Below, piece by piece: positions 1 to 64,000 of a stretch of DNA of 64,000 nt; positions within the stretch are counted from its first letter, which is position 1; each line of letters begins with the position of its first letter. Source of the DNA: a virus. The position numbers and the translations under genes were made by a program. The stretch spans positions 2,873 to 66,872 of the IMG/VR virus record IMGVR_UViG_3300028802_000011; one strand, written 5' to 3'. Below the pieces are notes generated by a model. It was not told the origin of the DNA. It did no database searches and worked only from the letters and a program-made list of their open reading frames with translations.

Positions 1-1
1 G

Positions 2-607
2 AGCGAAGAGAATCCGCGCAACTACTTCGACCAGATGCAGAACCTGGTGCATATGCTCGAGGAGCAGATGAACCTGGACGAGATCATGCGCCAGTCCAAC
101 CTCGAGATCGAGCGCTCTCAGCAGGGTCTTTATCAGAACCAGATCTACGAGCCTGTGGTCATGACGAACCGTGCTGCGATCCACTTCGGCAAGCTCGGAG
201 TTCGCGTTGACAGTTTTGTCAAGATCGAAGGAGGCACCGGAGTCCATATCGGTGCCGGAACACACATTGCTAGCTTCGCCCACATCGGTATCGGTGGAGG
301 GCAGGTCATCATCGAAGAGTTCTGTGCCGTGGCCTCTGGCGGGAAAATCATCTCTGGCAGCAATCAGCCGGATGCCATCAGCATGAGCGCGTCTTCTTTC
401 AAGGAGATGCAGCGAGTTGCTCGTGGCGTCGTCATCATGAAGAAGTACTCGTGCGTTCTTACGAACGCAGTCGTCCTTCCTGGAGTAACACTCCACGAAG
501 GATCCATACTCGCAGCAGGTGCAGTCGCGACGAAGGACATTCCGGCCTGGGAAATCTGGGGCGGAGTGCCGGCGAAATTCATTAGCAAACGGGAGATCAA
601 GAGATGA
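2..607 (+). CDS. Hexapeptide-repeat (left-handed beta-helix) acyl/acetyltransferase, 5'-truncated by the window edge
   Basis: Frame is open from base 2; repeats VHIGAGTHIA, VIIEEFCAVA, VLPGVTLHEGSILAAGAVATKDIPAWEIWGGVPAK are typical of sugar O/N-acetyltransferases. Confidence 0.85.
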   Translation, partial: SEENPRNYFDQMQNLVHMLEEQMNLDEIMRQSNLEIERSQQGLYQNQIYEPVVMTNRAAIHFGKLGVRVDSFVKIEGGTGVHIGAGTHIASFAHIGIGGGQVIIEEFCAVASGGKIISGSNQPDAISMSASSFKEMQRVARGVVIMKKYSCVLTNAVVLPGVTLHEGSILAAGAVATKDIPAWEIWGGVPAKFISKREIKR

Positions 608-1296
608 GGATCTGCGTCACGTCAGCCTTCAGGGACTGCAGTGATGCTCAGCTTCTTCGATGGGTGGGTCAGGTTCGTCAGCTGGCTCTTAGTGCTGGGT
701 CCTTTCACGACGTATGTGCTATCGCTGTGGAAGGTGACTCGAAGGACTACACTCACCGAAGACTGTGCATCTTCGCGAAGCAGAGAGGCATCGACCTCAA
801 GCTCGTGAAGCAGGACCTCGGGACTCCGCGCTATGGATCTACCGAAGATCCTGCACGGATGGCCGCACTCTCGAAAGTTCTCAACGAGGCATTTGACAAT
901 CTCGAGGAAGATGTCGACATGGTTATGCACGTTGAGAGTGACCTGATCTGGTCTCCCGAAACTGTCATTGATCTCATCGACCTCGTTGGTAGTGGCCGAG
1001 ACATTGTGGCTCCACTGGTTTTTGCCGGCGAGCATTTCTACGATGTCTGGGGCTTCCGTGGAATGGATGGCAGCCGGTTTGCCCCGTTCCCTCCGTATCA
1101 TGCCAGCGTTCTTGCGAACCAGGGCAAGATGACGGAGGTCAGCAGCGTCGGGAGCTGTCTGGTAATGCGAGGTGACATTGCCAGACAGGTTCGTATCGAG
1201 AACGGTGGCGCTCTGGTAGGATGGTGCGAGAACGCCCGAAGTAAGGGACACAAGATCTGGGTCGAACCGCGTCTGGCAGTGAGGCATCCCGCATGA
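604..1296 (+). CDS. GT-A fold glycosyltransferase (GT2/ANP1-like)
   Basis: N-terminal beta strand ICVTSAFRD, VMHVESDL DxD-like motif, DIVAPLV, EVSSVGSCLVM. Confidence 0.65.
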   Translation: MRICVTSAFRDCSDAQLLRWVGQVRQLALSAGSFHDVCAIAVEGDSKDYTHRRLCIFAKQRGIDLKLVKQDLGTPRYGSTEDPARMAALSKVLNEAFDNLEEDVDMVMHVESDLIWSPETVIDLIDLVGSGRDIVAPLVFAGEHFYDVWGFRGMDGSRFAPFPPYHASVLANQGKMTEVSSVGSCLVMRGDIARQVRIENGGALVGWCENARSKGHKIWVEPRLAVRHPA

Positions 1297-2162
1297 AGGT
1301 CTGTGTCGAAGCACCTCCGGTTATGAGCCGGGCGATGTTCCGCGTCGCCGATGCCTTGCGCGCGCACGCTCCCGCGGGAGTGCAGTGCGTGAAGACTGGC
1401 ATCGAGTCTGATCTTCAAGTCCTCCATGTAATTGGGATGGAAGGAATGCCCGACGCCATCTCCAAGTCACCGGAGTACGCAGTCCTTCAATACTGCTACA
1501 GAAGCGCGAACGGATCTCCTGAGCAGTGGAATGAAGTTTGGAAGAATGCTCGGATGGTGTGGAGCTATTATGGCGATCTCCCCGTGCCCGAAGGAACAAA
1601 CTTCCTCCACAGTCCTCTTGGAGTTGACACTTCAGTGTTCCGCTGGAACCCTGCCCCTCGCTGTCGCGCGGTCGTTACGACAGGCTTCGTTTCCGGGCCG
1701 TGTGCGGAGGCGATCGAGGAAGTTGCAGTCGCGGCTCTCAGGTCAGGGTTCGAAGTAGTCCACATCGGGCCGACTGATGTTGTCGGAATGAACCCTCGTA
1801 TCTCACGGCACAAGGACTGGAACGCTCTTGGAGGAATCTCCGACGCACGTCTTGCGGAGATTTACCAGAACGCAATGTGGGTGTCGGGCCTGCGGCACGT
1901 CGAAGGCTTCGAACTGCCGGCTCTCGAGGGCCTGGCCTGCGGCGCGAGGCCCATACTCTTCGAGCGCCCCGACATGCGTCAATGGTACGACGGGATGGCA
2001 GACTTCATCCCCGAGTGTCACGGTGACGAGCTCATCCAGCACCTCCTCGAACTGTTCAAGTCGCGGCCCGTGACTGTCGATCCGGCTGTGTACGACATCA
2101 TCTCGCACGAGCTCAGTTGGGATTGCTTCGCGAAGACGTTCTGGAAGGAGCTTGGAGTATGA
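1293..2162 (+). CDS. GT-B fold glycosyltransferase (GT4-like)
   Basis: PLGVD and EGFELPALEGLACG (ExFGLxxxEAxACG-type) motifs. Confidence 0.8.
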   Translation: MKVCVEAPPVMSRAMFRVADALRAHAPAGVQCVKTGIESDLQVLHVIGMEGMPDAISKSPEYAVLQYCYRSANGSPEQWNEVWKNARMVWSYYGDLPVPEGTNFLHSPLGVDTSVFRWNPAPRCRAVVTTGFVSGPCAEAIEEVAVAALRSGFEVVHIGPTDVVGMNPRISRHKDWNALGGISDARLAEIYQNAMWVSGLRHVEGFELPALEGLACGARPILFERPDMRQWYDGMADFIPECHGDELIQHLLELFKSRPVTVDPAVYDIISHELSWDCFAKTFWKELGV

Positions 2163-2656
2163 GCATCCTTACCAGACCGAACGGATTCCCTGGTCTGATC
2201 AAGCTGAATGATCCGAGGAAGTTCCTTGGTGAAGACGGTATGATGACAGGCCAGGAGATCACAGCTTGGGAGGTTTCTCTCAAGCTCGTTTCCATTCCAT
2301 TGCCTCAGCCTCTTTTACTATCTCTTGGAGGAGAAGCCAAGAGGATTCGCTTTCATCCCGCAGGTGCGGAATCGTTGGACCGCGCTCTGCACGCGATCCA
2401 CGAGGATGGGCTCTGGCACAAGATGGGAGTGTACGGCGGATGTTTCGCTGTTCGCACTCAACGAGGTAGCGCTATCAAGTGGTCTGTTCACACTTGGGGT
2501 CTTGCTCTCGACATCGATGTGCTTAACAATCCACTTGGTGCAGTTCCAAAGATGGACGCGTCCCTCATTCAGATCTTTGAGTCCTATGACTTCGTGTGGG
2601 GAGGACGATGGGCGCGTCCTGATGGGATGCACTTCCAGTTCTGTAGTAACTACTGA
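2159..2656 (+). CDS. Endolysin, M15 family peptidase
   Basis: R...SVHTWGLALDID and WGGRW..DGMHFQ zinc motifs; ATG 2159 overlaps the upstream stop. Confidence 0.85.
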   Translation: MSILTRPNGFPGLIKLNDPRKFLGEDGMMTGQEITAWEVSLKLVSIPLPQPLLLSLGGEAKRIRFHPAGAESLDRALHAIHEDGLWHKMGVYGGCFAVRTQRGSAIKWSVHTWGLALDIDVLNNPLGAVPKMDASLIQIFESYDFVWGGRWARPDGMHFQFCSNY

Positions 2657-2665
2657 GGATTAACA

Positions 2666-3220
2666 ATGGAAATTTCAAAGCTCCTCGGTGCGGACCCGTT
2701 GACGCTGGCGCTGATCGCGCTGATCCTCCTGATTGGCGGGTTCACGGGAGTCACGAAGGTCTTTCCGATTCTGGTGAAGAGACTTGTGACGTCGGTGGAG
2801 GTACAGAGAACACAGAAGATCTCTGAGAATGTCGAGCGCAGTGTATCCGACAAACTACTCGAGTCTTTGGGCGAACAACTTCTTTCGAAGAATGAGGAGC
2901 GGGGCAAGACGCTGCACCAGCATTCGCAAGATCTGACCGCTCTGAACCTCAAGACAGCGCGACATGATCGGGAGATCCGAGACCTGAAGGCCAGCGTGGA
3001 GGACCTCAGGGAAAGGCAGTTTGACTTGGAGAAGAATATCATACTGATCCAGGCTGCCCAGAAGTATCAGACGGAAAAGCTTGAGGAGTTGTGCGAGCGC
3101 ATCGAGAAGCTCGAAGCGTGGGGAACTACGATCGCTCGCATTGACGCTTACTTTCAAATGCGGACTCAGCGAATGCTGCCTGATATTACACCGGAGCCGC
3201 GGAATGGAGAGAAGGCATGA
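2666..3220 (+). CDS. Membrane-anchored coiled-coil protein (holin- or i-spanin-like)
   Basis: N-terminal TM helix followed by a long heptad-rich region; directly after the endolysin. Confidence 0.5.
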   Translation: MEISKLLGADPLTLALIALILLIGGFTGVTKVFPILVKRLVTSVEVQRTQKISENVERSVSDKLLESLGEQLLSKNEERGKTLHQHSQDLTALNLKTARHDREIRDLKASVEDLRERQFDLEKNIILIQAAQKYQTEKLEELCERIEKLEAWGTTIARIDAYFQMRTQRMLPDITPEPRNGEKA

Positions 3221-3708
3221 AGTTCATTGTCGTTTTGCTGGCGCTCCTCTTCGTGTCGTGCGATGGTGAGTCGCCGACACAGGTGCAGCCGCCCGTCATT
3301 AATGTGACTGTCAACAATTTCCAGGACAGCCAGAACGCAGGCCAGGCTCCTGGAGGGCAGGTCACACCGAGTCCTACGTGCGGAACGCGAAGGACCAGTG
3401 ATGTCGGCTGGTCAGTGATGGGAGGGTTCACAAGGTCTGGTACTCCCATCGACAGGTTCGCAACGACTGCACCCAACGGCTCTATCGTTCAGTTCGACAT
3501 CACTCCGAAGGACGCAACTGGCAATCTTCCTGCGGAGTGCCACGGATCGATCTCGTATTCGACGCCTTCGGGTCCGTGTCGAGCAGTCAGTGTTCAACCT
3601 GACAACTTCAATCCGCGCGTGGAAATCACCGGGAGCTCGGGAGTCTGTGCTCTAACAGGAAGAGTCGACGGGCTCAGCGTCACTGTCGAAATTCAGGCCG
3701 TCTCTTAA
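3217..3708 (+). CDS. Predicted lipoprotein
   Basis: MKFIVVLLALLFVS-C signal II/lipobox-like; Pro/Gln linker then a beta-rich Cys-containing domain. Confidence 0.6.
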   Translation: MKFIVVLLALLFVSCDGESPTQVQPPVINVTVNNFQDSQNAGQAPGGQVTPSPTCGTRRTSDVGWSVMGGFTRSGTPIDRFATTAPNGSIVQFDITPKDATGNLPAECHGSISYSTPSGPCRAVSVQPDNFNPRVEITGSSGVCALTGRVDGLSVTVEIQAVS

Positions 3709-3718
3709 GGGAGAAGTC

Positions 3719-4357
3719 ATGAAGAGAATCATTAGCCTCATCCTTCTGGTACTGTGCGCGCAGATGGTGCATGCACAGGAGCCCGTCTCGCCGTTTGCCT
3801 GGCGCGCCTCTACGCTGGCCGGTACGTACATCGGCCCGGCTGGTAGGCGCGCGGTGTTTGGCGCCAGGCTGGAGGCCAGCGTAGAGGCACCGGCTGGTCT
3901 ACGTCTGTACGGTAGGCTGGATGGTACGGCTCAGGGGGATGGTGGCGCGGCTGCGGCTGGCCTGGCGAACATTGACAGTTTCACCAACGGTGAAATCTAC
4001 TTCTGTCTGTCCAGACCCGTCGCAGCCGGAGTGGGTCCTGCGTTGCTCTACGGATGGAGCGTGCCTCTTGAGCGGACCGAACAAGTCCTCGAGAAGACTC
4101 CTCGAACAGCGCTAGTCGGATTACTAGCAACCAATTCGAGGAGCTGGATCCTGCTTGGAGTGGGAATGCACGAGGCAGCCGGCGATGTTGATGTGCCGAA
4201 CATCGATTCGCCCGGCCCATGGAGTTGGAACAAGTTTCGTGTGATCGCGAGTGGATCGATACTCATCGACGGACGCACGTCGTTCGCTGGTGAGGTAATT
4301 GCGGGCGAGCATAGTTTCGCAAGAGGCTATGTTGTGGTCCAGGTGGGTGGACGATGA
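3719..4357 (+). CDS. Secreted beta-rich (possibly outer-membrane) protein
   Basis: Signal peptide ending VHA-QE; alternating amphipathic strands, C-terminal GYVVVQVG. Confidence 0.5.
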   Translation: MKRIISLILLVLCAQMVHAQEPVSPFAWRASTLAGTYIGPAGRRAVFGARLEASVEAPAGLRLYGRLDGTAQGDGGAAAAGLANIDSFTNGEIYFCLSRPVAAGVGPALLYGWSVPLERTEQVLEKTPRTALVGLLATNSRSWILLGVGMHEAAGDVDVPNIDSPGPWSWNKFRVIASGSILIDGRTSFAGEVIAGEHSFARGYVVVQVGGR

Positions 4358-5085
4358 GGTTCAATGTCAAGAATCTTCTCAAGTGGATTGGCACTCGGGT
4401 CCTCTTTGTACTGGCGTTCTGTGTTATTCTTGCGACTGGCGTTTGCAACTTCGGTTGCGCTCGCTTCAGGGATGATCCGTGCCGGCTCCTTCCGCCAGGA
4501 ACCTGCACCCAGCCGACGCCCGAACCTACTGCGACTCCAAGTCCTGAGCCGACAGTCACACCGACTGGGACTCCGCAGTCGCAGCCGACTTCGAGTCCTA
4601 CACCGCACCCGACAGCGACGATGACACCTGTGCCTGGAGTCGAGCTTCCTGAAGTTGCTTTCTTCAAAACAGGAGGCACGAATCTCACTTGCAAGAGAGG
4701 CCAGGTTTGTTGTCAGAACGCGGAGGATAGCCCTCGCTTCCAGAATCAGCACGTCTGTGAAGTCGGTGGAACTTTATATCTTGCGCCGAAGCATCCACCG
4801 GAAACCGATCCGAATCAGGCAGGACCGTGCGATCCGCCTCACGAGCTGAACTGGAATTCGTTTTGCTTGAGGCAGGAGTGGGATAACGAGGGAGGTCCTG
4901 TTCGCAACGTCAGTGGAGCTCGGTCGTGGCGCATCAATCCTGGAAATCCATTCCACACCGATGTCGAATGGATCGAAGGGCAGTGCTTCACGATCTGTGC
5001 GAAGCCTCCTGTTCCGTTTGTCGTGCGCGGTCTGACCTTGAGAGTTCGTGAAGGTGCCGAGCGCTGCGTCGAGCACTGTTATTAA
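4354..5085 (+). CDS. Exported Cys-rich protein with Pro/Thr linker
   Basis: N-terminal hydrophobic segment, TQPTPEPTATPSPEPTVTPT linker, many Cys. Confidence 0.6.
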   Translation: MRFNVKNLLKWIGTRVLFVLAFCVILATGVCNFGCARFRDDPCRLLPPGTCTQPTPEPTATPSPEPTVTPTGTPQSQPTSSPTPHPTATMTPVPGVELPEVAFFKTGGTNLTCKRGQVCCQNAEDSPRFQNQHVCEVGGTLYLAPKHPPETDPNQAGPCDPPHELNWNSFCLRQEWDNEGGPVRNVSGARSWRINPGNPFHTDVEWIEGQCFTICAKPPVPFVVRGLTLRVREGAERCVEHCY

Positions 5086-5095
5086 GGAGCGAGTC

Positions 5096-5569
5096 ATGCA
5101 CAAGTTGATGATGAAGATCGGATTCGGCCTACTCGGAAAGAAGCTCAAGGACAGTTCACTCTACGAGCCTCTCAAGGGAAGGAAGCGCATCATCGGACTG
5201 ATGTTCGGCATCTTGACAATCCTCCTGATGCAGTTCCCTGACGTGCCGACGGCCGTCACTGAAGTCGTTGCTGGTTTGGCCGGTGTTTTCCTCAGCCTTG
5301 GCTGGATCGACGCGAAGTACAGGGACTCGCCATTCACCGGAGCGACGGGCTGGTACGTCTTCCTGCGCGATCACTGGACCTGGGTCACGGGCCTGGCAGC
5401 CGGCCTCGTTGGCTATCTGACAAAATGCGAAGGACTCACGGCGAAGATCATGGGAACGTTGCACCTGGAGTGCAGCGTCGGTATCACCGTCATCGGAGTT
5501 CTAGTAGCACTCCTCGGATGGGCAGTCGGTGCCGCGAAGCTCGCTACTCCTGAAGAGAAAGCCGCGTAA
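5096..5569 (+). CDS. Multi-pass membrane protein (holin candidate)
   Basis: About four hydrophobic segments; AAGGAG RBS upstream of ATG 5096. Confidence 0.5.
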   Translation: MHKLMMKIGFGLLGKKLKDSSLYEPLKGRKRIIGLMFGILTILLMQFPDVPTAVTEVVAGLAGVFLSLGWIDAKYRDSPFTGATGWYVFLRDHWTWVTGLAAGLVGYLTKCEGLTAKIMGTLHLECSVGITVIGVLVALLGWAVGAAKLATPEEKAA

Positions 5570-6276
5570 TGATCCTTCCGGTTCGAGGTCTCGCTCCAGT
5601 ATCAGCAGCGTCAGGGAGACGTTCGTCCCTATACGCGGATCTGTTTGGCTACTGGAAACTGGACGAGATCTCGGGCTCGCGTCTCGATTCATCTGGTAAC
5701 GGATTGACACTAACAGATAACAACACTGTTACGTCGGCCGCTGGAAAACTTCACGGGTTAGCAGCACAATTCACAATTGCAACGAGTGAATCCCTCTCTC
5801 GTGCAAATGAAACTGCAATCCAGGCTGGTGATGTTGATTGGACTTGGGCCTGCTGGATCTACCCTGATTCGGTTGGTCTTGCCCATCAGTACTTCATCTC
5901 AAAGGGCGGGTTCGCAGTTGATTACGAGCTTGAACTTTCAGGGGCAGATCTGATTGGACAGTATTGGAATGGTTCGTACTCACAGGTTTTTACAATTGGA
6001 TCAGCAGTACCTGCTGGAGCTTGGAGCCGAATCGTTTTCTGGCATGATTCAGTTGCGAATACTCTTAATTTGCAATTGAATAATGACACTGTCCGCTCCG
6101 CTGCAACAGTCTCTGTCGCAACGACCACGACTGATCCTCTGTACTTCGGTCGTCGTGGATCTGGCGGGAGTTTTTACGGAGGGCGAATTGGTGACATGGC
6201 TTTTTGGAAGAAGGCCTTGACATCAGCAGAACGCCTTGAGCATTGGAACGGTGGGAGTGGATTCGCTCTCTACTAA
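5569..6276 (+). CDS. LamG/concanavalin A-like domain virion protein
   Basis: GYWKLDE..G.R.DSSGNG start, WTWACWI, YGGRIGDMAFWKKALTSAE...WNGG end. Confidence 0.8.
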   Translation: MILPVRGLAPVSAASGRRSSLYADLFGYWKLDEISGSRLDSSGNGLTLTDNNTVTSAAGKLHGLAAQFTIATSESLSRANETAIQAGDVDWTWACWIYPDSVGLAHQYFISKGGFAVDYELELSGADLIGQYWNGSYSQVFTIGSAVPAGAWSRIVFWHDSVANTLNLQLNNDTVRSAATVSVATTTTDPLYFGRRGSGGSFYGGRIGDMAFWKKALTSAERLEHWNGGSGFALY

Positions 6277-6288
6277 GGAGATCAAGTC

Positions 6289-6579
6289 ATGGCACTACCT
6301 GTTGTCTTCATCAATACAAGCCGCGCTCGTATCAGTGCATTCTTAAAAGCCTATGAGGATCTCAAGAGCTTGAGTGGCGAGTTCGTGGCCATTGGAGGCA
6401 CGACCTTCACGAATGGGTTCGACTTCAATGGCGAGAACGCCAGCACATACGACATCACTCAGGCGGAGTACAACGCAGCATTGACTGCGGCGAGTCGTGC
6501 CATCACAGCAATTGACGGGGCATCCGTGACTGCAAGTGCGACAGCCCTCGGCGATCTGTACAAGATCAAGATCGGATAA
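6289..6579 (+). CDS. Hypothetical protein
   Basis: AAGGAG RBS; fills the gap between late genes. Confidence 0.6.
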   Translation: MALPVVFINTSRARISAFLKAYEDLKSLSGEFVAIGGTTFTNGFDFNGENASTYDITQAEYNAALTAASRAITAIDGASVTASATALGDLYKIKIG

Positions 6580-6580
6580 C

Positions 6581-7717
6581 ATGGCAATCCATCAGCAGGG
6601 TAACGCACTAGTCTGCGTCGCAGGGTTTCTGAATAGCGGAGCTGCCGCTACTGGACTCACTGTTGCGGTCGACGTCTGGGAGATCGGCCTTGCAAGTGGG
6701 ACTGCGACACAGATAGTCTCGTCGGGATCAGCAACGGAGATTGCTCGAGGAGCATACTACTATCGCCTTGCTTCAAGTGGAGTAGATCTGAACGCTATCT
6801 ACTTGTTCATGTTCTTCACGGCGGGGACTGCAGACCAGAAGGTCATCATCCAGGGCTGGTCTGTTGGTATGACGTGGGTTGAGAACCTCAACGCACAACT
6901 TAGTGGGATTGCAGCCGCAGTGTGGGCCGTCGGTACAAGGACACTTACGAGTTTTGGCACACTCGTTGCAGATGTGACGACGGCTGTCTGGGCTAACGGT
7001 ACACGCACCTTAAGCTCGTTTGGGACGCTCGTTGCTGACATCTGGGCAAACGGCACGCGAACACTAACAGGCTTCGGCACACTAGTTGCAGACGTTGCAG
7101 CGCAAGTATGGAACTCGGTTGCTGCAACTTTCAACACTGCTGGCACGATGGGCCAGAAACTCAATGCTGCCGGCGGTGCTACGGATCCTTTGACAAACGC
7201 TGTCCCTGGATCCTACGGTGAAGGTACAGCCGGCGAAGCCCTTGGTGACATCCGTAGCATCAAATCAAAGACCGACCTCATCACTACTAACGGTGTGACC
7301 ATCACGTCACCGTACAATCCGGTAACTGGCAGATTGGCACTTACCAGAGGCGACGACTACCCCGCAACGGATCCGTTCCCGCTTCAGTTCAGTAGCGATA
7401 CCTGGCCTGATCTTACTGGAGCGACGGTTCAGTTGACAATTCGTAGGAAGCCGGTGAACCCGACGATCTCCGACGCTGCTCTGTTGACAATGACGGACAC
7501 TGTTGCTTTGAGAATCGACGGTGACGGCATCGAACAGACAGTTACGTTCGAACCTATGTCCAGTGGAAGTGCAAACGGCCAGGTCGGCAGCACTGTTGAT
7601 CTCGACACAGGTGTTTCGTCCGTGAAGTTCGACGTTCAGGCCACTCTGGCAAGTGGAACCAAGAAGACCCTCGTGGCTGGCCTTGGTGATATCACCGAAG
7701 ACCAGACGCGCGGCTAA
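6581..7717 (+). CDS. Virion structural protein with Trp-containing repeats and BppU-like C-terminal domain
   Basis: Repeats VWxxGTRTLTxFGTLVAD; C-terminal LTRGDDY...DLTGATVQLTIR resembles BppU-type beta sandwiches. Confidence 0.55.
   Translation: MAIHQQGNALVCVAGFLNSGAAATGLTVAVDVWEIGLASGTATQIVSSGSATEIARGAYYYRLASSGVDLNAIYLFMFFTAGTADQKVIIQGWSVGMTWVENLNAQLSGIAAAVWAVGTRTLTSFGTLVADVTTAVWANGTRTLSSFGTLVADIWANGTRTLTGFGTLVADVAAQVWNSVAATFNTAGTMGQKLNAAGGATDPLTNAVPGSYGEGTAGEALGDIRSIKSKTDLITTNGVTITSPYNPVTGRLALTRGDDYPATDPFPLQFSSDTWPDLTGATVQLTIRRKPVNPTISDAALLTMTDTVALRIDGDGIEQTVTFEPMSSGSANGQVGSTVDLDTGVSSVKFDVQATLASGTKKTLVAGLGDITEDQTRG
6920..7112 (+). repeat. Three degenerate in-frame tandem repeats (18-22 codons)
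   Basis: VWAVGTRTLTSFGTLVAD / VWANGTRTLSSFGTLVAD / IWANGTRTLTGFGTLVAD. Confidence 0.85.
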
Positions 7718-7730
7718 GAAAGGTCAGGTC

Positions 7731-8918
7731 ATGGAGAAGAAGAGGAAGTTGCTGTGGATCGGTGATGCTGTGGTTTCGTCCGGGTTCGCACGTGCCACAC
7801 ATCACACGCTCGACGTCTTGAAGGAAAGTTGGGACGTGAGTGTCCTCGGCCTCAACTACATGGGCGATCCACATCAATATCCTTACGATATCTATCCGGC
7901 CTGGTCCGGAGGCGATGCATTCGGTGTCAAGCGGACTGCTGCCCTCGTGTCGAAGATCCGGCCTGATCTGGTAGTTGTGCAGAACGACCCGTGGAATGTA
8001 CCGGAGTACATGAAGCGAGCCGGCGACTGCCCAACTGTCGCGACGATGCCAGTCGACGGAAAGAATTGCCGAGGCGCTGCCCTGAACGGTCTCCTCCTCG
8101 GAATCTTCTGGACGCAGTTCGGCTTGGACGAAGCTCGCAAGGGAGGATATGCTGGTGAAGCCGCCGTCGTTCCTCTTGGTGTTGATCTCGAGCTCTACAA
8201 GCCTTCGGTCACGAAGAAGGAAGCTCGTGAGAAGATCGGCCTCCCGAACGCTGTGAAGGACGGCTTCCTCGTTGGCAATGTCAATAGGAACCAGCCGCGA
8301 AAGAGATTGGACTTGACAGTTCAGTATTTCGCCGAGTGGGTGCATTCGTTTGGCATCAAGGACGCGTATCTGTTCTTGCATGTGGCTCCCACGGGCGACC
8401 AGGGCTATGACGTGAAGCAGCTCATGAAGTACTACGGATTGCCTGGCAGGCTCATCCTGTCCGATCCTGAGATCGGCATGGGGTCGCCCGAAGCGAGCCT
8501 TCCGTACTTGTACCAGTCGTTCGATGCGCAGATCTCGACGACGCAGGGCGAGGGCTGGGGACTCACGACGATGGAGGGAATGGCCTGCGGTGTTCCGCAG
8601 ATTGTTCCGGAGTGGGCGGCGCTTGGCGAATGGTGTGAGGATGGAGTCATCAAGATTCCGTGTCGCGATCAGATCGTGACGCCGAACAACATCAACGTCG
8701 TCGGCGGTGTTCCTTCCAAGACGCACTTCATGAACGCACTCGCGAACGTTTATAACAACGAAGGCGTTCGCAAGGACCTCATCGCTCGTGGCCTGGCAGT
8801 TGTGCGGAAGCCGCAGTACCGCTGGAAGGCTGTCGGCGAAGCCTTCGCGAAGGCTCTGGACGAAGTCAGGTATGTCTCCAGGAACGACGAAGTTGAAGAG
8901 GTGGAGGTCAAGGTCTAA
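7731..8918 (+). CDS. GT4-like glycosyltransferase
   Basis: LLWIGDAVVSSGFAR, PLGVD, NRNQPRKRLD, GEGWGLTTMEGMACGVPQI. Confidence 0.9.
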   Translation: MEKKRKLLWIGDAVVSSGFARATHHTLDVLKESWDVSVLGLNYMGDPHQYPYDIYPAWSGGDAFGVKRTAALVSKIRPDLVVVQNDPWNVPEYMKRAGDCPTVATMPVDGKNCRGAALNGLLLGIFWTQFGLDEARKGGYAGEAAVVPLGVDLELYKPSVTKKEAREKIGLPNAVKDGFLVGNVNRNQPRKRLDLTVQYFAEWVHSFGIKDAYLFLHVAPTGDQGYDVKQLMKYYGLPGRLILSDPEIGMGSPEASLPYLYQSFDAQISTTQGEGWGLTTMEGMACGVPQIVPEWAALGEWCEDGVIKIPCRDQIVTPNNINVVGGVPSKTHFMNALANVYNNEGVRKDLIARGLAVVRKPQYRWKAVGEAFAKALDEVRYVSRNDEVEEVEVKV

Positions 8919-9289
8919 TGGGCTTCGAGGTTCGAGGGCTAACGGAAGCAAAGAAGAAGTTGAAGTCTTTGACTCAGAATGCCCCGAAGAAGTTTGCTCG
9001 CGGGATGCTGGCGTGGGGAGAGAAGGTGATGACCATCAGCCGCGAGCGCTGCCCAAAGGATACTGGTGAACTGTCAAGTACTGGTGCCATCGAAACGAAT
9101 GAGACGAAGCGTGGATTGTCAATGCGCTTCGTCTATGGAACAGAGTACGCAGTTCCTCAGCACGAACGCCTTGACTACGAGCACGCCGATGGTGAGGCCA
9201 AGTACCTCGAGAATCCGATGTTCGAGGAGGCCGGCAATCTTGAACCGATGATGGCAAAGTTTGGAAAGATCACGGAGGGGGACCTGTGA
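8918..9289 (+). CDS. HK97 gp10-like tail completion protein
   Basis: CPKDTGELSST, YGTEYAVPQHE, GEAKYLE motifs. Confidence 0.75.
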   Translation: MGFEVRGLTEAKKKLKSLTQNAPKKFARGMLAWGEKVMTISRERCPKDTGELSSTGAIETNETKRGLSMRFVYGTEYAVPQHERLDYEHADGEAKYLENPMFEEAGNLEPMMAKFGKITEGDL

Positions 9290-9711
9290 CCTGGTACCTC
9301 AGCATCAAGAACCTCGGTGAGATTGCCGACCTCAAGCTCGACGATAACAAGAGGCAGATGGTCGGATTCAACATCATCGCCGAGAAGGCAAAATCCGGGA
9401 CCTTCGTCGAGGAGATCCTTGCTCTTTTGGTTTCGGGAGGGATTGGTAGTTTTGGTTCGACGATCTTCATCGGGTCGAAAGCGATTGTGCCAATCTCCGG
9501 AGACGGGCCATTTGTCAACATCAACCCGACAGGTGGTTTGTTCCCGATCAATACGCAGAACGTGATCGGTGTGACTTATCAGCGTCCGGCTGCCCAGATC
9601 GTCGTGCGTGCGGGAGGTGATCCTTCCACGCAGTTCACGCGCGCGTATGCGAAAGCCTTCGACGTCTACAACATACTCACAGCAGTTAGGAACAGGGACG
9701 TTAGTCCCTAG
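9286..9711 (+). CDS. Putative tail terminator protein
   Basis: Position before the tail tube; YQRPAAQIVVR motif. Confidence 0.5.
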   Translation: MTWYLSIKNLGEIADLKLDDNKRQMVGFNIIAEKAKSGTFVEEILALLVSGGIGSFGSTIFIGSKAIVPISGDGPFVNINPTGGLFPINTQNVIGVTYQRPAAQIVVRAGGDPSTQFTRAYAKAFDVYNILTAVRNRDVSP

Positions 9712-9722
9712 AGGAGGGAAGA

Positions 9723-10145
9723 ATGCCCGACGCAATTTCCGCACAAGGAACGTTGGTCGCGAGAGCGCCGGCGGCGACGCCCACGGTTTTCACCACGATC
9801 GCCGAGCTCCGCGATATCACGCCTCCGCCCCTCACTCGGAACCCCATCGAGACGACTTCGCACAACGAAGCGGAGGAGTCGTTCGTCGTTGGGATCCGAC
9901 GCAAGGGAGAGTTCACCTTCAGCATCGGTTATGTCGGGTCGCTCGCCACGCATAACGAAGCGACGGGTCTCACGAAGGCCTGGCTCGACGGGAGCCGCGA
10001 CATCTACAAGATCACGTTCCCGGACAACACGATCTGGTTGTTCTCCGGCTACGTCACGAACATCGCCCCGTCCGCACCGGTCGACGACGGCTTGACGGCC
10101 GACGTCACGATCCGTCCGACCGGGATCATGACGATCACGAGCTAA
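9723..10145 (+). CDS. Major tail tube protein
   Basis: IAELRDITPP..TRNPIETTSH, YKITFPD, FSGYVT, TADVTIRPTG resemble siphovirus tail tubes; strong RBS. Confidence 0.85.
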   Translation: MPDAISAQGTLVARAPAATPTVFTTIAELRDITPPPLTRNPIETTSHNEAEESFVVGIRRKGEFTFSIGYVGSLATHNEATGLTKAWLDGSRDIYKITFPDNTIWLFSGYVTNIAPSAPVDDGLTADVTIRPTGIMTITS

Positions 10146-10161
10146 ACAAGGAGGACATGAC

Positions 10162-10524
10162 GTGCCCAAAATTCTCTCCGCCGCAGACATCGTCGCCGCC
10201 AAGGACCTCAGTCACATTGACGTCGAGGTCCCTGAGTGGGGAGGCAGCGTTCGCCTTCGTACTCTCGACGGCGACCAGTTCGTTCAGTTCGTCGAGGCCA
10301 GCAAAGGACGTGTGAACACCGCACAGGCCCTGAAGCTGATCGCGATGTCTCTGGTTGACGAAGAGGGGAACACTCTCTTCAAGACGGAGGAGGACTTCGC
10401 AGCCTTCGCCAAGAAAAACATGCAGGCGATTCTCAAACTTCAGGACGCTGCGATGAAGCTGAACGGAATCGAGGTCATCAAGGAAAAGGCGGAGAAGAAT
10501 GAGGCCGAGGTAAAAAACGCCTGA
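10162..10524 (+). CDS. Tail assembly chaperone (gpG-like)
   Basis: VEVPEWGGSVRLR motif; between tube and tape measure; ends at a slippery site. Confidence 0.85.
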   Translation: MPKILSAADIVAAKDLSHIDVEVPEWGGSVRLRTLDGDQFVQFVEASKGRVNTAQALKLIAMSLVDEEGNTLFKTEEDFAAFAKKNMQAILKLQDAAMKLNGIEVIKEKAEKNEAEVKNA

Positions 10525-10564
10525 GGCGAGGGAGTGTGCGCCGGTTCGCATACTCCCTTGCCTT
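10512..10564 (+). promoter_or_regulatory. Programmed -1 ribosomal frameshift signal
   Basis: A AAA AAC heptamer (10512-10518) followed by an 18-bp stem (10523-10540 pairing 10547-10564, with G-U pairs); the -1 frame runs into ORF 10536-10874. Confidence 0.85.
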
Positions 10565-10874
10565 ACGCCTTGGATATCCAAACGTGGATCACATGCTCCG
10601 GCAGATGTCGTCGCTTCAGTTGCAAGAGTGGATGGTCTACAACGAACTTGACCCGATAGGAGAGGAACGTAAGGACCAGAGGGCAGGTGCAATCGTCTCG
10701 GCAGTCTACAACGTGAATCGCAGCAAGAAACGCAGGGCTTCGCCATTCACTATCCAAGAGTGTTCTCCGATGTTCGGGGATGCAGTCAGAACTCACGGAG
10801 ACGGAAAGAAGATGCCCTGGCAGATGATGAAGCAAATCGCGATGGCCTTGACGGCTTCTTCTAGGGGAAAGTAA
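10536..10874 (+). CDS. Tail assembly chaperone frameshift extension (gpT-like)
   Basis: In the -1 frame of the upstream gene; MSSLQLQEWMVY..LDPIG motif. Confidence 0.8.
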   Translation: MRRFAYSLALRLGYPNVDHMLRQMSSLQLQEWMVYNELDPIGEERKDQRAGAIVSAVYNVNRSKKRRASPFTIQECSPMFGDAVRTHGDGKKMPWQMMKQIAMALTASSRGK

Positions 10875-10877
10875 CAG

Positions 10878-13826
10878 ATGGCTCTCAGCATTGCCGAACT
10901 CGTAGGAACAGTCGAGCTCGAGGACAAGTTCACACCTGGTCTCGACAAACTGACCGGGAGTATGGTCAGTGCTGGAGCCGTCATCGGTGTTGCAATCGCT
11001 GCCGTTACGGGTTTGACAGTTGCAATTGTCAAGCTCGGCGAGCGCGGTGCCGAGATCGAGGACGTTGCAAGGAACTTCGAGGGCCTTTCCATGAGGGTCA
11101 ACGAAACAGCAGACGCGATGCTGGGAGCCTTGCGCAAGGGTACAGCCGGTGTCGTGAGCGACTTCGAGCTCATGAAGATGTCGAACAAAGCGATGGGCGC
11201 CGGCTTCCAGGGCTCTGCGAAAGACATGGAGACTCTGGCAGCCGGCGCACGTGAGCTCGCCAATCGCGTCGGGCTCGAGGGAGGTACTGCCGCCGCGTTC
11301 GACTTGCTCACCTCCTCGATGGCGAAGGGCAAAGCTCAGGGCCTGGCGCAGCTCGGCCTCATGGTCGATCAGAAGGCTGCTCTCGAGAACTACGCTGCGT
11401 CCATTGGCAAGAGTGCTAGTGAACTTAGTGGCCTCGAGAAGAAGCAGGCCACACAGAAAGCAGTGCTCGAGGCTTTGGCAGGTACTCTGAAGGACGCAGG
11501 AACACAGAGCCTGGACTTCAGCGAGAAGATAGGCCGAGTAGTTACCTTCGTTCAAAACTTCGTAGACAAACTGGCGCTAGCAATTAGCAAATCGCCAGTG
11601 CTGAACGCCGCACTTGACTCGATGGCGAAGGCCTTCGAGACTGCGTTTGGTGATGACCAGAGTGCTGCGATTTCGTTCATCGTTGGCCTGGTCGAAGACT
11701 TCGCCATCATCATGGTGAAAGTTGCTGAAGCAACTGTCACTGGAGTGAAGTTCATCTCTGACGCTTGGATGTTGTTCGACGTCGCTTTCAACTTGATCAT
11801 GACGGGAGTCTTCGCGATCTCGGCGAAATTCATCACGACACTCGAGTCGATGTTGCAGGCCTCCCTCAAACTGGCGCAGTCTGTTCTGGCAATTGCACAG
11901 GCAGGACAGGCCATCCCTGGAATCGGCGGGGCGATGACCGTCGCCGCCGCTGGATTGTCAGTTGCAATCGGTGGGATCAAGAGCGATCTTGGATCCATCA
12001 AGGGAATGGGTGCTGATCTCGAGGGGATGGCGGATGGTTTCGCAAAGAACGTAGATAAGGCTTTTGCTGATTCAGACAAACGTGCAGAAGGTCTTGACAA
12101 TCTCAGCAAGGGGCTCAAAGGTTTCCGTGAAGGAATGGAAGCCGCGAAGGGAACTGCTGAGAAGGCGACTGCTCCAACAAAGGCCTTCGCCGCTGCTGTT
12201 GACACGCTTGGTGAAACGACAGCTCAAACTGCCGAGAAGCAAAAGAAGCTTCTCGAGGTGATGAATCGTCTTGGCCCGAGCACGATGAGCATCGAGAAGG
12301 ACTTCGATGACCTCATTGAATCCTTCAATGCTTTGGGTGGGGATCTTACCAAACTAACAGACAAGCAACTGGTCACTTTCATCCAGAAGTTGCAGGTCAT
12401 GGCCGAGAGTGGATCAGCCACAGAGCCCGTCTTCATGTCCTTGGCCGCTGCCATGGACGAGATGGGAGGACGCAGTGACTTCGCTGCTAAGCAAGTTGGA
12501 TTGCTCGGCAGCGAAATGAAGAAGACTGAGACTAAGACGAAGGCTGTCGCGGATCAAACTCTCACTCTTGGGATGGCCTTCGACACAGTTGCTGACATCG
12601 TTGGCGCTCTCGGATTCAGCACCGATTCGTTCCTTGGGAGCTTGGCGAATGGTCTCAAGCAGGCCATCGGCCTTGCTGGCAATCTCGGCAAGACATTCGC
12701 CGTGATGGAGAACGGCGTCCAAGTAGGAACGAAGGGCTTCGGCGCGTTGAGTATGGGCGATAAGCTCGGCGTTGGAACACAAGTCCTCGGCGCTGGCATT
12801 GACATATTCAAGGGAGGCCAGCAACAGGGAGCAGTGAAGGGAGCTCTCGGCGGTGCCATGAAGGGAGCCATGATCGGCTCTGCCATTCCTGGAGTTGGAA
12901 CTCTACTTGGAGCAGGAGCAGGTGCCCTCCTCGGAGGGATCGGCGGATTGTTCGGTGGAGGCGAAGGCAAGAAAGTCAAGGAAGGACGAAATCAGTTTAT
13001 CGAGGAGCAGGGGGGACTTGAGCAACTTCAAAGACGTGCAGAGGCTGCCAACGTTAGTCTGACTGCTCTCTTTGATGCAAAGAAAACTGCTCAACTGAAA
13101 CAGGCCATCACGGATATCAACTCACAGTTGAGTACATCTGAGGGCGCTCATGCTGCCCTTGCCGATGCAGTTGAACGATACGGGTTCACGGTCGAGGAGC
13201 TTGGCCCAAAGTGGCAGGCTCAGCAACTTGACTCGATGGCCGGTAGTCTGCTTCAGGACTATCAACTCCTCATTGCGAGCGGCATCGAGAACGAAACTGT
13301 CATCAATCGGATGGGACCGGCGTTCAACGAGTACGTCCAGACTGTACTCGCATCCGGAGCTGCTATTCCCGAAGCGATGCGTCCCATTCTCGAAGACATG
13401 GTCGAGATGGGAACTCTTACTGATGCTGCTGGCAACAAGATCGAGTCCTTGGAAGGCATCAAGTTCGCCGAGTCGATGAGTGATCAGCTGTCCAAGATTG
13501 TCGAAGGCATTCAGCAGATGGTTGCTGCACTCACTGGGATCCCCAACGTTGAGAGAACAGTAACTGTCAGAACTGTCCACGACGATGGTGGAGCAAACGG
13601 GAACATGAAGGTTCCTGGAATGGCAACGGGAGGCCTCGTCACTAGGCCGACTCTGGCAGTTGTTGGTGAGGCAGGCCCTGAGGCTGTGATCCCATTGGAC
13701 AAGCTTCACGAGATGCAGGGTTCAGGCGGAGGAGGTATCACGAGGGCGGACATGCAATCTATGATGACGGCGCAGCGCCGTCAGCTCACACTCGCCATCA
13801 GAGACGCACTGATCCAGAGTAGGTGA
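10878..13826 (+). CDS. Tape measure protein
   Basis: 982 aa, Ala/Gly-rich helical; C-terminal MATGGLVTRPTLAVVGEAGPEAVIPL. Confidence 0.92.
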   Translation: MALSIAELVGTVELEDKFTPGLDKLTGSMVSAGAVIGVAIAAVTGLTVAIVKLGERGAEIEDVARNFEGLSMRVNETADAMLGALRKGTAGVVSDFELMKMSNKAMGAGFQGSAKDMETLAAGARELANRVGLEGGTAAAFDLLTSSMAKGKAQGLAQLGLMVDQKAALENYAASIGKSASELSGLEKKQATQKAVLEALAGTLKDAGTQSLDFSEKIGRVVTFVQNFVDKLALAISKSPVLNAALDSMAKAFETAFGDDQSAAISFIVGLVEDFAIIMVKVAEATVTGVKFISDAWMLFDVAFNLIMTGVFAISAKFITTLESMLQASLKLAQSVLAIAQAGQAIPGIGGAMTVAAAGLSVAIGGIKSDLGSIKGMGADLEGMADGFAKNVDKAFADSDKRAEGLDNLSKGLKGFREGMEAAKGTAEKATAPTKAFAAAVDTLGETTAQTAEKQKKLLEVMNRLGPSTMSIEKDFDDLIESFNALGGDLTKLTDKQLVTFIQKLQVMAESGSATEPVFMSLAAAMDEMGGRSDFAAKQVGLLGSEMKKTETKTKAVADQTLTLGMAFDTVADIVGALGFSTDSFLGSLANGLKQAIGLAGNLGKTFAVMENGVQVGTKGFGALSMGDKLGVGTQVLGAGIDIFKGGQQQGAVKGALGGAMKGAMIGSAIPGVGTLLGAGAGALLGGIGGLFGGGEGKKVKEGRNQFIEEQGGLEQLQRRAEAANVSLTALFDAKKTAQLKQAITDINSQLSTSEGAHAALADAVERYGFTVEELGPKWQAQQLDSMAGSLLQDYQLLIASGIENETVINRMGPAFNEYVQTVLASGAAIPEAMRPILEDMVEMGTLTDAAGNKIESLEGIKFAESMSDQLSKIVEGIQQMVAALTGIPNVERTVTVRTVHDDGGANGNMKVPGMATGGLVTRPTLAVVGEAGPEAVIPLDKLHEMQGSGGGGITRADMQSMMTAQRRQLTLAIRDALIQSR

Positions 13827-13827
13827 C

Positions 13828-15462
13828 ATGTTCGACCCTGTCTTTCCTGAAGATGTCAAGGTCTGGGCGGATCTTGGATCCGGTTTTGTCCAGATCCCTG
13901 ATGTAGATCTCAGTTCGCCGATAAGTATTCAACGAGGGAACCAAGGAACATCTCTTGTTGACATCATGGCAACTACAGGGTCAGCCTCTTTTGACCTTGA
14001 CAATAGTACTGACAATAGCGCCGGCCTGCTCGGACTATACTCGATCAACAATATCAACACCCTCCCGGGATGGCATCCAGGAATCCCGATTAAGCTCACT
14101 GTCAGATTCTTGGCGGTTGACGAGCCCATCTTTTTCGGCAAGATGGTTTCGGCTGAGCCGCAGTCAGGAAAATATGGGAACCGGAAGGTCACTGTCAACT
14201 GCGTTGACTGGATGGAAGAAGCGGCGACAGCGAAGGCATCGGGAATCCCGGTCCAAATCAACAAGAGGTCGGACGAGATCTTTGCGCTCCTTCTTGAAGT
14301 CATCGAGCGGCAGCCGGTAGCAACACAGATCGGCATCGGCGCCGATACTTACCCGTACGCTCTTGATAATGCGCTTGACGGTGACATCAACGTGATGTCT
14401 GAGTGGCAGCGGCTGCTCGACTCCGAACGGGGATACGCTTTCGTGAAGAGGAACGGAACCCTGGTATACCAGGGCCGGCATCGTCGCACGAATCTGTTCT
14501 CTCTTTCGGCCACAATAACAGACGAAGACATCATGAACGTTGACACTTCTCGGGGGATCGAGGAGGTCTATAACAAGGCACAGGTACAATCTCATCCGCG
14601 GCGTGTTGACGCACTCGCAACGTCCATCTTGTTCAGCCTGGCGTCAAAGCCGCGTATCGAGAGGAACACCTCCTCGAACTTTAACGCTCCGTATCGGGAT
14701 CCTTCCGCGCGTGCTACGCGCGCGGGCGGTCTCAACATGGTCACGCCAGTCATCACGACGGACTACACTTTCAACTCTCTAGAAGATGGAAGTGGCACAG
14801 ACCTCACGCATCAACTTGATGTTACGATCCCGAATGGATTCGGAGGTAACAGTGCAGACGTTCTAGTCTTTAACAACGGTCCTCAAGACGGATTCCTGAC
14901 GAAGCTTCAACTTCGTGGGCGCGGTGTCTACGACTACGAGACGGTTCTGTCCGAAGCCGAGAGCATGGCTTCGCGAGTGAAGTATGGCCTGCGTGAGTTC
15001 ACGTTGGATCAACCTTACCAGAGTGATCCGCTTGTCTCCGAGGACACTGCGCATTTCATCGTTGCGCAAACTAAGCACCTCATCACTCAGGTTCGTGGAG
15101 TTTCGTTCATCGGAAACAGGGAAGAGCGCCTCATGCGCTATGCCCTGCAAGTCGACATCGGTGACCGGGTCCATGTTGAAGAGACAATGGTTGGCACTGT
15201 ACCTGTCACTCCTGTCGATGAACCTCAAGCTGTGAGTGCTCTCGAGTTCTTTGTCAACGCGGTGACGTTGACAATTGTCGAAGGCCCGATGGTCTACTGT
15301 ACTTGGGGACTGGTGCCGGCCGATCCATTCAACTACTGGATCTTGGAGCGCACTGGATTCACCGAACTGGACTTTACGACGAGGTTGGCCTATGGCTCCT
15401 TCGTCGCCGGCTGGGTCCTTGATGAGAGTGAGCTTGGAAGTGGAACGCGGGTCAACCCGTAA
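13828..15462 (+). CDS. Minor tail / tail-tip hub protein
   Basis: Follows the tape measure; beta-rich 544 aa; VDIGDRVHV motif. Confidence 0.7.
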   Translation: MFDPVFPEDVKVWADLGSGFVQIPDVDLSSPISIQRGNQGTSLVDIMATTGSASFDLDNSTDNSAGLLGLYSINNINTLPGWHPGIPIKLTVRFLAVDEPIFFGKMVSAEPQSGKYGNRKVTVNCVDWMEEAATAKASGIPVQINKRSDEIFALLLEVIERQPVATQIGIGADTYPYALDNALDGDINVMSEWQRLLDSERGYAFVKRNGTLVYQGRHRRTNLFSLSATITDEDIMNVDTSRGIEEVYNKAQVQSHPRRVDALATSILFSLASKPRIERNTSSNFNAPYRDPSARATRAGGLNMVTPVITTDYTFNSLEDGSGTDLTHQLDVTIPNGFGGNSADVLVFNNGPQDGFLTKLQLRGRGVYDYETVLSEAESMASRVKYGLREFTLDQPYQSDPLVSEDTAHFIVAQTKHLITQVRGVSFIGNREERLMRYALQVDIGDRVHVEETMVGTVPVTPVDEPQAVSALEFFVNAVTLTIVEGPMVYCTWGLVPADPFNYWILERTGFTELDFTTRLAYGSFVAGWVLDESELGSGTRVNP

Positions 15463-15474
15463 GGAGATGTACTG

Positions 15475-15762
15475 ATGGCCTGGACTACTCCACGAACGTG
15501 GCTGGCAGGTGAGCTCGTCAAGGAAGGCGATCTCAACGCACAGATCCGTGACAACCAAACTATCTTGAAGACGCCCATCACTGATGCTGGAAAGATCGTG
15601 GCGTTGAGCTCGACCTACTTGGCAGATCTCAGTGGTTCGAACTTGACCGGCGTCGCGAAGCTTGCGGCGGCGAACACGCATACCGCAGGTGTGAACACCT
15701 TCAACGGAGGCGCTGGCGTCCGCGTGATCCTTCCTGTAGGTGCGGATAAGTGGGCGACCTAA
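15475..15762 (+). CDS. Short tail-fibre-like protein (MAWTTPRTW paralog 1)
   Basis: Aligns over its full length with the N-terminus of the next ORF. Confidence 0.7.
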   Translation: MAWTTPRTWLAGELVKEGDLNAQIRDNQTILKTPITDAGKIVALSSTYLADLSGSNLTGVAKLAAANTHTAGVNTFNGGAGVRVILPVGADKWAT

Positions 15763-16734
15763 ATGGCTTGGACCACTCCTAGAACGTGGGTCGACGGGGA
15801 AATCGTAACTGCCGCGATGATGAATGCACACATTCGCGACAACTACGGTATCCTCAAACTACCTATCAACGACGACGGCCGGTTCCTTGGGCTGAGCTCT
15901 GCCACTCTTGCTGACTTGGACGGCACGAACCTCACCGGTCTGGTAAAGCCCGGCTCCTCGAACTCTCACACTGCCGGTGTCAATGACTTCAACGGAGGAA
16001 GTGCCACCAGATTCGTTCTGCCAGTTGGCACAGACAAGTTCGACGGTACTGGTGGGAACAAAACGGCTGGCTCTAAGTGGGTAGAAGGTGACTACCTACA
16101 TCACGTAGCTAGCAATCAGAACGAGTGGCGCTATCCTGGCGTTTTCGTTAGCACTCCCGGGGGAGCTGTCATTGGAAGTTACTGGATCGAATCCAACGAA
16201 GAGCATTACATAGACGCTGACGGTGACGAGCGCAAGATTACTGGCACTGCGACGGGGATGCACAACGACGTCCTTGCGCGCGCTGGTAGTGTGTGGGTCG
16301 AAACTTATCAGCACTTCGTTGGATCTGCAGGAGTTCAAGAGTACCAGAGTCACGATGATCTTCATGGGGATTCTGCACCGAGTCACAACGATGCACATTC
16401 CGACGGTCATGATGATACTCACGGCGATGGTGGTGCAGGCCACGATGACTCCCACTCTGATGGGCACGATGACAATCATGGTGACACTCACGACGATGTT
16501 GCTCATGACGACTTCCATCAGGATCACGACGACGAAGTAATCCATGATGACAATCACACTGACACACATGACGACGATCACAGTGACACTCACGACGATA
16601 ACCACGGTGACAGTCATGGGGACTCCGTGGATCACGACGACGCGCACAACGATGACCACAGTGACAGTCACGGCGACGGGATTGTAGGACACATTGACAC
16701 GCACGGCGACGCTCCTGAAAGTATTGGCACATGA
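15763..16734 (+). CDS. Tail-fibre-like protein with C-terminal His-x-Asp repeat tract (MAWTTPRTW paralog 2); candidate substrate of the adjacent radical SAM enzyme
   Basis: Anchor-type N-terminus, three GSxW[VI]E..H repeats, then 27 HxD motifs. Confidence 0.75.
   Translation: MAWTTPRTWVDGEIVTAAMMNAHIRDNYGILKLPINDDGRFLGLSSATLADLDGTNLTGLVKPGSSNSHTAGVNDFNGGSATRFVLPVGTDKFDGTGGNKTAGSKWVEGDYLHHVASNQNEWRYPGVFVSTPGGAVIGSYWIESNEEHYIDADGDERKITGTATGMHNDVLARAGSVWVETYQHFVGSAGVQEYQSHDDLHGDSAPSHNDAHSDGHDDTHGDGGAGHDDSHSDGHDDNHGDTHDDVAHDDFHQDHDDEVIHDDNHTDTHDDDHSDTHDDNHGDSHGDSVDHDDAHNDDHSDSHGDGIVGHIDTHGDAPESIGT
16351..16710 (+). repeat. Coding low-complexity repeat of 27 H-x-D motifs, mostly period 4
   Basis: HDDLHGD..HNDAHSDGHDDTHGD..HIDTHGD; codons vary, so conservation is at the protein level. 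Confidence 0.95.
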
Positions 16735-17960
16735 CATATGAATTGATGCCGTTGAACACACAGTGCAACATCAAGTGCGAGTACTGTTATCAGGAGGGCC
16801 TGCGCGAGAACGAGGAAGACAAGCCCTACTCAATGGAGCGGATGCGGGAAGCTCTGCTGCGCCAGGGCCAGAAGTTTATGGTCTTCGGCGGTGAGCCTCT
16901 GCTAGTTCCCATCGGAGACCTCGAGGAGATCTTCAAGTTGGGCCTCGAGAAGTATGGATCGAACGGCATACAAACTAACGGGTCGCTCATCACGGACGCA
17001 CACATCGCTCTGTTCAAGAGATACAGTGTCTCGGTTGGAATCTCTCTTGACGGTCCTGGTGAGTTGAACGATGCGCGTCGCATCGGTGATCTGGAATCCA
17101 CACGACGAACCACCGAACGCTCTGAAGCGAATCTTCTCCGCTGTATGGAAGAGAAGGTTTGCCGTGGAGTCATCGTCACCCTTCACAAGTTGAACGCCAG
17201 ACCTGACCGGCTGCCTCGTCTGGTTGAGTGGATCAAGTTCCTGTGCGACAAAGGCATGACGAGCGTTCGCTTCCATGCGCTCGAGATCGACAGTGCAGTT
17301 GCAGAGATGCTCGCCCTCAGTGAAGACGATGCAGTCGCAGCAATGTTGACACTGCGAGAACTGTGCATTGAAAAAGATCTCATCGTGCATGAGTTCGCCG
17401 ACATCGCGGCTTTACTGAGAGGCCAGGACAAAGGCGCATCCTGCATCTGGAACGGCTGCGATCCTTGGACGACTCCTGCAGTGAGCGCGCTTGATGGCCA
17501 GGGCGAACGAAAGAACTGCGGCCGCACAAACAAAGATGGCAAGAGCTGGATGAAGGCCTCCAGCCCTGGTCATATGAGACAGTTGATTCTATACAACACT
17601 CCTTACGAAGACGGCGGATGTAAGGGATGCAGGTTCTTTGTGATGTGCAAGGGAAACTGTCCAGGCCACGGTATCGATGGCGACTGGCGCAGCCGGCCTC
17701 GTGACTGCCGTGTTTGGATGAGGCTCTTCGAAGAGACTGAAGCGACGATGCTTCGTCTTGGACAGAAGCCTGTGTCCAAATGGACGAACCTCGCGAAGCT
17801 CGAGGAGGTTATGCTCAAGGAGTGGGCGGCTGGACGTCAGCCGATAGTTGAGGACGGGATCGCCATTCTAAACGGCAAGAAACCAGCCTATTCGTCTGGG
17901 CCTGGCGGTCATATTGATTGGCACAAGGATCACAACGACGCTTCAGGAGCAAATCAATGA
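16731..17960 (+). CDS. Radical SAM/SPASM peptide-maturase-like enzyme
   Basis: CNIKCEYC, FGGEPLL, IQTNG, GISLDGP; C-terminal CIWNGC, NCGR, CKGCRFFVMCKGNCPG, RDC; ATGA overlap with the HxD protein. Confidence 0.92.
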   Translation: MTYELMPLNTQCNIKCEYCYQEGLRENEEDKPYSMERMREALLRQGQKFMVFGGEPLLVPIGDLEEIFKLGLEKYGSNGIQTNGSLITDAHIALFKRYSVSVGISLDGPGELNDARRIGDLESTRRTTERSEANLLRCMEEKVCRGVIVTLHKLNARPDRLPRLVEWIKFLCDKGMTSVRFHALEIDSAVAEMLALSEDDAVAAMLTLRELCIEKDLIVHEFADIAALLRGQDKGASCIWNGCDPWTTPAVSALDGQGERKNCGRTNKDGKSWMKASSPGHMRQLILYNTPYEDGGCKGCRFFVMCKGNCPGHGIDGDWRSRPRDCRVWMRLFEETEATMLRLGQKPVSKWTNLAKLEEVMLKEWAAGRQPIVEDGIAILNGKKPAYSSGPGGHIDWHKDHNDASGANQ

Positions 17961-19273
17961 TTCCCGAATTCTTCCGTGGGCCGATCTGGGTATCCGGTGA
18001 TGCACAGAAGGCCTGGGAGCCGAAGATCAAAACGGCCAGTGCTCTCTGGAACGTTCTCGAGCGCGCGAGCGTGGTTCATAACATTCGCCGCAGCGCTCTC
18101 CTGTCCATATCTGTTAGTGAACTACCAGACCTCGTGAAGGACGTTGACAAGTGTGGACTTGAAGTGACAGTCCTGAACACTACTCACATGTCTGGTTCGT
18201 ACGCGTCCAGTCAAGCAACGTCCGGGCCTCTTGGCCTGAGGGTCGCCCTTCACGGGCCAGGTGATGCGCACGACTGGGTCGAAGCGTTTCATTCCTCCGA
18301 CAACGACGCCATCGGTCACCTCCTCGGATTCCCATCTTGCTGCCGGGAGTTCTTCGAGGAGACTTGGGGGAAGGGAGCCAAGGACTCAACTCTGCAGATG
18401 GCCGGCAGCGACGGACCGAACGCGATCAACATCATGCTGCGCTGGTTGAACGTTCGGCTGGTCCCGCATCTTCCGTGCTCCTTCGATTGTCGCAAGTCGT
18501 TGGACTTCGCCGCCGATATGGTGCAGCTTGCACACAGTCTTGATCTCATTGATCAAGTGGAAACTTCCCTGTCTCTGCTGGGCCTGCCGATGCAGTACAG
18601 CGCTCTTCACGGTGCGATGCAGTTGGTCACACCTGTGTTCAAGTTCGCGGCATCAACGGACTACACTGCCAAGAAGATTACTAAGGAACGGAAAGGTAAG
18701 TTCACAGAGCTTACGCCGATCGTTCTTAGTGACGAGGAACTTGAGGCCAGAGTCAACGGGTTTACTTCAAAGGATGTAATGAATGATTGTCACGATCTCG
18801 TACTGGGTGGAGCGAGATGTGTGGAGAACAGTGACCCTGTTCTGGACCTCGGCTGCGGTGACGGGACACTCGCGGGTATGGTTGCAGGCTACTCGGCTGT
18901 CCCCGTCTACGGAGTAGACCTCAGCGCTGATGCGATCCTCGCTGCGCACAAGAAGTTCCCCGGCGCGAAGGATAACTTCTGGGTTGACAAGTTCCAGTAC
19001 GCATTTGACAGGAACGACGTGATGTATGGCATCACTCTGTTGATGCCAGGCAGGCTCGTTGAGATGAAGGACAGTAACAAGACCAAGCGGTTCTTGGATG
19101 TCCTGTTCGCGCGTTCCAAAGTCGTCATCGCCTATGCGTACTCGGATTGGCTCAAGGATCAAAGCATCGAGGAGCTCTGCAAGAAAGCGGGGATCAGTCG
19201 CCCTCCGGACTTCGTCCTTCAAAACACTGCACCGAAGGCCGGCGTCGCGGTCTACAAGCGGAGGCAGGTATGA
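17957..19273 (+). CDS. Fusion of a Cys-motif domain (DUF483-like) and a class I SAM-dependent methyltransferase
   Basis: GHLLGFPSCC and HLPCSFDC in the N-half; VLDLGCGDG and YGVDLS in the C-half; ATGA overlap. Confidence 0.7.
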   Translation: MIPEFFRGPIWVSGDAQKAWEPKIKTASALWNVLERASVVHNIRRSALLSISVSELPDLVKDVDKCGLEVTVLNTTHMSGSYASSQATSGPLGLRVALHGPGDAHDWVEAFHSSDNDAIGHLLGFPSCCREFFEETWGKGAKDSTLQMAGSDGPNAINIMLRWLNVRLVPHLPCSFDCRKSLDFAADMVQLAHSLDLIDQVETSLSLLGLPMQYSALHGAMQLVTPVFKFAASTDYTAKKITKERKGKFTELTPIVLSDEELEARVNGFTSKDVMNDCHDLVLGGARCVENSDPVLDLGCGDGTLAGMVAGYSAVPVYGVDLSADAILAAHKKFPGAKDNFWVDKFQYAFDRNDVMYGITLLMPGRLVEMKDSNKTKRFLDVLFARSKVVIAYAYSDWLKDQSIEELCKKAGISRPPDFVLQNTAPKAGVAVYKRRQV

Positions 19274-20055
19274 CGGAGTGGGCCAGGATCGCGAAGCCGC
19301 AGCCTGACGACTACGACACAGTCAAGCTCCTCGAGCAAGCATATCGTCGATGGGGATACGGAAGCATTTACTCCGGAGGTCCTCGCTTCTGTAAGTTCAT
19401 GGAGTTGACAAACACAGACAAGACGAGCTCAGGTGAATTCGCTGCGATCAACGACCCACGACTAACTGCTGTCGAAGATATCATCCGAAGTTGGCAGCAC
19501 TCTGACAGTCTTCGTCTGCTGGACTTCTTCAGCCCGATGAAGTTCGACAGACCAGTTGGAAGAGGATGCACGTCGGGGCACAGCAAGCCTTCAGAGAGAG
19601 GACGCATAGGATGCTACGTGACGATCGATGATCCTACCGGCTGCGCTGAAGGGATTGTGCACGAGCTTGCACATCAGCGACTTCATTGCTTAGGGATGGA
19701 TCTTGATAGTCACGATCGTACTCTAATCCTGAATGACAACGAACTGAAGTGGTTCAGTCCTATTCGGCGGGATTGCCTTCGCCCCATGACAGCGTTGATC
19801 CACGGGATCTATGCCTATACGTTCGTGTTGAGCATCGACCTCATTGCTTCAGACGGGATTGAGTACTTGAAAAACAATGTCCCGAAAGTACGTCGAGGTC
19901 TCGAAGAGATTAGCAAGGGAGTCGAAGTAACAGACGAAGGTGTCGAGTTCATGAAAGGCTTCCTGGAATGGGCCTATTCACTCGTTCATGAAGGCGAGGC
20001 TACTCTGTTGAATGCTGGTGTCGCCGAAGTTTACTGGGAGGGGTATCGTGGCTGA
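19270..20055 (+). CDS. aKG-HExxH family peptide beta-hydroxylase-like protein
   Basis: EGIVHELAHQRL plus FSPIRRDCLRPMTALIHGIYAY, matching the HExxH...SPxRxDxRP...HGxYA signature; ATGA overlap. Confidence 0.85.
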   Translation: MTEWARIAKPQPDDYDTVKLLEQAYRRWGYGSIYSGGPRFCKFMELTNTDKTSSGEFAAINDPRLTAVEDIIRSWQHSDSLRLLDFFSPMKFDRPVGRGCTSGHSKPSERGRIGCYVTIDDPTGCAEGIVHELAHQRLHCLGMDLDSHDRTLILNDNELKWFSPIRRDCLRPMTALIHGIYAYTFVLSIDLIASDGIEYLKNNVPKVRRGLEEISKGVEVTDEGVEFMKGFLEWAYSLVHEGEATLLNAGVAEVYWEGYRG

Positions 20056-20569
20056 AGAGCTGACGACTGGTGAATGGCCGTGGGTCGTGATGCACGGGGA
20101 ACATCCTGCCTGGTACCAGCGCTCGTTGATAGTTGGCGACTTCGCACCTGGCAGGATCCCGGCTTCTAATTACGCTGTCTCTCTTGATGGAGATATATTC
20201 GGCCCTGATGAGCGCCCGTTCTGTGGCACTTGTCTTGCTGAACCTCTAACTGATGAGCTCGATGTGATGGAGCGCAGCACTGGCAACTCAAGCTTCTTGT
20301 CGCTCTACAGGAATCCTAATCATCGCCTGCCGTGGCCTCCTCCTACGAATCCCGCGACCTGCTGGTACTGCAACGACAACAGTGTTCGGGTGAAGAAGGA
20401 AGTGAAGATCGAGGACATCGCCAAAGCGGCGTTCGGGAAAGATCGCAAGACCAAGTCCAGAGCGAAGGTGCTCGTGTGTTCGAAGTGCTCGGACTTCGTT
20501 GACAAGCGCAGAGAACAGAAGGATCGCGTGAGGGATCCGAGAAACAATGACGACCGAGGAGGTAGATAG
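20048..20569 (+). CDS. Cys-rich hypothetical protein
   Basis: CGTC, CWYC, CSKC; overlaps both neighbours. Confidence 0.6.
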   Translation: MAEELTTGEWPWVVMHGEHPAWYQRSLIVGDFAPGRIPASNYAVSLDGDIFGPDERPFCGTCLAEPLTDELDVMERSTGNSSFLSLYRNPNHRLPWPPPTNPATCWYCNDNSVRVKKEVKIEDIAKAAFGKDRKTKSRAKVLVCSKCSDFVDKRREQKDRVRDPRNNDDRGGR

Positions 20570-21024
20570 TGGCCTGGACAACTCCTAGAACGTGGAGTGC
20601 CGGCGAGACCGTCACCGCCACGATCATGAACACCCACGTTCGCGATCAGTTCAACGCACTCGCGAACAAGGCTATCATCGTTTCAATTGGTAGTGCTGGC
20701 GGAGGTGTCATTCCTAACGGTCACAAGATGTACGTCGAGATCCCTGTCAATCTCCGTGCGACAGGCTGGACAGTTGTGTCCGACGCTTCCGGCACTATTG
20801 TCTTTGACATCTACAAGGATTCTTACGCTAACTTCCCGCCGACAGTTGGGGACAGTATGACTGGTACGGAGAAGCCCACTCTCAGCGGCCAGCAGAAGAA
20901 CCAGGATCTGACGCTGTCCTCGTGGAGCACGGACATCCTCGCCGGTGATGTACTCGCCGTCGTCGTGTCGAACGTTGCAACAGTGCAGCAAGTGACACTG
21001 TCAATCAGGTGTGAGCCACTCTGA
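20569..21024 (+). CDS. Tail-fibre-like protein (MAWTTPRTW paralog 3)
   Basis: Same N-terminal module followed by a beta-sandwich (DIYKDSYANFPPTVGDS..KPTLS). Confidence 0.7.
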   Translation: MAWTTPRTWSAGETVTATIMNTHVRDQFNALANKAIIVSIGSAGGGVIPNGHKMYVEIPVNLRATGWTVVSDASGTIVFDIYKDSYANFPPTVGDSMTGTEKPTLSGQQKNQDLTLSSWSTDILAGDVLAVVVSNVATVQQVTLSIRCEPL

Positions 21025-21707
21025 TGCCGGTCCTCAATCTTCGGCCGGTGTCTGTTGGCACATACAACATGACCATCAGCACATTCGGAGCAGGTACGAA
21101 GTGGGAGGCAGTAGATCCTGGACCTGATCCAATCGTCCACACGGACGGCTCTGGTATTGCTTGGGGTTCGGGCACCTCCGGCTTCATCGACTCGTTCAAC
21201 CTGCAGGATCTTCCTGGGTCAGCTACTCAAGTTGACAGTGTCACCATGACAGCCAGAGTAGCAAACACTGATGTTTCTCCTACAACTTTAGTCGTGTTCA
21301 CGAGACTGAGCGGAGTCAACAGTGGTATTCAGAATATCTCCAAAGCTGCTGGATCTGGCCTGACTAACGAGACTAAGACTGCCGACAGACCGGGAGGCGG
21401 AACGTTCTCAGTGGCAGATGTCAACGGACTAGAGATAGCAATCTACAACACTAGTGATCCTAGTGTGTCAGCGGTTATCTGCACGAGCTACTGGGCCACT
21501 GTTGAATACAAAGTCGCCGGCGGTGACTTCGCGTACTTGATCTTGTCAATGCTCCCAGGAATGATTGGCGCAGGATTGAGCATCCTGGACTTTACCAGAA
21601 TGCTGTCAATGATAAGACGGCGACACTTGACAGTGTTCACTGTCAATGAAATTACTCAGGCGTTCGCAGAGCTCAAGGCGCACAAGTACAGGAGGATCTT
21701 CGCGTGA
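21024..21707 (+). CDS. Putative virion protein, beta-rich
   Basis: Ser/Thr/Gly-rich; TGATG coupling. Confidence 0.55.
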   Translation: MPVLNLRPVSVGTYNMTISTFGAGTKWEAVDPGPDPIVHTDGSGIAWGSGTSGFIDSFNLQDLPGSATQVDSVTMTARVANTDVSPTTLVVFTRLSGVNSGIQNISKAAGSGLTNETKTADRPGGGTFSVADVNGLEIAIYNTSDPSVSAVICTSYWATVEYKVAGGDFAYLILSMLPGMIGAGLSILDFTRMLSMIRRRHLTVFTVNEITQAFAELKAHKYRRIFA

Positions 21708-22033
21708 TTGTCCAGTTCGATACGAATGAAGCCTACGAGCACTTCCAGTTCTACTGGTATGCTGTGAAGACGGGCCTGTATAACGGAGGCCTGCGTTTTG
21801 CCGAGTGCCAGTCCCTCCTCGAGCTGAGGCTTCACGCGGTCAGCCGCGACAACGACCAGAAGGACGGCGGACGAGTTCTGCTCGAGGAGTGCTCGATGGA
21901 GTTCACGGACGAGGAGCGTGTCGTGCTCGCACGTCTACTGTCGACTGCACCTTGGAAGGATGATGCGATCAGAGCCGCGCAGGCAGCTCTTCGCTATCTC
22001 GGAGTCGAGGTCGAATTTAAGTTGACAGTTTAG
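21704..22033 (+). CDS. Hypothetical protein (last late gene)
   Basis: GTGA overlap; converges on the minus-strand gene. Confidence 0.55.
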   Translation: MIVQFDTNEAYEHFQFYWYAVKTGLYNGGLRFAECQSLLELRLHAVSRDNDQKDGGRVLLEECSMEFTDEERVVLARLLSTAPWKDDAIRAAQAALRYLGVEVEFKLTV

Positions 22034-22470
22034 TCGACTTCAACCGGCGTCGTGCTCAACAGTATCCCGCGGGACGCATGCTCAGCCATGAGCCCGTGTC
22101 CCCAGTGACCTCGCTCGGGATAGAGCACGTGAAGCACCTCGTGCGCGATCACTCGGCCCATCGCCTTGTGAAACTTCGGCGACTCGCGGCTCACCTCGAG
22201 ATACTTCTCGAGGTTGACGATGAAGACCACGATGAGCCTCTTGTCCGGGTGAGGGTTCGTGACTCCAAGCAGGTGTTCGGCGCCGGCTGGCACTGGGTTC
22301 AGCACGCGAAGCTGAATGGGTGCAGTCTTCATCGACACGCTGAGTGCAGGCTCGTTGCGAAGGATTCGCTCCGCTTCTTGCCAGGCTTCGTTCGTAACCT
22401 GCGGCGGCTGAGCCAAGATACTACTCAGGGCCGCGATAGCTATCATCATGCTACTCGCCTCCGGAATCAC
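22030..22470 (-). CDS. Exported zincin-like metallopeptidase (HExxH)
   Basis: Hydrophobic N-terminus; MGRVIAHEVLHVLYPERGHWGHGLM; exact start uncertain. Confidence 0.65.
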   Translation of the reverse strand: MIPEASSMMIAIAALSSILAQPPQVTNEAWQEAERILRNEPALSVSMKTAPIQLRVLNPVPAGAEHLLGVTNPHPDKRLIVVFIVNLEKYLEVSRESPKFHKAMGRVIAHEVLHVLYPERGHWGHGLMAEHASRGILLSTTPVEVD

Positions 22471-22726
22471 AGGGTAGCACCACTCGCCCGCAGGTGCAAC
22501 CGAATTCGGCCGTGGACCTATTTACCTTTGGCTAGGACGCGACCGCGCCACCTTATTAATAGGCGCATGGGTGCCAGCCGGCGCCGGTCGCCCTGGCAGC
22601 CTCCTAGGCGTTCCTAGTCTAACCTGTTGAAACAACGTCACTTACAGGGACGTCTGGCCGGCTCCTCGCGGTAAGTCTATTAGACTGAGGGTCTTATAAA
22701 AATCTTCAACATTCATCACTTTTCGC

Positions 22727-22755
22727 TTGCACCAGTTGTTAACTGGACCTATCAT
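22727..22755 (+). promoter_or_regulatory. Sigma70-type promoter P1 with operator in the spacer
   Basis: TTGCAC-17bp-TATCAT; CCAGTTGTTAACTGG at 22732-22746. Confidence 0.75.
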
Positions 22756-22761
22756 TCGTGT

Positions 22762-22998
22762 ATGGAAAGCGCGATGCAGCCTGGCAACGGCGAAACGGTG
22801 GTGAGGCTCAACGGACGGCGAGGTCGGGTGCGGTGCTACATGTACGTTGTTTCGGTGCGCTTCGGCGACCGGGACCAGGTCAAGAGCATCCAGTTCACCG
22901 ACGACCGCAGTAAGGCCCACGCTTTTCGGTCAGCCAATGTTGCACAGCAGGTGGCAAACGCCTACGCCCATGCGGGCGCAACTGTGGAGGCTAAGTAG
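22762..22998 (+). CDS. Early hypothetical protein, probably leaderless
   Basis: ATG lies 7 nt after the P1 -10 box; no RBS. Confidence 0.5.
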   Translation: MESAMQPGNGETVVRLNGRRGRVRCYMYVVSVRFGDRDQVKSIQFTDDRSKAHAFRSANVAQQVANAYAHAGATVEAK

Positions 22999-23000
22999 TC

Positions 23001-23213
23001 ATGGCAAAGCAGGCCACTCACCGCAAGCTCCGTCAGCGCGAGGCCCTGTGTGGTGCCTACGAAACCACCATCGGTGACCAGGTCATCTACGGCTCGGGTC
23101 TGACCTTCTGCCGCAAGACGTCGCGGCCGACCTGCACCCCATGCGCCAAGATCGAGGACGAACGGGATGAGGCCCGCATGGTGCAGGCCTTCAGCCACAC
23201 GGACCGGAGCTAA
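23001..23213 (+). CDS. Small Cys-containing hypothetical protein
   Basis: GGAGG upstream; tightly packed. Confidence 0.5.
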   Translation: MAKQATHRKLRQREALCGAYETTIGDQVIYGSGLTFCRKTSRPTCTPCAKIEDERDEARMVQAFSHTDRS

Positions 23214-23216
23214 GCC

Positions 23217-23501
23217 ATGGCGCGCTACCTGGCACAGTGCGGCGAGCCGGTCAACTTCGAACACGACAACGAGCCGGTCATCGCCATTCGCAACGAGTTC
23301 TACGTGCGCGAGGACCTGGTCGGGTCGCACTCGGAGATGACCATCAAGATCCTGTGCCTCCTCGGAACCCTCATGAACTTCGCAGTGCGCCAGTGCTCGT
23401 ACTGCAAAATCGTACTCGGCATCAAACCCTGCGTGAAGGGCGGGATGACTCACGGCGTCTGTCCTGCCTGCATCGCTACACTTATGGAGACCCGACAGTG
23501 A
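23217..23501 (+). CDS. Small zinc-finger protein
   Basis: CSYC...THGVCPAC. Confidence 0.55.
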   Translation: MARYLAQCGEPVNFEHDNEPVIAIRNEFYVREDLVGSHSEMTIKILCLLGTLMNFAVRQCSYCKIVLGIKPCVKGGMTHGVCPACIATLMETRQ

Positions 23502-24802
23502 AGGGGAAACCCGTCGCCCACGACTCGAACACCTGCAACTGGGACAAGACCAAGATCAGGCACTTCATCACCTGCAAGACGTGCCGCACTCAGTCACTCG
23601 TTTGGCATACGTGCAACATCGTCGGGGGTCAGGATCGCTACGCTCTCTACGAGTCCGTCGTCGGCACGAAGGTCATCGCTGATACGATGAAGCCTCACGT
23701 GTGCCGTGACCGGTTCGCGGTGAACAATCTCCCTGCACCTGGTGCAGCGGCGACGCCGGCGCCGGCTGCCAGCGCGAACATCGGTGGCGAATCGCTGAGC
23801 GCTGAGCAGATCAAGGAAATCTTCGACGAGGTCGTCGCTCGCAGTGGTGCAGTAACCAGCGAGGACGTCATGCGTCAGATCGACGAAACGATTGGGAGGC
23901 TCGCGATTCCTATTCGTCCGATTCGCATCGAGCTCCGTGCAGGTGGCGAAGTGCGCTCCATCGAAGGCGCTCATCGCCAGGTGCCTGAGCTCCTGTACTG
24001 GGCGAACGCGAAGGACCTCCAGGGTCATCGCTTCCCGGTGATGTTGTACGGGAAACCTGGCGTCTCGAAGAGCTACTCGGCGCACCAGGTGGCGAACCTC
24101 ATGGGCCTGTCGTTCGGGCTCATCAGCCTCAATCCCCAAACTCCCGAGTCGCGGCTCTTCGGGTTCATCGATGCGAGCGGCCGGTATCACCGAACCATGT
24201 TTCGTGAGGCCTTCGAGAACGGTGGCCTCTACCTCATCGACGAGATCGACAACGCGAGCGATGCTCTCTTGACAAGCTTGAACTCCTGCCTGGCAAACGG
24301 ACACGGAGCCTTCCCGGATGGCCTCGTCAACCGGCATCCCGACTTCGTGTGCGTTGCGACTGCGAACACTCCTGGCAGAGGAGGCGATGCGAATCACTCG
24401 GGTCGTCGTCAGTTGGATGCAGCAACTATCAATCGCTTCGCGGTGGTCGACTGGCAGAATGACGACGAGCTCGAGATGCGGCTGGCCCGGGCGACGAACC
24501 CCAAGTGCGGCGAGGTCTGGCTCAACTGGATCCGTCGCGTTCGTGAGTACTGCGGCAAGCATCACCCGAAGGTCATCGTCAGTCCGCGCTCCACAATGAT
24601 GGGAGCGAAGGCCATCCTGGATTCACAGTTCACTCTCGAGCAGATCGCCGACATGACGCTCTTCAAGGGTCTTGACAAAGACACGAAGGCGAAGATCATC
24701 GCGGCCTGCCCGATGCCCGTGGTTGTGCGGGTGAAGGAACACCTGGCCGAATGCGAAGAGCCTGGCATCACGTGCGAATGCCCGGAGGTGATCAATGCGT
24801 AG
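23498..24802 (+). CDS. MoxR/CbbQ/CobS-like AAA+ ATPase
   Basis: GKPGVSKS Walker A variant, LYLIDEID Walker B, ATANT, LDAATINRF. Confidence 0.85.
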   Translation: MKGKPVAHDSNTCNWDKTKIRHFITCKTCRTQSLVWHTCNIVGGQDRYALYESVVGTKVIADTMKPHVCRDRFAVNNLPAPGAAATPAPAASANIGGESLSAEQIKEIFDEVVARSGAVTSEDVMRQIDETIGRLAIPIRPIRIELRAGGEVRSIEGAHRQVPELLYWANAKDLQGHRFPVMLYGKPGVSKSYSAHQVANLMGLSFGLISLNPQTPESRLFGFIDASGRYHRTMFREAFENGGLYLIDEIDNASDALLTSLNSCLANGHGAFPDGLVNRHPDFVCVATANTPGRGGDANHSGRRQLDAATINRFAVVDWQNDDELEMRLARATNPKCGEVWLNWIRRVREYCGKHHPKVIVSPRSTMMGAKAILDSQFTLEQIADMTLFKGLDKDTKAKIIAACPMPVVVRVKEHLAECEEPGITCECPEVINA

Positions 24803-25730
24803 GCGTCGCCGGCAGTACGGATACGGTTCGGTGCCTTCGACGTCTTATGCTGCACCTGTGCAGCCTTCGTCCGCTCCCGCTTACATCCCGCCGCAGGCCA
24901 AGAAGCATATCGTTCATTTCTCGTGGGGTGAGTACATCGAGGAGGCGGAGAAGCAGACGCCAGGCCGAAGCCGAACTTCACGAAACGCCGACGCGAATCA
25001 GTACTGGGACCTGGGATGCGGCTTTGACAATGCTATCAAGATGGCTCGTGAAGGCTGGGACGAGGGTGAGCAGTTTACCAAACGCTACTCGGCCGGCCTG
25101 TTCGAGTCACTGAGCACAGTCGTCGAGCGTGAGTATCCCGTCTACGATGTCGAAGGGACCGAGATCGACATCGCGCGCTTCATGGACGGTGAGCCCGAGT
25201 GCTGGCAGCGGATGGAGACGCGCGTCACGGAAGGCACCGGGCGCAAGCTCATCCGCATCGTCCTCAACATGGCGACGTCGGGTGGAGTGAGCGGAGCGAC
25301 GATGTTAGCCAAGGGTGCAGCGATCGCCGCCCTTGCAGAGCTCCTCGAGTTCGCCGGTCACGGCGTCCAGATCGACCTCGTCGACGGGACTTCAGCCGGT
25401 GGGATGCTGCACATCGAGACTTGGATCCGCATCAAGGACTTCGATCAGCCCATCGATCTTCCGCGCGTCGCGTTCGCCCTCGCACATCCCGCCACACAGC
25501 GGCGTCTGTGGTTTGCGATGGCCGAGAATTTCCCGGCCGACATCTACCAGGCCGTCGTCGCAGACCAGTCGTACGGACGGCCTGCGGACATCAACGAACA
25601 AGACCGTGGGGATGTGTACATCGGTCGCAGCATGTATCCCGCAATCGAGTGGAGCAACGAAGGCATCGCTCAGCAGTGGGTGCTCGAACAGCTCCGTCGT
25701 CAAGGCGTCGTACTCAAGGAACAGGAGTAA
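24795..25730 (+). CDS. VWA-like partner of the AAA ATPase
   Basis: Follows the MoxR-like gene; IDIARFMDGEPECW, IVLNMATSGG, AFALAHPATQRR. Confidence 0.6.
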   Translation: MRRRRRQYGYGSVPSTSYAAPVQPSSAPAYIPPQAKKHIVHFSWGEYIEEAEKQTPGRSRTSRNADANQYWDLGCGFDNAIKMAREGWDEGEQFTKRYSAGLFESLSTVVEREYPVYDVEGTEIDIARFMDGEPECWQRMETRVTEGTGRKLIRIVLNMATSGGVSGATMLAKGAAIAALAELLEFAGHGVQIDLVDGTSAGGMLHIETWIRIKDFDQPIDLPRVAFALAHPATQRRLWFAMAENFPADIYQAVVADQSYGRPADINEQDRGDVYIGRSMYPAIEWSNEGIAQQWVLEQLRRQGVVLKEQE

Positions 25731-28700
25731 GTGATGACCACGAAGGAAGCGAAGGCACTGAAGGCCGGCGATGTCGTCTATGTCAGGCCAGGGTACCAGC
25801 ATCAGGACGACGGTCCTCTGTATAAGGCGACCGTGCTACTCCCGAGCCTCGATGGCAGGAAGATCGAGCTCAAGATCGAGCGCGATGACAAGGGCTCTCG
25901 TTCGTGTGCCACTCAGGGAACGTACCTGGCCCGCGTCAACATCAACGCCATCTACTTGGATTCCGAGGAGGTGCGCGAGTGCTTCCGTATCCAACGCGAG
26001 CTCGTCGCGGAGCAACAGCGCGAAGGTGTGATCGGCTATGCTCAGGAAGAAGCCATCTCTTACGACAGGCAGTGGGACATCAAGACGCTGCTCGCGGACA
26101 TCTTCACCCGTGCAGGTGTCACCGACAAGGAGCGTGAGCTCCTCCGCAAGGTCTTCGTGGATCCCTATGGCTCACCTTCGACTTGGGCCAGCCTGCTACT
26201 CGGAAGGTCCAAGTAGTTATGCACACAGTGTTCGCACTGCTCATCGGAGCCTCGGTCCTCGCTGCCGGTTTCTTGGCAGTGTGGATTGTCGGCAGGCTTC
26301 TGGTAGGACCTGCACCTGAGGATCGTGGCGATATCATCCCCACAGGTGTCTTCGCCTTCGTGCTCGTATCTCTGGTTTGTGGCCTGATGTACTACATCGG
26401 GTCGCTCGTCATGGAGCACATCAAGTGAAGTGGCTCTGGTCGCAGATCATGTGCATGTTCTGGATCCGCAGGTGCCAACAGTGCCAGGTCCTCATTGACG
26501 CTGCGAGCAACGGAACTATCGCGCGCGAACGTGCTCGTGCGCAAAGGAGTCAGCGATGAGTGTGAGCTTCGTGGTGAAGGACTGGATGGTCATCGAGGTG
26601 ATGAAGACGCGCGGCGGCTCGTTCGTCCAAAATCTTGGGAAGGCCGCAGCCGTCGCCGATGAGAAGAACCTCACTCGTCTCAAGACTGCGTTCCCCGAGA
26701 TGTGGGAGCAGTACTCCGAGATGGCGAAGGTGGCCTATGCCGAAGACCAGCAGTGAACACAGTATTCTCAAGGACCGCAGGTTCATGAGTCATTACGGGA
26801 TGACCAAGGAGAAGTTAATGACGGCGATGGAAGTGCCAAACACCCTTGATGAGAACGGCCATCAGCATCCGTACGTCGCCCTTGAAGTCCTCCGTCGTGT
26901 CCGTACTGTCTACGTGGACGTGCCAGGTGCCAGCGACGTGACCGTTCTCAAGATCGCGAAGCAGGAAGTCCGCGCACTCATCTGTTCCCCGCGATGGATG
27001 AAGGGTTATCATCTGATGTTGCGCCCTGATCTCGGACGTGCCGCTCTTCTCTCTGCGTGCAACAATCACAAGGAGTGTGGACGATGACCCGAGTGCGCTT
27101 GAAGAACCTGCGCGACGATGCCGATTGGATCGAGGCTGAGACCGGTCACGCCGGCATCCAGGCAGGCCTCCTCGGAACTCTCGTTAGTAAGGAAGGGAGT
27201 ATGTACGAAGTCGAGCTGGATCGCAACGGTGAGCGCATTCTGTTTGACTTCGAGGAGCTGGAGGTGCTGTCGTGAAAGTGAAATGTCCGGCCTGTGGGAA
27301 GAGCGTCGACGGTGATTACATGGTGCGATGTCTCACAGTGACGGCAGGCGAACGATGTTCGACGGTGATGTGTTCGGATGAGTGCATGAAGTTCCACGTG
27401 TGCGTGATGAAGATCGGCAGTAACGTTGCAGCCACGACGGACATCGTGGAGAAGCGGAGGATCAAGTGAGTGTGCGATTGAGTGTGCGATTGAGTGTGCT
27501 TGGAGTGGGCGTCGCCGGCCTAGTGTCGGTGGGCCTGTGGACGAGGGGAGCGTCGGGGAAGTCCGAACAGACTCCGACTCAGACCCCTCGTCCACCGAAG
27601 GTCTTCGTGATCGATTCGGTGAATATGCGTAGATCGGATCAGTACGTGAAGGCGCTCGAGGGATACTACATCCCTGCGAAGCATAAGGCGCAGGAGACGG
27701 GTCAGTGGTACATCGCGTACGAGGTTGTTCGCAGCATCAGTCGTGCGTGTGATTGGAAGGATCCATGGGACCCGACGGCGGCGACCATCGATCTGTCTTC
27801 GGTTCCGGAATCGGTTCTCAAGAGTGAAAACTGGGAACACAAGACTATCCTTGCTGCACGCGATGCGGTCTTCTGCATCCAGCTCGTTCGTTCGGAAGGC
27901 CAGTAACGGGTTGAACCCAGGTGGGAGGTCGCCGTTCGCAGCGACGCCCACTGTCCTAGAAGGAGAAAGACATGACTGACAGAGTGTACGAGCCGCGCGA
28001 AGGTGAAGCGAATCCCAAGCCCGAAGTCACAGACTGGATGCTGATCCTGTACTTCCGTGATCCCACCTGGTTAGACAGGATGCGAAGCGTCGTGGCACAG
28101 AAGCAGGTCAGCCGTGAAGTGTGCATCGGGCTGGCAGGTGTCTACTCGAGGAGTGGCTACTGGGAGCGCGCTGATAACCTTGGCGCGTCGCGCTGGTATG
28201 CCGTCGAGCACTGCGTCATTCGTCCCTACGATGCGGACCTGGCAGGACGATGAGTGTCGTCAAGGCGACGAATCATCAGGCGACCAAGATCCCGAACAAG
28301 CCTCCTTGCGAATGCGGGAAGCGCGACAGTAGCTTGGATGAGTGCATGATCCACCCTGGTCGCGCTGTGCCGGCGGATGGGAAGTTTAGGATTGAGGGGG
28401 TCGGCGAAGTGTGGATGTGCCGACCTTGCCTTGATAACTCGTTCATCAGTTACGTGAGGCTCGAGTAGTCATGCAAGTTAAGATGTTTGAAGTTCTCGAT
28501 CGGGCGACGTTGATCCCTGTCGTGGCTGTGTTGATGGAACCCAGCTCGTCGTGCGGATGCGTCTGCAGTGAGCATGGAGTTGGATGCGTGAAGTGCGATT
28601 GCTTCCAGCATCCAGTTGGCTCATCGAGTGAAGCCTGGCTCCTTCGTCGAAGCGGCTTCAATGATCACAACGGATTAGTTACTATGTTCAAAGCAAGTAG

Positions 28701-28875
28701 CAGATCCGTTGATTCGGTGACGTATGACCCATACGACTGGACTAACAGAACGCTCAAGACTGCGCACCACTACATCCAACACAACTGGGACAAGCTACGA
28801 ACAGGCCAGGTCATCGACGTGCAGTACGTGCTAGGCGAATACCCTACGCCACGCCGCAGCGAAAGAGGCCTGTAA
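25731..28875 (+). other. Cluster of about 11 small coupled early ORFs (25731-26216, 26556-26756, 27272-27469, 27466-27906, 27972-28253, 28250-28468, 28471-28875 and others)
   Basis: Consecutive + strand ORFs with RBSs or 4-nt overlaps; several Cys-rich or membrane-anchored; no family recognised. Confidence 0.6.
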
Positions 28876-29133
28876 CCGTGTGCAGGCCAGGACGCGGCCG
28901 GATGCCTCAAAAACCTGATGCGCCACGCGTCCCAGGATGCGACTTGGTGGGTCGGTCAATAGGCAAGTATGGGCACATCCCCGGTCGCGTCCTGGGACCG
29001 TACGCAGAGCCGCAAAACTCTAACTCCTTTGTTATCAACAGATTACGGGCTCATCGTGAAGCGTCGCAGCGATGGTCGGTGCCAGGTGCAGGCCCAGCGG
29101 CGAAGAATTTTGGACCTGGTCATCACTTTTCGC

Positions 29134-29162
29134 TTGCGCTTCCTACTGGTATGCCCTATCTT
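29134..29162 (+). promoter_or_regulatory. Sigma70-type promoter P2
   Basis: TTGCGC-17bp-TATCTT; shares CATCACTTTTCGCTTGC with P1; GTTGTTAAC at 29174-29182. Confidence 0.7.
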
Positions 29163-29226
29163 GTCATCAGTTGGTTGTTAACAGTCGCTGGTCAGAAAGG
29201 CCAGCCACTAACAAAGGAGAAAGCAA

Positions 29227-29592
29227 ATGTCCGAGACTCCCGTCGCCGCCACGGTCGCCCCCAAGGTCAAGCGTTCGCGTTTCGTCAGCCGGGTCGTGGA
29301 CGGCGCCGGCGGGAACATCCTGTTCATCGCCGAAGAGCGCAAGTCGGGCAACTTCATCACGTTCGCGAAGCACGAGTACCGCGACGCGACCACGAAGAAG
29401 GTCGTGAAGGAGAAGTCGAAGGGACGCGGTGCCACGTCGGAGCACACGTCGTTCGAGGACGCCAAGAAGGCCGCGCAGGCCGGTATCACGGCCGCGACGA
29501 AGGCCGGCTGGCAGCTCCGCGCGACCGGTGGCGGAGGCCAGGTCAAGGACTCCTTCGACCTCAACTCCCTGCCGAAGCCTGGCAAAAAGTAA
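29227..29592 (+). CDS. Basic hypothetical protein, monocistronic
   Basis: AAAGGAGA RBS, own promoter and terminator; Lys-rich. Confidence 0.8.
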   Translation: MSETPVAATVAPKVKRSRFVSRVVDGAGGNILFIAEERKSGNFITFAKHEYRDATTKKVVKEKSKGRGATSEHTSFEDAKKAAQAGITAATKAGWQLRATGGGGQVKDSFDLNSLPKPGKK

Positions 29593-29614
29593 CCCCTCAG
29601 GCGTTCCCACCTGC

Positions 29615-29652
29615 GAGCCCGTGGCCGAAAGGCCCGGGCTCAATTTCTTTTT
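29615..29652 (+). terminator. Intrinsic terminator
   Basis: GAGCCCG(T)GGCC-GAAA-GGCCCGGGCTC hairpin followed by AATTTCTTTTT. Confidence 0.8.
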
Positions 29653-29671
29653 GGCGACGTGAAGATTTCGC

Positions 29672-29700
29672 TTGCATTCGGTTAACAACTGGCCTATCAT
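29672..29700 (+). promoter_or_regulatory. Sigma70-type promoter P3 with operator in the spacer
   Basis: TTGCAT-17bp-TATCAT; GTTAACAAC (inverted operator) at 29681-29689. Confidence 0.75.
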
Positions 29701-29724
29701 GTGTGCAGTATTGGAGGCTGATCG

Positions 29725-30069
29725 ATGATCGAGCTGATCGACGATGCCGGCGCCAAGATGATCCTTCAGGATCTCGGGGCAAGTACCGCCGTGTTCCACC
29801 TGCCAGCGTCGGCAGGTATGTCGAAGGCTGTCGTGCCGCATGCGTGCCAGGCCGTCCTGGATCGCGCCATTGCTGCCGGCTGGCACCTGGCGCCGGCTGC
29901 GCCGGACGTCGCGGCACAGCGCGAAGCACAGCGTCGGGCCGATATGGCCTACGTCCCGCAGGTGCGCCCGCAGGTGCAGGCCGAACCCAAGCGTCCGCCT
30001 GTGGCTGCATCTACGCCCCGCAGGGACGCGTTCGACCTCACGTCGCTGCCGGCGCCGGCATCTTTCTAG
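29725..30069 (+). CDS. Hypothetical protein, distant paralog of 29227-29592
   Basis: GGAGG RBS; shared A.QA....A..AGW.L and D.FDL.SLP.P motifs. Confidence 0.7.
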   Translation: MIELIDDAGAKMILQDLGASTAVFHLPASAGMSKAVVPHACQAVLDRAIAAGWHLAPAAPDVAAQREAQRRADMAYVPQVRPQVQAEPKRPPVAASTPRRDAFDLTSLPAPASF

Positions 30070-30079
30070 GAGACCTGTG

Positions 30080-30543
30080 ATGCCCGTCACAAACTACGAT
30101 CCATCTCTCGTTTGGGCCTGTCTGGCCTGCAACTGGACCGGTCATCACCCCGATGACCACGTCGAGGACCACAGTCACTTCGAGTACGCATCCAACGAAG
30201 GTGACCACATCAGTTATCACCTGCACTGGGCCAAGGACGAAGACGCTGGCACTTGGTGCGGGCGCAGCAACGAACGTCACGCGTTCATCGCTGACCGTGT
30301 CGACCTGGTCACGTGCGACGAGTGCATCGAGGCGAGGGGCTGATGTACTGCGCACTGTGCCATCACAAGCTCGTCTTCGCTGCGCCGGCAGTGTGCGAAA
30401 CCGGCTGCCGTCACAAGTGCGAACCCTGCGAGACGTGCGAAGAGGACGTGAAGCCTTCGCATCGCGGTTCGCGCAACTGTCAATCGGGGTCCGTCAATAG
30501 TGGCGGGAAGGAGTCGCACTGTTCGTGTGACACGTGTTTCTAA
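30080..30543 (+). other. Two small Cys/His-rich ORFs (30080-30343, 30343-30543)
   Basis: CxxC motifs; TGATG coupling. Confidence 0.55.
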
Positions 30544-30554
30544 GTGAGGCCTCG

Positions 30555-31403
30555 ATGAGCTTCGTTGCACCTGCACTCGCGTCGCCATTGAAGGACCATC
30601 TCATCACTCCCAATCTTTGGAGTGCTGAAGAGAAGTTCGATGGACATCGATTGATAGTCCGTGTCGGCGACAAAACTAGCAGAACTCTCTTTGAAGCCGC
30701 GAATGACGAGACTGGCATCCGGGCCTGGTCCCGTGACGAGAAGGACCGGATCCTGCCGCCACATCTTCGTGAGTCACTCCGTCGCCTCCCTGATGGCATC
30801 TACGACGGCGAACTCCTCGTCCCCGGCCGTCGTAGCTTCGACGTGACTGTACTCGAGAACGTCAACAAGCTCGTCTTCATGGTCTTCGACGTAGTTCAGC
30901 TCCTCGGAAGGGACCTCACGTTCCAGGCTCCTGTGATGGCGTCGTACGACGAGCGCCGCAGTCTGCTCGAGGAGATCTTCCGCGACGAGCGACCAGGAGT
31001 GAAACTGGCCTGGAGTAAGATCATCAAGTCACGTGACGAGATATCGGTGCTCGCGAAGGAAGTTTGGGCCAGAGACGGTGAAGGCCTCATCCTGAAGCGA
31101 CGGGCCTCGCCGTATGCGCCAGGCAAGCGAACGAAGGACTGGCTCAAGATCAAGCAGCTCAGGTCAGCGGTCTTGACAGTCATAGGCTTCACGGCTGGCA
31201 CCATGGGTCAGCACTCGGTGACACTCCTGCGTGACGAGGAGGGATACGAGACGTCGGTGAAGTGGAAGAACCTGGATCTGCTCAGGCAAGTCGAAAGCGA
31301 TCCGGACAAGTTCGTCGGGCGTCGTTTGATGATTGAATATCAAGAGCGCACTCCCGACGGAGGCTATCGTCATCCCAGGTGGGATCGATGGGAGACCGAA
31401 TGA
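30555..31403 (+). CDS. ATP-dependent DNA ligase
   Basis: EEKFDGHR (motif I), YDGEL, VFDV, EGLILK, WLKIK, YRHPRW. Confidence 0.92.
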   Translation: MSFVAPALASPLKDHLITPNLWSAEEKFDGHRLIVRVGDKTSRTLFEAANDETGIRAWSRDEKDRILPPHLRESLRRLPDGIYDGELLVPGRRSFDVTVLENVNKLVFMVFDVVQLLGRDLTFQAPVMASYDERRSLLEEIFRDERPGVKLAWSKIIKSRDEISVLAKEVWARDGEGLILKRRASPYAPGKRTKDWLKIKQLRSAVLTVIGFTAGTMGQHSVTLLRDEEGYETSVKWKNLDLLRQVESDPDKFVGRRLMIEYQERTPDGGYRHPRWDRWETE

Positions 31404-32536
31404 AAATCACAGGCTCGTGCTATCTGTCGCAGTGGGCAGTCGGGTTCGGGTGGGTGCGGCTCCATCATCAGCTCCTGTCTGTTAGCTTGCACCTGCTATG
31501 TTTCACTGTCTCACTCGAGACTAAATACTACCAGAGGATGAAGAAGGCTTCGGCACAGCGTAGGAGTAACGGATGACCATAACTGTCAAGTGCCTGATGT
31601 GCAAAATGGAGTTTCCTGCGAACGTAGCATCCTTCGTTTGCTTCGCATGCTGGGCTGAAGGAGATCCATTCGAGCTCTGCAGCCAGGAGTGCGCCGACGA
31701 TCACGCCGCCTATCACACTAACAGAACACTGCGCGACATGCCGTGTTCACCGATGGTGATGTGATGATCGAGCCTAGAGACGCTCGCCACGAAGTCCTGT
31801 TAGATGATCTTCAGACCATGATCCTGATGGAGATGACCTTCAAGAACTGCACTGGCGCGATATCCATCTGCCACAACGATCACGCGTTCTATCACGCGCG
31901 CCTCCTTGGAACCCTCGGTCTTGGGATTCTGGGACGAGATCTGGATCCCTTTGACAGTTGTCGTTGCACGTACAACTTCACGTGCGGATTCTGTCTTCGT
32001 GCCGCAACGTGGAGGGATACCAGATGCAAGTGAAGTGTCATCTCATCTGCCACGACTACAATCACAACGGGCCAGGTGGATGCGGGAATATCTACTGCTG
32101 GAAGTATCACCCCGATGAGCCTCGTGAGTACCAGCCGGTTCGTTCGATGGGATGCCAGTGCGTCAGCGCTGAAGGAATGCGGAAGACTGACGAGGCCTGG
32201 GGAAGGAGCCAGGTCAACATGAGGAGTGACTCAGCAATCAAGATCGAGCTCAAGGTCAAAGGTGAAGTGAAGAACGAGAAGGAGCTGGACTCTGTGGTTC
32301 AGTTCATCCAAGATGCCGGGTTTGACGTGTTCATCGAAAAGAAGGAGACAAGTGATGGAGGACGAAGCAGTGAGTGACCAGTTGAGCCGCATGAGCGAAC
32401 GCATTTCAAAGCTGGAGCTTCAGGCCCTGCGCCAAAAGAGGATCAACAAGTACATCCTCGTCTTGCTCGGCCTGCTCCTTCGTCGTTCGGGCAAACTGAC
32501 TTTCACTTACGAGGCCCTCCAGAAAGTTGTCAACGA

Positions 32537-32785
32537 GTGAACTGGCGATTCTTCGTTCCCACCTTCGCCATCGCTCTGGTGTTCTTTGTATCTCTTCTGT
32601 CGTGCGACGACGAGAAGATGCGCCCGATGAAGTCTTACTGTGTCAACGGGAAGACAGTCAACGCGATCTACTATGTTCCTCGCGGGGCCTGTGTGACGTT
32701 CTACGACAGGAAGAACTTCTTCTCTGACAGAGAGATCCTCGTTCTGTGTGGTGAGGTTCGAATTGAAGGAGGACCCTGTAAGTGA
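32537..32785 (+). CDS. Small predicted lipoprotein
   Basis: Hydrophobic signal ending SLLS-C. Confidence 0.5.
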   Translation: MNWRFFVPTFAIALVFFVSLLSCDDEKMRPMKSYCVNGKTVNAIYYVPRGACVTFYDRKNFFSDREILVLCGEVRIEGGPCK

Positions 32786-33642
32786 TCCTTGACGACATGA
32801 TCGCGGCTGCACCGTACCTGCGGCCCTGGTTCCAGGATGCGCACGTCGTCCGCGTTCCGTTCGAGGTGTTCCCTTTGAACGTGAGTGACGAGACCATCTA
32901 CTGGACAGACTCGGCGAAGATCCAATCGATTGTCCCAAAGACGATTGACGATGAGTGGACTCGTTCGCCATATCCATGTTTTATCATGGTCAGCCAGAAT
33001 CGCGAGCCGTCGTGTGTTCATGTCATCGAACATGAAGGCCAGTACGCAGCGACGACGTTCATCTTGTACAAGAACGCCGTGATGATCTGCAACGTTGTCA
33101 GAGTGTTCCTTGAGAAGGAACCGAACGCCATTCGCTGTGAAGTCCCAATCACCGGTGACGCGATGTTTGAGAAGATCGATAGCCTCGAGCGGATGTTCCG
33201 CGGTCTCAACGACAGTGAAGCCTATGCTTCACTAGGACTCGAGCGCATCCGCGAAGGCTTCAACCGTGAGCACACGGAGTTCGACGCTCAACACATCAGC
33301 GTCCGCCTGCTGGCAACCCTGGCCCTGTTCAACTGCCGCAACATAACCAGTGAGGAAGTGCGCCCTCCTGCGCGCCTACAGAAGGCCAGGCAGCGACAGG
33401 GCAGGCTCCCCTTACTGCGGCACCATGTGCTCACGGTGCATCGCGTAGGGAAAGCCTGGCGCGTCGGTGAAAGCACTGGCAAGGGTGAGCCGCTTGCTCT
33501 GCACTGGGTTCGCGGTCACTTCAAGTCGTACACATCAGCGAAGCCACTCCTCGGAAGGCACGTCGGTCGATTCTGGTTCTCGCCGCACCTGGCAGGGAAA
33601 GCAGACAGAGCAGTGACCAAAGAGTACAGACTGGAGGAGTAG
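32782..33642 (+). CDS. Conserved phage protein of unknown function
   Basis: C-terminal HWVRGHFK...RFWFSPHLAG motif, common in phage hypotheticals. Confidence 0.65.
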   Translation: MILDDMIAAAPYLRPWFQDAHVVRVPFEVFPLNVSDETIYWTDSAKIQSIVPKTIDDEWTRSPYPCFIMVSQNREPSCVHVIEHEGQYAATTFILYKNAVMICNVVRVFLEKEPNAIRCEVPITGDAMFEKIDSLERMFRGLNDSEAYASLGLERIREGFNREHTEFDAQHISVRLLATLALFNCRNITSEEVRPPARLQKARQRQGRLPLLRHHVLTVHRVGKAWRVGESTGKGEPLALHWVRGHFKSYTSAKPLLGRHVGRFWFSPHLAGKADRAVTKEYRLEE

Positions 33643-34023
33643 ATGAAGCACGAGGATGAGTTCGAGGAGGTGCAGAAAGTCCCCGAGCCGGAAGAGAAAC
33701 CAAAGCGATCCAAGAAGGATGACTCCGAGAAGTGGGATCGTGAGGCCGGCGTCTACAAGAACTGGCGTCCTCCCAACTGGGCTTCAGAGAATTCGAGGAG
33801 GTTGTGATGGATACGTCTGGACAGATCAAGATGATCGCTAAGAACTTTCGTCAGCAAGCGGAGGTCGCAGAGCAGATGGAGCTGATCTTCGTCATGCGTC
33901 AGCGATTGAGCCACTACTTTCTGATGACTGAGCTTCAAGATCTTTCATATGAGGATCTCAGGGATCTCTACATCCTTTGCCTCAGAGAAATTGCACAGGA
34001 CCCAGAACAGGAAATCCAGTAAC

Positions 34024-34425
34024 GTGGGCTGCGATATCCATCTTCACATCGAGGTCATGTTGGGAGGAGTGTGGCATCACTGGTCTACACCACACATCTC
34101 TCGTTACTATGACTTGTTTGAGAAGATGGCCGGAGTGCGCGGCAAGACATCGAATGCCCTTGCGCCTCCTCGCGGACTTCCACACGACGTCACTGTTCTC
34201 ACGATGTATTGTTACGAGCAAGAGAACGGCGATGCTCACACAATGAGCTGGCTCGGGGCCAAAGAAATCGCTGACCTCTACGACTGGTTCGAACAGAAGT
34301 ATGGAGAACCGTTCGAGAGTATACTCCACTGCTATCTGCTTGGCAGTGGTCTTGAAAGTGTTTGGAAGTATCCCGAAGACCGCGAGTTCGATGACGTGAG
34401 ATTCATCTTCTGGTTTGACAATTAA
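34024..34425 (+). CDS. Conserved phage protein (MGCDIH...FWFDN type)
   Basis: GCDIHLHIE start, RGLPHD, HTMSWL, RFIFWFDN end. Confidence 0.7.
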   Translation: MGCDIHLHIEVMLGGVWHHWSTPHISRYYDLFEKMAGVRGKTSNALAPPRGLPHDVTVLTMYCYEQENGDAHTMSWLGAKEIADLYDWFEQKYGEPFESILHCYLLGSGLESVWKYPEDREFDDVRFIFWFDN

Positions 34426-34433
34426 GGAGTGAC

Positions 34434-34736
34434 ATGACAACACTCAAGATCGGCCCTCGTGAAGTTCGTCTGTCGGAGATCGATCCAGGTGAGATGGCGA
34501 TAACACCTGGTGGTGACTCGAAGCTCGAGACGAGGCTTGACTTCAGGTGCAACTTGTCGATGCCTCAGATCCTTCACTTCTCCAAGCTCATGGCGAATCG
34601 ATGGAGTGAGAAGATGGAGTACGCAGACGAGACAGGCCGGCGATTCGTATTCAGGGCCAAGATCTGTGGAGTCACGTGGAGCAGTGTCGTGATGCTGGTC
34701 GAAGGCGGGATTACCGATCTCGGTCATGCCCAGTAA
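34434..34736 (+). CDS. Hypothetical protein
   Basis: AAGGAG RBS; overlaps the polymerase start. Confidence 0.55.
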   Translation: MTTLKIGPREVRLSEIDPGEMAITPGGDSKLETRLDFRCNLSMPQILHFSKLMANRWSEKMEYADETGRRFVFRAKICGVTWSSVVMLVEGGITDLGHAQ

Positions 34737-36630
34737 CTCCAAGTACGGGAAGACTCAGAGCATGAGCCTCATGGATAGCATGCGCCATCCTGTGAGGCAC
34801 TCATGGAGACCTGATGAGCCTCCGTCTGTCATCGACGCCGATACGGTCTACATCGACTTCGAGACAACAGGCCTGCGCTGGTGGGACAACGACATTCCAA
34901 TAGGCCTGGCGGTAGCATGGGGTTCCAAGGAGACCGGCTATAACAGCCGCTATTTGCCCTGGGGACACGCGGGCGGGAACCTCAGCGAGGATGCTGTGCG
35001 CCGCTGGGCTAAGACCGTCCTGGCTGGCAAGCGGCTCGTAGGCTCGAAGATTCAATTCGACTGTCACATGGGGTTCAAGTGGGGAGTGGACTTCGAGGCG
35101 ATGGGTTGCCTCCTCGGAGACGTCGGACTCCAGGCAGCCCTCCTCGATGACCATCGCCGTAGGTTTGGCCTTGAGTACATCTCGCAGGAACACCTGGGAC
35201 GCGGCAAGAGGCAGATGCCGTTCATCAAGGACATGCGGCACACTCACGCCGGCGAAGTCCACGAGTATGCCGAGGATGACGTGCTCCTCTGTCTCTGGCT
35301 CGAGGAGAAGTTCTTCCCCATGCTCGAGGAGCAAGAGCTCCATGAAGTTCGGGAGCTTGAGGAGGAGGTCATCTACTCCACATGCGAGATGGAGCGCAAC
35401 GGAGTCTATCTCGACGTTGAGAAGCTTGAGCTGTGGTCGAACCAGATTCAGCACATCATCCAGAAGCTTCTGTGGGAGCTCACTCGTGAAGTGGGATTCA
35501 AGGTTGAGCCTGGTGACCGTGACTGTCTGAGTAGGATCTTCAAGAAGCTGGGCATCACGAATCCCTACCGGACTGCAGTCAAGGACGAAGAGAGCTTCAC
35601 CGATGCAGTGCTTGAACGCTTCGATCACCCGACTATCATGAAGCTCCGCCTGGTGCGGGAGTACATCAGCCTCGACAACAAATTCATTAAGAACTACAAA
35701 GCGAAAGTTGATAGGAACGGTCTCCTTCGTTATGCTCTTCACCAAGTAGCAACAGATGATGGAGGTACAGTCTCCGGGAGATACTCGAGCTCGGGGCTCA
35801 ATCGCACAGAGGGTGTCAACATCCAACAAGTCGCGAAGCCCTCTAAGCAAAAGATCACTCTCAAGAAACTCGAGAAGAGTGGGCTCCTCAAGATTTATCC
35901 GTGGCTCAAGGAGTTCATCGTTCGTGATCTGTTCATCCCAGAGCCAGGCCAGGTCTGGGGGAAAGCAGACGCGAAGCAAATCGAGTATCGTCTGTTCGGA
36001 CACTTCAGTGAGGCTCCCAAAGTTCTGGCAGCCTACGCCAAAGATCCGGAGACTGACTTCCATAACTTCGTGATGACCATGATCCAGGCGACGAAGCCTG
36101 ACATCACGAGAGACCGCACTAAGGATCTGAACTTCGCCAAGATCTACGGCGCCGGCCTGAAGAAGATCGCGGTGATGCTGGGCTATCGCAGCCCAACGGA
36201 GCCGATGACGAGTGACGTTGGAGTAGCTGAAGTCAAGCCGTTCGTCGAGGCTTATGACGCCGAGTTCCCCGAAGCGAAGAAGCTCCTCAACAAAGCTAGC
36301 AAGCTCGCCGAAGCCCGTGGCTATGTCAAGACCATCATGGGCCGACGGGCTAGGTTCATTCGCGGGGAGTTCAGTCACGCGGCGCTGAACCGCGTCATCC
36401 AAGGAAGCGCAGCCGACATCCAGAAGCAGAAGTCGGTCGAGCTCTATCGCACAAGGAAGCAGACTGGCATCAAGCTCCGCTACTGTGTGCATGACGAGTT
36501 TGATTTTGACGCACCTAACAAAGAAGCCGTCGAGCACGTGAAGCAGATCCTCGACAAGCAGAGCTTCGACTTGAAAGTTCCAATCCTGTGGGACGTGAAC
36601 TACGGGGTGAACTGGGGAGCATGCAAGTGA
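34726..36630 (+). CDS. polA: Family A DNA polymerase with 3'-5' exonuclease
   Basis: IDFETTGL, YAEDD, SGRYSS, ADAKQIEYR (A), RTKDLNFAKIYG (B), IQGSAAD, VHDE (C). Confidence 0.95.
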   Translation: MPSNSKYGKTQSMSLMDSMRHPVRHSWRPDEPPSVIDADTVYIDFETTGLRWWDNDIPIGLAVAWGSKETGYNSRYLPWGHAGGNLSEDAVRRWAKTVLAGKRLVGSKIQFDCHMGFKWGVDFEAMGCLLGDVGLQAALLDDHRRRFGLEYISQEHLGRGKRQMPFIKDMRHTHAGEVHEYAEDDVLLCLWLEEKFFPMLEEQELHEVRELEEEVIYSTCEMERNGVYLDVEKLELWSNQIQHIIQKLLWELTREVGFKVEPGDRDCLSRIFKKLGITNPYRTAVKDEESFTDAVLERFDHPTIMKLRLVREYISLDNKFIKNYKAKVDRNGLLRYALHQVATDDGGTVSGRYSSSGLNRTEGVNIQQVAKPSKQKITLKKLEKSGLLKIYPWLKEFIVRDLFIPEPGQVWGKADAKQIEYRLFGHFSEAPKVLAAYAKDPETDFHNFVMTMIQATKPDITRDRTKDLNFAKIYGAGLKKIAVMLGYRSPTEPMTSDVGVAEVKPFVEAYDAEFPEAKKLLNKASKLAEARGYVKTIMGRRARFIRGEFSHAALNRVIQGSAADIQKQKSVELYRTRKQTGIKLRYCVHDEFDFDAPNKEAVEHVKQILDKQSFDLKVPILWDVNYGVNWGACK

Positions 36631-37193
36631 AGAGACCACACGAAGTCAAGCTCGGTCATCTCATCACGGATGGCGATACGATGCGCGACGCGATCCACAT
36701 CGCCGTTGCTCCATGCAAGAACGGCGAAGGCGAGCCTCTCTACCCTGGTCAGCGTGTTGGCCTGCGGCCGAACTCCTCGGACCGAGCCTGTTCCAGCGAC
36801 AACCCGATCGGCATCGTTGATCCGTACCTCGACGAGTACGTCAAGCCAGGTGAATGGTTCTGGGTGCTTCTGTTCCCTCAGACAATCACGAGCCTTCGCC
36901 ATCAGTGGGCACATCCTGCTTTCGATGGAGGGCAGGAACAAGACGAAGACGTGAGAGTCGGTAAGAAAGCCAAGTCGCTCGAGTGGCTGAAAGCTCACGA
37001 AGAAACATTCGGGTTCAAGTCTGAAGATCTTATAGCTGAAGTGGAAGGGAGTGATGAGCACTTCAGCTTCGGAACAACATCAGGACCCGACTGGGCTCAG
37101 ACGAAAGAATTCTGGGATCACATGGAGAACATCACAGGCAAGGCGTTTGATGACGAACACCGCGAGAACACGTATTTCAGTTGTGGGTGTTAA
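36621..37193 (+). CDS. Conserved phage hypothetical protein
   Basis: RDAIHIAV, GIVDPYL, ITSLRHQWAHP. Confidence 0.65.
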   Translation: MQVKRPHEVKLGHLITDGDTMRDAIHIAVAPCKNGEGEPLYPGQRVGLRPNSSDRACSSDNPIGIVDPYLDEYVKPGEWFWVLLFPQTITSLRHQWAHPAFDGGQEQDEDVRVGKKAKSLEWLKAHEETFGFKSEDLIAEVEGSDEHFSFGTTSGPDWAQTKEFWDHMENITGKAFDDEHRENTYFSCGC

Positions 37194-37204
37194 GGAGGAA
37201 GTCA

Positions 37205-37684
37205 GTGCGAACGAAACAGGAAGTACTCGAGAAGTTGAAAGAGCCGCCCAGCAGTATGTTCGGCTTCGACTATGAGATCTACACGACTTACGTCAGCTTC
37301 GAGGAGTGCAAAGCTGCCGGCCTCACGAAGGAAGGAGCCACTGGCGCGGAGTGGGGAGTGCCTCACCCACTCACACGTGAACGTGTGTTGTCCGACATGG
37401 CCGATTACATGATGGGCTATGGATGGCCGAAGGCGCGCGATCATCGTGGGCTCAGCGCTGGCCGTACAATCGACAAGATGCGCGCGTGGATGTGGCTGTT
37501 GAAGGACGACTACATCGCAGTGAAGATTGACTCTGATGAGCTCAGTCACTTGAATTATGGATGCCCTATCCTCGAGGCCATCTGTAAGAGGTACGACTTC
37601 CCTATCCCTCAAGACGAGGACATTGCCCGTATGATCCGCGGCGAATCCTGTCAACCCAACTGTCAAGAAGGATGTGGACAATGA
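37205..37684 (+). CDS. Hypothetical protein
   Basis: AAGGAGG RBS; KARDHRGLSAGR. Confidence 0.6.
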   Translation: MRTKQEVLEKLKEPPSSMFGFDYEIYTTYVSFEECKAAGLTKEGATGAEWGVPHPLTRERVLSDMADYMMGYGWPKARDHRGLSAGRTIDKMRAWMWLLKDDYIAVKIDSDELSHLNYGCPILEAICKRYDFPIPQDEDIARMIRGESCQPNCQEGCGQ

Positions 37685-38520
37685 TCAGTTCTGACATGAC
37701 CGTCTTCATTCCAACCCTCAAACGAATCGGCATCAACAAGCAGATCACTCTGCGTGAGCTATTGACAAAGTCAAGCATCAAGCCTATCATCGTGTGCCCC
37801 GAAGACGAAGTGATGAAGCACGCCGCTTATCATCCTTCGGGATCCGCCGGCGTCTGGGGATGCCCTGTACCTGGGATTGGACCGACGAGGCAGTGGATCC
37901 TCGAACAGTCTGAAACCGAGGGCGTCGTGATGCTGGACGATGATCTGTACTTCAGCCAGCGTCAAGACCCGAACGCTCCAAGGCCTCTCATCAGATCCGA
38001 GAAATTGGATCCGATGTTCGACTGGATCCAAGCTCAACTCGACGCCGGCTTCGTTCACGGCGGCATCAGTGCTCGCCAGGGAAACCAGAACATCATGGTC
38101 GGCTGGACAGACTGCATCCGTGTCAACAACGCGCATTTCTTTAACGCCGAGAGATACCTCAATGAGAAGATGCGCTTCGACAATCTTCCGGTGATGGAGG
38201 ACTTCGACGTGACTCTCAGTCTGTTGTTGAGAGGCTACCCGAATCGCGTTGCGTATCATTACTGCTGGTCTCAAAGAGGAAGTGGCCTTGAAGGAGGCTG
38301 CTCGGGCTATCGCACAAAGGAGGTGCAGGCCCAGGCCGCGATGATGCTCCAGAACAAGTTTCCGGAGTTCGTGAAGCAGGTCACGAAGACGAGCATCTCC
38401 GGCGGGGAGCTCTTCGCCGGCGAGAGACAGGACGTGAACATCCAGTGGCTCAAGGCCTGGAACGCCAGGTCAACCGAAGACAACCTCCCTCGAACTGAAC
38501 TCCAACTCAAACGAAAGTGA
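37681..38520 (+). CDS. GT-A DNA base glycosyltransferase-like (TAGT/GREB1-type)
   Basis: VFIPT, TRQWIL, VVMLDDDL, MEDFDVTLSLLLRGYPN, GGCS resemble TET/JBP-associated glycosyltransferases. Confidence 0.7.
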   Translation: MISSDMTVFIPTLKRIGINKQITLRELLTKSSIKPIIVCPEDEVMKHAAYHPSGSAGVWGCPVPGIGPTRQWILEQSETEGVVMLDDDLYFSQRQDPNAPRPLIRSEKLDPMFDWIQAQLDAGFVHGGISARQGNQNIMVGWTDCIRVNNAHFFNAERYLNEKMRFDNLPVMEDFDVTLSLLLRGYPNRVAYHYCWSQRGSGLEGGCSGYRTKEVQAQAAMMLQNKFPEFVKQVTKTSISGGELFAGERQDVNIQWLKAWNARSTEDNLPRTELQLKRK

Positions 38521-38717
38521 GGCTGATTCAAATGCTCCGGCTAACCCACAAGGACGGTCATGACGTATGGCTCAGTGTCCTGCACGTCCTGTTCATTCGT
38601 TCCTATTCCGAGGAGGGTGGCTCGGTCATTGAGCTGACTTCGGGATCACACGTTTTCGTTCGTGAGAATCCCACCCAAGTTGCGGCTCTCGTGAACAGCA
38701 AGATGAGGGACCAGTGA
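38517..38717 (+). CDS. Small hypothetical protein
   Basis: Coupled on both sides; SVIELTSG..VFVRE. Confidence 0.55.
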   Translation: MRLIQMLRLTHKDGHDVWLSVLHVLFIRSYSEEGGSVIELTSGSHVFVRENPTQVAALVNSKMRDQ

Positions 38718-39757
38718 CCCAGACACCTCCGTTCTCAGTCCAAGTGGAACTCGTGGAAGGCTGCACCTTGGCCTGCGAGTTCTGTGGCATCAACGGCATT
38801 CGGGAGAAGCCTGGGAACTTCAAGCACATGAAGGCGGCGACAGCCGTGCGGATTGCCATGGAGTTGAAGAGGCTCAAGGCCGACGGCTGGAATCCGCGCA
38901 TCGAATTCGCCATGCACGGTGAGCCGTCGATGCACGAGTATCTCGATGTCGTCGTGAATGCTTTCCGTGAAGCCCTCGGCCCAAAGACTTCGCTCGTGAT
39001 GTTCAGCAACGGCAGCGGCTTCCTGTCGAACCCGACGAAGAAGATCAACTCCCTCCTCGAAGCTGGCCTCAACACTCTTGGGCTTGACAACTACGAACAC
39101 GTGAGCATCGTGCCTCGCGTCATCGGAAGCTATCAAGGCCCGTATCCTGTGTACCACTACCCAGAGCAGGAGGAGCATAACCTGCACTCTGGCAGACGCG
39201 TCGGCCACAAGGATATAGTAGTGATCCGCGATATCACTACTGCGGCATTCGGCAATCACTCAACACTCAATACGCACTGCGGCGGCGGGACGGAAGTGCC
39301 GGAGAGTATGCCCCTCAAGCAGCGATGCGCGAAACCGTTCCGCGAGATGTCGTTTCGCTGGGACGGCAACGTTGCAATCTGCTGCAATGACTTCCGAGGA
39401 GTCTACAAGTGTGGCAACATCTTGGAGCTCCCGATGGATGCACTGTGGAATAACCAGGCCTTCCACTCGGCTCGCAAGAAGCTCTATCACTCAGATCGAG
39501 GCTTTGATCCGTGTGACAAGTGCAACGCGAAGTCTATGCGCGTTGGCCTGCTGCCTGATCACAGAGGGAACGAAGTCCTGCAGTACGCAGATGCAACCGA
39601 TGCAGCCGTGATTGCTGAGGCCACAGCCGGCGCTTCGTACACTTCCATCATCCTACGGCGATGGGAAAAGAAGACGCATCCCGACCAGACGTATAACCTG
39701 GTCCCCGATAGAACCAAAGCTCTGAAGGACGCAATGAAGAACGGGCACAAGTCATGA
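38714..39757 (+). CDS. Radical SAM protein with SPASM/twitch domain
   Basis: CTLACEFC, MHGEPSMH, FSNG, CAKPF...DGNVAICCNDF...GNI...PCDKC. Confidence 0.9.
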   Translation: MTQTPPFSVQVELVEGCTLACEFCGINGIREKPGNFKHMKAATAVRIAMELKRLKADGWNPRIEFAMHGEPSMHEYLDVVVNAFREALGPKTSLVMFSNGSGFLSNPTKKINSLLEAGLNTLGLDNYEHVSIVPRVIGSYQGPYPVYHYPEQEEHNLHSGRRVGHKDIVVIRDITTAAFGNHSTLNTHCGGGTEVPESMPLKQRCAKPFREMSFRWDGNVAICCNDFRGVYKCGNILELPMDALWNNQAFHSARKKLYHSDRGFDPCDKCNAKSMRVGLLPDHRGNEVLQYADATDAAVIAEATAGASYTSIILRRWEKKTHPDQTYNLVPDRTKALKDAMKNGHKS

Positions 39758-40683
39758 TTCGTATGGCAGTGCTCCACGTGAACACAGCGAAGATCGATTC
39801 GACAAGTCCAACGATGCGCATTGCTAGATTCGCTGCCGAGCAACTGGAGATACCTCTTGCTCACGACGTCGAGTCTGCGAAGAAGATCCTGCAGACTGGC
39901 AGGCCGGACGTTCTCTTCGTGAAGCACGGACTCCTCCGGTTCAGTGAGCATCGCGAGGAGGCGCTCGCTCTGTACGCGTCGGCCGGCAAGATCGTCAATC
40001 TCGAGAACGATTGTATGTTCGAGCGCGACGTGCGGTTCCGCAAGATCTACCCGACGGAGATCATGTGGAGCACTGTGCCCAGTCGGCTGTTGAAGCCGGT
40101 GGACTCGTACATCAACTGGAACGTTCTCACCTGGCACCCTCCGTCGCAGTGGCGCGAGCCTCTTCCATTTTCAACGCCAGCGGTCACGAATCGGATACTA
40201 TACTACGGAGCATACAAAGAAATCCGGGCAGCCTCGTTCAAGAAGTTCTTCTCCGGAGCTTTGGGTGTTGACGTCTCCAGTTACAGAGGAGGCCAGCGGT
40301 TCACACCTTACGGGCAGAACGTTCGCATGATCAGCGGGAAGTTGAGGAAGATCATCAAGGCCTACGCCTCGACACTCTACATCGAAGACGACTACTCACA
40401 CGAGACGTACTCCTCCCCCGCGAACAGGTTCTACGAATCCCTGCAGGAAGGCCTCGCCATCATCTTCGACGAGGCTTGCCACTCGACGTTCAACAAAGCC
40501 GGCATCGGCATCAAGCAGTACTCGGCGTCAACTCCGGAGGAAGTCGTTGCGAAGATGAAGCACTGGCAGGACATCAGGCAAGAACAGAGGGACCACTGGC
40601 TCAGGGACTACTCCCTCGAGCTGCGGGAGCAGATCAAATCGGCGAGGGTGAAGCTGATTCGCCACGTCGCCGGAGGACTCTAG
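39754..40683 (+). CDS. Putative GT-B glycosyltransferase (beta-glucosyltransferase-like)
   Basis: ILYYGAYKEIR, STLYIED, SPANRFYESL; weak motif-level resemblance only. Confidence 0.5.
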   Translation: MIRMAVLHVNTAKIDSTSPTMRIARFAAEQLEIPLAHDVESAKKILQTGRPDVLFVKHGLLRFSEHREEALALYASAGKIVNLENDCMFERDVRFRKIYPTEIMWSTVPSRLLKPVDSYINWNVLTWHPPSQWREPLPFSTPAVTNRILYYGAYKEIRAASFKKFFSGALGVDVSSYRGGQRFTPYGQNVRMISGKLRKIIKAYASTLYIEDDYSHETYSSPANRFYESLQEGLAIIFDEACHSTFNKAGIGIKQYSASTPEEVVAKMKHWQDIRQEQRDHWLRDYSLELREQIKSARVKLIRHVAGGL

Positions 40684-40685
40684 AC

Positions 40686-41261
40686 ATGAAGTCGATTATG
40701 ACAACGTTCACAGGCAAGAAGATCGATCCTCTGAATCTCACAGATAAAGACATCGACATCGTGGACATCGCGCATCACCTTGCCTGTGTCAACCGATTCG
40801 CCGGAGCCGCCCGAGTTCCCGTGAATGTTGCCCATCATTCAATCTTCGTCAGCATTCTCGTGCCTCCGTATCTCAGGTTGAAAGCCCTGCTCCACGACGG
40901 CAGTGAAGCTTATCTTGGGGACATTGTCAAGTGGCTGAAGAGCAGCCCTCCCTTCGCTGAGTATCGTCGTGTTGAGCACGGGGTTCAGCAGAAGATCTGG
41001 ACAAAGTTCGGCTGCACCGCAGACCATGAGGATCACATCGAGACGGCCGACAGACTCGCCGTTCGCTACGAAGCAGCACAGGTGATGCCGCGCATTGACA
41101 CTCCTGTCGAGTCAACAAAACTGTATGGAGCCCTCACTGAGAGCGAGGTCGCACATATTGACGTGGCCTGCAAGAAGCACTTCGGGATGCCGTGGAGGCC
41201 GATGAACTGGCACGACAGTGAACAACTGTTCATGCTCGTCTTCAAGCAACTCGCGAAGTGA
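40686..41261 (+). CDS. HD-domain 5'-deoxynucleotidase-like protein (YfbR/YfdR type)
   Basis: DIAHHLACVNRFAG, NVAHHS, ALLHDGSEAYLGDI. Confidence 0.85.
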   Translation: MKSIMTTFTGKKIDPLNLTDKDIDIVDIAHHLACVNRFAGAARVPVNVAHHSIFVSILVPPYLRLKALLHDGSEAYLGDIVKWLKSSPPFAEYRRVEHGVQQKIWTKFGCTADHEDHIETADRLAVRYEAAQVMPRIDTPVESTKLYGALTESEVAHIDVACKKHFGMPWRPMNWHDSEQLFMLVFKQLAK

Positions 41262-41270
41262 CAATTTCCA

Positions 41271-41300
41271 TTGCTCCAAGTTGTTAACTTGTGGTATAGT
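41271..41300 (+). promoter_or_regulatory. Sigma70-type promoter P4 with operator in the spacer
   Basis: TTGCTC-18bp-TATAGT with TG extension; CAAGTTGTTAACTTG at 41277-41291. Confidence 0.75.
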
Positions 41301-41317
41301 GAGGCTCGCTAACAGTT

Positions 41318-42190
41318 ATGCAATACATCGATGAGTACTTCGCGACGGCGCGTGAGCGTTACGAGATCATGCTCAAGAAGAGCAGACTTGAACCGAGGCC
41401 GTGGACGAGTGATACTATCTTCCAGAACTTCAGGTTCTGCAATGTTCACCGCGAGCACGACAAGACTACTCAATGGCTCAGGGATCACATACGCCAGCCG
41501 CTCATCAGGGAATTTCAACGAGTCACGGAGCCCGAGCTCAATGCCGTCAAGCTCGAGATCGTTCTTGCTACTCTTGCATTCCGCTGGTTCAACAAGATCG
41601 AGACCGGAGTAACCCTCCTCGATCTGCTGCTCGGGAAGTGGGATTCCGAGGAGGCTATGAGGCGGCTTCGTGGGGTGAGCCCAGTTGTGAGCGGAGCGTA
41701 CATCATCCTCGGGAAACAGGGAATGGAGAAGGCAGAAGGAGTACTGTGGTGCATCGACACTGCCAGACGTCTTGTTCCTACGATGCAGCCGTGGAACTGG
41801 AAGTCACTCCAAGACGCTCACGCTGATCTGAAGGAGCTCCCTTACATGGGGAGGTTCATGGCGTATGAAGTAGTCACGGATCTGCGACACACTCCTGTGC
41901 TCAGTGACGCCCCTGACATCACGACGTGGGCCTCGGCCGGACCCGGCTGCGCACGGGGACTGGGATGGGCGAACTCTGGTAACTCTGCTGAGTTCAGCTA
42001 CGGATCTCAGTGGGACCAGAACGTGATGAACAACATGATGTACGAAATCGTCGAGGCTTCCAAGAAGACGGAGTACTGGCCGAAGGAGTGGCAGGCCTGG
42101 GAAATGCGCGAGGCCGAACACTGGGCCTGTGAGTACGACAAGTATAAGAGAGCGCAGGCCGGTGACAAGCTGAAGAGGAGGTACCAGTGA
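41318..42190 (+). CDS. 5-hmdU DNA kinase helical domain / aGPT-Pplase1-like protein
   Basis: PWTSDTIFQNFRFCNVHREHDKTT, FRWFN, SGAYII, GRFMAYEVVTDL, GPGCARGL, EHWACEYDKY. Confidence 0.8.
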   Translation: MQYIDEYFATARERYEIMLKKSRLEPRPWTSDTIFQNFRFCNVHREHDKTTQWLRDHIRQPLIREFQRVTEPELNAVKLEIVLATLAFRWFNKIETGVTLLDLLLGKWDSEEAMRRLRGVSPVVSGAYIILGKQGMEKAEGVLWCIDTARRLVPTMQPWNWKSLQDAHADLKELPYMGRFMAYEVVTDLRHTPVLSDAPDITTWASAGPGCARGLGWANSGNSAEFSYGSQWDQNVMNNMMYEIVEASKKTEYWPKEWQAWEMREAEHWACEYDKYKRAQAGDKLKRRYQ

Positions 42191-42900
42191 GCGCAGCCAA
42201 GAAATTACTCGATGCGCTGAAGGGGAGGCAGCCGGCGCCAGGCTCTTCCAGCGACCCGCCAGGCGACCCGCCGCCGGCTGACATGCCAATACCTGAGCCG
42301 GCTGGCACGGTCGCGCTGGAGCCTATTTCCCCGGGTCCTGCCGACGGCCTGGCGCGGGCCATACAGGCTATAAACGCACTGGGCGTCGCTGTCGGGCGCA
42401 TCGATATCGTGGAGCGTGTTGAACAACTTCGCATTCTTCTTGAAGATGGAAAGCCTCCGGTCCTTCCTGACATGATCGTGAATCAGATCGTTGTCACACC
42501 ACCTCCGTCGCCACGGTTCACTTGTGAGATCCTGTTCAACCCGGAGACTTATGTTCCGGAGAGCATCGCACATCCTTCACTCTACGAACCTCCGGTTCGA
42601 CAGGACTGTCTGTGGATCGCGGCGAATAATCTCCCCAACACGACGGATCATTTCTGTGTTGGAAGGTGTGGTCGAGATCGTGAACGTGAAGTCTACGGGT
42701 CTCGTGGAAGACCAGTGAACGTCACGTCAATGGGCGATTCGTATGAAGTCCATGCAACTGTGGTTCCTGAGACAAAGCCTATGCCTCCTCGGCCGGACTA
42801 TCAGACTCCTGACCCAGACGACTTCGATGAAGACAATTACGAAAACACTCGAGACGATACACTTGACGAGCGAGATATCGAAGACGAGGACGAGGAGTGA
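42187..42900 (+). CDS. Pro-rich protein with acidic tail, unknown function
   Basis: Coupled on both sides. Confidence 0.5.
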   Translation: MSAAKKLLDALKGRQPAPGSSSDPPGDPPPADMPIPEPAGTVALEPISPGPADGLARAIQAINALGVAVGRIDIVERVEQLRILLEDGKPPVLPDMIVNQIVVTPPPSPRFTCEILFNPETYVPESIAHPSLYEPPVRQDCLWIAANNLPNTTDHFCVGRCGRDREREVYGSRGRPVNVTSMGDSYEVHATVVPETKPMPPRPDYQTPDPDDFDEDNYENTRDDTLDERDIEDEDEE

Positions 42901-43496
42901 AACAACGTTCGCTGTTCGATTCACCCGATGTCGAGCGTGTGGGGATGGGGGATGTTCAACTCATCCTCGGTGACTGCCAGCGCTGTCGCCTGTCGAAGTC
43001 TCGCAACAAGATCGTCTTCGGCTCTGGCAATCAACACGCGAAGCTGATGTTCATCGGCGAGGCACCGGGTGAATTCGAGGATGTGACTGGCCTGCCGTTC
43101 GTGGGCAAAGCCGGTGTCCTTCTCGCTGAGATCTTCACTGCTAACAAGATCACAAGGGACGAAGTCTACATTGCGAACGTCTTGAAGTGCCGGCCTCCTG
43201 GCAACAGGAATCCGGCTGATGATGAAGTTGCTGAGTGCCGTCCGTTCTTGGAACTTCAGATCAAGGCCATCGAGCCGCGAGTCATCGTTGCTCTTGGCAA
43301 GTTTGCATCGGCCATCCTCACAGGGCACAGCGAGTCTGTTCACAAGCTTCGTGGGAAGGTCTATCCGTATAAGCCGCTGCCAGGTGTTCGCGTCATCACT
43401 ACTTTCCATCCGGCTTATGTTCTTAGGAATGGAGTGATGCGCAAGGAACTCGAAGCCGACATCTGGCTGGCAATCGAGGAGGCTCGTCGTGGTTAG
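42897..43496 (+). CDS. Family 4 uracil-DNA glycosylase
   Basis: CQRCRL, FIGEAPG, PFVGKAG, NVLKCRPPGNR, TFHPAY. Confidence 0.93.
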   Translation: MKQRSLFDSPDVERVGMGDVQLILGDCQRCRLSKSRNKIVFGSGNQHAKLMFIGEAPGEFEDVTGLPFVGKAGVLLAEIFTANKITRDEVYIANVLKCRPPGNRNPADDEVAECRPFLELQIKAIEPRVIVALGKFASAILTGHSESVHKLRGKVYPYKPLPGVRVITTFHPAYVLRNGVMRKELEADIWLAIEEARRG

Positions 43497-43773
43497 AACT
43501 TGGAAGGAAGCTCTTCTTCCGGCGTGGGAATACTACAACGATCGCAGGGCTCCTAATGGCGCTGGTGGATGGCTGCACATCGCACTCGATGACGGAAACC
43601 TGGAGCGAGGGAACATCCAGTTCTGTCACGATCAAGCCGTCGAGAACAATGACCCAGCCGGCGCAAGCCTCGCGCGTCTGCTACTTGACATGAGCTACAC
43701 TCAGCGAGCCAAGCTCTACGCGAACTACGATCTCTATTGTCTTGGAGCTGATAGACCGGAGGAGAAGTCTTGA
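43489..43773 (+). CDS. Hypothetical protein
   Basis: GGWLHIALDDGNLE motif; coupled. Confidence 0.6.
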   Translation: MVRTWKEALLPAWEYYNDRRAPNGAGGWLHIALDDGNLERGNIQFCHDQAVENNDPAGASLARLLLDMSYTQRAKLYANYDLYCLGADRPEEKS

Positions 43774-44876
43774 GAGTACTGGAAGTTCGTAACGTCCACG
43801 CCGCACTGCCGCAGGGACTGGACCTCATCGCGAAGCACTCTGTTAGTCGCGATAGCCGGTTTGGCAAGGTCCTCGTCCTGCCCTGGCCTGTCGCAACTGT
43901 GTATTCCCATCCGTTGGAGCGCGTCATCTTTTGGGAGGAGCGCGATGCCAATCCGTTCTTTCACTTGTATGAAGCCCTGTGGATGCTCGCAGGTCGTAAC
44001 GACGTCGAGCCGTTACTCCGTTATGTTAAGACCTTCAATCAGTTCAGTGACGACGGTGAGACAATTCACGACGCATATGGACATCGCTGGCGGAAGCGAT
44101 TTCACGGGGTCGACCAGATCCGAGAGATTGTCTATGCACTCAAGCAGAACCGGGATGACCGTCGCTGCGTGTTACAGATGTGGTCTCCAGAGAGTGATCT
44201 CGGACGCGTAGGCAAAGCGTTCCCGTGCAACCTGACGGCGACGTTTCAAGTCGGGGTGCAGGGCAAACTCGACATGACCGTCTTCTGCCGCTCCAATGAC
44301 ATGATCCTCGGGGCGTACGGCGCGAACGCGTTTCACTTCAGCATGCTCCTCGAGTATATGGCAGCTCGCATCGGCGTCGAGCCCGGTGTCTATACTCAGA
44401 TCTCTACGAACATGCACATCTACGATCACGCTCTCAACAAGGGCATGACCCGGATGCTTCACAACTTGGACTATTACTTGGATCAACTTGGACCGTACCC
44501 TCCGAGGAGTGTCGAAGTAACTAGCATGAGCGACGCGGCTCCGGTCTATCTCAAGACTGCTGGTGTTCGTCCTGCGTTGATGCCGACGGAGAACTGCGAT
44601 CTTGATGTGCTGATCAAGACGTTGCTCTACGACGCAGACTCCGGTTTCATCTCCGAGCGCTGTCGAGATGACTACATGGAGTGGTTCAACGTCTGCTCGG
44701 CAGTACTCAAGTCGCATCACGTCTACAAGAGCATCCCGGCTGGCCCGAGTCCTCTGCGTTTCCAGAAGGCCTACGAGGTTCTTCAGGATGCGCCGCAGGA
44801 TGTCGATCTCGTTCAGGCAGCTTATCAGTGGTTCCAGCGCCGTGAAGTGATGCACTGGGGGAAGGAATACAAGTGA
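43770..44876 (+). CDS. Thymidylate synthase-family enzyme, probably dUMP hydroxymethylase
   Basis: RDANPFFHLYEALWML, AYGHRWR, DRRCVLQMW, FPCN nucleophile, RSNDMILGAYGAN (Asn at the dUMP-specificity position), NMHIY. Confidence 0.85.
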   Translation: MRVLEVRNVHAALPQGLDLIAKHSVSRDSRFGKVLVLPWPVATVYSHPLERVIFWEERDANPFFHLYEALWMLAGRNDVEPLLRYVKTFNQFSDDGETIHDAYGHRWRKRFHGVDQIREIVYALKQNRDDRRCVLQMWSPESDLGRVGKAFPCNLTATFQVGVQGKLDMTVFCRSNDMILGAYGANAFHFSMLLEYMAARIGVEPGVYTQISTNMHIYDHALNKGMTRMLHNLDYYLDQLGPYPPRSVEVTSMSDAAPVYLKTAGVRPALMPTENCDLDVLIKTLLYDADSGFISERCRDDYMEWFNVCSAVLKSHHVYKSIPAGPSPLRFQKAYEVLQDAPQDVDLVQAAYQWFQRREVMHWGKEYK

Positions 44877-45388
44877 TGCTCGTGTGGATGTGCGGCTTCG
44901 ACAGGAACTCCTGCATCGTGTGCAGGGAGCAACATGGAACTATCGTCGACGGCCCTCACGAGTGCCTCAGCCCTCTTGGGTGCAGGTGCCTCGAGATCTC
45001 CGTGGATGAGAAACATAACGGAGTCTGGGGCATCATCAGCAACGGCATCTGGGAAAAAGGCCAGCCGGCTGCTCCATCGTACAATCACACCCGTGAAGAC
45101 TCTGCCCTTACTCCATGTGAAATCTGCAAGGTCTGCCCAGAATCCGCCGTAGAGAATCCATCCCATTACGGCGGAGCACACGATCCGTATGAACACGTCA
45201 AGGTCGCAGAGGCCAAGGGTTGGGACAGCGACGCATTCATCTACAACACGACGAAGTATCTCTGGCGATTCGGCAAGAAAGCAGGAGCGAGCATCCTGCA
45301 AGATCTGAAGAAGGCCAGGTGGTACCTCGACAGGAAGATCAAGAACCTGGAGAAAGAAGAGAGTCATGGCGATCACCAGCAATCGTGA
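44873..45388 (+). CDS. DUF3310-like protein with Cys-rich N-terminus
   Basis: VENPSHY, NTTKYLWRFGKK, QDLKKARWYLDR. Confidence 0.8.
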   Translation: MMLVWMCGFDRNSCIVCREQHGTIVDGPHECLSPLGCRCLEISVDEKHNGVWGIISNGIWEKGQPAAPSYNHTREDSALTPCEICKVCPESAVENPSHYGGAHDPYEHVKVAEAKGWDSDAFIYNTTKYLWRFGKKAGASILQDLKKARWYLDRKIKNLEKEESHGDHQQS

Positions 45389-45563
45389 CCGTTACGTTCC
45401 GTTTCACACGACCCCTGATGTTCAGGAGGCATTGAAGGAGCACACAGAGAAGACCGGCGAGAAGCGCTCGAAGATCATCCACGACATCATCGTCAGTGCT
45501 TTACAGAAGATGGGCTATGACGTGACGGGCTACGAGTTGAGGAAGGAGGAAGACAAGTCGTGA
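45366..45563 (+). CDS. Ribbon-helix-helix-like DNA-binding protein
   Basis: YVPFHTT strand, helix, RSKIIHDIIVSAL helix; 65 aa. Confidence 0.55.
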   Translation: MAITSNRDRYVPFHTTPDVQEALKEHTEKTGEKRSKIIHDIIVSALQKMGYDVTGYELRKEEDKS

Positions 45564-46000
45564 AAGAGATTGATCTTAGCAGAGGCCTGGTGAAGGAACT
45601 GCGCACAGGGATCTGTCTTCCTAACTCTGTGGTCTTCAAGCACACAGACGCGTATACGTCGGGAGTACTGGACATCAGTGTCACGTGGCTGCGGCATACG
45701 TCATGGTTGGAAGCGAAGGTCGCACGAGGTGGCAAGGTCGAAGGCCGTGGGATCCAGCATCAGACTGCTATCAAGCTCGCAGCCGTCAGCGACTGCTGGT
45801 ATGTCATCTACGAATTCAAAGAGAAGCAGCGCAACACCCACATCGTTCATCCTCTCAAGATCTTCCCTGACGGAACTTGGGATCCAACTGAAATCTTCCC
45901 TGGTCTCAATCATCAGGCTGTCGCAACGTTTGTTAGCAAGAGGCATAGCTCCCTCTGGGACCGGTCTGCTTGTCAGTACTGTGGAAGAGACCCGCGATGA
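45560..46000 (+). CDS. PD-(D/E)xK nuclease (VRR-NUC/resolvase-like)
   Basis: SGVLDISV...WLEAK...Q. Confidence 0.65.
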   Translation: MKEIDLSRGLVKELRTGICLPNSVVFKHTDAYTSGVLDISVTWLRHTSWLEAKVARGGKVEGRGIQHQTAIKLAAVSDCWYVIYEFKEKQRNTHIVHPLKIFPDGTWDPTEIFPGLNHQAVATFVSKRHSSLWDRSACQYCGRDPR

Positions 46001-46797
46001 CCCTGGTGACCCTCCTCGGAGGCCTCGAGTGCCCTCTGGTTCTCATCGACACTGAAACCACCGGCACTCACCATGAAGTCGATCGTATTGTGCAGATCGG
46101 GATCATGAAACTTTATCCTGATGGACGGGAGACTGAGTATCAGACTTATGTCAACCCTCAGCAGCCTATCCCTCCGGAGATCACTGCTATCCATGGCATC
46201 AACGATGACACTGTCAAAGACGCACCCACGTTCGCACAGTTGGCAGAGAACCTCGCAAAAGGATTTTCTAAGTGTGACTTCGCCGGTCATAATGTTGAAT
46301 TCGATCTCGACTTCCTGAAGTCCGAGTTCAAACGAGTAGGATCACGAGACGTCATCAACGGCCGCATACTCTGTTCGCAAAAGATCTTCTTCTCTTATCA
46401 CAAGCGCACTCTTTCTGACGCTGCTCGTCTCTATCTTGGAGAAGAGCACACTGACGCTCACGACGCCATGGCCGACATCCGTATGACGAAGAGGGTGCTC
46501 GAGGCGCAGCTCGCCAAGCACAATGACCTTCCTAAGGATATGGGCCAGCTCTACAGGAAGTACTTCGAGGAGGGGAGGGACACCGGCTTCCTGGATCCTC
46601 GCGGTCTCCTGGCCTGGCGGTTCGGTGAGGCCTGTATCAACTTCGGGAACAAACACGTCAACGTTCCTCTTCGAACAGTGGCAAAGAGGGACCCAGGGTA
46701 TCTTCACTGGATGCTGAAGTCAGACTTCCCTTGGAAGGTGCAGGAGATTGTCAGACAAGCGCTCGCGGGTAAGTTCCCGCAGAAGGAGACGAAGTGA
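45997..46797 (+). CDS. DnaQ/ExoX-like 3'-5' exonuclease
   Basis: IDTETTG, IHGI, GHNVEFD, HDAMADI; C-terminal FGNKH...DPGYLHW. Confidence 0.9.
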   Translation: MTLVTLLGGLECPLVLIDTETTGTHHEVDRIVQIGIMKLYPDGRETEYQTYVNPQQPIPPEITAIHGINDDTVKDAPTFAQLAENLAKGFSKCDFAGHNVEFDLDFLKSEFKRVGSRDVINGRILCSQKIFFSYHKRTLSDAARLYLGEEHTDAHDAMADIRMTKRVLEAQLAKHNDLPKDMGQLYRKYFEEGRDTGFLDPRGLLAWRFGEACINFGNKHVNVPLRTVAKRDPGYLHWMLKSDFPWKVQEIVRQALAGKFPQKETK

Positions 46798-47081
46798 TCA
46801 GCAAGGAACAGATTGATAGCATCGTTGGGCTCGTAAGATCAATGCTCGAAGCCTACAATGAGCCTGAGGATATCATCGATATCAAACTGTCAAGTGGGTA
46901 CGATGAACGCATCGAAGGTGATTGGATCCTCTCTGATCTGAACAGGACCAAGACCATTCTCATTCAACTCAACGGTGGCGCTCAAGAGAATCGCATCGAC
47001 AAGTGTTCTGCCTGTAAGAATCCCGCAGGCCACGAGCCGGGGGACTTCAACTGCTATCACCCGCAGGAGCGGGTGAGGTGA
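46794..47081 (+). CDS. Hypothetical protein
   Basis: Coupled on both sides. Confidence 0.5.
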   Translation: MISKEQIDSIVGLVRSMLEAYNEPEDIIDIKLSSGYDERIEGDWILSDLNRTKTILIQLNGGAQENRIDKCSACKNPAGHEPGDFNCYHPQERVR

Positions 47082-48697
47082 AGCTCGAGACAACTTGTGC
47101 GATGATCGAAGCTCGGGCACCTCTAAAGCCCTTCGACCATCAACTCATCGGGAGCCATGCGCTAGTTCAAAGAAGTAATCCTGCTGTTGGCCGTGAACTG
47201 CCAAACTGTTTCGCCCTGTTCGATGAGATGGGTGCAGGGAAAACTAAGCAAGTCTGTGACGCTGTGCAGGTGCTCTTCGAGCTGGGCCTCCTGCAGAACG
47301 TCATAGTAATTGGGCCGAATCCTATCAAGTCTGTATGGTTTGACCAGGAGATAGGCGAGATCCTCAAACACCGCTGGCCCGACATGCCCGTTAATGTCAC
47401 TGAGTTCCACGGCCGAGTACGAAACTGGCATCGCGGTAGACAAGGCCTTCGCATCAACTGGATTGTAACTAACCTGGAGTTCATCAGAGGCTCCAAGGAC
47501 AAGATTGACGAGATCATCCATCGCTGGGCCGGCAAGTCAACTCTGTTAGTAGTTGACGAGTCCTGGGCTGTCAAGTGCTGGACGGCCAAACAAACTAAAG
47601 CTGTCATCAAACTACGTAAGCGCTGTGGCCGAGTAGTCTTGCTCAACGGCACTCCTCAGTCGAATAATCTAGAGGACCTGTTCTCGCAGGCCTACATCAT
47701 GAACCCCGACATCCTGGGTTACAAGAACCAGAAGGTCTTTCGTAGTCAGCACGCAATCATGGGTGGCTGGCAAAACAAACAGATCGTAGGTTGGCGTGAT
47801 GTTGAGGTGATCCAGAACAAGCTCAAGCCTTATGTACTGCGCCGGCTGAAGAATGACTGTCTGGACCTGCCAGAGAAGATGCCACCTGTAACTCTCACTG
47901 CGGCTCTTACTCCGAGTACGTGGAAGATCTATAAGCAAATGCGCGACGATGCTGTGGCCTGGCTTAGCAGTAACGTCAGCGCTTCGCCTCAACAGGCCGG
48001 CGTGAAGGTCATGCGCCTTGCGCAGATCACCTCCGGTTTTCTGGGAGGCCTCCTCGAACAGAGCCTGTGCAGTAGTTGCGAGGGAGCGGGCCAGGTGGAA
48101 GATGATCTGTGCCTCACATGTGGAGGTGCAGGCTACGAGACACGTTCGCTGGAGCCTGAGACAGTTGGCACTGAGAAGCTTGAGGTATTCGAGGAGTGGG
48201 CTAAGACTCTTCTCGAGGGGAAGCCAACTGTCAAGGCGATTGTGTGGTGCAGGTTCCGCCGGGAGCTGTTCGCAGTGCAGGCCATCGCACAGAAACTTGG
48301 GTTTGAAGTTGGTTTGTTGTGTGGAGGTCAGAAGAAAGTCGACCGTGAGCACACTCTCCGGCTGCTACATCCTCAGACTTCCCCGAAGGACCGTCCAGTG
48401 ATGGGCATCGGCATTCCTGCCAGCGGCGCAGTCGGTCTCAATTTCGCCGCCGCAGATCATACTCTCTGGATGTCACATGAATCGTCCCTCAAGAACAGAC
48501 TCCAGGCAGATGATCGAGTGCATCGCTCAGGCCAGGTAAACAAAGTCTGGTATGGGGACGTCATCGCGACTGGTCCCGAAGGACAGAAGACAATTGATCA
48601 TCACGTGATCAAGGCTCTTCGTAACAAGGAGGACGCTGCAACTTTCACTTGCTCAAAGTGGATCAGTGTCCTTACGGAGGACGCACATGATAATTGA
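47078..48697 (+). CDS. SNF2-like superfamily 2 helicase
   Basis: DEMGAGKT, VVDES, LNGTP, GLNF, QADDRVHRSGQ. Confidence 0.9.
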   Translation: MKLETTCAMIEARAPLKPFDHQLIGSHALVQRSNPAVGRELPNCFALFDEMGAGKTKQVCDAVQVLFELGLLQNVIVIGPNPIKSVWFDQEIGEILKHRWPDMPVNVTEFHGRVRNWHRGRQGLRINWIVTNLEFIRGSKDKIDEIIHRWAGKSTLLVVDESWAVKCWTAKQTKAVIKLRKRCGRVVLLNGTPQSNNLEDLFSQAYIMNPDILGYKNQKVFRSQHAIMGGWQNKQIVGWRDVEVIQNKLKPYVLRRLKNDCLDLPEKMPPVTLTAALTPSTWKIYKQMRDDAVAWLSSNVSASPQQAGVKVMRLAQITSGFLGGLLEQSLCSSCEGAGQVEDDLCLTCGGAGYETRSLEPETVGTEKLEVFEEWAKTLLEGKPTVKAIVWCRFRRELFAVQAIAQKLGFEVGLLCGGQKKVDREHTLRLLHPQTSPKDRPVMGIGIPASGAVGLNFAAADHTLWMSHESSLKNRLQADDRVHRSGQVNKVWYGDVIATGPEGQKTIDHHVIKALRNKEDAATFTCSKWISVLTEDAHDN

Positions 48698-49718
48698 TCC
48701 GCACTCTCACGGGGCACAGGGGGACGGCGTCGCAGATGACACGTCTGCTATTCAGGCTGCCATCGACATCTGCCGTGACGAAGACATTGTTCAGCTTCAT
48801 CACGGAGCAACTTACAAAATCAACCCGAATGTCGGCATCCGTATGGGTAGTTTCAAAACCCTCGAGATGACGGACGCCGTCATGACTCAAGGTGGAACTA
48901 ACCAGCCGGCCACTAGAGCAAGGATGATCTACACTGTTCCTGGTTCGAACAACATCAAAATCTTTGGCGGTGCTCTTATCGGTTCGCGTCTTCCTCACGC
49001 CGGCCTCCAGTGGGGGAAGGGTATCTGGGTTGACAGTTCCATGACTGTCGAGATCGAAGGCGTCGAGATCAGTGACCAGTACTTTGATGGCATCGGCATT
49101 GGAGGCAACACTCCCTCGAGCTTCGTCAGCATCAGAGACTGCCACATCACGAACTGCCGGCGCAATGCGTTGACAATGACGAACGCCGAGCATGTGCGTG
49201 TGAGTCGCACGAGTCTGATGAACTCCAACGGCCAAGAGCCCGCAGCCGGCTGCGATATCGAAGCGAACAAGGATGAGCGCGTCCATGACGTCATCCTTCA
49301 AGACTGCATCTTCTTTGAAAACTCGCGGACTGGCCTGCACATCCACAAAGGTCACGGCCTCCCGCCGTCAGACATCTGGGTCCAGAAGTGTACATTCCAA
49401 AACAACGGTCTGATCCCCAATGCGGTTCCGGCGCAATATAACTTCATTGGAAACGCTTGCAACGGCCTCCGCTTCGTTGACAACATCATCAAGAGTAATA
49501 CTCCAGGCCAGCGAGGTGCAGTGTTCGGCGAAGGCACTGACAGATTCGTGTGCTTCGGGAATGACATCAACGTCGGCCCTGCTGGTTATGCTCTCGTCTT
49601 CGCCGGCGTCCACAGTCCCAAAGTCTTCGAGAATAACTTGAGAGGAGGCAATCTGGTAATCCTCCCGAATGCTGGTCTTCAGGGAGTGTTCGGCAAATCA
49701 ATCATTGAGGATGAGTAA
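48687..49718 (+). CDS. Right-handed beta-helix (pectate lyase-like) protein
   Basis: GAQGDGVADDTSAIQAAID start; NCRRNAL, GCDIEAN beta-helix repeats. Confidence 0.85.
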   Translation: MIIDPHSHGAQGDGVADDTSAIQAAIDICRDEDIVQLHHGATYKINPNVGIRMGSFKTLEMTDAVMTQGGTNQPATRARMIYTVPGSNNIKIFGGALIGSRLPHAGLQWGKGIWVDSSMTVEIEGVEISDQYFDGIGIGGNTPSSFVSIRDCHITNCRRNALTMTNAEHVRVSRTSLMNSNGQEPAAGCDIEANKDERVHDVILQDCIFFENSRTGLHIHKGHGLPPSDIWVQKCTFQNNGLIPNAVPAQYNFIGNACNGLRFVDNIIKSNTPGQRGAVFGEGTDRFVCFGNDINVGPAGYALVFAGVHSPKVFENNLRGGNLVILPNAGLQGVFGKSIIEDE

Positions 49719-50284
49719 TGGGAAAGTATGAGGAAGTACTGAAAGACCTGCTGCGTCTTCCAACAGAAGACAAGAACAGGCAGTATCAACTCGATCAGAT
49801 CAAGAAGCTCCTCGCGAGGCAGGCTGAAGAGGAAGCCGAAGGCGAAGTTGACAACAAGACAATAGACCTTCAAGAGACGCCAGGCTTCGAGATCAGGCTC
49901 AACGGCAAAGAGCCGCAGGACCTGGCTCGTCTCTATCGTGACCTCCGTGCCTACAAGACTGCGTTCGAGGAGCGGGAGTCCAAGCTGAATTTGGTCATTG
50001 AGGCCGTTGCCCAGATGATCGAAATGGTATACGAGTCCCAGGGTATCTCGAGCCTGAAGCTCACTGATGGAGGGAGCGTCTCGTCTCAGCCTGAACCCTG
50101 CGGAGTCGTGAAGGATAAGGAGGCCTTCAGGAAATGGTGTCTCGAAAACGGATACGAACACTCCATGACGCTTCCGTACCAAACGATGAACTCCCTCGTC
50201 AAGGAGATGCTCCTCGAGGGACAGGAGCTGCCGGCAGGCATCGAGGCGTTCTTCAGACCAAAGCTCGTGCTGCGATCGAAGTAA
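49718..50284 (+). CDS. Conserved replication-module protein
   Basis: Coiled coil, then AFRKWCLENG...YQTMNSLVKEMLLEGQELP. Confidence 0.6.
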   Translation: MGKYEEVLKDLLRLPTEDKNRQYQLDQIKKLLARQAEEEAEGEVDNKTIDLQETPGFEIRLNGKEPQDLARLYRDLRAYKTAFEERESKLNLVIEAVAQMIEMVYESQGISSLKLTDGGSVSSQPEPCGVVKDKEAFRKWCLENGYEHSMTLPYQTMNSLVKEMLLEGQELPAGIEAFFRPKLVLRSK

Positions 50285-50538
50285 TACTCGCATGGCTGCG
50301 CAGCAAGATAACTTACAGAGACGAGCACTGTGCAGTTGAAGGATGCTATCGCTACGTCATGCTCAAGACTTTCAGCATCACGATGTTCCGCGCGCGGCTG
50401 TGTTCCAGCCACGCACTTGACAGGCCCGGTGTCCTGTTCATGAGTGGAGACATTCGCTGCTAGATCTCATCCGGCCCTCGACTACGGGCATCGTAGGCTG
50501 GTCGTAACCGCGCCCGATATAAACTGGAGACTTAACAA

Positions 50539-51306
50539 GTGGCAAAGAAGACTGAAACTGCAATCGCGAAGACTGAAGAGAATGCTCTGACATCGATTCC
50601 CGAGGACTTCAAGACTCACGCCGGATTTGGTACGGAGAAGCTGACCGGTGAGGATGTTCGCCCTCCCCGTCTCATGCTGGCTCAGGCGATGAGCCCTCAC
50701 GTGAAGAAGCTCGACCCGAAGTACATCGAGGGGCTCAGCGAAAGCGACGCGTTCAACGATCTCACCGGCGAGATCTACGAGACGCCTATCCAGGTTTGCA
50801 TCATCACGTTCCTGGGCAGCCGTTTCGTGGAGTTCGATGAGGCCGGCAAGGTCAGTGACGGTAACGTCGCCGCCAATGATCCCCGCACGAAGTGGACCAA
50901 GGACGACGAGGGCCAGTCGGTCAAGCCCTTGGCTTCCAAGTTCTACGATTACCTCATCTGGCTCCCCAATTCGTTGGAGGTCATGACTTTCAGTCTCAAG
51001 AACAAGCAGGCTGAAGGTGTCGGCAAGACGATCAACTCGATGATCAAGCTCCCCGCGAAGATCAACGGTCAACTGGCAATGGACCCGCCGGCCTGCGCTC
51101 GTCTGTTCGAGCTCAAGACGGCGATGGAGAAGAACGAGAAAGGGAGCTGGGCGGTGTGGACGCTTCGCAACGCAGGGTTCACCGACGAAGATACTCGCAA
51201 GGCTTGCTATCAGTTGGGCAAGAGCTTCGCCGGCAAGAACATCGTCATCGAACGTGAGGCGGGTGAAGACGAAGACGTGCCCGATCTCACGAACTCCGGG
51301 ATGTAA
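50539..51306 (+). CDS. Putative single-stranded DNA-binding protein
   Basis: DVRPPRLMLAQAMSP motif, acidic C-terminal tail, position before the primase. Confidence 0.55.
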   Translation: MAKKTETAIAKTEENALTSIPEDFKTHAGFGTEKLTGEDVRPPRLMLAQAMSPHVKKLDPKYIEGLSESDAFNDLTGEIYETPIQVCIITFLGSRFVEFDEAGKVSDGNVAANDPRTKWTKDDEGQSVKPLASKFYDYLIWLPNSLEVMTFSLKNKQAEGVGKTINSMIKLPAKINGQLAMDPPACARLFELKTAMEKNEKGSWAVWTLRNAGFTDEDTRKACYQLGKSFAGKNIVIEREAGEDEDVPDLTNSGM

Positions 51307-51407
51307 TTAGTTAGGATCACAGCCGCCCCTCCTGTGTGACGTAGAGGGGCTCATCATAATCTTCAGCGGACCGGGAAGCCTGCTGATCACTGGGAGCTGC
51401 CGGCGAG

Positions 51408-53453
51408 ATGTCATCAGAGATTAAGGACGTCCGAGAGGCTGCCGAACTCTACATCAACTTGGGATGGTATCCCATCCCGTTGGTTAGCAAAACTAAAGAG
51501 TGTAGAGACTCCGATTGGCGCGAACGCGTCTATGACTCCACAGAGTTCAACACCGATGACAACATAGGCATTCGCCTCGTTAAGGAGTCTGACTCTAGAT
51601 CCAAGAAACTAGTAGGCGTAGACTTTGACTGCCCTGAGGCAGTAGAAGGCGCGAGCCTCCTGCCTGATAGTGAAGCGTCGTGGGGGCGAGCTTCGAAGTC
51701 CACGTCGCAGGTCCTGTTCATCTCGAAGTTCGAACGTGGAGTTGCATACAAGGATCTCAATCCGAGGAGTGACAAGAAGCCTACTCTGGTAGAGATTCGC
51801 GTCGACCACCAGAGCATGTGCCCTCCCTCGATTTGGACCGACAAGGACAACCCAGATCACCAGGAGCAGCTCCACTGGCACCATGAGAAGCTACATGCGC
51901 CAGAGATCGACGCCAAAGTACTGAAGAGAACAGTTCAGCTTATCGCCACAGCCGCTTTAACCGGCCGGTACTACGCTGCACCAGGCAACCGGCATGACTG
52001 GTCCCTGGCGGTCTGTGGCGCGCTTAAACAGAGTGCCCTAACAGAGGACGAGGTATACTCCGTCTTTGAAGTTGCGGGTCGCATCGCGGGCGAAACTAAA
52101 CCCAAGGATCGTAAGCTCGAGGTCCGTTCGACATTCCAAAAAGCTGACGATGACCCCGTCGCTGGCACAGGCAAGCTCGTCGAGATCATGGGTGAGGAAG
52201 TTGGCAAGCCCTTCGTTGAAAGCCTGCGCAAGATCTGGGCCGAGCGCAGTCCGTTCCGTCTGGATGAGCGTGGCAAGAAGATCCTTGCCAATGATCAAAG
52301 CAATGTTCGAAGAGCCCTCGAGAAGATGGAAGTTCGTGTGTGCAAAGACATCTTCAACTTGAGGCTGATTGTCAAGAACGGCCACGGTGACTTCGAGTTC
52401 TACAACGACGACGTTCGCAATCGTCTTTGGTTGGAAATGGATTCCAGGTTTCACTTCCGACCCTCCCTCGAGTTCTTCGAGATCGTGCTCAAGAACTATG
52501 CTGACGGGAACCAAGTCCATCCGGTGCGAGAGTATCTGTCGACTTTGAAATGGGACGGCGTCCCTCGCATTGACACCTGGCTCACTGAGTACGGGGGAGC
52601 AACCAACAACGAGTATACCAGCGCTGTTGGCGCACTCGTGCTCACGGCTGCCGTTCGTCGCATCATGCAGCCTGGTTGCAAGTTCGATGAGATGATGGTG
52701 CTTGAGTCCCAACAGGGCAAGAACAAATCAACTATGCTCAGAGCTCTCTGCCCAAAGGACGATTGGTTCTCTGATGATCTTCCTCTGGGTGTTGACTCCA
52801 AGCAAACTATCGAACGAACTTCAGGGAAGTGGATCGTCGAAGCGCAAGAGTTGATGAACATGCGCAAGGCTCAGATCGAAAGTCTCAAGGGCTTTCTGTC
52901 ACGTCAGATCGACGGGCCTGTTCGCCTCGCTTACGAGCGTAATGCTGATATCGTGCCGCGGCAGTTCGTAATCGTCGGCACAACTAACTCCTCAGCGTAT
53001 CTCAAGGACATGACAGGCAATCGACGTTTCTGGCCTGTTCGTGTCAAGATCTTTGACATCACTAAGATCAACAGAGACCGAGATCAACTGTGGGCTGAAG
53101 CGAAGACTCGTGAAGAGGAAGGAGGCCCTGATATTATCAGACTGCCTCAGAAACTTTGGCACGAAGCCGGTAAACATCAAGAGTCTAGGACTGTCGAAGA
53201 CCCGTGGGAGTTTACTCTTCGTAAGCACTTCGACAAGTCCAATGAAGAGAAGCAGCGCCTCGACCCAGAGGAAGTCTGGGAAGTTCTCAAGATCCCTGTC
53301 GAGAGGCGCGACGAGCGCAGTGCTGAGCGCGTCGCAAATATCCTCCAGAAGATGGGGTTCCGTCGCATGAGCCTGCGCAGGGATGGGATGATCACACGTG
53401 GTTGGGGTCGAGATCTTCAAGACGGCATCTGGCGTCCAGCAGGCTGGGAGTAG
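51408..53453 (+). CDS. Primase-polymerase fused to VirE/VapE-like helicase
   Basis: LGWYPIPL, NIGI, GVDFD; PGCKFD, QGKNKST, TGNRRFWP. Confidence 0.9.
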   Translation: MSSEIKDVREAAELYINLGWYPIPLVSKTKECRDSDWRERVYDSTEFNTDDNIGIRLVKESDSRSKKLVGVDFDCPEAVEGASLLPDSEASWGRASKSTSQVLFISKFERGVAYKDLNPRSDKKPTLVEIRVDHQSMCPPSIWTDKDNPDHQEQLHWHHEKLHAPEIDAKVLKRTVQLIATAALTGRYYAAPGNRHDWSLAVCGALKQSALTEDEVYSVFEVAGRIAGETKPKDRKLEVRSTFQKADDDPVAGTGKLVEIMGEEVGKPFVESLRKIWAERSPFRLDERGKKILANDQSNVRRALEKMEVRVCKDIFNLRLIVKNGHGDFEFYNDDVRNRLWLEMDSRFHFRPSLEFFEIVLKNYADGNQVHPVREYLSTLKWDGVPRIDTWLTEYGGATNNEYTSAVGALVLTAAVRRIMQPGCKFDEMMVLESQQGKNKSTMLRALCPKDDWFSDDLPLGVDSKQTIERTSGKWIVEAQELMNMRKAQIESLKGFLSRQIDGPVRLAYERNADIVPRQFVIVGTTNSSAYLKDMTGNRRFWPVRVKIFDITKINRDRDQLWAEAKTREEEGGPDIIRLPQKLWHEAGKHQESRTVEDPWEFTLRKHFDKSNEEKQRLDPEEVWEVLKIPVERRDERSAERVANILQKMGFRRMSLRRDGMITRGWGRDLQDGIWRPAGWE

Positions 53454-54573
53454 AGCATGGTGTGGAGTGATCATGTTAGACGTGGGAACGGGGCTCATAT
53501 GGGAATCGGGGGACAGGGCAAGCCGCAGGTTCGGGTGCATAGTAGCGAGGAACATCTCCGAGGGAAAATATCTAGTCCGCTTCTACGGCGATGGGTACTC
53601 CGCCTGGCCCATGCACTTCAATCAGGTCGAGATCTGCGTGAAAAGAGCGCAGCAATACGAGGTGAGCTTATGACAGGGCTTTTCGGACTGGTATCCTTGG
53701 TGCATCTGGTACTTAGCCTGTTACACCGGGATCTGCCTCATCAGCACGTGGAGCTCGCCCTCGCTTGGGGATTGCTTCACGTCTTGTCCAAGTGGAGCGA
53801 CAAGTGAGTGAGGAGAAGCAGGATCTACAAGACAAAGTAGCAAAGGCTGTCACAGCCATCAACGAAGCCGGCTCTTCTGTGGCAGATCTTCGCGCCGCAC
53901 TCAAGAAGATGGGAGTCAAGTTCCATCTGCCTAAAGTGAAGAGACGCAAGATGAAGATGCAGAAAGACTCACGAAGGAAGAACAGACGATGAAGCGCCGA
54001 CGTCGTCTTGCTCGAGCTCTAGACATCGAGGAGGTGAAGCTGTATTCTCCTGAATGTGGCAGCCAGAACCGTCGACCTCGCTTAGTTGGCCCAGTCGCCG
54101 ACATTATCGCTCCCTCCTCGAGGGGAGGCTGGCATAGGGATGGACGAGGCTTTATCGGATCGATGCCTCAGCCCGACTACAGCATTGTGATGCGCCGAGT
54201 ACTTGGTTGCACCCATAAGACAATGATTGCCAGGTGGGACATCCAGGTTCTATGTGACTACGTCCTCGCGTTCCCTGACGACACGTCCATGTTCTTCAGA
54301 GCTTTCCTGAAGCATTACTCTATCCTCGGCCAAGGGAACGCACAGTACGTCCTTCGCATCTCTGGTCCAGTGAGGTTCGAATGAGTGAAGACGATGACGT
54401 GATGGCATTCATCTTCAAAGTTCTGGGATTCGTGTTGAGCTTCGCCCTCATCACGAATGCCTGGTTCTATTTCTTGAGCGTCGAGTGCTCCTGGGCTCCT
54501 CGAGCTGCCTGGTCATTCATTGGTATGATCTACGGAGTGGCCTGTCTTCTGTACCTCAACAGGAAGAACTTCG

Positions 54574-54870
54574 GTGTCTAGGAACTCCGGCGACTTCAGC
54601 ATTCGCGGAGCTACTGTCTGGCCAGGCCTGTCCAAACTAATCGAGGAGTGTGGCGAGTTAGTGCAGGTCGCGGGCAAGCTCATCGAGACTCACGGCGAAG
54701 TCCGGCACTGGGATGGCTCAAATCTGAGGGACCGTATCACTGAAGAGATTGGCGATGTCATGGCTGCCTGTTACTTCGTGATGCGTCACTGCAAGATTGA
54801 TCCCACTGTTGTTGCACGTAGATGTAATGACAAGTTGAGTCAGTACGAGAAGTGGAAGGAGGGGCGATGA
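54574..54870 (+). CDS. MazG-like nucleotide pyrophosphohydrolase
   Basis: KLIEECGELVQ...EEIGDV. Confidence 0.75.
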   Translation: MSRNSGDFSIRGATVWPGLSKLIEECGELVQVAGKLIETHGEVRHWDGSNLRDRITEEIGDVMAACYFVMRHCKIDPTVVARRCNDKLSQYEKWKEGR

Positions 54871-54922
54871 AGCTCAATCTTTGGAAGCTTGACAATATCA
54901 CCTGTGAGGCAGGTTACGACCA

Positions 54923-55099
54923 GTGAAAGCCTACGAAGTATACTCACACATCTGGGGTCCTCAAGAGGCTCTGACAGTTGGCTGGTGCCGTGGTGGATTC
55001 GGCACTGGTGAACTGGTTGCGTATCTGTACGCCAGTGGCTTTCCCAAAGACCAATGGCGTGCTCGCTTCGATGAAGCCCTACAGGAGATGATCCTGTGA
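54923..55099 (+). CDS. 58-aa hypothetical protein absent from the ORF track
   Basis: GTG..TGA encoding KAYEVYSHIWGPQEAL..CRGGFGTGELVAYLYA; GTGA overlaps at both ends. Confidence 0.45.
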   Translation: MKAYEVYSHIWGPQEALTVGWCRGGFGTGELVAYLYASGFPKDQWRARFDEALQEMIL

Positions 55100-55491
55100 A
55101 GCTCCTCGTCACCGGCTCGCGTCACTGGTTGAGCCAGGCCATGGAAGGCAAGACCAAGATTCTGTCAGAGCTGATGCTAATCCGTGAGAAGCATTCGCTT
55201 GTCACCCTCATCCATGGCGGCGCACCTGGTGCTGACTCCTTCGCTGCGCACATCGCTCTTAGGTGGAAGTGGGGAGTTCGTCCTTATCCTGCCAACTGGG
55301 CACAGTACCAGAAGAAGGCCGGTCCAATCAGGAATCGTTTGATGCTGCTCGAGGAGCACAAGCCTGACATGCAAGATCCCATTGACTTGTGCCTCGCTTT
55401 CCCACTGCCAGGAGGCAAAGGAACACAAGACATGATGGGCCTGTGTGTCGAGGCCCGCATCCCTGTCAAGGAGGTCTTGTGGTGGCCTTAG
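55096..55491 (+). CDS. SLOG family (DUF2493/YspA-like) protein
   Basis: LLVTGSR, IHGGAPGAD, YPANW, AGPIRN, AFP..GGKGT. Confidence 0.85.
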   Translation: MKLLVTGSRHWLSQAMEGKTKILSELMLIREKHSLVTLIHGGAPGADSFAAHIALRWKWGVRPYPANWAQYQKKAGPIRNRLMLLEEHKPDMQDPIDLCLAFPLPGGKGTQDMMGLCVEARIPVKEVLWWP

Positions 55492-55654
55492 AAGAAAAGA
55501 AGCATTCTGATCTGAAAGAGTTCCTTTCCGTGTTCTGTATCCTAGTCTGTCTGGTAGTTGTTCTGTATGGCTGCTGGACAATCTGGTTCGATTCGTTCTT
55601 CGCGGATCTTCCTGGTACTGATGGCGAGTATCTACCGCGAGACTGGAGGTATCG

Positions 55655-56115
55655 ATGAACGTCTGTTACTGTGGTCACGGGGCAAGTGCTCACGGTGAGT
55701 TTGCCTGTGGATTCGCCGGCTGCCAGTGCAACATCAAAGACGGTAGCCTGGTTCGTGTGAATGAGAAGTACAAAGGAATGATGGATCATCCGTTGAATGC
55801 AGTCGAATTCAATGAAGACAAGACGCAGCTGATTTTCACATTCGAGGAGGGTCTGGTCGTCAAATTCGAAACTGTCGGAGACTGCTGCTCCCAGTCATGG
55901 TTCGAGAGCTTGGAACTGGATCCAGACTGCATTGGTGAGAAAGATTGTCGAGATCGTTGCGTTTGATGTCTCGAGAACGGATGACGATGAAATAGCCATT
56001 CGACTGATTCCTGAACTCCACTTCGATGCTGCCCTTTGAAAGTACGGAACGCAGTCTTGTAGACTTGCAGGCATTCACAACGCTCGGCGGTTGGATGGAG
56101 CGCGTCGATGACTAA
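55655..56115 (+). pseudogene. Disrupted gene with an internal 93-bp inversion and two 1-bp insertions
   Basis: Re-inverting 55991-56083 and removing one A in each of two AAA runs restores GDCCSQSW...KIVEIV...FRNQSNGYFGGW...stop. Confidence 0.65.
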
Positions 56116-57277
56116 GTGGGGTCCTCCTAAGAACTGGCGCCCGTGGAAGCATTCGCACGGCACAGACTTGATCAAGGTCATTGCTGTTGTCAAGACCTGT
56201 GGCTCGTGTCCTTCACAATGGAGTGGCCTCACTGATCACGGCGATTCTGTATATGTTCGCTTTCGCTGGGGACATCTATCTGTGAATGTAGGATATAACG
56301 ACGCTGTCAGTGACGGCGAAGAGGTGTTCTCGTGGGACGAGGAGGGTGACGGGTATAACGGTCATCTTACTTACCAGAAGCTGAAGGAGCTTACTTCACA
56401 CAGATTTGAGTGGCCTGAGAAGGATCTGGAGAAGTAGATGCGCGTCGGTGGCGGATGCGGACACGATCTCTGCCGGCCTAACAGAATCTGCTACGTTGAT
56501 GAACTGAAGATGCGGCAGCAGGAACGCAGATACATGAGCGAGGCGCACAAGGTTCGGCTTGATAACGAGGACTTTGAGCTTGAATTCAAGTATAGATTCT
56601 CTCCTTGGAGGGAATGGACCTGGTTCACCGGCATTGAAGACTATCCGAGGATAGAATATCCGTCGCACGGGTTTAGCATTGGGTACTTCTTTCATATGCG
56701 TCCGCATCTGTTCTTCAGGATGCAGCACTACCAGAATCTTACGTGGCGTGTGCTCTGGATTCTGTGGTTCAAGTTCGAGTGGAATACTACGTGGGGCGAG
56801 GATCCTCTGTGAGGTGCAGGTACTGCAAGGAAACTATCGAGGAGCCTTACATCGGCTTCGAAGTCTTCGGGCAGAGGGAGTACGCGCACATCTGGTGCTA
56901 TTTCGTTGCAACGGGAAGGCCGGTCGCGAGGTTATTCTATGAAGAAGCAGAAGACCAAGGAAGAACTCGAAGAGATTTACATGCAGATGAAGAGGGCGAA
57001 AAGAGCTAGGCTCATGGGGATGCGAGTCTGCATGTGGTGCAAGGAGTTCTACAAGCTGCACCAGAGGAAGAGATTTTGCAGTGAAGCATGTAGAATCACA
57101 TTCGAATCTGGGATTGCTCCGCAAATCTAGGTGAGTGGTTATAACCAGTTAGTTGTGAAACTGTCAATGTTGTCCATCCCGGTTACAGTCCACTCAAAGG
57201 AACTGTCCGAGGAGGCCAGTCGTAGGCGACGGCGACTTTCCGGGTTTTTTCCCGGTGACCCATCACATTTCTTTCGT

Positions 57278-57498
57278 TGTAACGCGTTGTAACGCGACCG
57301 CATGCTGGCCTAAACTACTCAAAATAAGCAGTGTAACGAGTGTACCACGTGTAACGGCATTTCCCTACAGTACTCCCGAATGTCGGTTAACACCCACTCT
57401 CTTTGAGTCTGACCCCCCTGTTACAACTGATACATCTATTACATCTAGTATTATCAATAGATTAGTTAGTTACAAGGTAGTAGTACAGAGCCGTTACA
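57278..57498. repeat. Convergent TGTAAC / GTTACA iteron array (candidate replication origin or packaging site)
   Basis: TGTAAC at 57278, 57288, 57332, 57350 (TGTACC 57341); GTTACA at 57420, 57469, 57493 plus variants 57429, 57438, 57482; AT-rich and intergenic. Confidence 0.7.
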
Positions 57499-57567
57499 GG
57501 CCCTAACTTATATACTGTCATTTTTCCCTTGCCTCTCGAATAGTCTAGCGTGTTAGTAAGGTGCTCA

Positions 57568-57873
57568 ATGCCAAGCGCACCAAAGCCGACGGGCGAAGCA
57601 TTGGAGTCCATCGGCCTCACTGCGATCGAGCCTGGCATGTCGGGACACGACGTAGCGGAGAAGCTCCTCTCGAGCAAGCGCTACGTGACGAACCTTCGCA
57701 TTCGTCTCGATGAAGGTACTCTTCATCCCTCCCTCGAGACGCTGCTGTGGCACCATCGCTTCGGCAAGCCTGCCGATAAGTTGGAGCTGACGGGCAAGGA
57801 TGGCGGACCCATCAAACTGATTAGGCGGGTCATCGTTCGACGCGATGACAAGAAGGATGATCCCAAGGGTTAA
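57568..57873 (+). CDS. Probable terminase small subunit
   Basis: FGKP..KLELTGKDGGPI motif; coupled to terL. Confidence 0.7.
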   Translation: MPSAPKPTGEALESIGLTAIEPGMSGHDVAEKLLSSKRYVTNLRIRLDEGTLHPSLETLLWHHRFGKPADKLELTGKDGGPIKLIRRVIVRRDDKKDDPKG

Positions 57874-59177
57874 TGTCATCGACGATCTCGGAGATCAGAG
57901 AAGCACCAGATCGGTCGTGCCTTGAGATCCAGACGTCTGAAGTCTTCGAGCCCCTCCTAACAGAATCCCGCTACAAGGCAATCTTCGGTGGTCGTGGATC
58001 TGGTAAATCCCACGAGCGCGCGGAAGCCCTCATAGAGCGATGCCTCCTCGAGCCTGGCACACGTGCCGTCTGCGTGCGCGAAATCCAGAAGTCGTTGGAG
58101 CAGTCAGTCAAGCGCCTCCTCGAGGACAAGATTACCAGATTTGGAGTTGGTAGTTATTTCCGGATCCTTGAGACGCACATAGAAACACCTGGAGATGGGA
58201 TCATCATCTTCCAGGGTATGCAGAATCACACTGCCGAGAGCATCAAGTCTCTTGAAGGCTATGATGTGGCCTGGGTCGAGGAGGCACAGACTCTCAGCGA
58301 TAAGAGCCTCACGATGCTGCGGCCAACTCTTCGCAAAGAAACCAGCGAGCTCTGGTTCACATGGAATCCCCGGCTCAAGACGGATCCTGTTGACGTCTTC
58401 TTTCGCGGACCGAACGGATCTCCTCCCGACACGATCCTTGTCGAGGCCAACTACAAAGACAATGCCTGGTTCCCCAACGTCCTTCGCCGAGAGATGGAGT
58501 GGGACAAGAGGACTAGCCTCGAGAAGTACGCTCACATCTGGCTGGGCAAGTACCTCACGAACAGCGAGGCTCGGGTCTTCAAGAACTGGCGCGTCGAGGA
58601 GTTCGATACTCCTACGGTCGTCACTTTCTACTACGGAGGCGACTGGGGATTCAGCGTCGATCCTACTGTGGGAGTGCGATGCTTCTTCAATCACGAGCTC
58701 CGCACCATGTATGTCGACAGTGAAGTCTACTCCGTGGCCTGCGAGATCGACGACACTCCGGTCTTGTTCGATGGCCTTGGATGTGAAGCCGTGATGCACG
58801 GCCGTCCGTGTGATGCTTCGTGTAAGGAATACGGTCACGGCACTGCACGCCGATGGACGATGACGGCAGACTCGGCCAGGCCCGAAACGATTTCTTACAT
58901 GAACCATCATGGGTATCCCAAGATCCAGGGAGCCCGCAAAGGAGCCGGCTCTGTTGAGGAAGGCATCAAGTTCCTCCAGAACTATCACATCGTTGTCCAT
59001 CCTCGCTGCATCCATGCAATTGATGAGCTCACTCTCTACTCCTACAAGACGGATGAAATGACTGGGCAGATCATGCCTGTGCTCGAGGACCGAAAGAACC
59101 ACGTGATCGATTCACTGCGCTATGCCGTCGAGGATCTCAGAAAGCCTCGGCCGGAGCGTGGAGGACTACTCCGGTGA
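57873..59177 (+). CDS. terL: Terminase large subunit, PBSX-like
   Basis: GGRGSGKS, IKSLEG, WVEEA, TWNP, GDWGF..DP, ADSARP, NHVIDSLRYA. Confidence 0.95.
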   Translation: MSSTISEIREAPDRSCLEIQTSEVFEPLLTESRYKAIFGGRGSGKSHERAEALIERCLLEPGTRAVCVREIQKSLEQSVKRLLEDKITRFGVGSYFRILETHIETPGDGIIIFQGMQNHTAESIKSLEGYDVAWVEEAQTLSDKSLTMLRPTLRKETSELWFTWNPRLKTDPVDVFFRGPNGSPPDTILVEANYKDNAWFPNVLRREMEWDKRTSLEKYAHIWLGKYLTNSEARVFKNWRVEEFDTPTVVTFYYGGDWGFSVDPTVGVRCFFNHELRTMYVDSEVYSVACEIDDTPVLFDGLGCEAVMHGRPCDASCKEYGHGTARRWTMTADSARPETISYMNHHGYPKIQGARKGAGSVEEGIKFLQNYHIVVHPRCIHAIDELTLYSYKTDEMTGQIMPVLEDRKNHVIDSLRYAVEDLRKPRPERGGLLR

Positions 59178-61594
59178 AGACTCGGTCCAAGAAGCCCATC
59201 AAGACAACGAGCAAGCCTCGTCCGACGATGCTCTCTCGTATCAAGACCCTCACATCAGAGCTCCTCGAGCGTGCTCAGTTGGCTGCCAGGGCAGGGATGA
59301 CGTTCGGCGGTGATCGTGACCTGTATCAAGTCCTTGGTTACGACCGAGTCTTGACAGTCAAGAAGTACAGGGAACGCTTCAAGAGAAACGGCATCGCAGC
59401 CCGAGTAGTTGATGCACTACCAAAAGCCACTTGGCGCGGCGGAGTCGAGCTCGCCGAGGACGAGGACCCTGAGGTCATCACTCCTTTTGAAGAAGCCTGG
59501 AATGACCTCGCCGAAAGACTGAAGATCTGGTCTGTTCTGCAGAGGGCCGACGTCCTTGCCGGTCTCGGGCGCTACTCAATCATTCTCGTTGGAGTGCCAG
59601 GGGATATGAGCACACCGATCCCCGACATGTTCCCTCCCGAAGCGATTGCTTATCTGGCTCCTTATGCTGAGGACGAGGCTCAGATCCTGGAATGGGATCA
59701 AGACGCAACGAGTGAGCGCTTCGGGCAGCCGAACATGTACCAGGTCACACGAAGGACTGTCAACACTGGTCTCGTGGGACGAAGCTCTGTTAGTTTCAAG
59801 GTGCATTATTCAAGAGTGATCCACATCGCCGACGGCTCCCTCGACGACGCCGTATTTGGGCAGCCTCGTTTGGAACGAGTGTGGAACTTCTTGGATGACA
59901 TGGACAAGGTCAGCGGCGGTGGAGCCGAGGCCTTCTGGCTGCGCGCGAACCAAGGTATGGTCGTCGACGTTGACAAAGAGCTGAGCCTTGGTGATTCGGC
60001 CGATGAGCGCGAGGCTGCGATTGATAGTTTGCAGGACGCAGCCGAAGAGCTTAGCCACAAGATGCGCAGGGCGATGGTCACGCGCGGAACTACTGTGAGC
60101 ATGCTGGGCAGCGATGTTGCGGACTACTCAAAGCCTCTGGACTCGTGCCTCACTCTCATCTCTGGGAGCACAGGCATTCCCAAGCGCATCTTGATGGGCT
60201 CCGAACGAGGTGAGCTGGCCTCAACCCAAGACCGGGAGAACTGGAACGAGCGCGTAGTTGACCGGCGCAAGGATTTTGCTGAACCTTATATACTGCGCCC
60301 GCTCGCGGACATGTTCATCGAGCACGGTGCTCTGCCTGAGCCCGAGTCGTATGACGTGTTCTGGCCGGAGATCAGCGTCCTCAACGACGAGCAGAGGGCG
60401 AACGTCGCAGCGAAGTGGGCTGGTCTCAACTCCAAAGAGACTGTCGTCACTCGCAACGAGATCCGCGATCATGTGCTGCTTCTTCCTCCCATTGAAGAAG
60501 TGATGTCGCCTGAGGAGCTCGAGGCAGAACAGCTCGCGAAAGACTCTGCTGCCATGATGCATCAGAGCATCGTCGACGGCACTGCGGACATCGACCCTCA
60601 GGAAGAGGACGACGCCCCGCAAAAGAAGAAGCCTTCGCCCTTCGCACCCAAAGCAGCGGCTCGCAATCTGAAGAGCATGGATCGTACTGCCAAGCTCGTC
60701 AACAGATTCCGTGGACGACTGGCGCGGGAATTGGAGAAGGCCGTCGCATTCGCACGAGAGTCAATGCCTGAGGTCGAGCTGATCAGGGTTGTGGCAGCAT
60801 TCGATAAGAACGGTCTCGAGCGCATTCTCAACGACGCCTTCAATCAGATGAGCGCGAAGTTCAAGCCTCGTGTGCGGGATGCGATGCTGACCGCGCTCAA
60901 TGCCAGCGGCGCATCCGAGGCGCGAGCCGTCAGAAACAAGGGCAGGTTCCGCGGCGCGAAGGATTCCACGGCGACTTTCAAGGGGGGATCGCCGAGGGCC
61001 ATGACCTGGGCCGATGTGAGGGCCACCGAGTTGATCAGCGGGATTGACCGGGATGCACGACGATCCATCCGCGAGATTGTTGCTCGTACCTTCAACGAGC
61101 AGAAGTCTGCGACGTCGGCAGCTCGAGAGATCAAGCAGGTCATCGGCCTCACGTCGGCCCAGGAGTCGGCGGTTGACAAGCTGCGAGCACGTCTTGAAGA
61201 TGCCTCTGGTCAAACGATCTCTGTATTCGGCGGGAACCTCAACTTCAAAGTACCAGAGGCCGGCTGGAGCGACGCTCAGATCGATAGAGCGACCGCCAGG
61301 TACGCTGAGAAGCTCCTCGATCACAGGGCCAAGGGCATCGCGGACACACAGTTGAGCGCGGCCGTCAACGAAGGTAAGCGCGAGATGTGGCTCCAGGCAC
61401 AGGAGGAAGGCAAGCTCAGTGTCAGTGCTCAAAGACAATGGGACGCCCAGAGTGATTGCTGCGACGAGTGCGATGAGATGGACGGACAGCAAGTAGGCCT
61501 CGATGAGGACTTTGAGGGGCCTGATGGTGACGCCGTCGACACGCCAATTCACACTAACTGTCGATGCAGCCAGAGCATTGTGGAGGTAGGATGA
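59174..61594 (+). CDS. Portal protein (DUF1073-like) fused to a MuF-like head morphogenesis domain
   Basis: RNGIAARVVD, HYSRVIH, GIPKRILMGSERGELASTQD; C-terminal CCDEC..MDGQ...HTNCRC. Confidence 0.85.
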   Translation: MKTRSKKPIKTTSKPRPTMLSRIKTLTSELLERAQLAARAGMTFGGDRDLYQVLGYDRVLTVKKYRERFKRNGIAARVVDALPKATWRGGVELAEDEDPEVITPFEEAWNDLAERLKIWSVLQRADVLAGLGRYSIILVGVPGDMSTPIPDMFPPEAIAYLAPYAEDEAQILEWDQDATSERFGQPNMYQVTRRTVNTGLVGRSSVSFKVHYSRVIHIADGSLDDAVFGQPRLERVWNFLDDMDKVSGGGAEAFWLRANQGMVVDVDKELSLGDSADEREAAIDSLQDAAEELSHKMRRAMVTRGTTVSMLGSDVADYSKPLDSCLTLISGSTGIPKRILMGSERGELASTQDRENWNERVVDRRKDFAEPYILRPLADMFIEHGALPEPESYDVFWPEISVLNDEQRANVAAKWAGLNSKETVVTRNEIRDHVLLLPPIEEVMSPEELEAEQLAKDSAAMMHQSIVDGTADIDPQEEDDAPQKKKPSPFAPKAAARNLKSMDRTAKLVNRFRGRLARELEKAVAFARESMPEVELIRVVAAFDKNGLERILNDAFNQMSAKFKPRVRDAMLTALNASGASEARAVRNKGRFRGAKDSTATFKGGSPRAMTWADVRATELISGIDRDARRSIREIVARTFNEQKSATSAAREIKQVIGLTSAQESAVDKLRARLEDASGQTISVFGGNLNFKVPEAGWSDAQIDRATARYAEKLLDHRAKGIADTQLSAAVNEGKREMWLQAQEEGKLSVSAQRQWDAQSDCCDECDEMDGQQVGLDEDFEGPDGDAVDTPIHTNCRCSQSIVEVG

Positions 61595-63117
61595 GGAAGA
61601 CGGTCCACTTCCGAGGCGCACTGGTCGGGGCTCAGATCCGCCAGGCCCAGTTCGATGGCCGGGAGTATCTGGTAGTTCCTGTCGTGGCTCTCTGCGAAGG
61701 TGCAATCCATGCAGCGAACGCGAACACTCCCGAACTGGTACTCGCCGAGGAGTTCGGCAAGTGCCCCGATGGATGGAACGGACGGCCTGTACTCTGGGAC
61801 CATCCCATTCTGAACGGCATCCGTGTTTCGGGCAACGAGCCCCTTGTGCTCGAGCGCATGAAGATGGGCGAGATCTTCCACACTCTTGTTGACGGCGACA
61901 AGTTGAAGATGGAAGCCTGGCTCGATGTCGTTCGTTGCACCAAGATGCCCGAAGGTGCTCGTACTCTCGAGCGTGTGCGCGCGAACGATCTCGTCGAGGT
62001 CAGTGTTGGTTGTTTCGTCGAGACCGAGCCCGGCTCTGGCCTCAAGGACGGAGTCAAGTATTCTGGGGTCTGGCGAAACATCGTGCCCGATCATCTCGCC
62101 ATGCTCCCTGAAGGAACGATCGGCGCTTGCAGCGTCGAGATGGGTTGCGGCGCTCCTCGCGCTGCGTCCAAAGGAGGAAAGGCCGTGACTCTCAAGGAAC
62201 TGAGGGAGAAGTTCCAGGCTCTCGCAGCCAAGTTTCGTACTCATGCCGAGGAGGAAGAGATCGGCGATACGGACGTCCGGTACCTCCTCGAGCAAGCGCT
62301 CTACTCGACCGAACCTGCTTTCCTCGGAGTGATCGAAGTGTTCTCCGAGTCGAACCAGGTGGTCTACTGTGTTGCTCCCGACGGTGTGATGAAGAACTTC
62401 CGTCGCGGGTTCAGCATCGCCGACGGGAAGGCCTCTCTGGAAGGGACCCCTGAAGAGGTCAAAGAAGTTCGTAAGTTCGAGCCGATGAATGCGTCCGCTC
62501 CCAATTGTGGGTGCGGCGGACCGAAGGTCGGTGCAACGAATGCACCCACAACCGAAAAGGAGAAGACTATGATCGACAAGAAGCGCGTCGCGGCTCTCGT
62601 CGCTCTTCACAAGGCGAAGGGAAGCACGCAGTTCCTCGAGGCCCATGTCGCGGATCTCGAGGCCTGCACGGAAGTCGTGTTCGCCAATCTCGAGGCGAGC
62701 GCGCAGGCTCTGCCCGAGCCGAAGCCGGCGGATGTTCCGCCCGTTCCGGCGCCGGTCCCGGCTCCCGCGACTCCGCCTGTTGCGGATCCACTGGCGGGAC
62801 TGACGGAGGAGAAGGTTCTCCAGATGTTCCCGAACCTGGCCTCGTCCGTGAACGCTCACAAGGCTGCTGAGGCCCAGCGCCGAGGCGGTCTGCTCGCGGC
62901 TCTCTCGGCTTCCAAGCAGACGGCCTTCACCGAGGCCGAGCTCGCGACCAAGGGCAACGACGAGCTCGAGAAGATGGTCAAGCTCGTGGGTGCCTCGGCT
63001 CCCAAGATCGACAACAGCGGTCGCGGTGGTGCGCGCGACGAGGGCACTTCGGACGACGAGGCTCCGAAGCCGCCCGACATGACGGCGCGAATCCTCGCGG
63101 CTCGTCAGAAGAACTGA
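61591..63117 (+). CDS. Prohead protease/scaffold (DUF2213-like)
   Basis: WNGRPVLWDHP, EVSVG, PDHLAML..GACS..GCG; Pro/Ala-rich scaffold-like tail. Confidence 0.85.
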   Translation: MRKTVHFRGALVGAQIRQAQFDGREYLVVPVVALCEGAIHAANANTPELVLAEEFGKCPDGWNGRPVLWDHPILNGIRVSGNEPLVLERMKMGEIFHTLVDGDKLKMEAWLDVVRCTKMPEGARTLERVRANDLVEVSVGCFVETEPGSGLKDGVKYSGVWRNIVPDHLAMLPEGTIGACSVEMGCGAPRAASKGGKAVTLKELREKFQALAAKFRTHAEEEEIGDTDVRYLLEQALYSTEPAFLGVIEVFSESNQVVYCVAPDGVMKNFRRGFSIADGKASLEGTPEEVKEVRKFEPMNASAPNCGCGGPKVGATNAPTTEKEKTMIDKKRVAALVALHKAKGSTQFLEAHVADLEACTEVVFANLEASAQALPEPKPADVPPVPAPVPAPATPPVADPLAGLTEEKVLQMFPNLASSVNAHKAAEAQRRGGLLAALSASKQTAFTEAELATKGNDELEKMVKLVGASAPKIDNSGRGGARDEGTSDDEAPKPPDMTARILAARQKN

Positions 63118-63158
63118 AGCTTCAGTAAGAGCTTCCACAAGGAATTGGAGGAGATCAT

Positions 63159-63593
63159 ATGGCACGGCGAGTGATCGCACTGCTCGGTGATCCGCGTATC
63201 ACCGAGGACTGGGCTGCGACCGAGGCGGTAACGCCTGGTCATCTGCTCGAGCTGACGTCGACGGGAGGTGTCAAGAAGCAGACGGACGACGCCGCCAACG
63301 TGACGCCGATGTTTGCGCTCGAGCGCGACGAGCTGGGAGACGACATCGACGAGGACTACGAAAGTGGTGATACGGTCCGCGTCGGCATCTTCAAGCCGGG
63401 CGACCGCGTCTACGCTTTCCTGGCGTCGGGTGTGAACGCCGCGATCGGCGATTACCTGACGTCGAACACGACAGGCCTCCTGACGAAGACGAGCGTTGCC
63501 GCTAGCGTTCGCCTGGCGCAGGCTCTCGAGGCCGTCGACACTTCGGGTTCGGCTCCCGTCGCTGGGACCCGCATCCGCGTCCAGATCTGCTGA
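63159..63593 (+). CDS. Capsid decoration/cement protein
   Basis: AVTPGHLLE, GDYLTS..G.L, AQALEAVD; between protease and capsid genes. Confidence 0.7.
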   Translation: MARRVIALLGDPRITEDWAATEAVTPGHLLELTSTGGVKKQTDDAANVTPMFALERDELGDDIDEDYESGDTVRVGIFKPGDRVYAFLASGVNAAIGDYLTSNTTGLLTKTSVAASVRLAQALEAVDTSGSAPVAGTRIRVQIC

Positions 63594-63625
63594 GGCCCTC
63601 GCGGGTCTAAGAGAGGAGACAAGAT

Positions 63626-64000
63626 ATGGCAAGATCGACTCCCCGCGGCGCTTCGACGAGTCTGAACCGTCGCGGGTTCATGAACACCGGCCGATGGGCC
63701 GGCGAACAGCTCCTGAAGGCGCTGAAGGCGGGGAAGCACATGTCCCCGCAGGCACTGCGCACCCTCGACACTCTTCGCAAGAATGAGTGGGAGCACCTCG
63801 ACGAGGCTGTCATCCGTGAGGGCATCATCCGCCTCGCGGTCGCGGCCGACGTACGCGCGGCGGGTCTCGTGATCCCCGTTCCCAACGCGATGGGCAAGAC
63901 TATGTTCCAGTGGGAAACCGCGACGGACATGGAGCCGGCTCAGATCTCGCTGTCTGGTGTGAGCCGGACCGAGGATGATCGGCAGGAGTTCACGCTGAAC
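63626..64000 (+). CDS. Major capsid protein, 3'-truncated (HK97 fold, encapsulin-like N-terminus); absent from the ORF track
   Basis: GAGGAG RBS; open to the window end: MARSTP...TLRKNEWEHLDEAVIREGIIRLAVAADVRAAGL...GKTMFQWE. Confidence 0.8.
   Translation, partial: MARSTPRGASTSLNRRGFMNTGRWAGEQLLKALKAGKHMSPQALRTLDTLRKNEWEHLDEAVIREGIIRLAVAADVRAAGLVIPVPNAMGKTMFQWETATDMEPAQISLSGVSRTEDDRQEFTLN

Follow-up and report, generated by a model that had tools for sequence, protein, structure and literature searches.

A His-x-Asp array protein in a phage tail module and its coupled radical SAM/SPASM enzyme: a candidate system for enzymatic modification of a tail protein

The stretch of viral DNA analysed here (64,000 nucleotides, hereafter the window) contains a cassette in which a protein with a dense array of His-x-Asp (HxD) triplets is encoded together with a radical SAM (rSAM) enzyme and several partner genes. 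The cassette lies among the tail genes, well away from the phage's genes for replication and DNA metabolism, and comprises, with its surroundings, the following features:

9723-10145, major tail protein (phrog_158, 1e-14)
10878-13826, tape measure (weak match, phrog_10093, 1.7e-5)
13828..15462, + strand, tail protein of 544 aa directly after the tape measure (ORF, context)
15475..15762, + strand, anchor-module paralogue without array, 95 aa (similarity to the N-terminus of the HxD-array protein)
15763..16734, + strand, HxD-array protein, 323 aa (ORF), with anchor module (residues 1-93), three-hairpin beta domain (about residues 100-196), HxD tract and short C-terminal strand
16351..16710, + strand, HxD tract, candidate substrate, residues 197-316 with 27 His-x-Asp triplets
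16731..17960, + strand, radical SAM/SPASM enzyme, 409 aa, proposed maturase (PF04055 and Cys pattern)
17957..18760, + strand, DUF483-like domain, residues 1-268 of a 438-aa fusion (PF04467, sub-threshold)
18761..19273, + strand, class I SAM-dependent methyltransferase domain, fused to the DUF483-like domain (Methyltransf_25)
19270..20055, + strand, aKG-HExxH-type protein, 261 aa, candidate hydroxylase (TIGR04267)
20012..20569, + strand, Cys-rich ORF, 185 aa (ORF only)
20569..21024, + strand, tail or virion protein, 151 aa, GTG start (PHROG match, anchor similarity)

A preliminary description of this DNA had reported successive ATGA overlaps, paralogous tail genes on both flanks and a set of peptide-modifying enzyme families, and all three observations hold. 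The start/stop overlaps lie at 16731, 17957 and 19270 and couple the array gene to the rSAM gene, this to the DUF483-like/methyltransferase gene and the latter to the HExxH gene; the enzymes match PF04055 with a SPASM region, a methyltransferase fusion and TIGR04267. On the flanks, the 95-aa paralogue shares 60% identity over 93 aa with the N-terminus of the array protein (E 2e-39) and the 151-aa ORF 65% identity with the first 31 residues of the anchor module, the latter ORF also matching phrog_10330 'virion structural protein' (1e-14) and phrog_35197 (6e-16). No Pfam or PHROG family was found for the 544-aa tail protein; its homologues in four related phages (L086, L087, L093, L132; E 1e-67 to 4e-77) themselves carry a C-terminal HxD array. 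The position of its gene suggests that the HxD-array protein is part of the virion. The earlier term 'tail-fibre-like' is justified by tail context and homologues, but not by structure, as no recognised tail-fibre fold was found for the beta domain. Membership of the 185-aa Cys-rich ORF in the cassette is doubtful; it has no Pfam, NCBIfam or PHROG family and a homologue in 0 of 163 other loci.

Within the 120-residue tract (residues 197-316) all 27 of 27 His are followed by Asp at +2, exactly as first described, and in 200,000 shufflings of the tract this number was reached in 0 cases (mean 9.15 HxD, maximum 19). The whole protein contains 34 His, and a 28th HxD lies outside the tract at residue 167. 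The triplets are spaced by 3 to 7 residues, mostly 4, and the 128 residues from residue 196 to the C-terminus include 41 Asp, 27 His, 15 Gly and 12 Ser. Since the 26 HxDx units of the tract are encoded by 26 distinct 12-nt strings, and TRF reports for the tract DNA a single short imperfect repeat (24 nt x 2.9), the motif is maintained at the protein level and does not stem from a recent DNA expansion. In the AlphaFold2 model, pLDDT is 80-95 for residues 100-200, about 48 in the tract and 73-90 for residues 311-323, with a strand at residues 319-322. In the phage homologues (25 sequences) a conserved Pro-x-x-[V/I]-Gly end with a nearly invariant Pro follows the last motif. As the C-terminal strand is modelled packing back on the beta domain, the tract would resemble a closed loop of a folded protein. 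It should also be noted that a His/Asp-rich tract of this kind could bind metal even when unmodified.

The rSAM enzyme matches the Radical_SAM Pfam family (PF04055) with 49.4 bits (cut-off 29.5). Besides the rSAM core it contains the full SPASM Cys pattern (CX3CX2C at residue 12; C243-X14-G-X4-C263; C297-X2-C-X5-C-X3-C310; C326) of the auxiliary clusters, and all of these Cys are invariant in 32 homologues. Among the matches listed (25 of 59), the enzyme passes no curated NCBIfam cyclophane-synthase model, the scores and cut-offs being 42.5/450 for XyeB, 53.9/310 for GrrM/OscB, 41.2/370 for FxsB, 64.8/445 for YhhB and 64.2/425 for AmcB. The best sub-threshold curated match among those listed is the anaerobic sulfatase maturase (anSME, TIGR03942), whose cut-off is not reached either (74.6 vs 349.45); together with DynA (68.4 bits), YhhB, AmcB and GrrM/OscB, the best sub-threshold models all describe protein or peptide maturases. 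Profile matches in the PDB were obtained with anSME (4k36, 1e-18) and the triceptide synthase ChlB (9gm3, 1.3e-13). The C-terminus of the enzyme itself bears three HxD triplets (17910-17939), and at least 2 HxD past the last Cys are present in 58 of 120 rSAM homologues.

Its constant companion, the universal partner in the loci compared, is the DUF483-like domain; rSAM and DUF483-like domain even occur in a single open frame in 22 loci. We use the name 'DUF483-like' because the domain scores 18.3-19.6 bits with PF04467 (DUF483), below the gathering threshold of 25, and this family is matched at E<=1e-3 by 21 of 48 relatives. The domain has three invariant Cys (128, 129 and 178) as well as the nearly invariant Cys174 and His218, and 3548 representative proteins share it at E<=1e-3; it is modelled with a pLDDT of 92.2, and structural comparison yielded no convincing or informative relative. 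The methyltransferase assignment is marginal (Methyltransf_25, 27.3 bits vs a cut-off of 27, residues 295-335 of the 438-aa fusion), with eight further methyltransferase models scoring below cut-off; a methyltransferase, fused or adjacent, accompanies 22 of the 79 genome loci and 31 of the 49 viral ones. The HExxH protein scores above the cut-off of the aKG-HExxH peptide beta-hydroxylase family TIGR04267 (46.0 bits vs 40, motif HELAH at residue 131), matches ChlH (PDB 8s5f) weakly (E 0.094) and has homologues at 26 of the 79 genome loci and 7 of the 49 viral ones. Some triceptide pathways reportedly include an aKG-HExxH partner, to judge by the family name of TIGR04267 and the title of a 2024 Nature Chemistry paper by Morishita et al. 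Asp/Asn at X2 is not indicated as the target of this protein, its relation to HExxH presence running in the opposite direction (per-locus median 0 in 23 loci with HExxH vs 0.064 in 86 without; Mann-Whitney p = 0.011).

For the comparison of neighbourhoods, loci with an rSAM orthologue (phmmer E<1e-60; n=132 including the own locus) were set against 26 control loci with only distant rSAMs (L139-L164), and an array was scored where at least 5 HxD lay outside the rSAM ORF, ORFs being stop-to-stop six-frame translations and not gene calls. An HxD array lies beside the orthologue in 104 of 132 loci (103 of 131 without the own one) and in 0 of 26 controls, and 126 of 131 array ORFs are on the strand of the enzyme. 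By gene neighbourhood, the coupling of array and enzyme proposed in the preliminary description is well supported, in loci that span unrelated phages and many bacterial phyla. Cassettes lacking an HxD protein, which had been named as an observation against it, do exist in part: a dense array is absent from 28 of 132 orthologue loci, several of which are cut contigs or sparse or Tyr/Phe variants, and about nine full-length orthologue loci show no array within 8 kb. Within 6 kb, just two neighbour groups are widespread, rSAM with 131 loci and DUF483 with 118; the next cluster comprises 17 loci, and no protease or exporter is conserved among the neighbours. The array-bearing proteins range from 150 to >1,000 aa and carry up to ~90 motifs at their ends, fused to varied large proteins such as a tail protein after the tape measure or a Tectonin/Tachylectin protein; there are also small homologues in bacteria, 150-250 aa long, whose N-termini look signal-like. 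A Tat-like RRx-hydrophobic motif precedes the array in 23 bacterial and 0 viral array ORFs, which would fit cytoplasmic maturation preceding export. We are inclined to regard the whole as a widespread protein-maturation system, of which the phage has a copy here and whose core would be formed by an aromatic-x-Asp/Asn array, the rSAM/SPASM enzyme and the DUF483-like partner.

The motif has a direction and an aromatic preference. Across 175 tracts with 3047 His, spaced by 3 to 9 residues, Asp is found at +2 in 2916 cases and at -2 in 634. Counted over 126 distinct tract regions with 19,299 residues, Asp or Asn stands two positions after a fraction of 0.956 of the His, 0.376 of the Tyr, 0.295 of the Phe and 0.233 of the Trp residues, the His value being partly circular, as the tracts were defined by HxD, and the Tyr, Phe and Trp values not; every other residue stays at or below 0.108. 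This exclusive enrichment of aromatic residues agrees with aromatic-x-X3, the hallmark of triceptide cyclophanes. Among the natural variants are arrays of FxN and HxN (L099, L101, L112, L126), YDD/FDD repeats (L080) and a His-to-Tyr swap between the arrays of the Thermus phages Cumys and phiMa. The review PMC11002830 describes links from His-C2 to C-beta (HaaB, YhhB), from Tyr-C3 to Asp C-beta (YxdB), from Trp-C7 to Asn/Asp C-beta (OscB) and from Phe-C4 to Asn C-beta, and for HtkB a bond between His-C2 and the C-beta of Lys is described (PMC11499958). The His-C2 cross-link and the Asp/Asn C-beta acceptor, which are the two halves of the bond proposed here, both have precedent in PMC11002830; a His-x-Asp pair as cross-link was not found in the published literature searched.

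Compared with the triceptide pathways (XncB/XyeB, OscB/GrrM, MscB/FxsB, YxdB, HaaB, YhhB, HtkB, ChlB), the cassette shares an rSAM/SPASM gene adjoining a substrate with repeated aromatic-X-X3 motifs, and His, Tyr, Phe or Trp as the first and Asp/Asn as the third residue are all precedented there (PMC11499958, PMC11002830). It differs in that its rSAM enzyme reaches the cut-off of no curated cyclophane-synthase model, in its universal DUF483-like partner, in the lack of a conserved leader protease or exporter, and in its substrates, which are whole proteins (in the window a phage tail protein) and not short processed precursors. A short precursor with a released product, as in the RiPP sense, is thus not what we find: the 323-aa substrate has modelled folded domains, and no protease or exporter is conserved. 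The proposal of a triceptide-type maturase stands as to the aromatic-only +2 Asp/Asn rule, but not as to membership of a curated cyclophane-synthase family, the best low-score match being anSME. Like the latter (PDB 4k36), which modifies a full-length protein at C-beta, our enzyme is an rSAM/SPASM protein; unlike it, the score lies far below the cut-off, the partner genes differ, and no sulfatase or target of the Cys/Ser-x-Pro-x-Arg type was found near the rSAM gene. In motif style, the nearest analogue would be the Hxs system of Haft and Basu, in which a His-x-Ser triplet repeat protein is reportedly encoded with rSAM/SPASM enzymes; no Hxs model is among the NCBIfam matches listed (25 of 59).

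Orthologous genes are found in Thermus phages. Cumys and phiMa have 54/54 and 53/53 His in HxD, with the array directly upstream of an rSAM gene whose product is 46.7-46.9% identical over 99% of the query, and DUF483 proteins related to ours (E 2e-27 to 5e-29); phiLo has two array proteins (90/96 and 72/78 His in HxD) at 5-8 kb from the enzyme. The tail/baseplate gene order is the same (anchor-like protein, HxD-array protein, rSAM, DUF483 protein). The Cumys and phiMa modules lack the methyltransferase and HExxH genes present here, and their anchor module stands on its own as a 98-aa protein, encoded upstream of the array and ending in a motif like LPVGTD, whereas here it forms the N-terminal part of the array protein and exists besides as a second, free-standing copy. 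A module of rSAM, DUF483 and an unknown protein in Thermus phages and prophages was the one earlier mention found in the literature; in the accessible portion of that preprint a DNA modification is guessed and the His repeat goes unmentioned, the word 'histidine' occurring 0 times (bioRxiv 10.1101/2024.08.14.607894). The former statement that no equivalent had been described is nearly right, applying to the His array but not to the module itself.

The following course would be in agreement with these data. The 323-aa tail protein would be synthesised in the host cytoplasm, where the rSAM enzyme would strip each Asp of a C-beta hydrogen and bond that C-beta to the imidazole ring of the His at -2, with C2 as the likely attachment position by analogy with HaaB, YhhB and HtkB, so that the floppy 120-residue loop would turn into a string of small rings, up to 27 in number and three residues each. 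Hydroxylation of the tract by the HExxH protein and its methylation by the methyltransferase would probably follow, and the DUF483-like domain may hold the substrate or catalyse a further reaction at a metal site lined with Cys. The modified tract would remain part of the protein, which the anchor module common to the neighbouring tail genes would mount on the tail tip; there, the ringed tract could provide a surface that is stiff, resists proteases and possibly binds metal. We consider it highly probable that the rSAM enzyme acts on the array as its substrate, and about an even bet that the bond formed is a His-Asp cyclophane; to the reading as a whole, an enzymatic modification of the tail protein, most likely by His-to-Asp ring cross-links, we would assign a probability of roughly 0.58.

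Some room must be left for an enzyme that acts on the aromatic-x-Asp arrays to give another product than a three-residue cyclophane, which we judge unlikely though worth considering; candidates are C-beta oxidation as in the sulfatase maturase, epimerisation, an ether or C-N link, His C-methylation or a built-in metal-binding cofactor. A sulfatase maturase oxidises C-beta and forms no ring, and anSME is the top curated and PDB match of our enzyme, which passed no cyclophane model; the universal DUF483-like partner with its four conserved Cys, which is not known to be part of any described triceptide pathway, hints at extra or different chemistry, and an own HxD tail, as on 58 of 120 enzymes, is unusual for RiPP maturases. 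Nevertheless, the strict i/i+2 spacing with His, Tyr, Phe or Trp followed by Asp or Asn at position 3 is the triceptide rule, Phe in place of His, as in the FxN arrays, would not be expected of metal binding or of oxidation alone, and both halves of the cyclophane bond are known (PMC11002830).

An unmodified tract, being a metal-binding or spacer element beside rSAM, DUF483 and methyltransferase proteins with another purpose such as DNA modification, appears very unlikely. Homologues of rSAM and DUF483 proteins are reported to occur beside deazapurine DNA-modification genes in some cyanobacteria (bioRxiv 10.1101/2024.08.14.607894), some orthologue loci are without an array within 8 kb, and His/Asp-rich tracts can bind metals alone; yet arrays stand at 104 of 132 enzyme loci vs 0 of 26 controls, 126 of 131 on the same strand, the genes are translationally coupled by ATGA overlaps in the window, the enzymes often end in HxD triplets themselves, the family of the HExxH protein is one of peptide hydroxylases, and the cassette sits in the tail module away from DNA metabolism. 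Excision of the tract as a multi-core RiPP, a small diffusible product with the remainder as leader, had also been considered in the preliminary description and is highly improbable in our view: multi-motif precursors are common in triceptides (PMC11499958) and small bacterial homologues with signal-like N-termini exist, but no protease or exporter is conserved (after rSAM and DUF483 the next neighbour cluster reaches only 17 loci), the arrays are found on various large proteins, among them the tail protein and the Tectonin/Tachylectin protein, and sit at the ends of chains of 150 to >1,000 aa, and the conserved Pro-x-x-[V/I]-Gly end, modelled packing on the beta domain, gives the tract the look of a closed loop.

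Taken as a whole, the earlier interpretation is partly supported. If the cross-linking of the tail protein is true, a phage would cross-link part of its own particle with a chemistry known only from small peptide natural products.

The source virus record is 66.9 kb long, of which the window covers 64 kb; CheckV puts its completeness at 86%, and nearly all genes in the window lie on the plus strand. The array protein and the enzymes discussed here sit within the tail module, which is arranged as follows:

9723-10145, plus strand: major tail protein (phrog_158, 1e-14)
10878-13826, plus strand: tape measure (weak match, phrog_10093, 1.7e-5)
13828-15462, plus strand: 544-aa protein directly after the tape measure
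15475-15762, plus strand: 95-aa protein, matching residues 1-93 of the 323-aa protein at 60% identity
15763-16734, plus strand: 323-aa HxD protein, an ORF of the tail module
16731-17960, plus strand: radical SAM enzyme (rSAM), 409 aa
17957-19273, plus strand: 438-aa fusion protein, DUF483-like domain and methyltransferase
19270-20055, plus strand: HExxH protein (TIGR04267)
20012-20569, plus strand: 185-aa Cys-rich ORF with several CxxC pairs, sharing 44 nt with the end of the preceding HExxH gene
20569-21024, plus strand: 151-aa protein (phrog_10330, 'virion structural protein'), its first 31 residues common to the 323-aa protein

The Cys-rich ORF gave no family match and has no homologue in the other loci compared. 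Upstream of the major tail protein, structural genes surround a glycosyltransferase (7653-8918; phrog_2170, 3e-24), and just past the tail module a 521-aa protein (23237-24802) contains an AAA-type ATPase region matching phrog_249, 'porphyrin biosynthesis' (6e-45).

At the level of the ORFs, the preliminary description was borne out throughout: start/stop overlaps of the ATGA type couple the 323-aa gene and the three enzyme genes, the 95-aa and 151-aa proteins on either side are paralogous, and each of the 27 His residues in the HxD tract (residues 197-316) is followed by Asp at +2. In 200,000 shuffles of the tract, the mean was 9.15 such triplets and the maximum 19. The tract is no fresh DNA repeat, since TRF reported a single 24-nt unit in 2.9 copies and no two of the 26 HxDx units have the same 12-nt coding string. 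The window holds no further array protein, the next-best real ORF having three HxD among 16 His. An AlphaFold2 model of the 323-aa protein (mean pLDDT 61) comprises a beta domain at 80-95, the tract at about 48 and a final strand modelled with confidence; lying unstructured between two confident parts, the tract resembles an extended loop anchored on either side. A tail-fibre fold found no support in the structure searches, where the best PDB match was the bacteriocin LLPA (Z 3.9) and BFVD returned one real match only, A0A451ED92 (E 9.4e-10, 39% identity, 342 aa), which itself looks like another array protein.

Relatives of the rSAM are numerous. At E<=1e-20, 1043 proteins were found among 8000 candidates scored; in species-representative genomes, 429 of the 600 examined pattern matches, spread over many phyla and including one archaeon, belong to the family, as do 189 of 565 matches in IMG/VR, and the DUF483-like partner domain occurs in 3548 representative proteins. 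For the comparison of loci, 80 and 79 loci were kept in addition to five others (L001-L005). An array was defined as at least five HxD with gaps of at most 12 residues, outside the enzyme ORF, and the window's own record (L005) does not enter the cross-locus tallies of array-ORF placement, tract residues, neighbours and HExxH protein against triplet position 2. An array was present in 104 of the 132 loci with an orthologous enzyme (phmmer E<1e-60) and in six loci with more distant ones; none was found in the 26 loci whose radical SAM enzymes are all remote. The array ORF lies on the strand of the enzyme in 126 of 131 cases, and in 104 array ORFs of the same tally no more than 30 residues separate the end of the array from the C-terminus. 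Among the 28 orthologue loci in which a dense array is absent, some are cut contigs, and some have sparse HxD or terminal Tyr/Phe-x-Asp repeats in the upstream protein; at about nine full-length orthologue loci, no array was found within 8 kb. In Thermus phage phiLo, two very large array proteins (13810-17118, minus strand), with 72/78 and 90/96 of their His in HxD, are encoded at a distance of 5-8 kb from the rSAM/DUF483 pair and on the opposite strand, so arrays need not adjoin the enzyme, and from this arrangement, loci scored as lacking an array may hold one further off.

The DUF483-like protein is the most constant neighbour, being detected by single-sequence search in 72/79 genome and 45/49 viral loci and by iterated search in 133 loci; in 22 loci it shares one open frame with the rSAM. 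A methyltransferase accompanies the enzyme in 22/79 genome and 31/49 viral loci and an HExxH protein in 26/79 and 7/49, respectively, both together occurring in 6/49 other viral loci. Clustering of six-frame ORFs gave no other widespread neighbour family (the largest next cluster reaches 17 loci), and there is thus no conserved protease or exporter.

The proteins carrying the arrays differ between phages and bacteria. In 35/49 viral loci the array comes after a three-hairpin beta domain resembling the one in the window, in four viral loci the array is fused to a homologue of the 544-aa tail protein, and phage homologues share a conserved Pro-x-x-(V/I)-Gly end after the last triplet. In bacteria, some arrays stand at the end of small proteins in which a Tat-like RR motif, resembling a twin-arginine signal, precedes the array (23 genome ORFs vs 0 viral), for example L011 9349-10098 and L015 7226-7945; judged from sequence, the motif fits export after cytoplasmic maturation. 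They also end large proteins, such as a 1377-aa protein upstream of the enzyme (L016 3864-7994), whose Tectonin and Tachylectin (lectin) domains suggest that it is extracellular and binds carbohydrate, with HxD triplets at its end.

What is conserved within the arrays is the triplet. In 175 tracts, Asp occupies +2 of 2916 of 3047 His vs -2 of only 634, and the spacing between triplets varies from 3 to 9 residues; the invariant unit is therefore the triplet, with no fixed period. With identical tract regions counted once (126 distinct regions), the share with Asp or Asn at +2 was highest for the four aromatic residues, at 0.956 for His, 0.376 for Tyr, 0.295 for Phe and 0.233 for Trp, all other residues reaching at most 0.108. 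In six viral loci (L099, L101, L102, L104, L112 and L126), much of the HxD array gives way to long runs of Phe-x-Asn, His-x-Asn or Pro-Phe-x-Asn, and two of these loci (L102 and L104) have a Cys-rich knot at the extreme end of the array protein; one bacterium has Tyr-Asp-Asp repeats, and one motif has His in one and Tyr in the other of Thermus phages Cumys and phiMa. The acceptance of Phe for His argues against a purely metal-binding tract and is expected for a cross-link to an aromatic ring. For triceptides, the three-residue cyclophanes made by rSAM/SPASM enzymes, a review gives just these pairings, with His-C2, Tyr-C3, Trp-C7 or Phe-C4 bonded to the C-beta of the residue at i+2, which may be Ala, Arg, Asn, Asp or Ser (PMC11002830), and HtkB joins His-C2 to the C-beta of Lys (PMC11499958).

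The rSAM itself has CX3CX2C at residue 12 and a complete SPASM Cys pattern, all invariant in 32 homologues, and the PDB matches of its family profile are anSME and ChlB, a triceptide synthase. The window system works like the triceptide pathway, with two differences: the enzyme reaches the cut-off of no NCBIfam curated model, cyclophane-synthase models included (the best scores below cut-off being, in order, anaerobic sulfatase maturase, DynA, YhhB, AmcB and GrrM/OscB), and the proposed substrate is a protein and not a leader-core peptide from which a product is released. Three HxD triplets stand at the C-terminus of the rSAM (17910-17939). At least two HxD follow the last Cys in 58 of the 120 best homologues, and in those tails HxD accounts for 268/399 His, compared with 46/1012 in the rSAM cores; this end may be modified by the enzyme itself, mimic the substrate or bind metal. 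When the complex between the rSAM and the array protein (residues 190-323) was predicted, both runs, made without controls, scored 0.00, which counts neither for nor against binding.

In the fusion protein, a Methyltransf_25 match slightly above cut-off identifies the C-terminal part as a class I methyltransferase. The 268-residue N-terminal domain scores below the DUF483 cut-off, but 21 of 48 relatives of the domain do match DUF483; it has three invariant Cys, one nearly invariant Cys and one nearly invariant His. Its model is confident (pLDDT 92.2), and no informative structural relative was found with Foldseek against the PDB (no match at E<=0.001) or VIA-align wide, where the best hit was the uncharacterised protein 2guk (Z 6.9, rmsd 3.2, 99 aligned) followed by NleE (Z 4.5); ESM Atlas returned unnamed clusters only, with PF04467 in 16-20% of members. 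The HExxH protein passes TIGR04267, 'aKG-HExxH-type peptide beta-hydroxylase' (46.0 vs a cut-off of 40), and had no tblastn match in 50,697 phage records. Asp or Asn fills the middle position in 13 of the 27 window triplets (16351-16710), compared with 1-11% in other loci. These extra residues were considered as the HExxH target and rejected as a general rule by comparison of loci, the per-locus median being 0 in 23 loci with the HExxH protein and 0.064 in 86 without (p = 0.011, in the opposite direction).

Thermus phages phiMa, Cumys and phiLo have an enzyme 47-48% identical to that of the window. In Cumys and phiMa, the rSAM gene lies in the baseplate/tail module with a DUF483 protein directly downstream, and directly upstream a protein of 344 and 343 aa, respectively, has all of its 54 and 53 His in HxD. 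A preprint on Thermus phages is the only publication we found on the module; it describes the three-gene module in phages and prophages, suggests DNA modification and leaves histidine unmentioned (bioRxiv 10.1101/2024.08.14.607894). No published description of HxD arrays with this rSAM was found, and the full texts and supplements of triceptide papers, or the supplements and Figure 3B of the preprint, might list the family; a paper on N4 cites the ChlB paper solely for the HExxH motif (PMC13434306). The window adds a phage copy with a fuller enzyme set (methyltransferase and HExxH protein) and a carrier fused to the anchor module (residues 1-93, the part resembling the 95-aa protein).

The preliminary description had read the cassette as maturation enzymes acting on a structural protein, stapling His to Asp, and this interpretation is supported in part. 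Co-occurrence makes the linkage between array and enzyme strong, and we put the probability that the array is the substrate of the rSAM at roughly 85%; the chemistry is what we infer, and for closure of a ring from His to the C-beta of Asp at each triplet, we see the odds as even. Hydroxylation and methylation would follow ring closure, and the product would stay part of the tail-tip protein. More tentatively, and with somewhat less than even confidence, we propose that aromatic-x-Asp/Asn arrays matured by an rSAM/SPASM enzyme and a DUF483-like partner form an unrecognised class of poly-macrocyclised proteins. In phages, such proteins would serve in the tail tip as rigid, metal-holding elements for receptor contact or penetration. 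In bacteria of many phyla, they would mature in the cytoplasm and then be exported, small forms via Tat, and the DUF483-like domain with its four conserved Cys would add a new component that acts in catalysis or handles the substrate.

If true, this would be the first radical SAM 'natural-product' chemistry shown on a structural protein of a virus and a new covalent modification in phage structural biology, which could explain stiffness of the tail tip, resistance to heat or proteases, or metal binding. Cultured carriers exist in the Thermus phages Cumys, phiMa and phiLo, and enzymologists would gain a large family whose substrates have dozens of sites. Ring-forming radical SAM chemistry would then extend past small secreted peptides to virus particles and large extracellular proteins.
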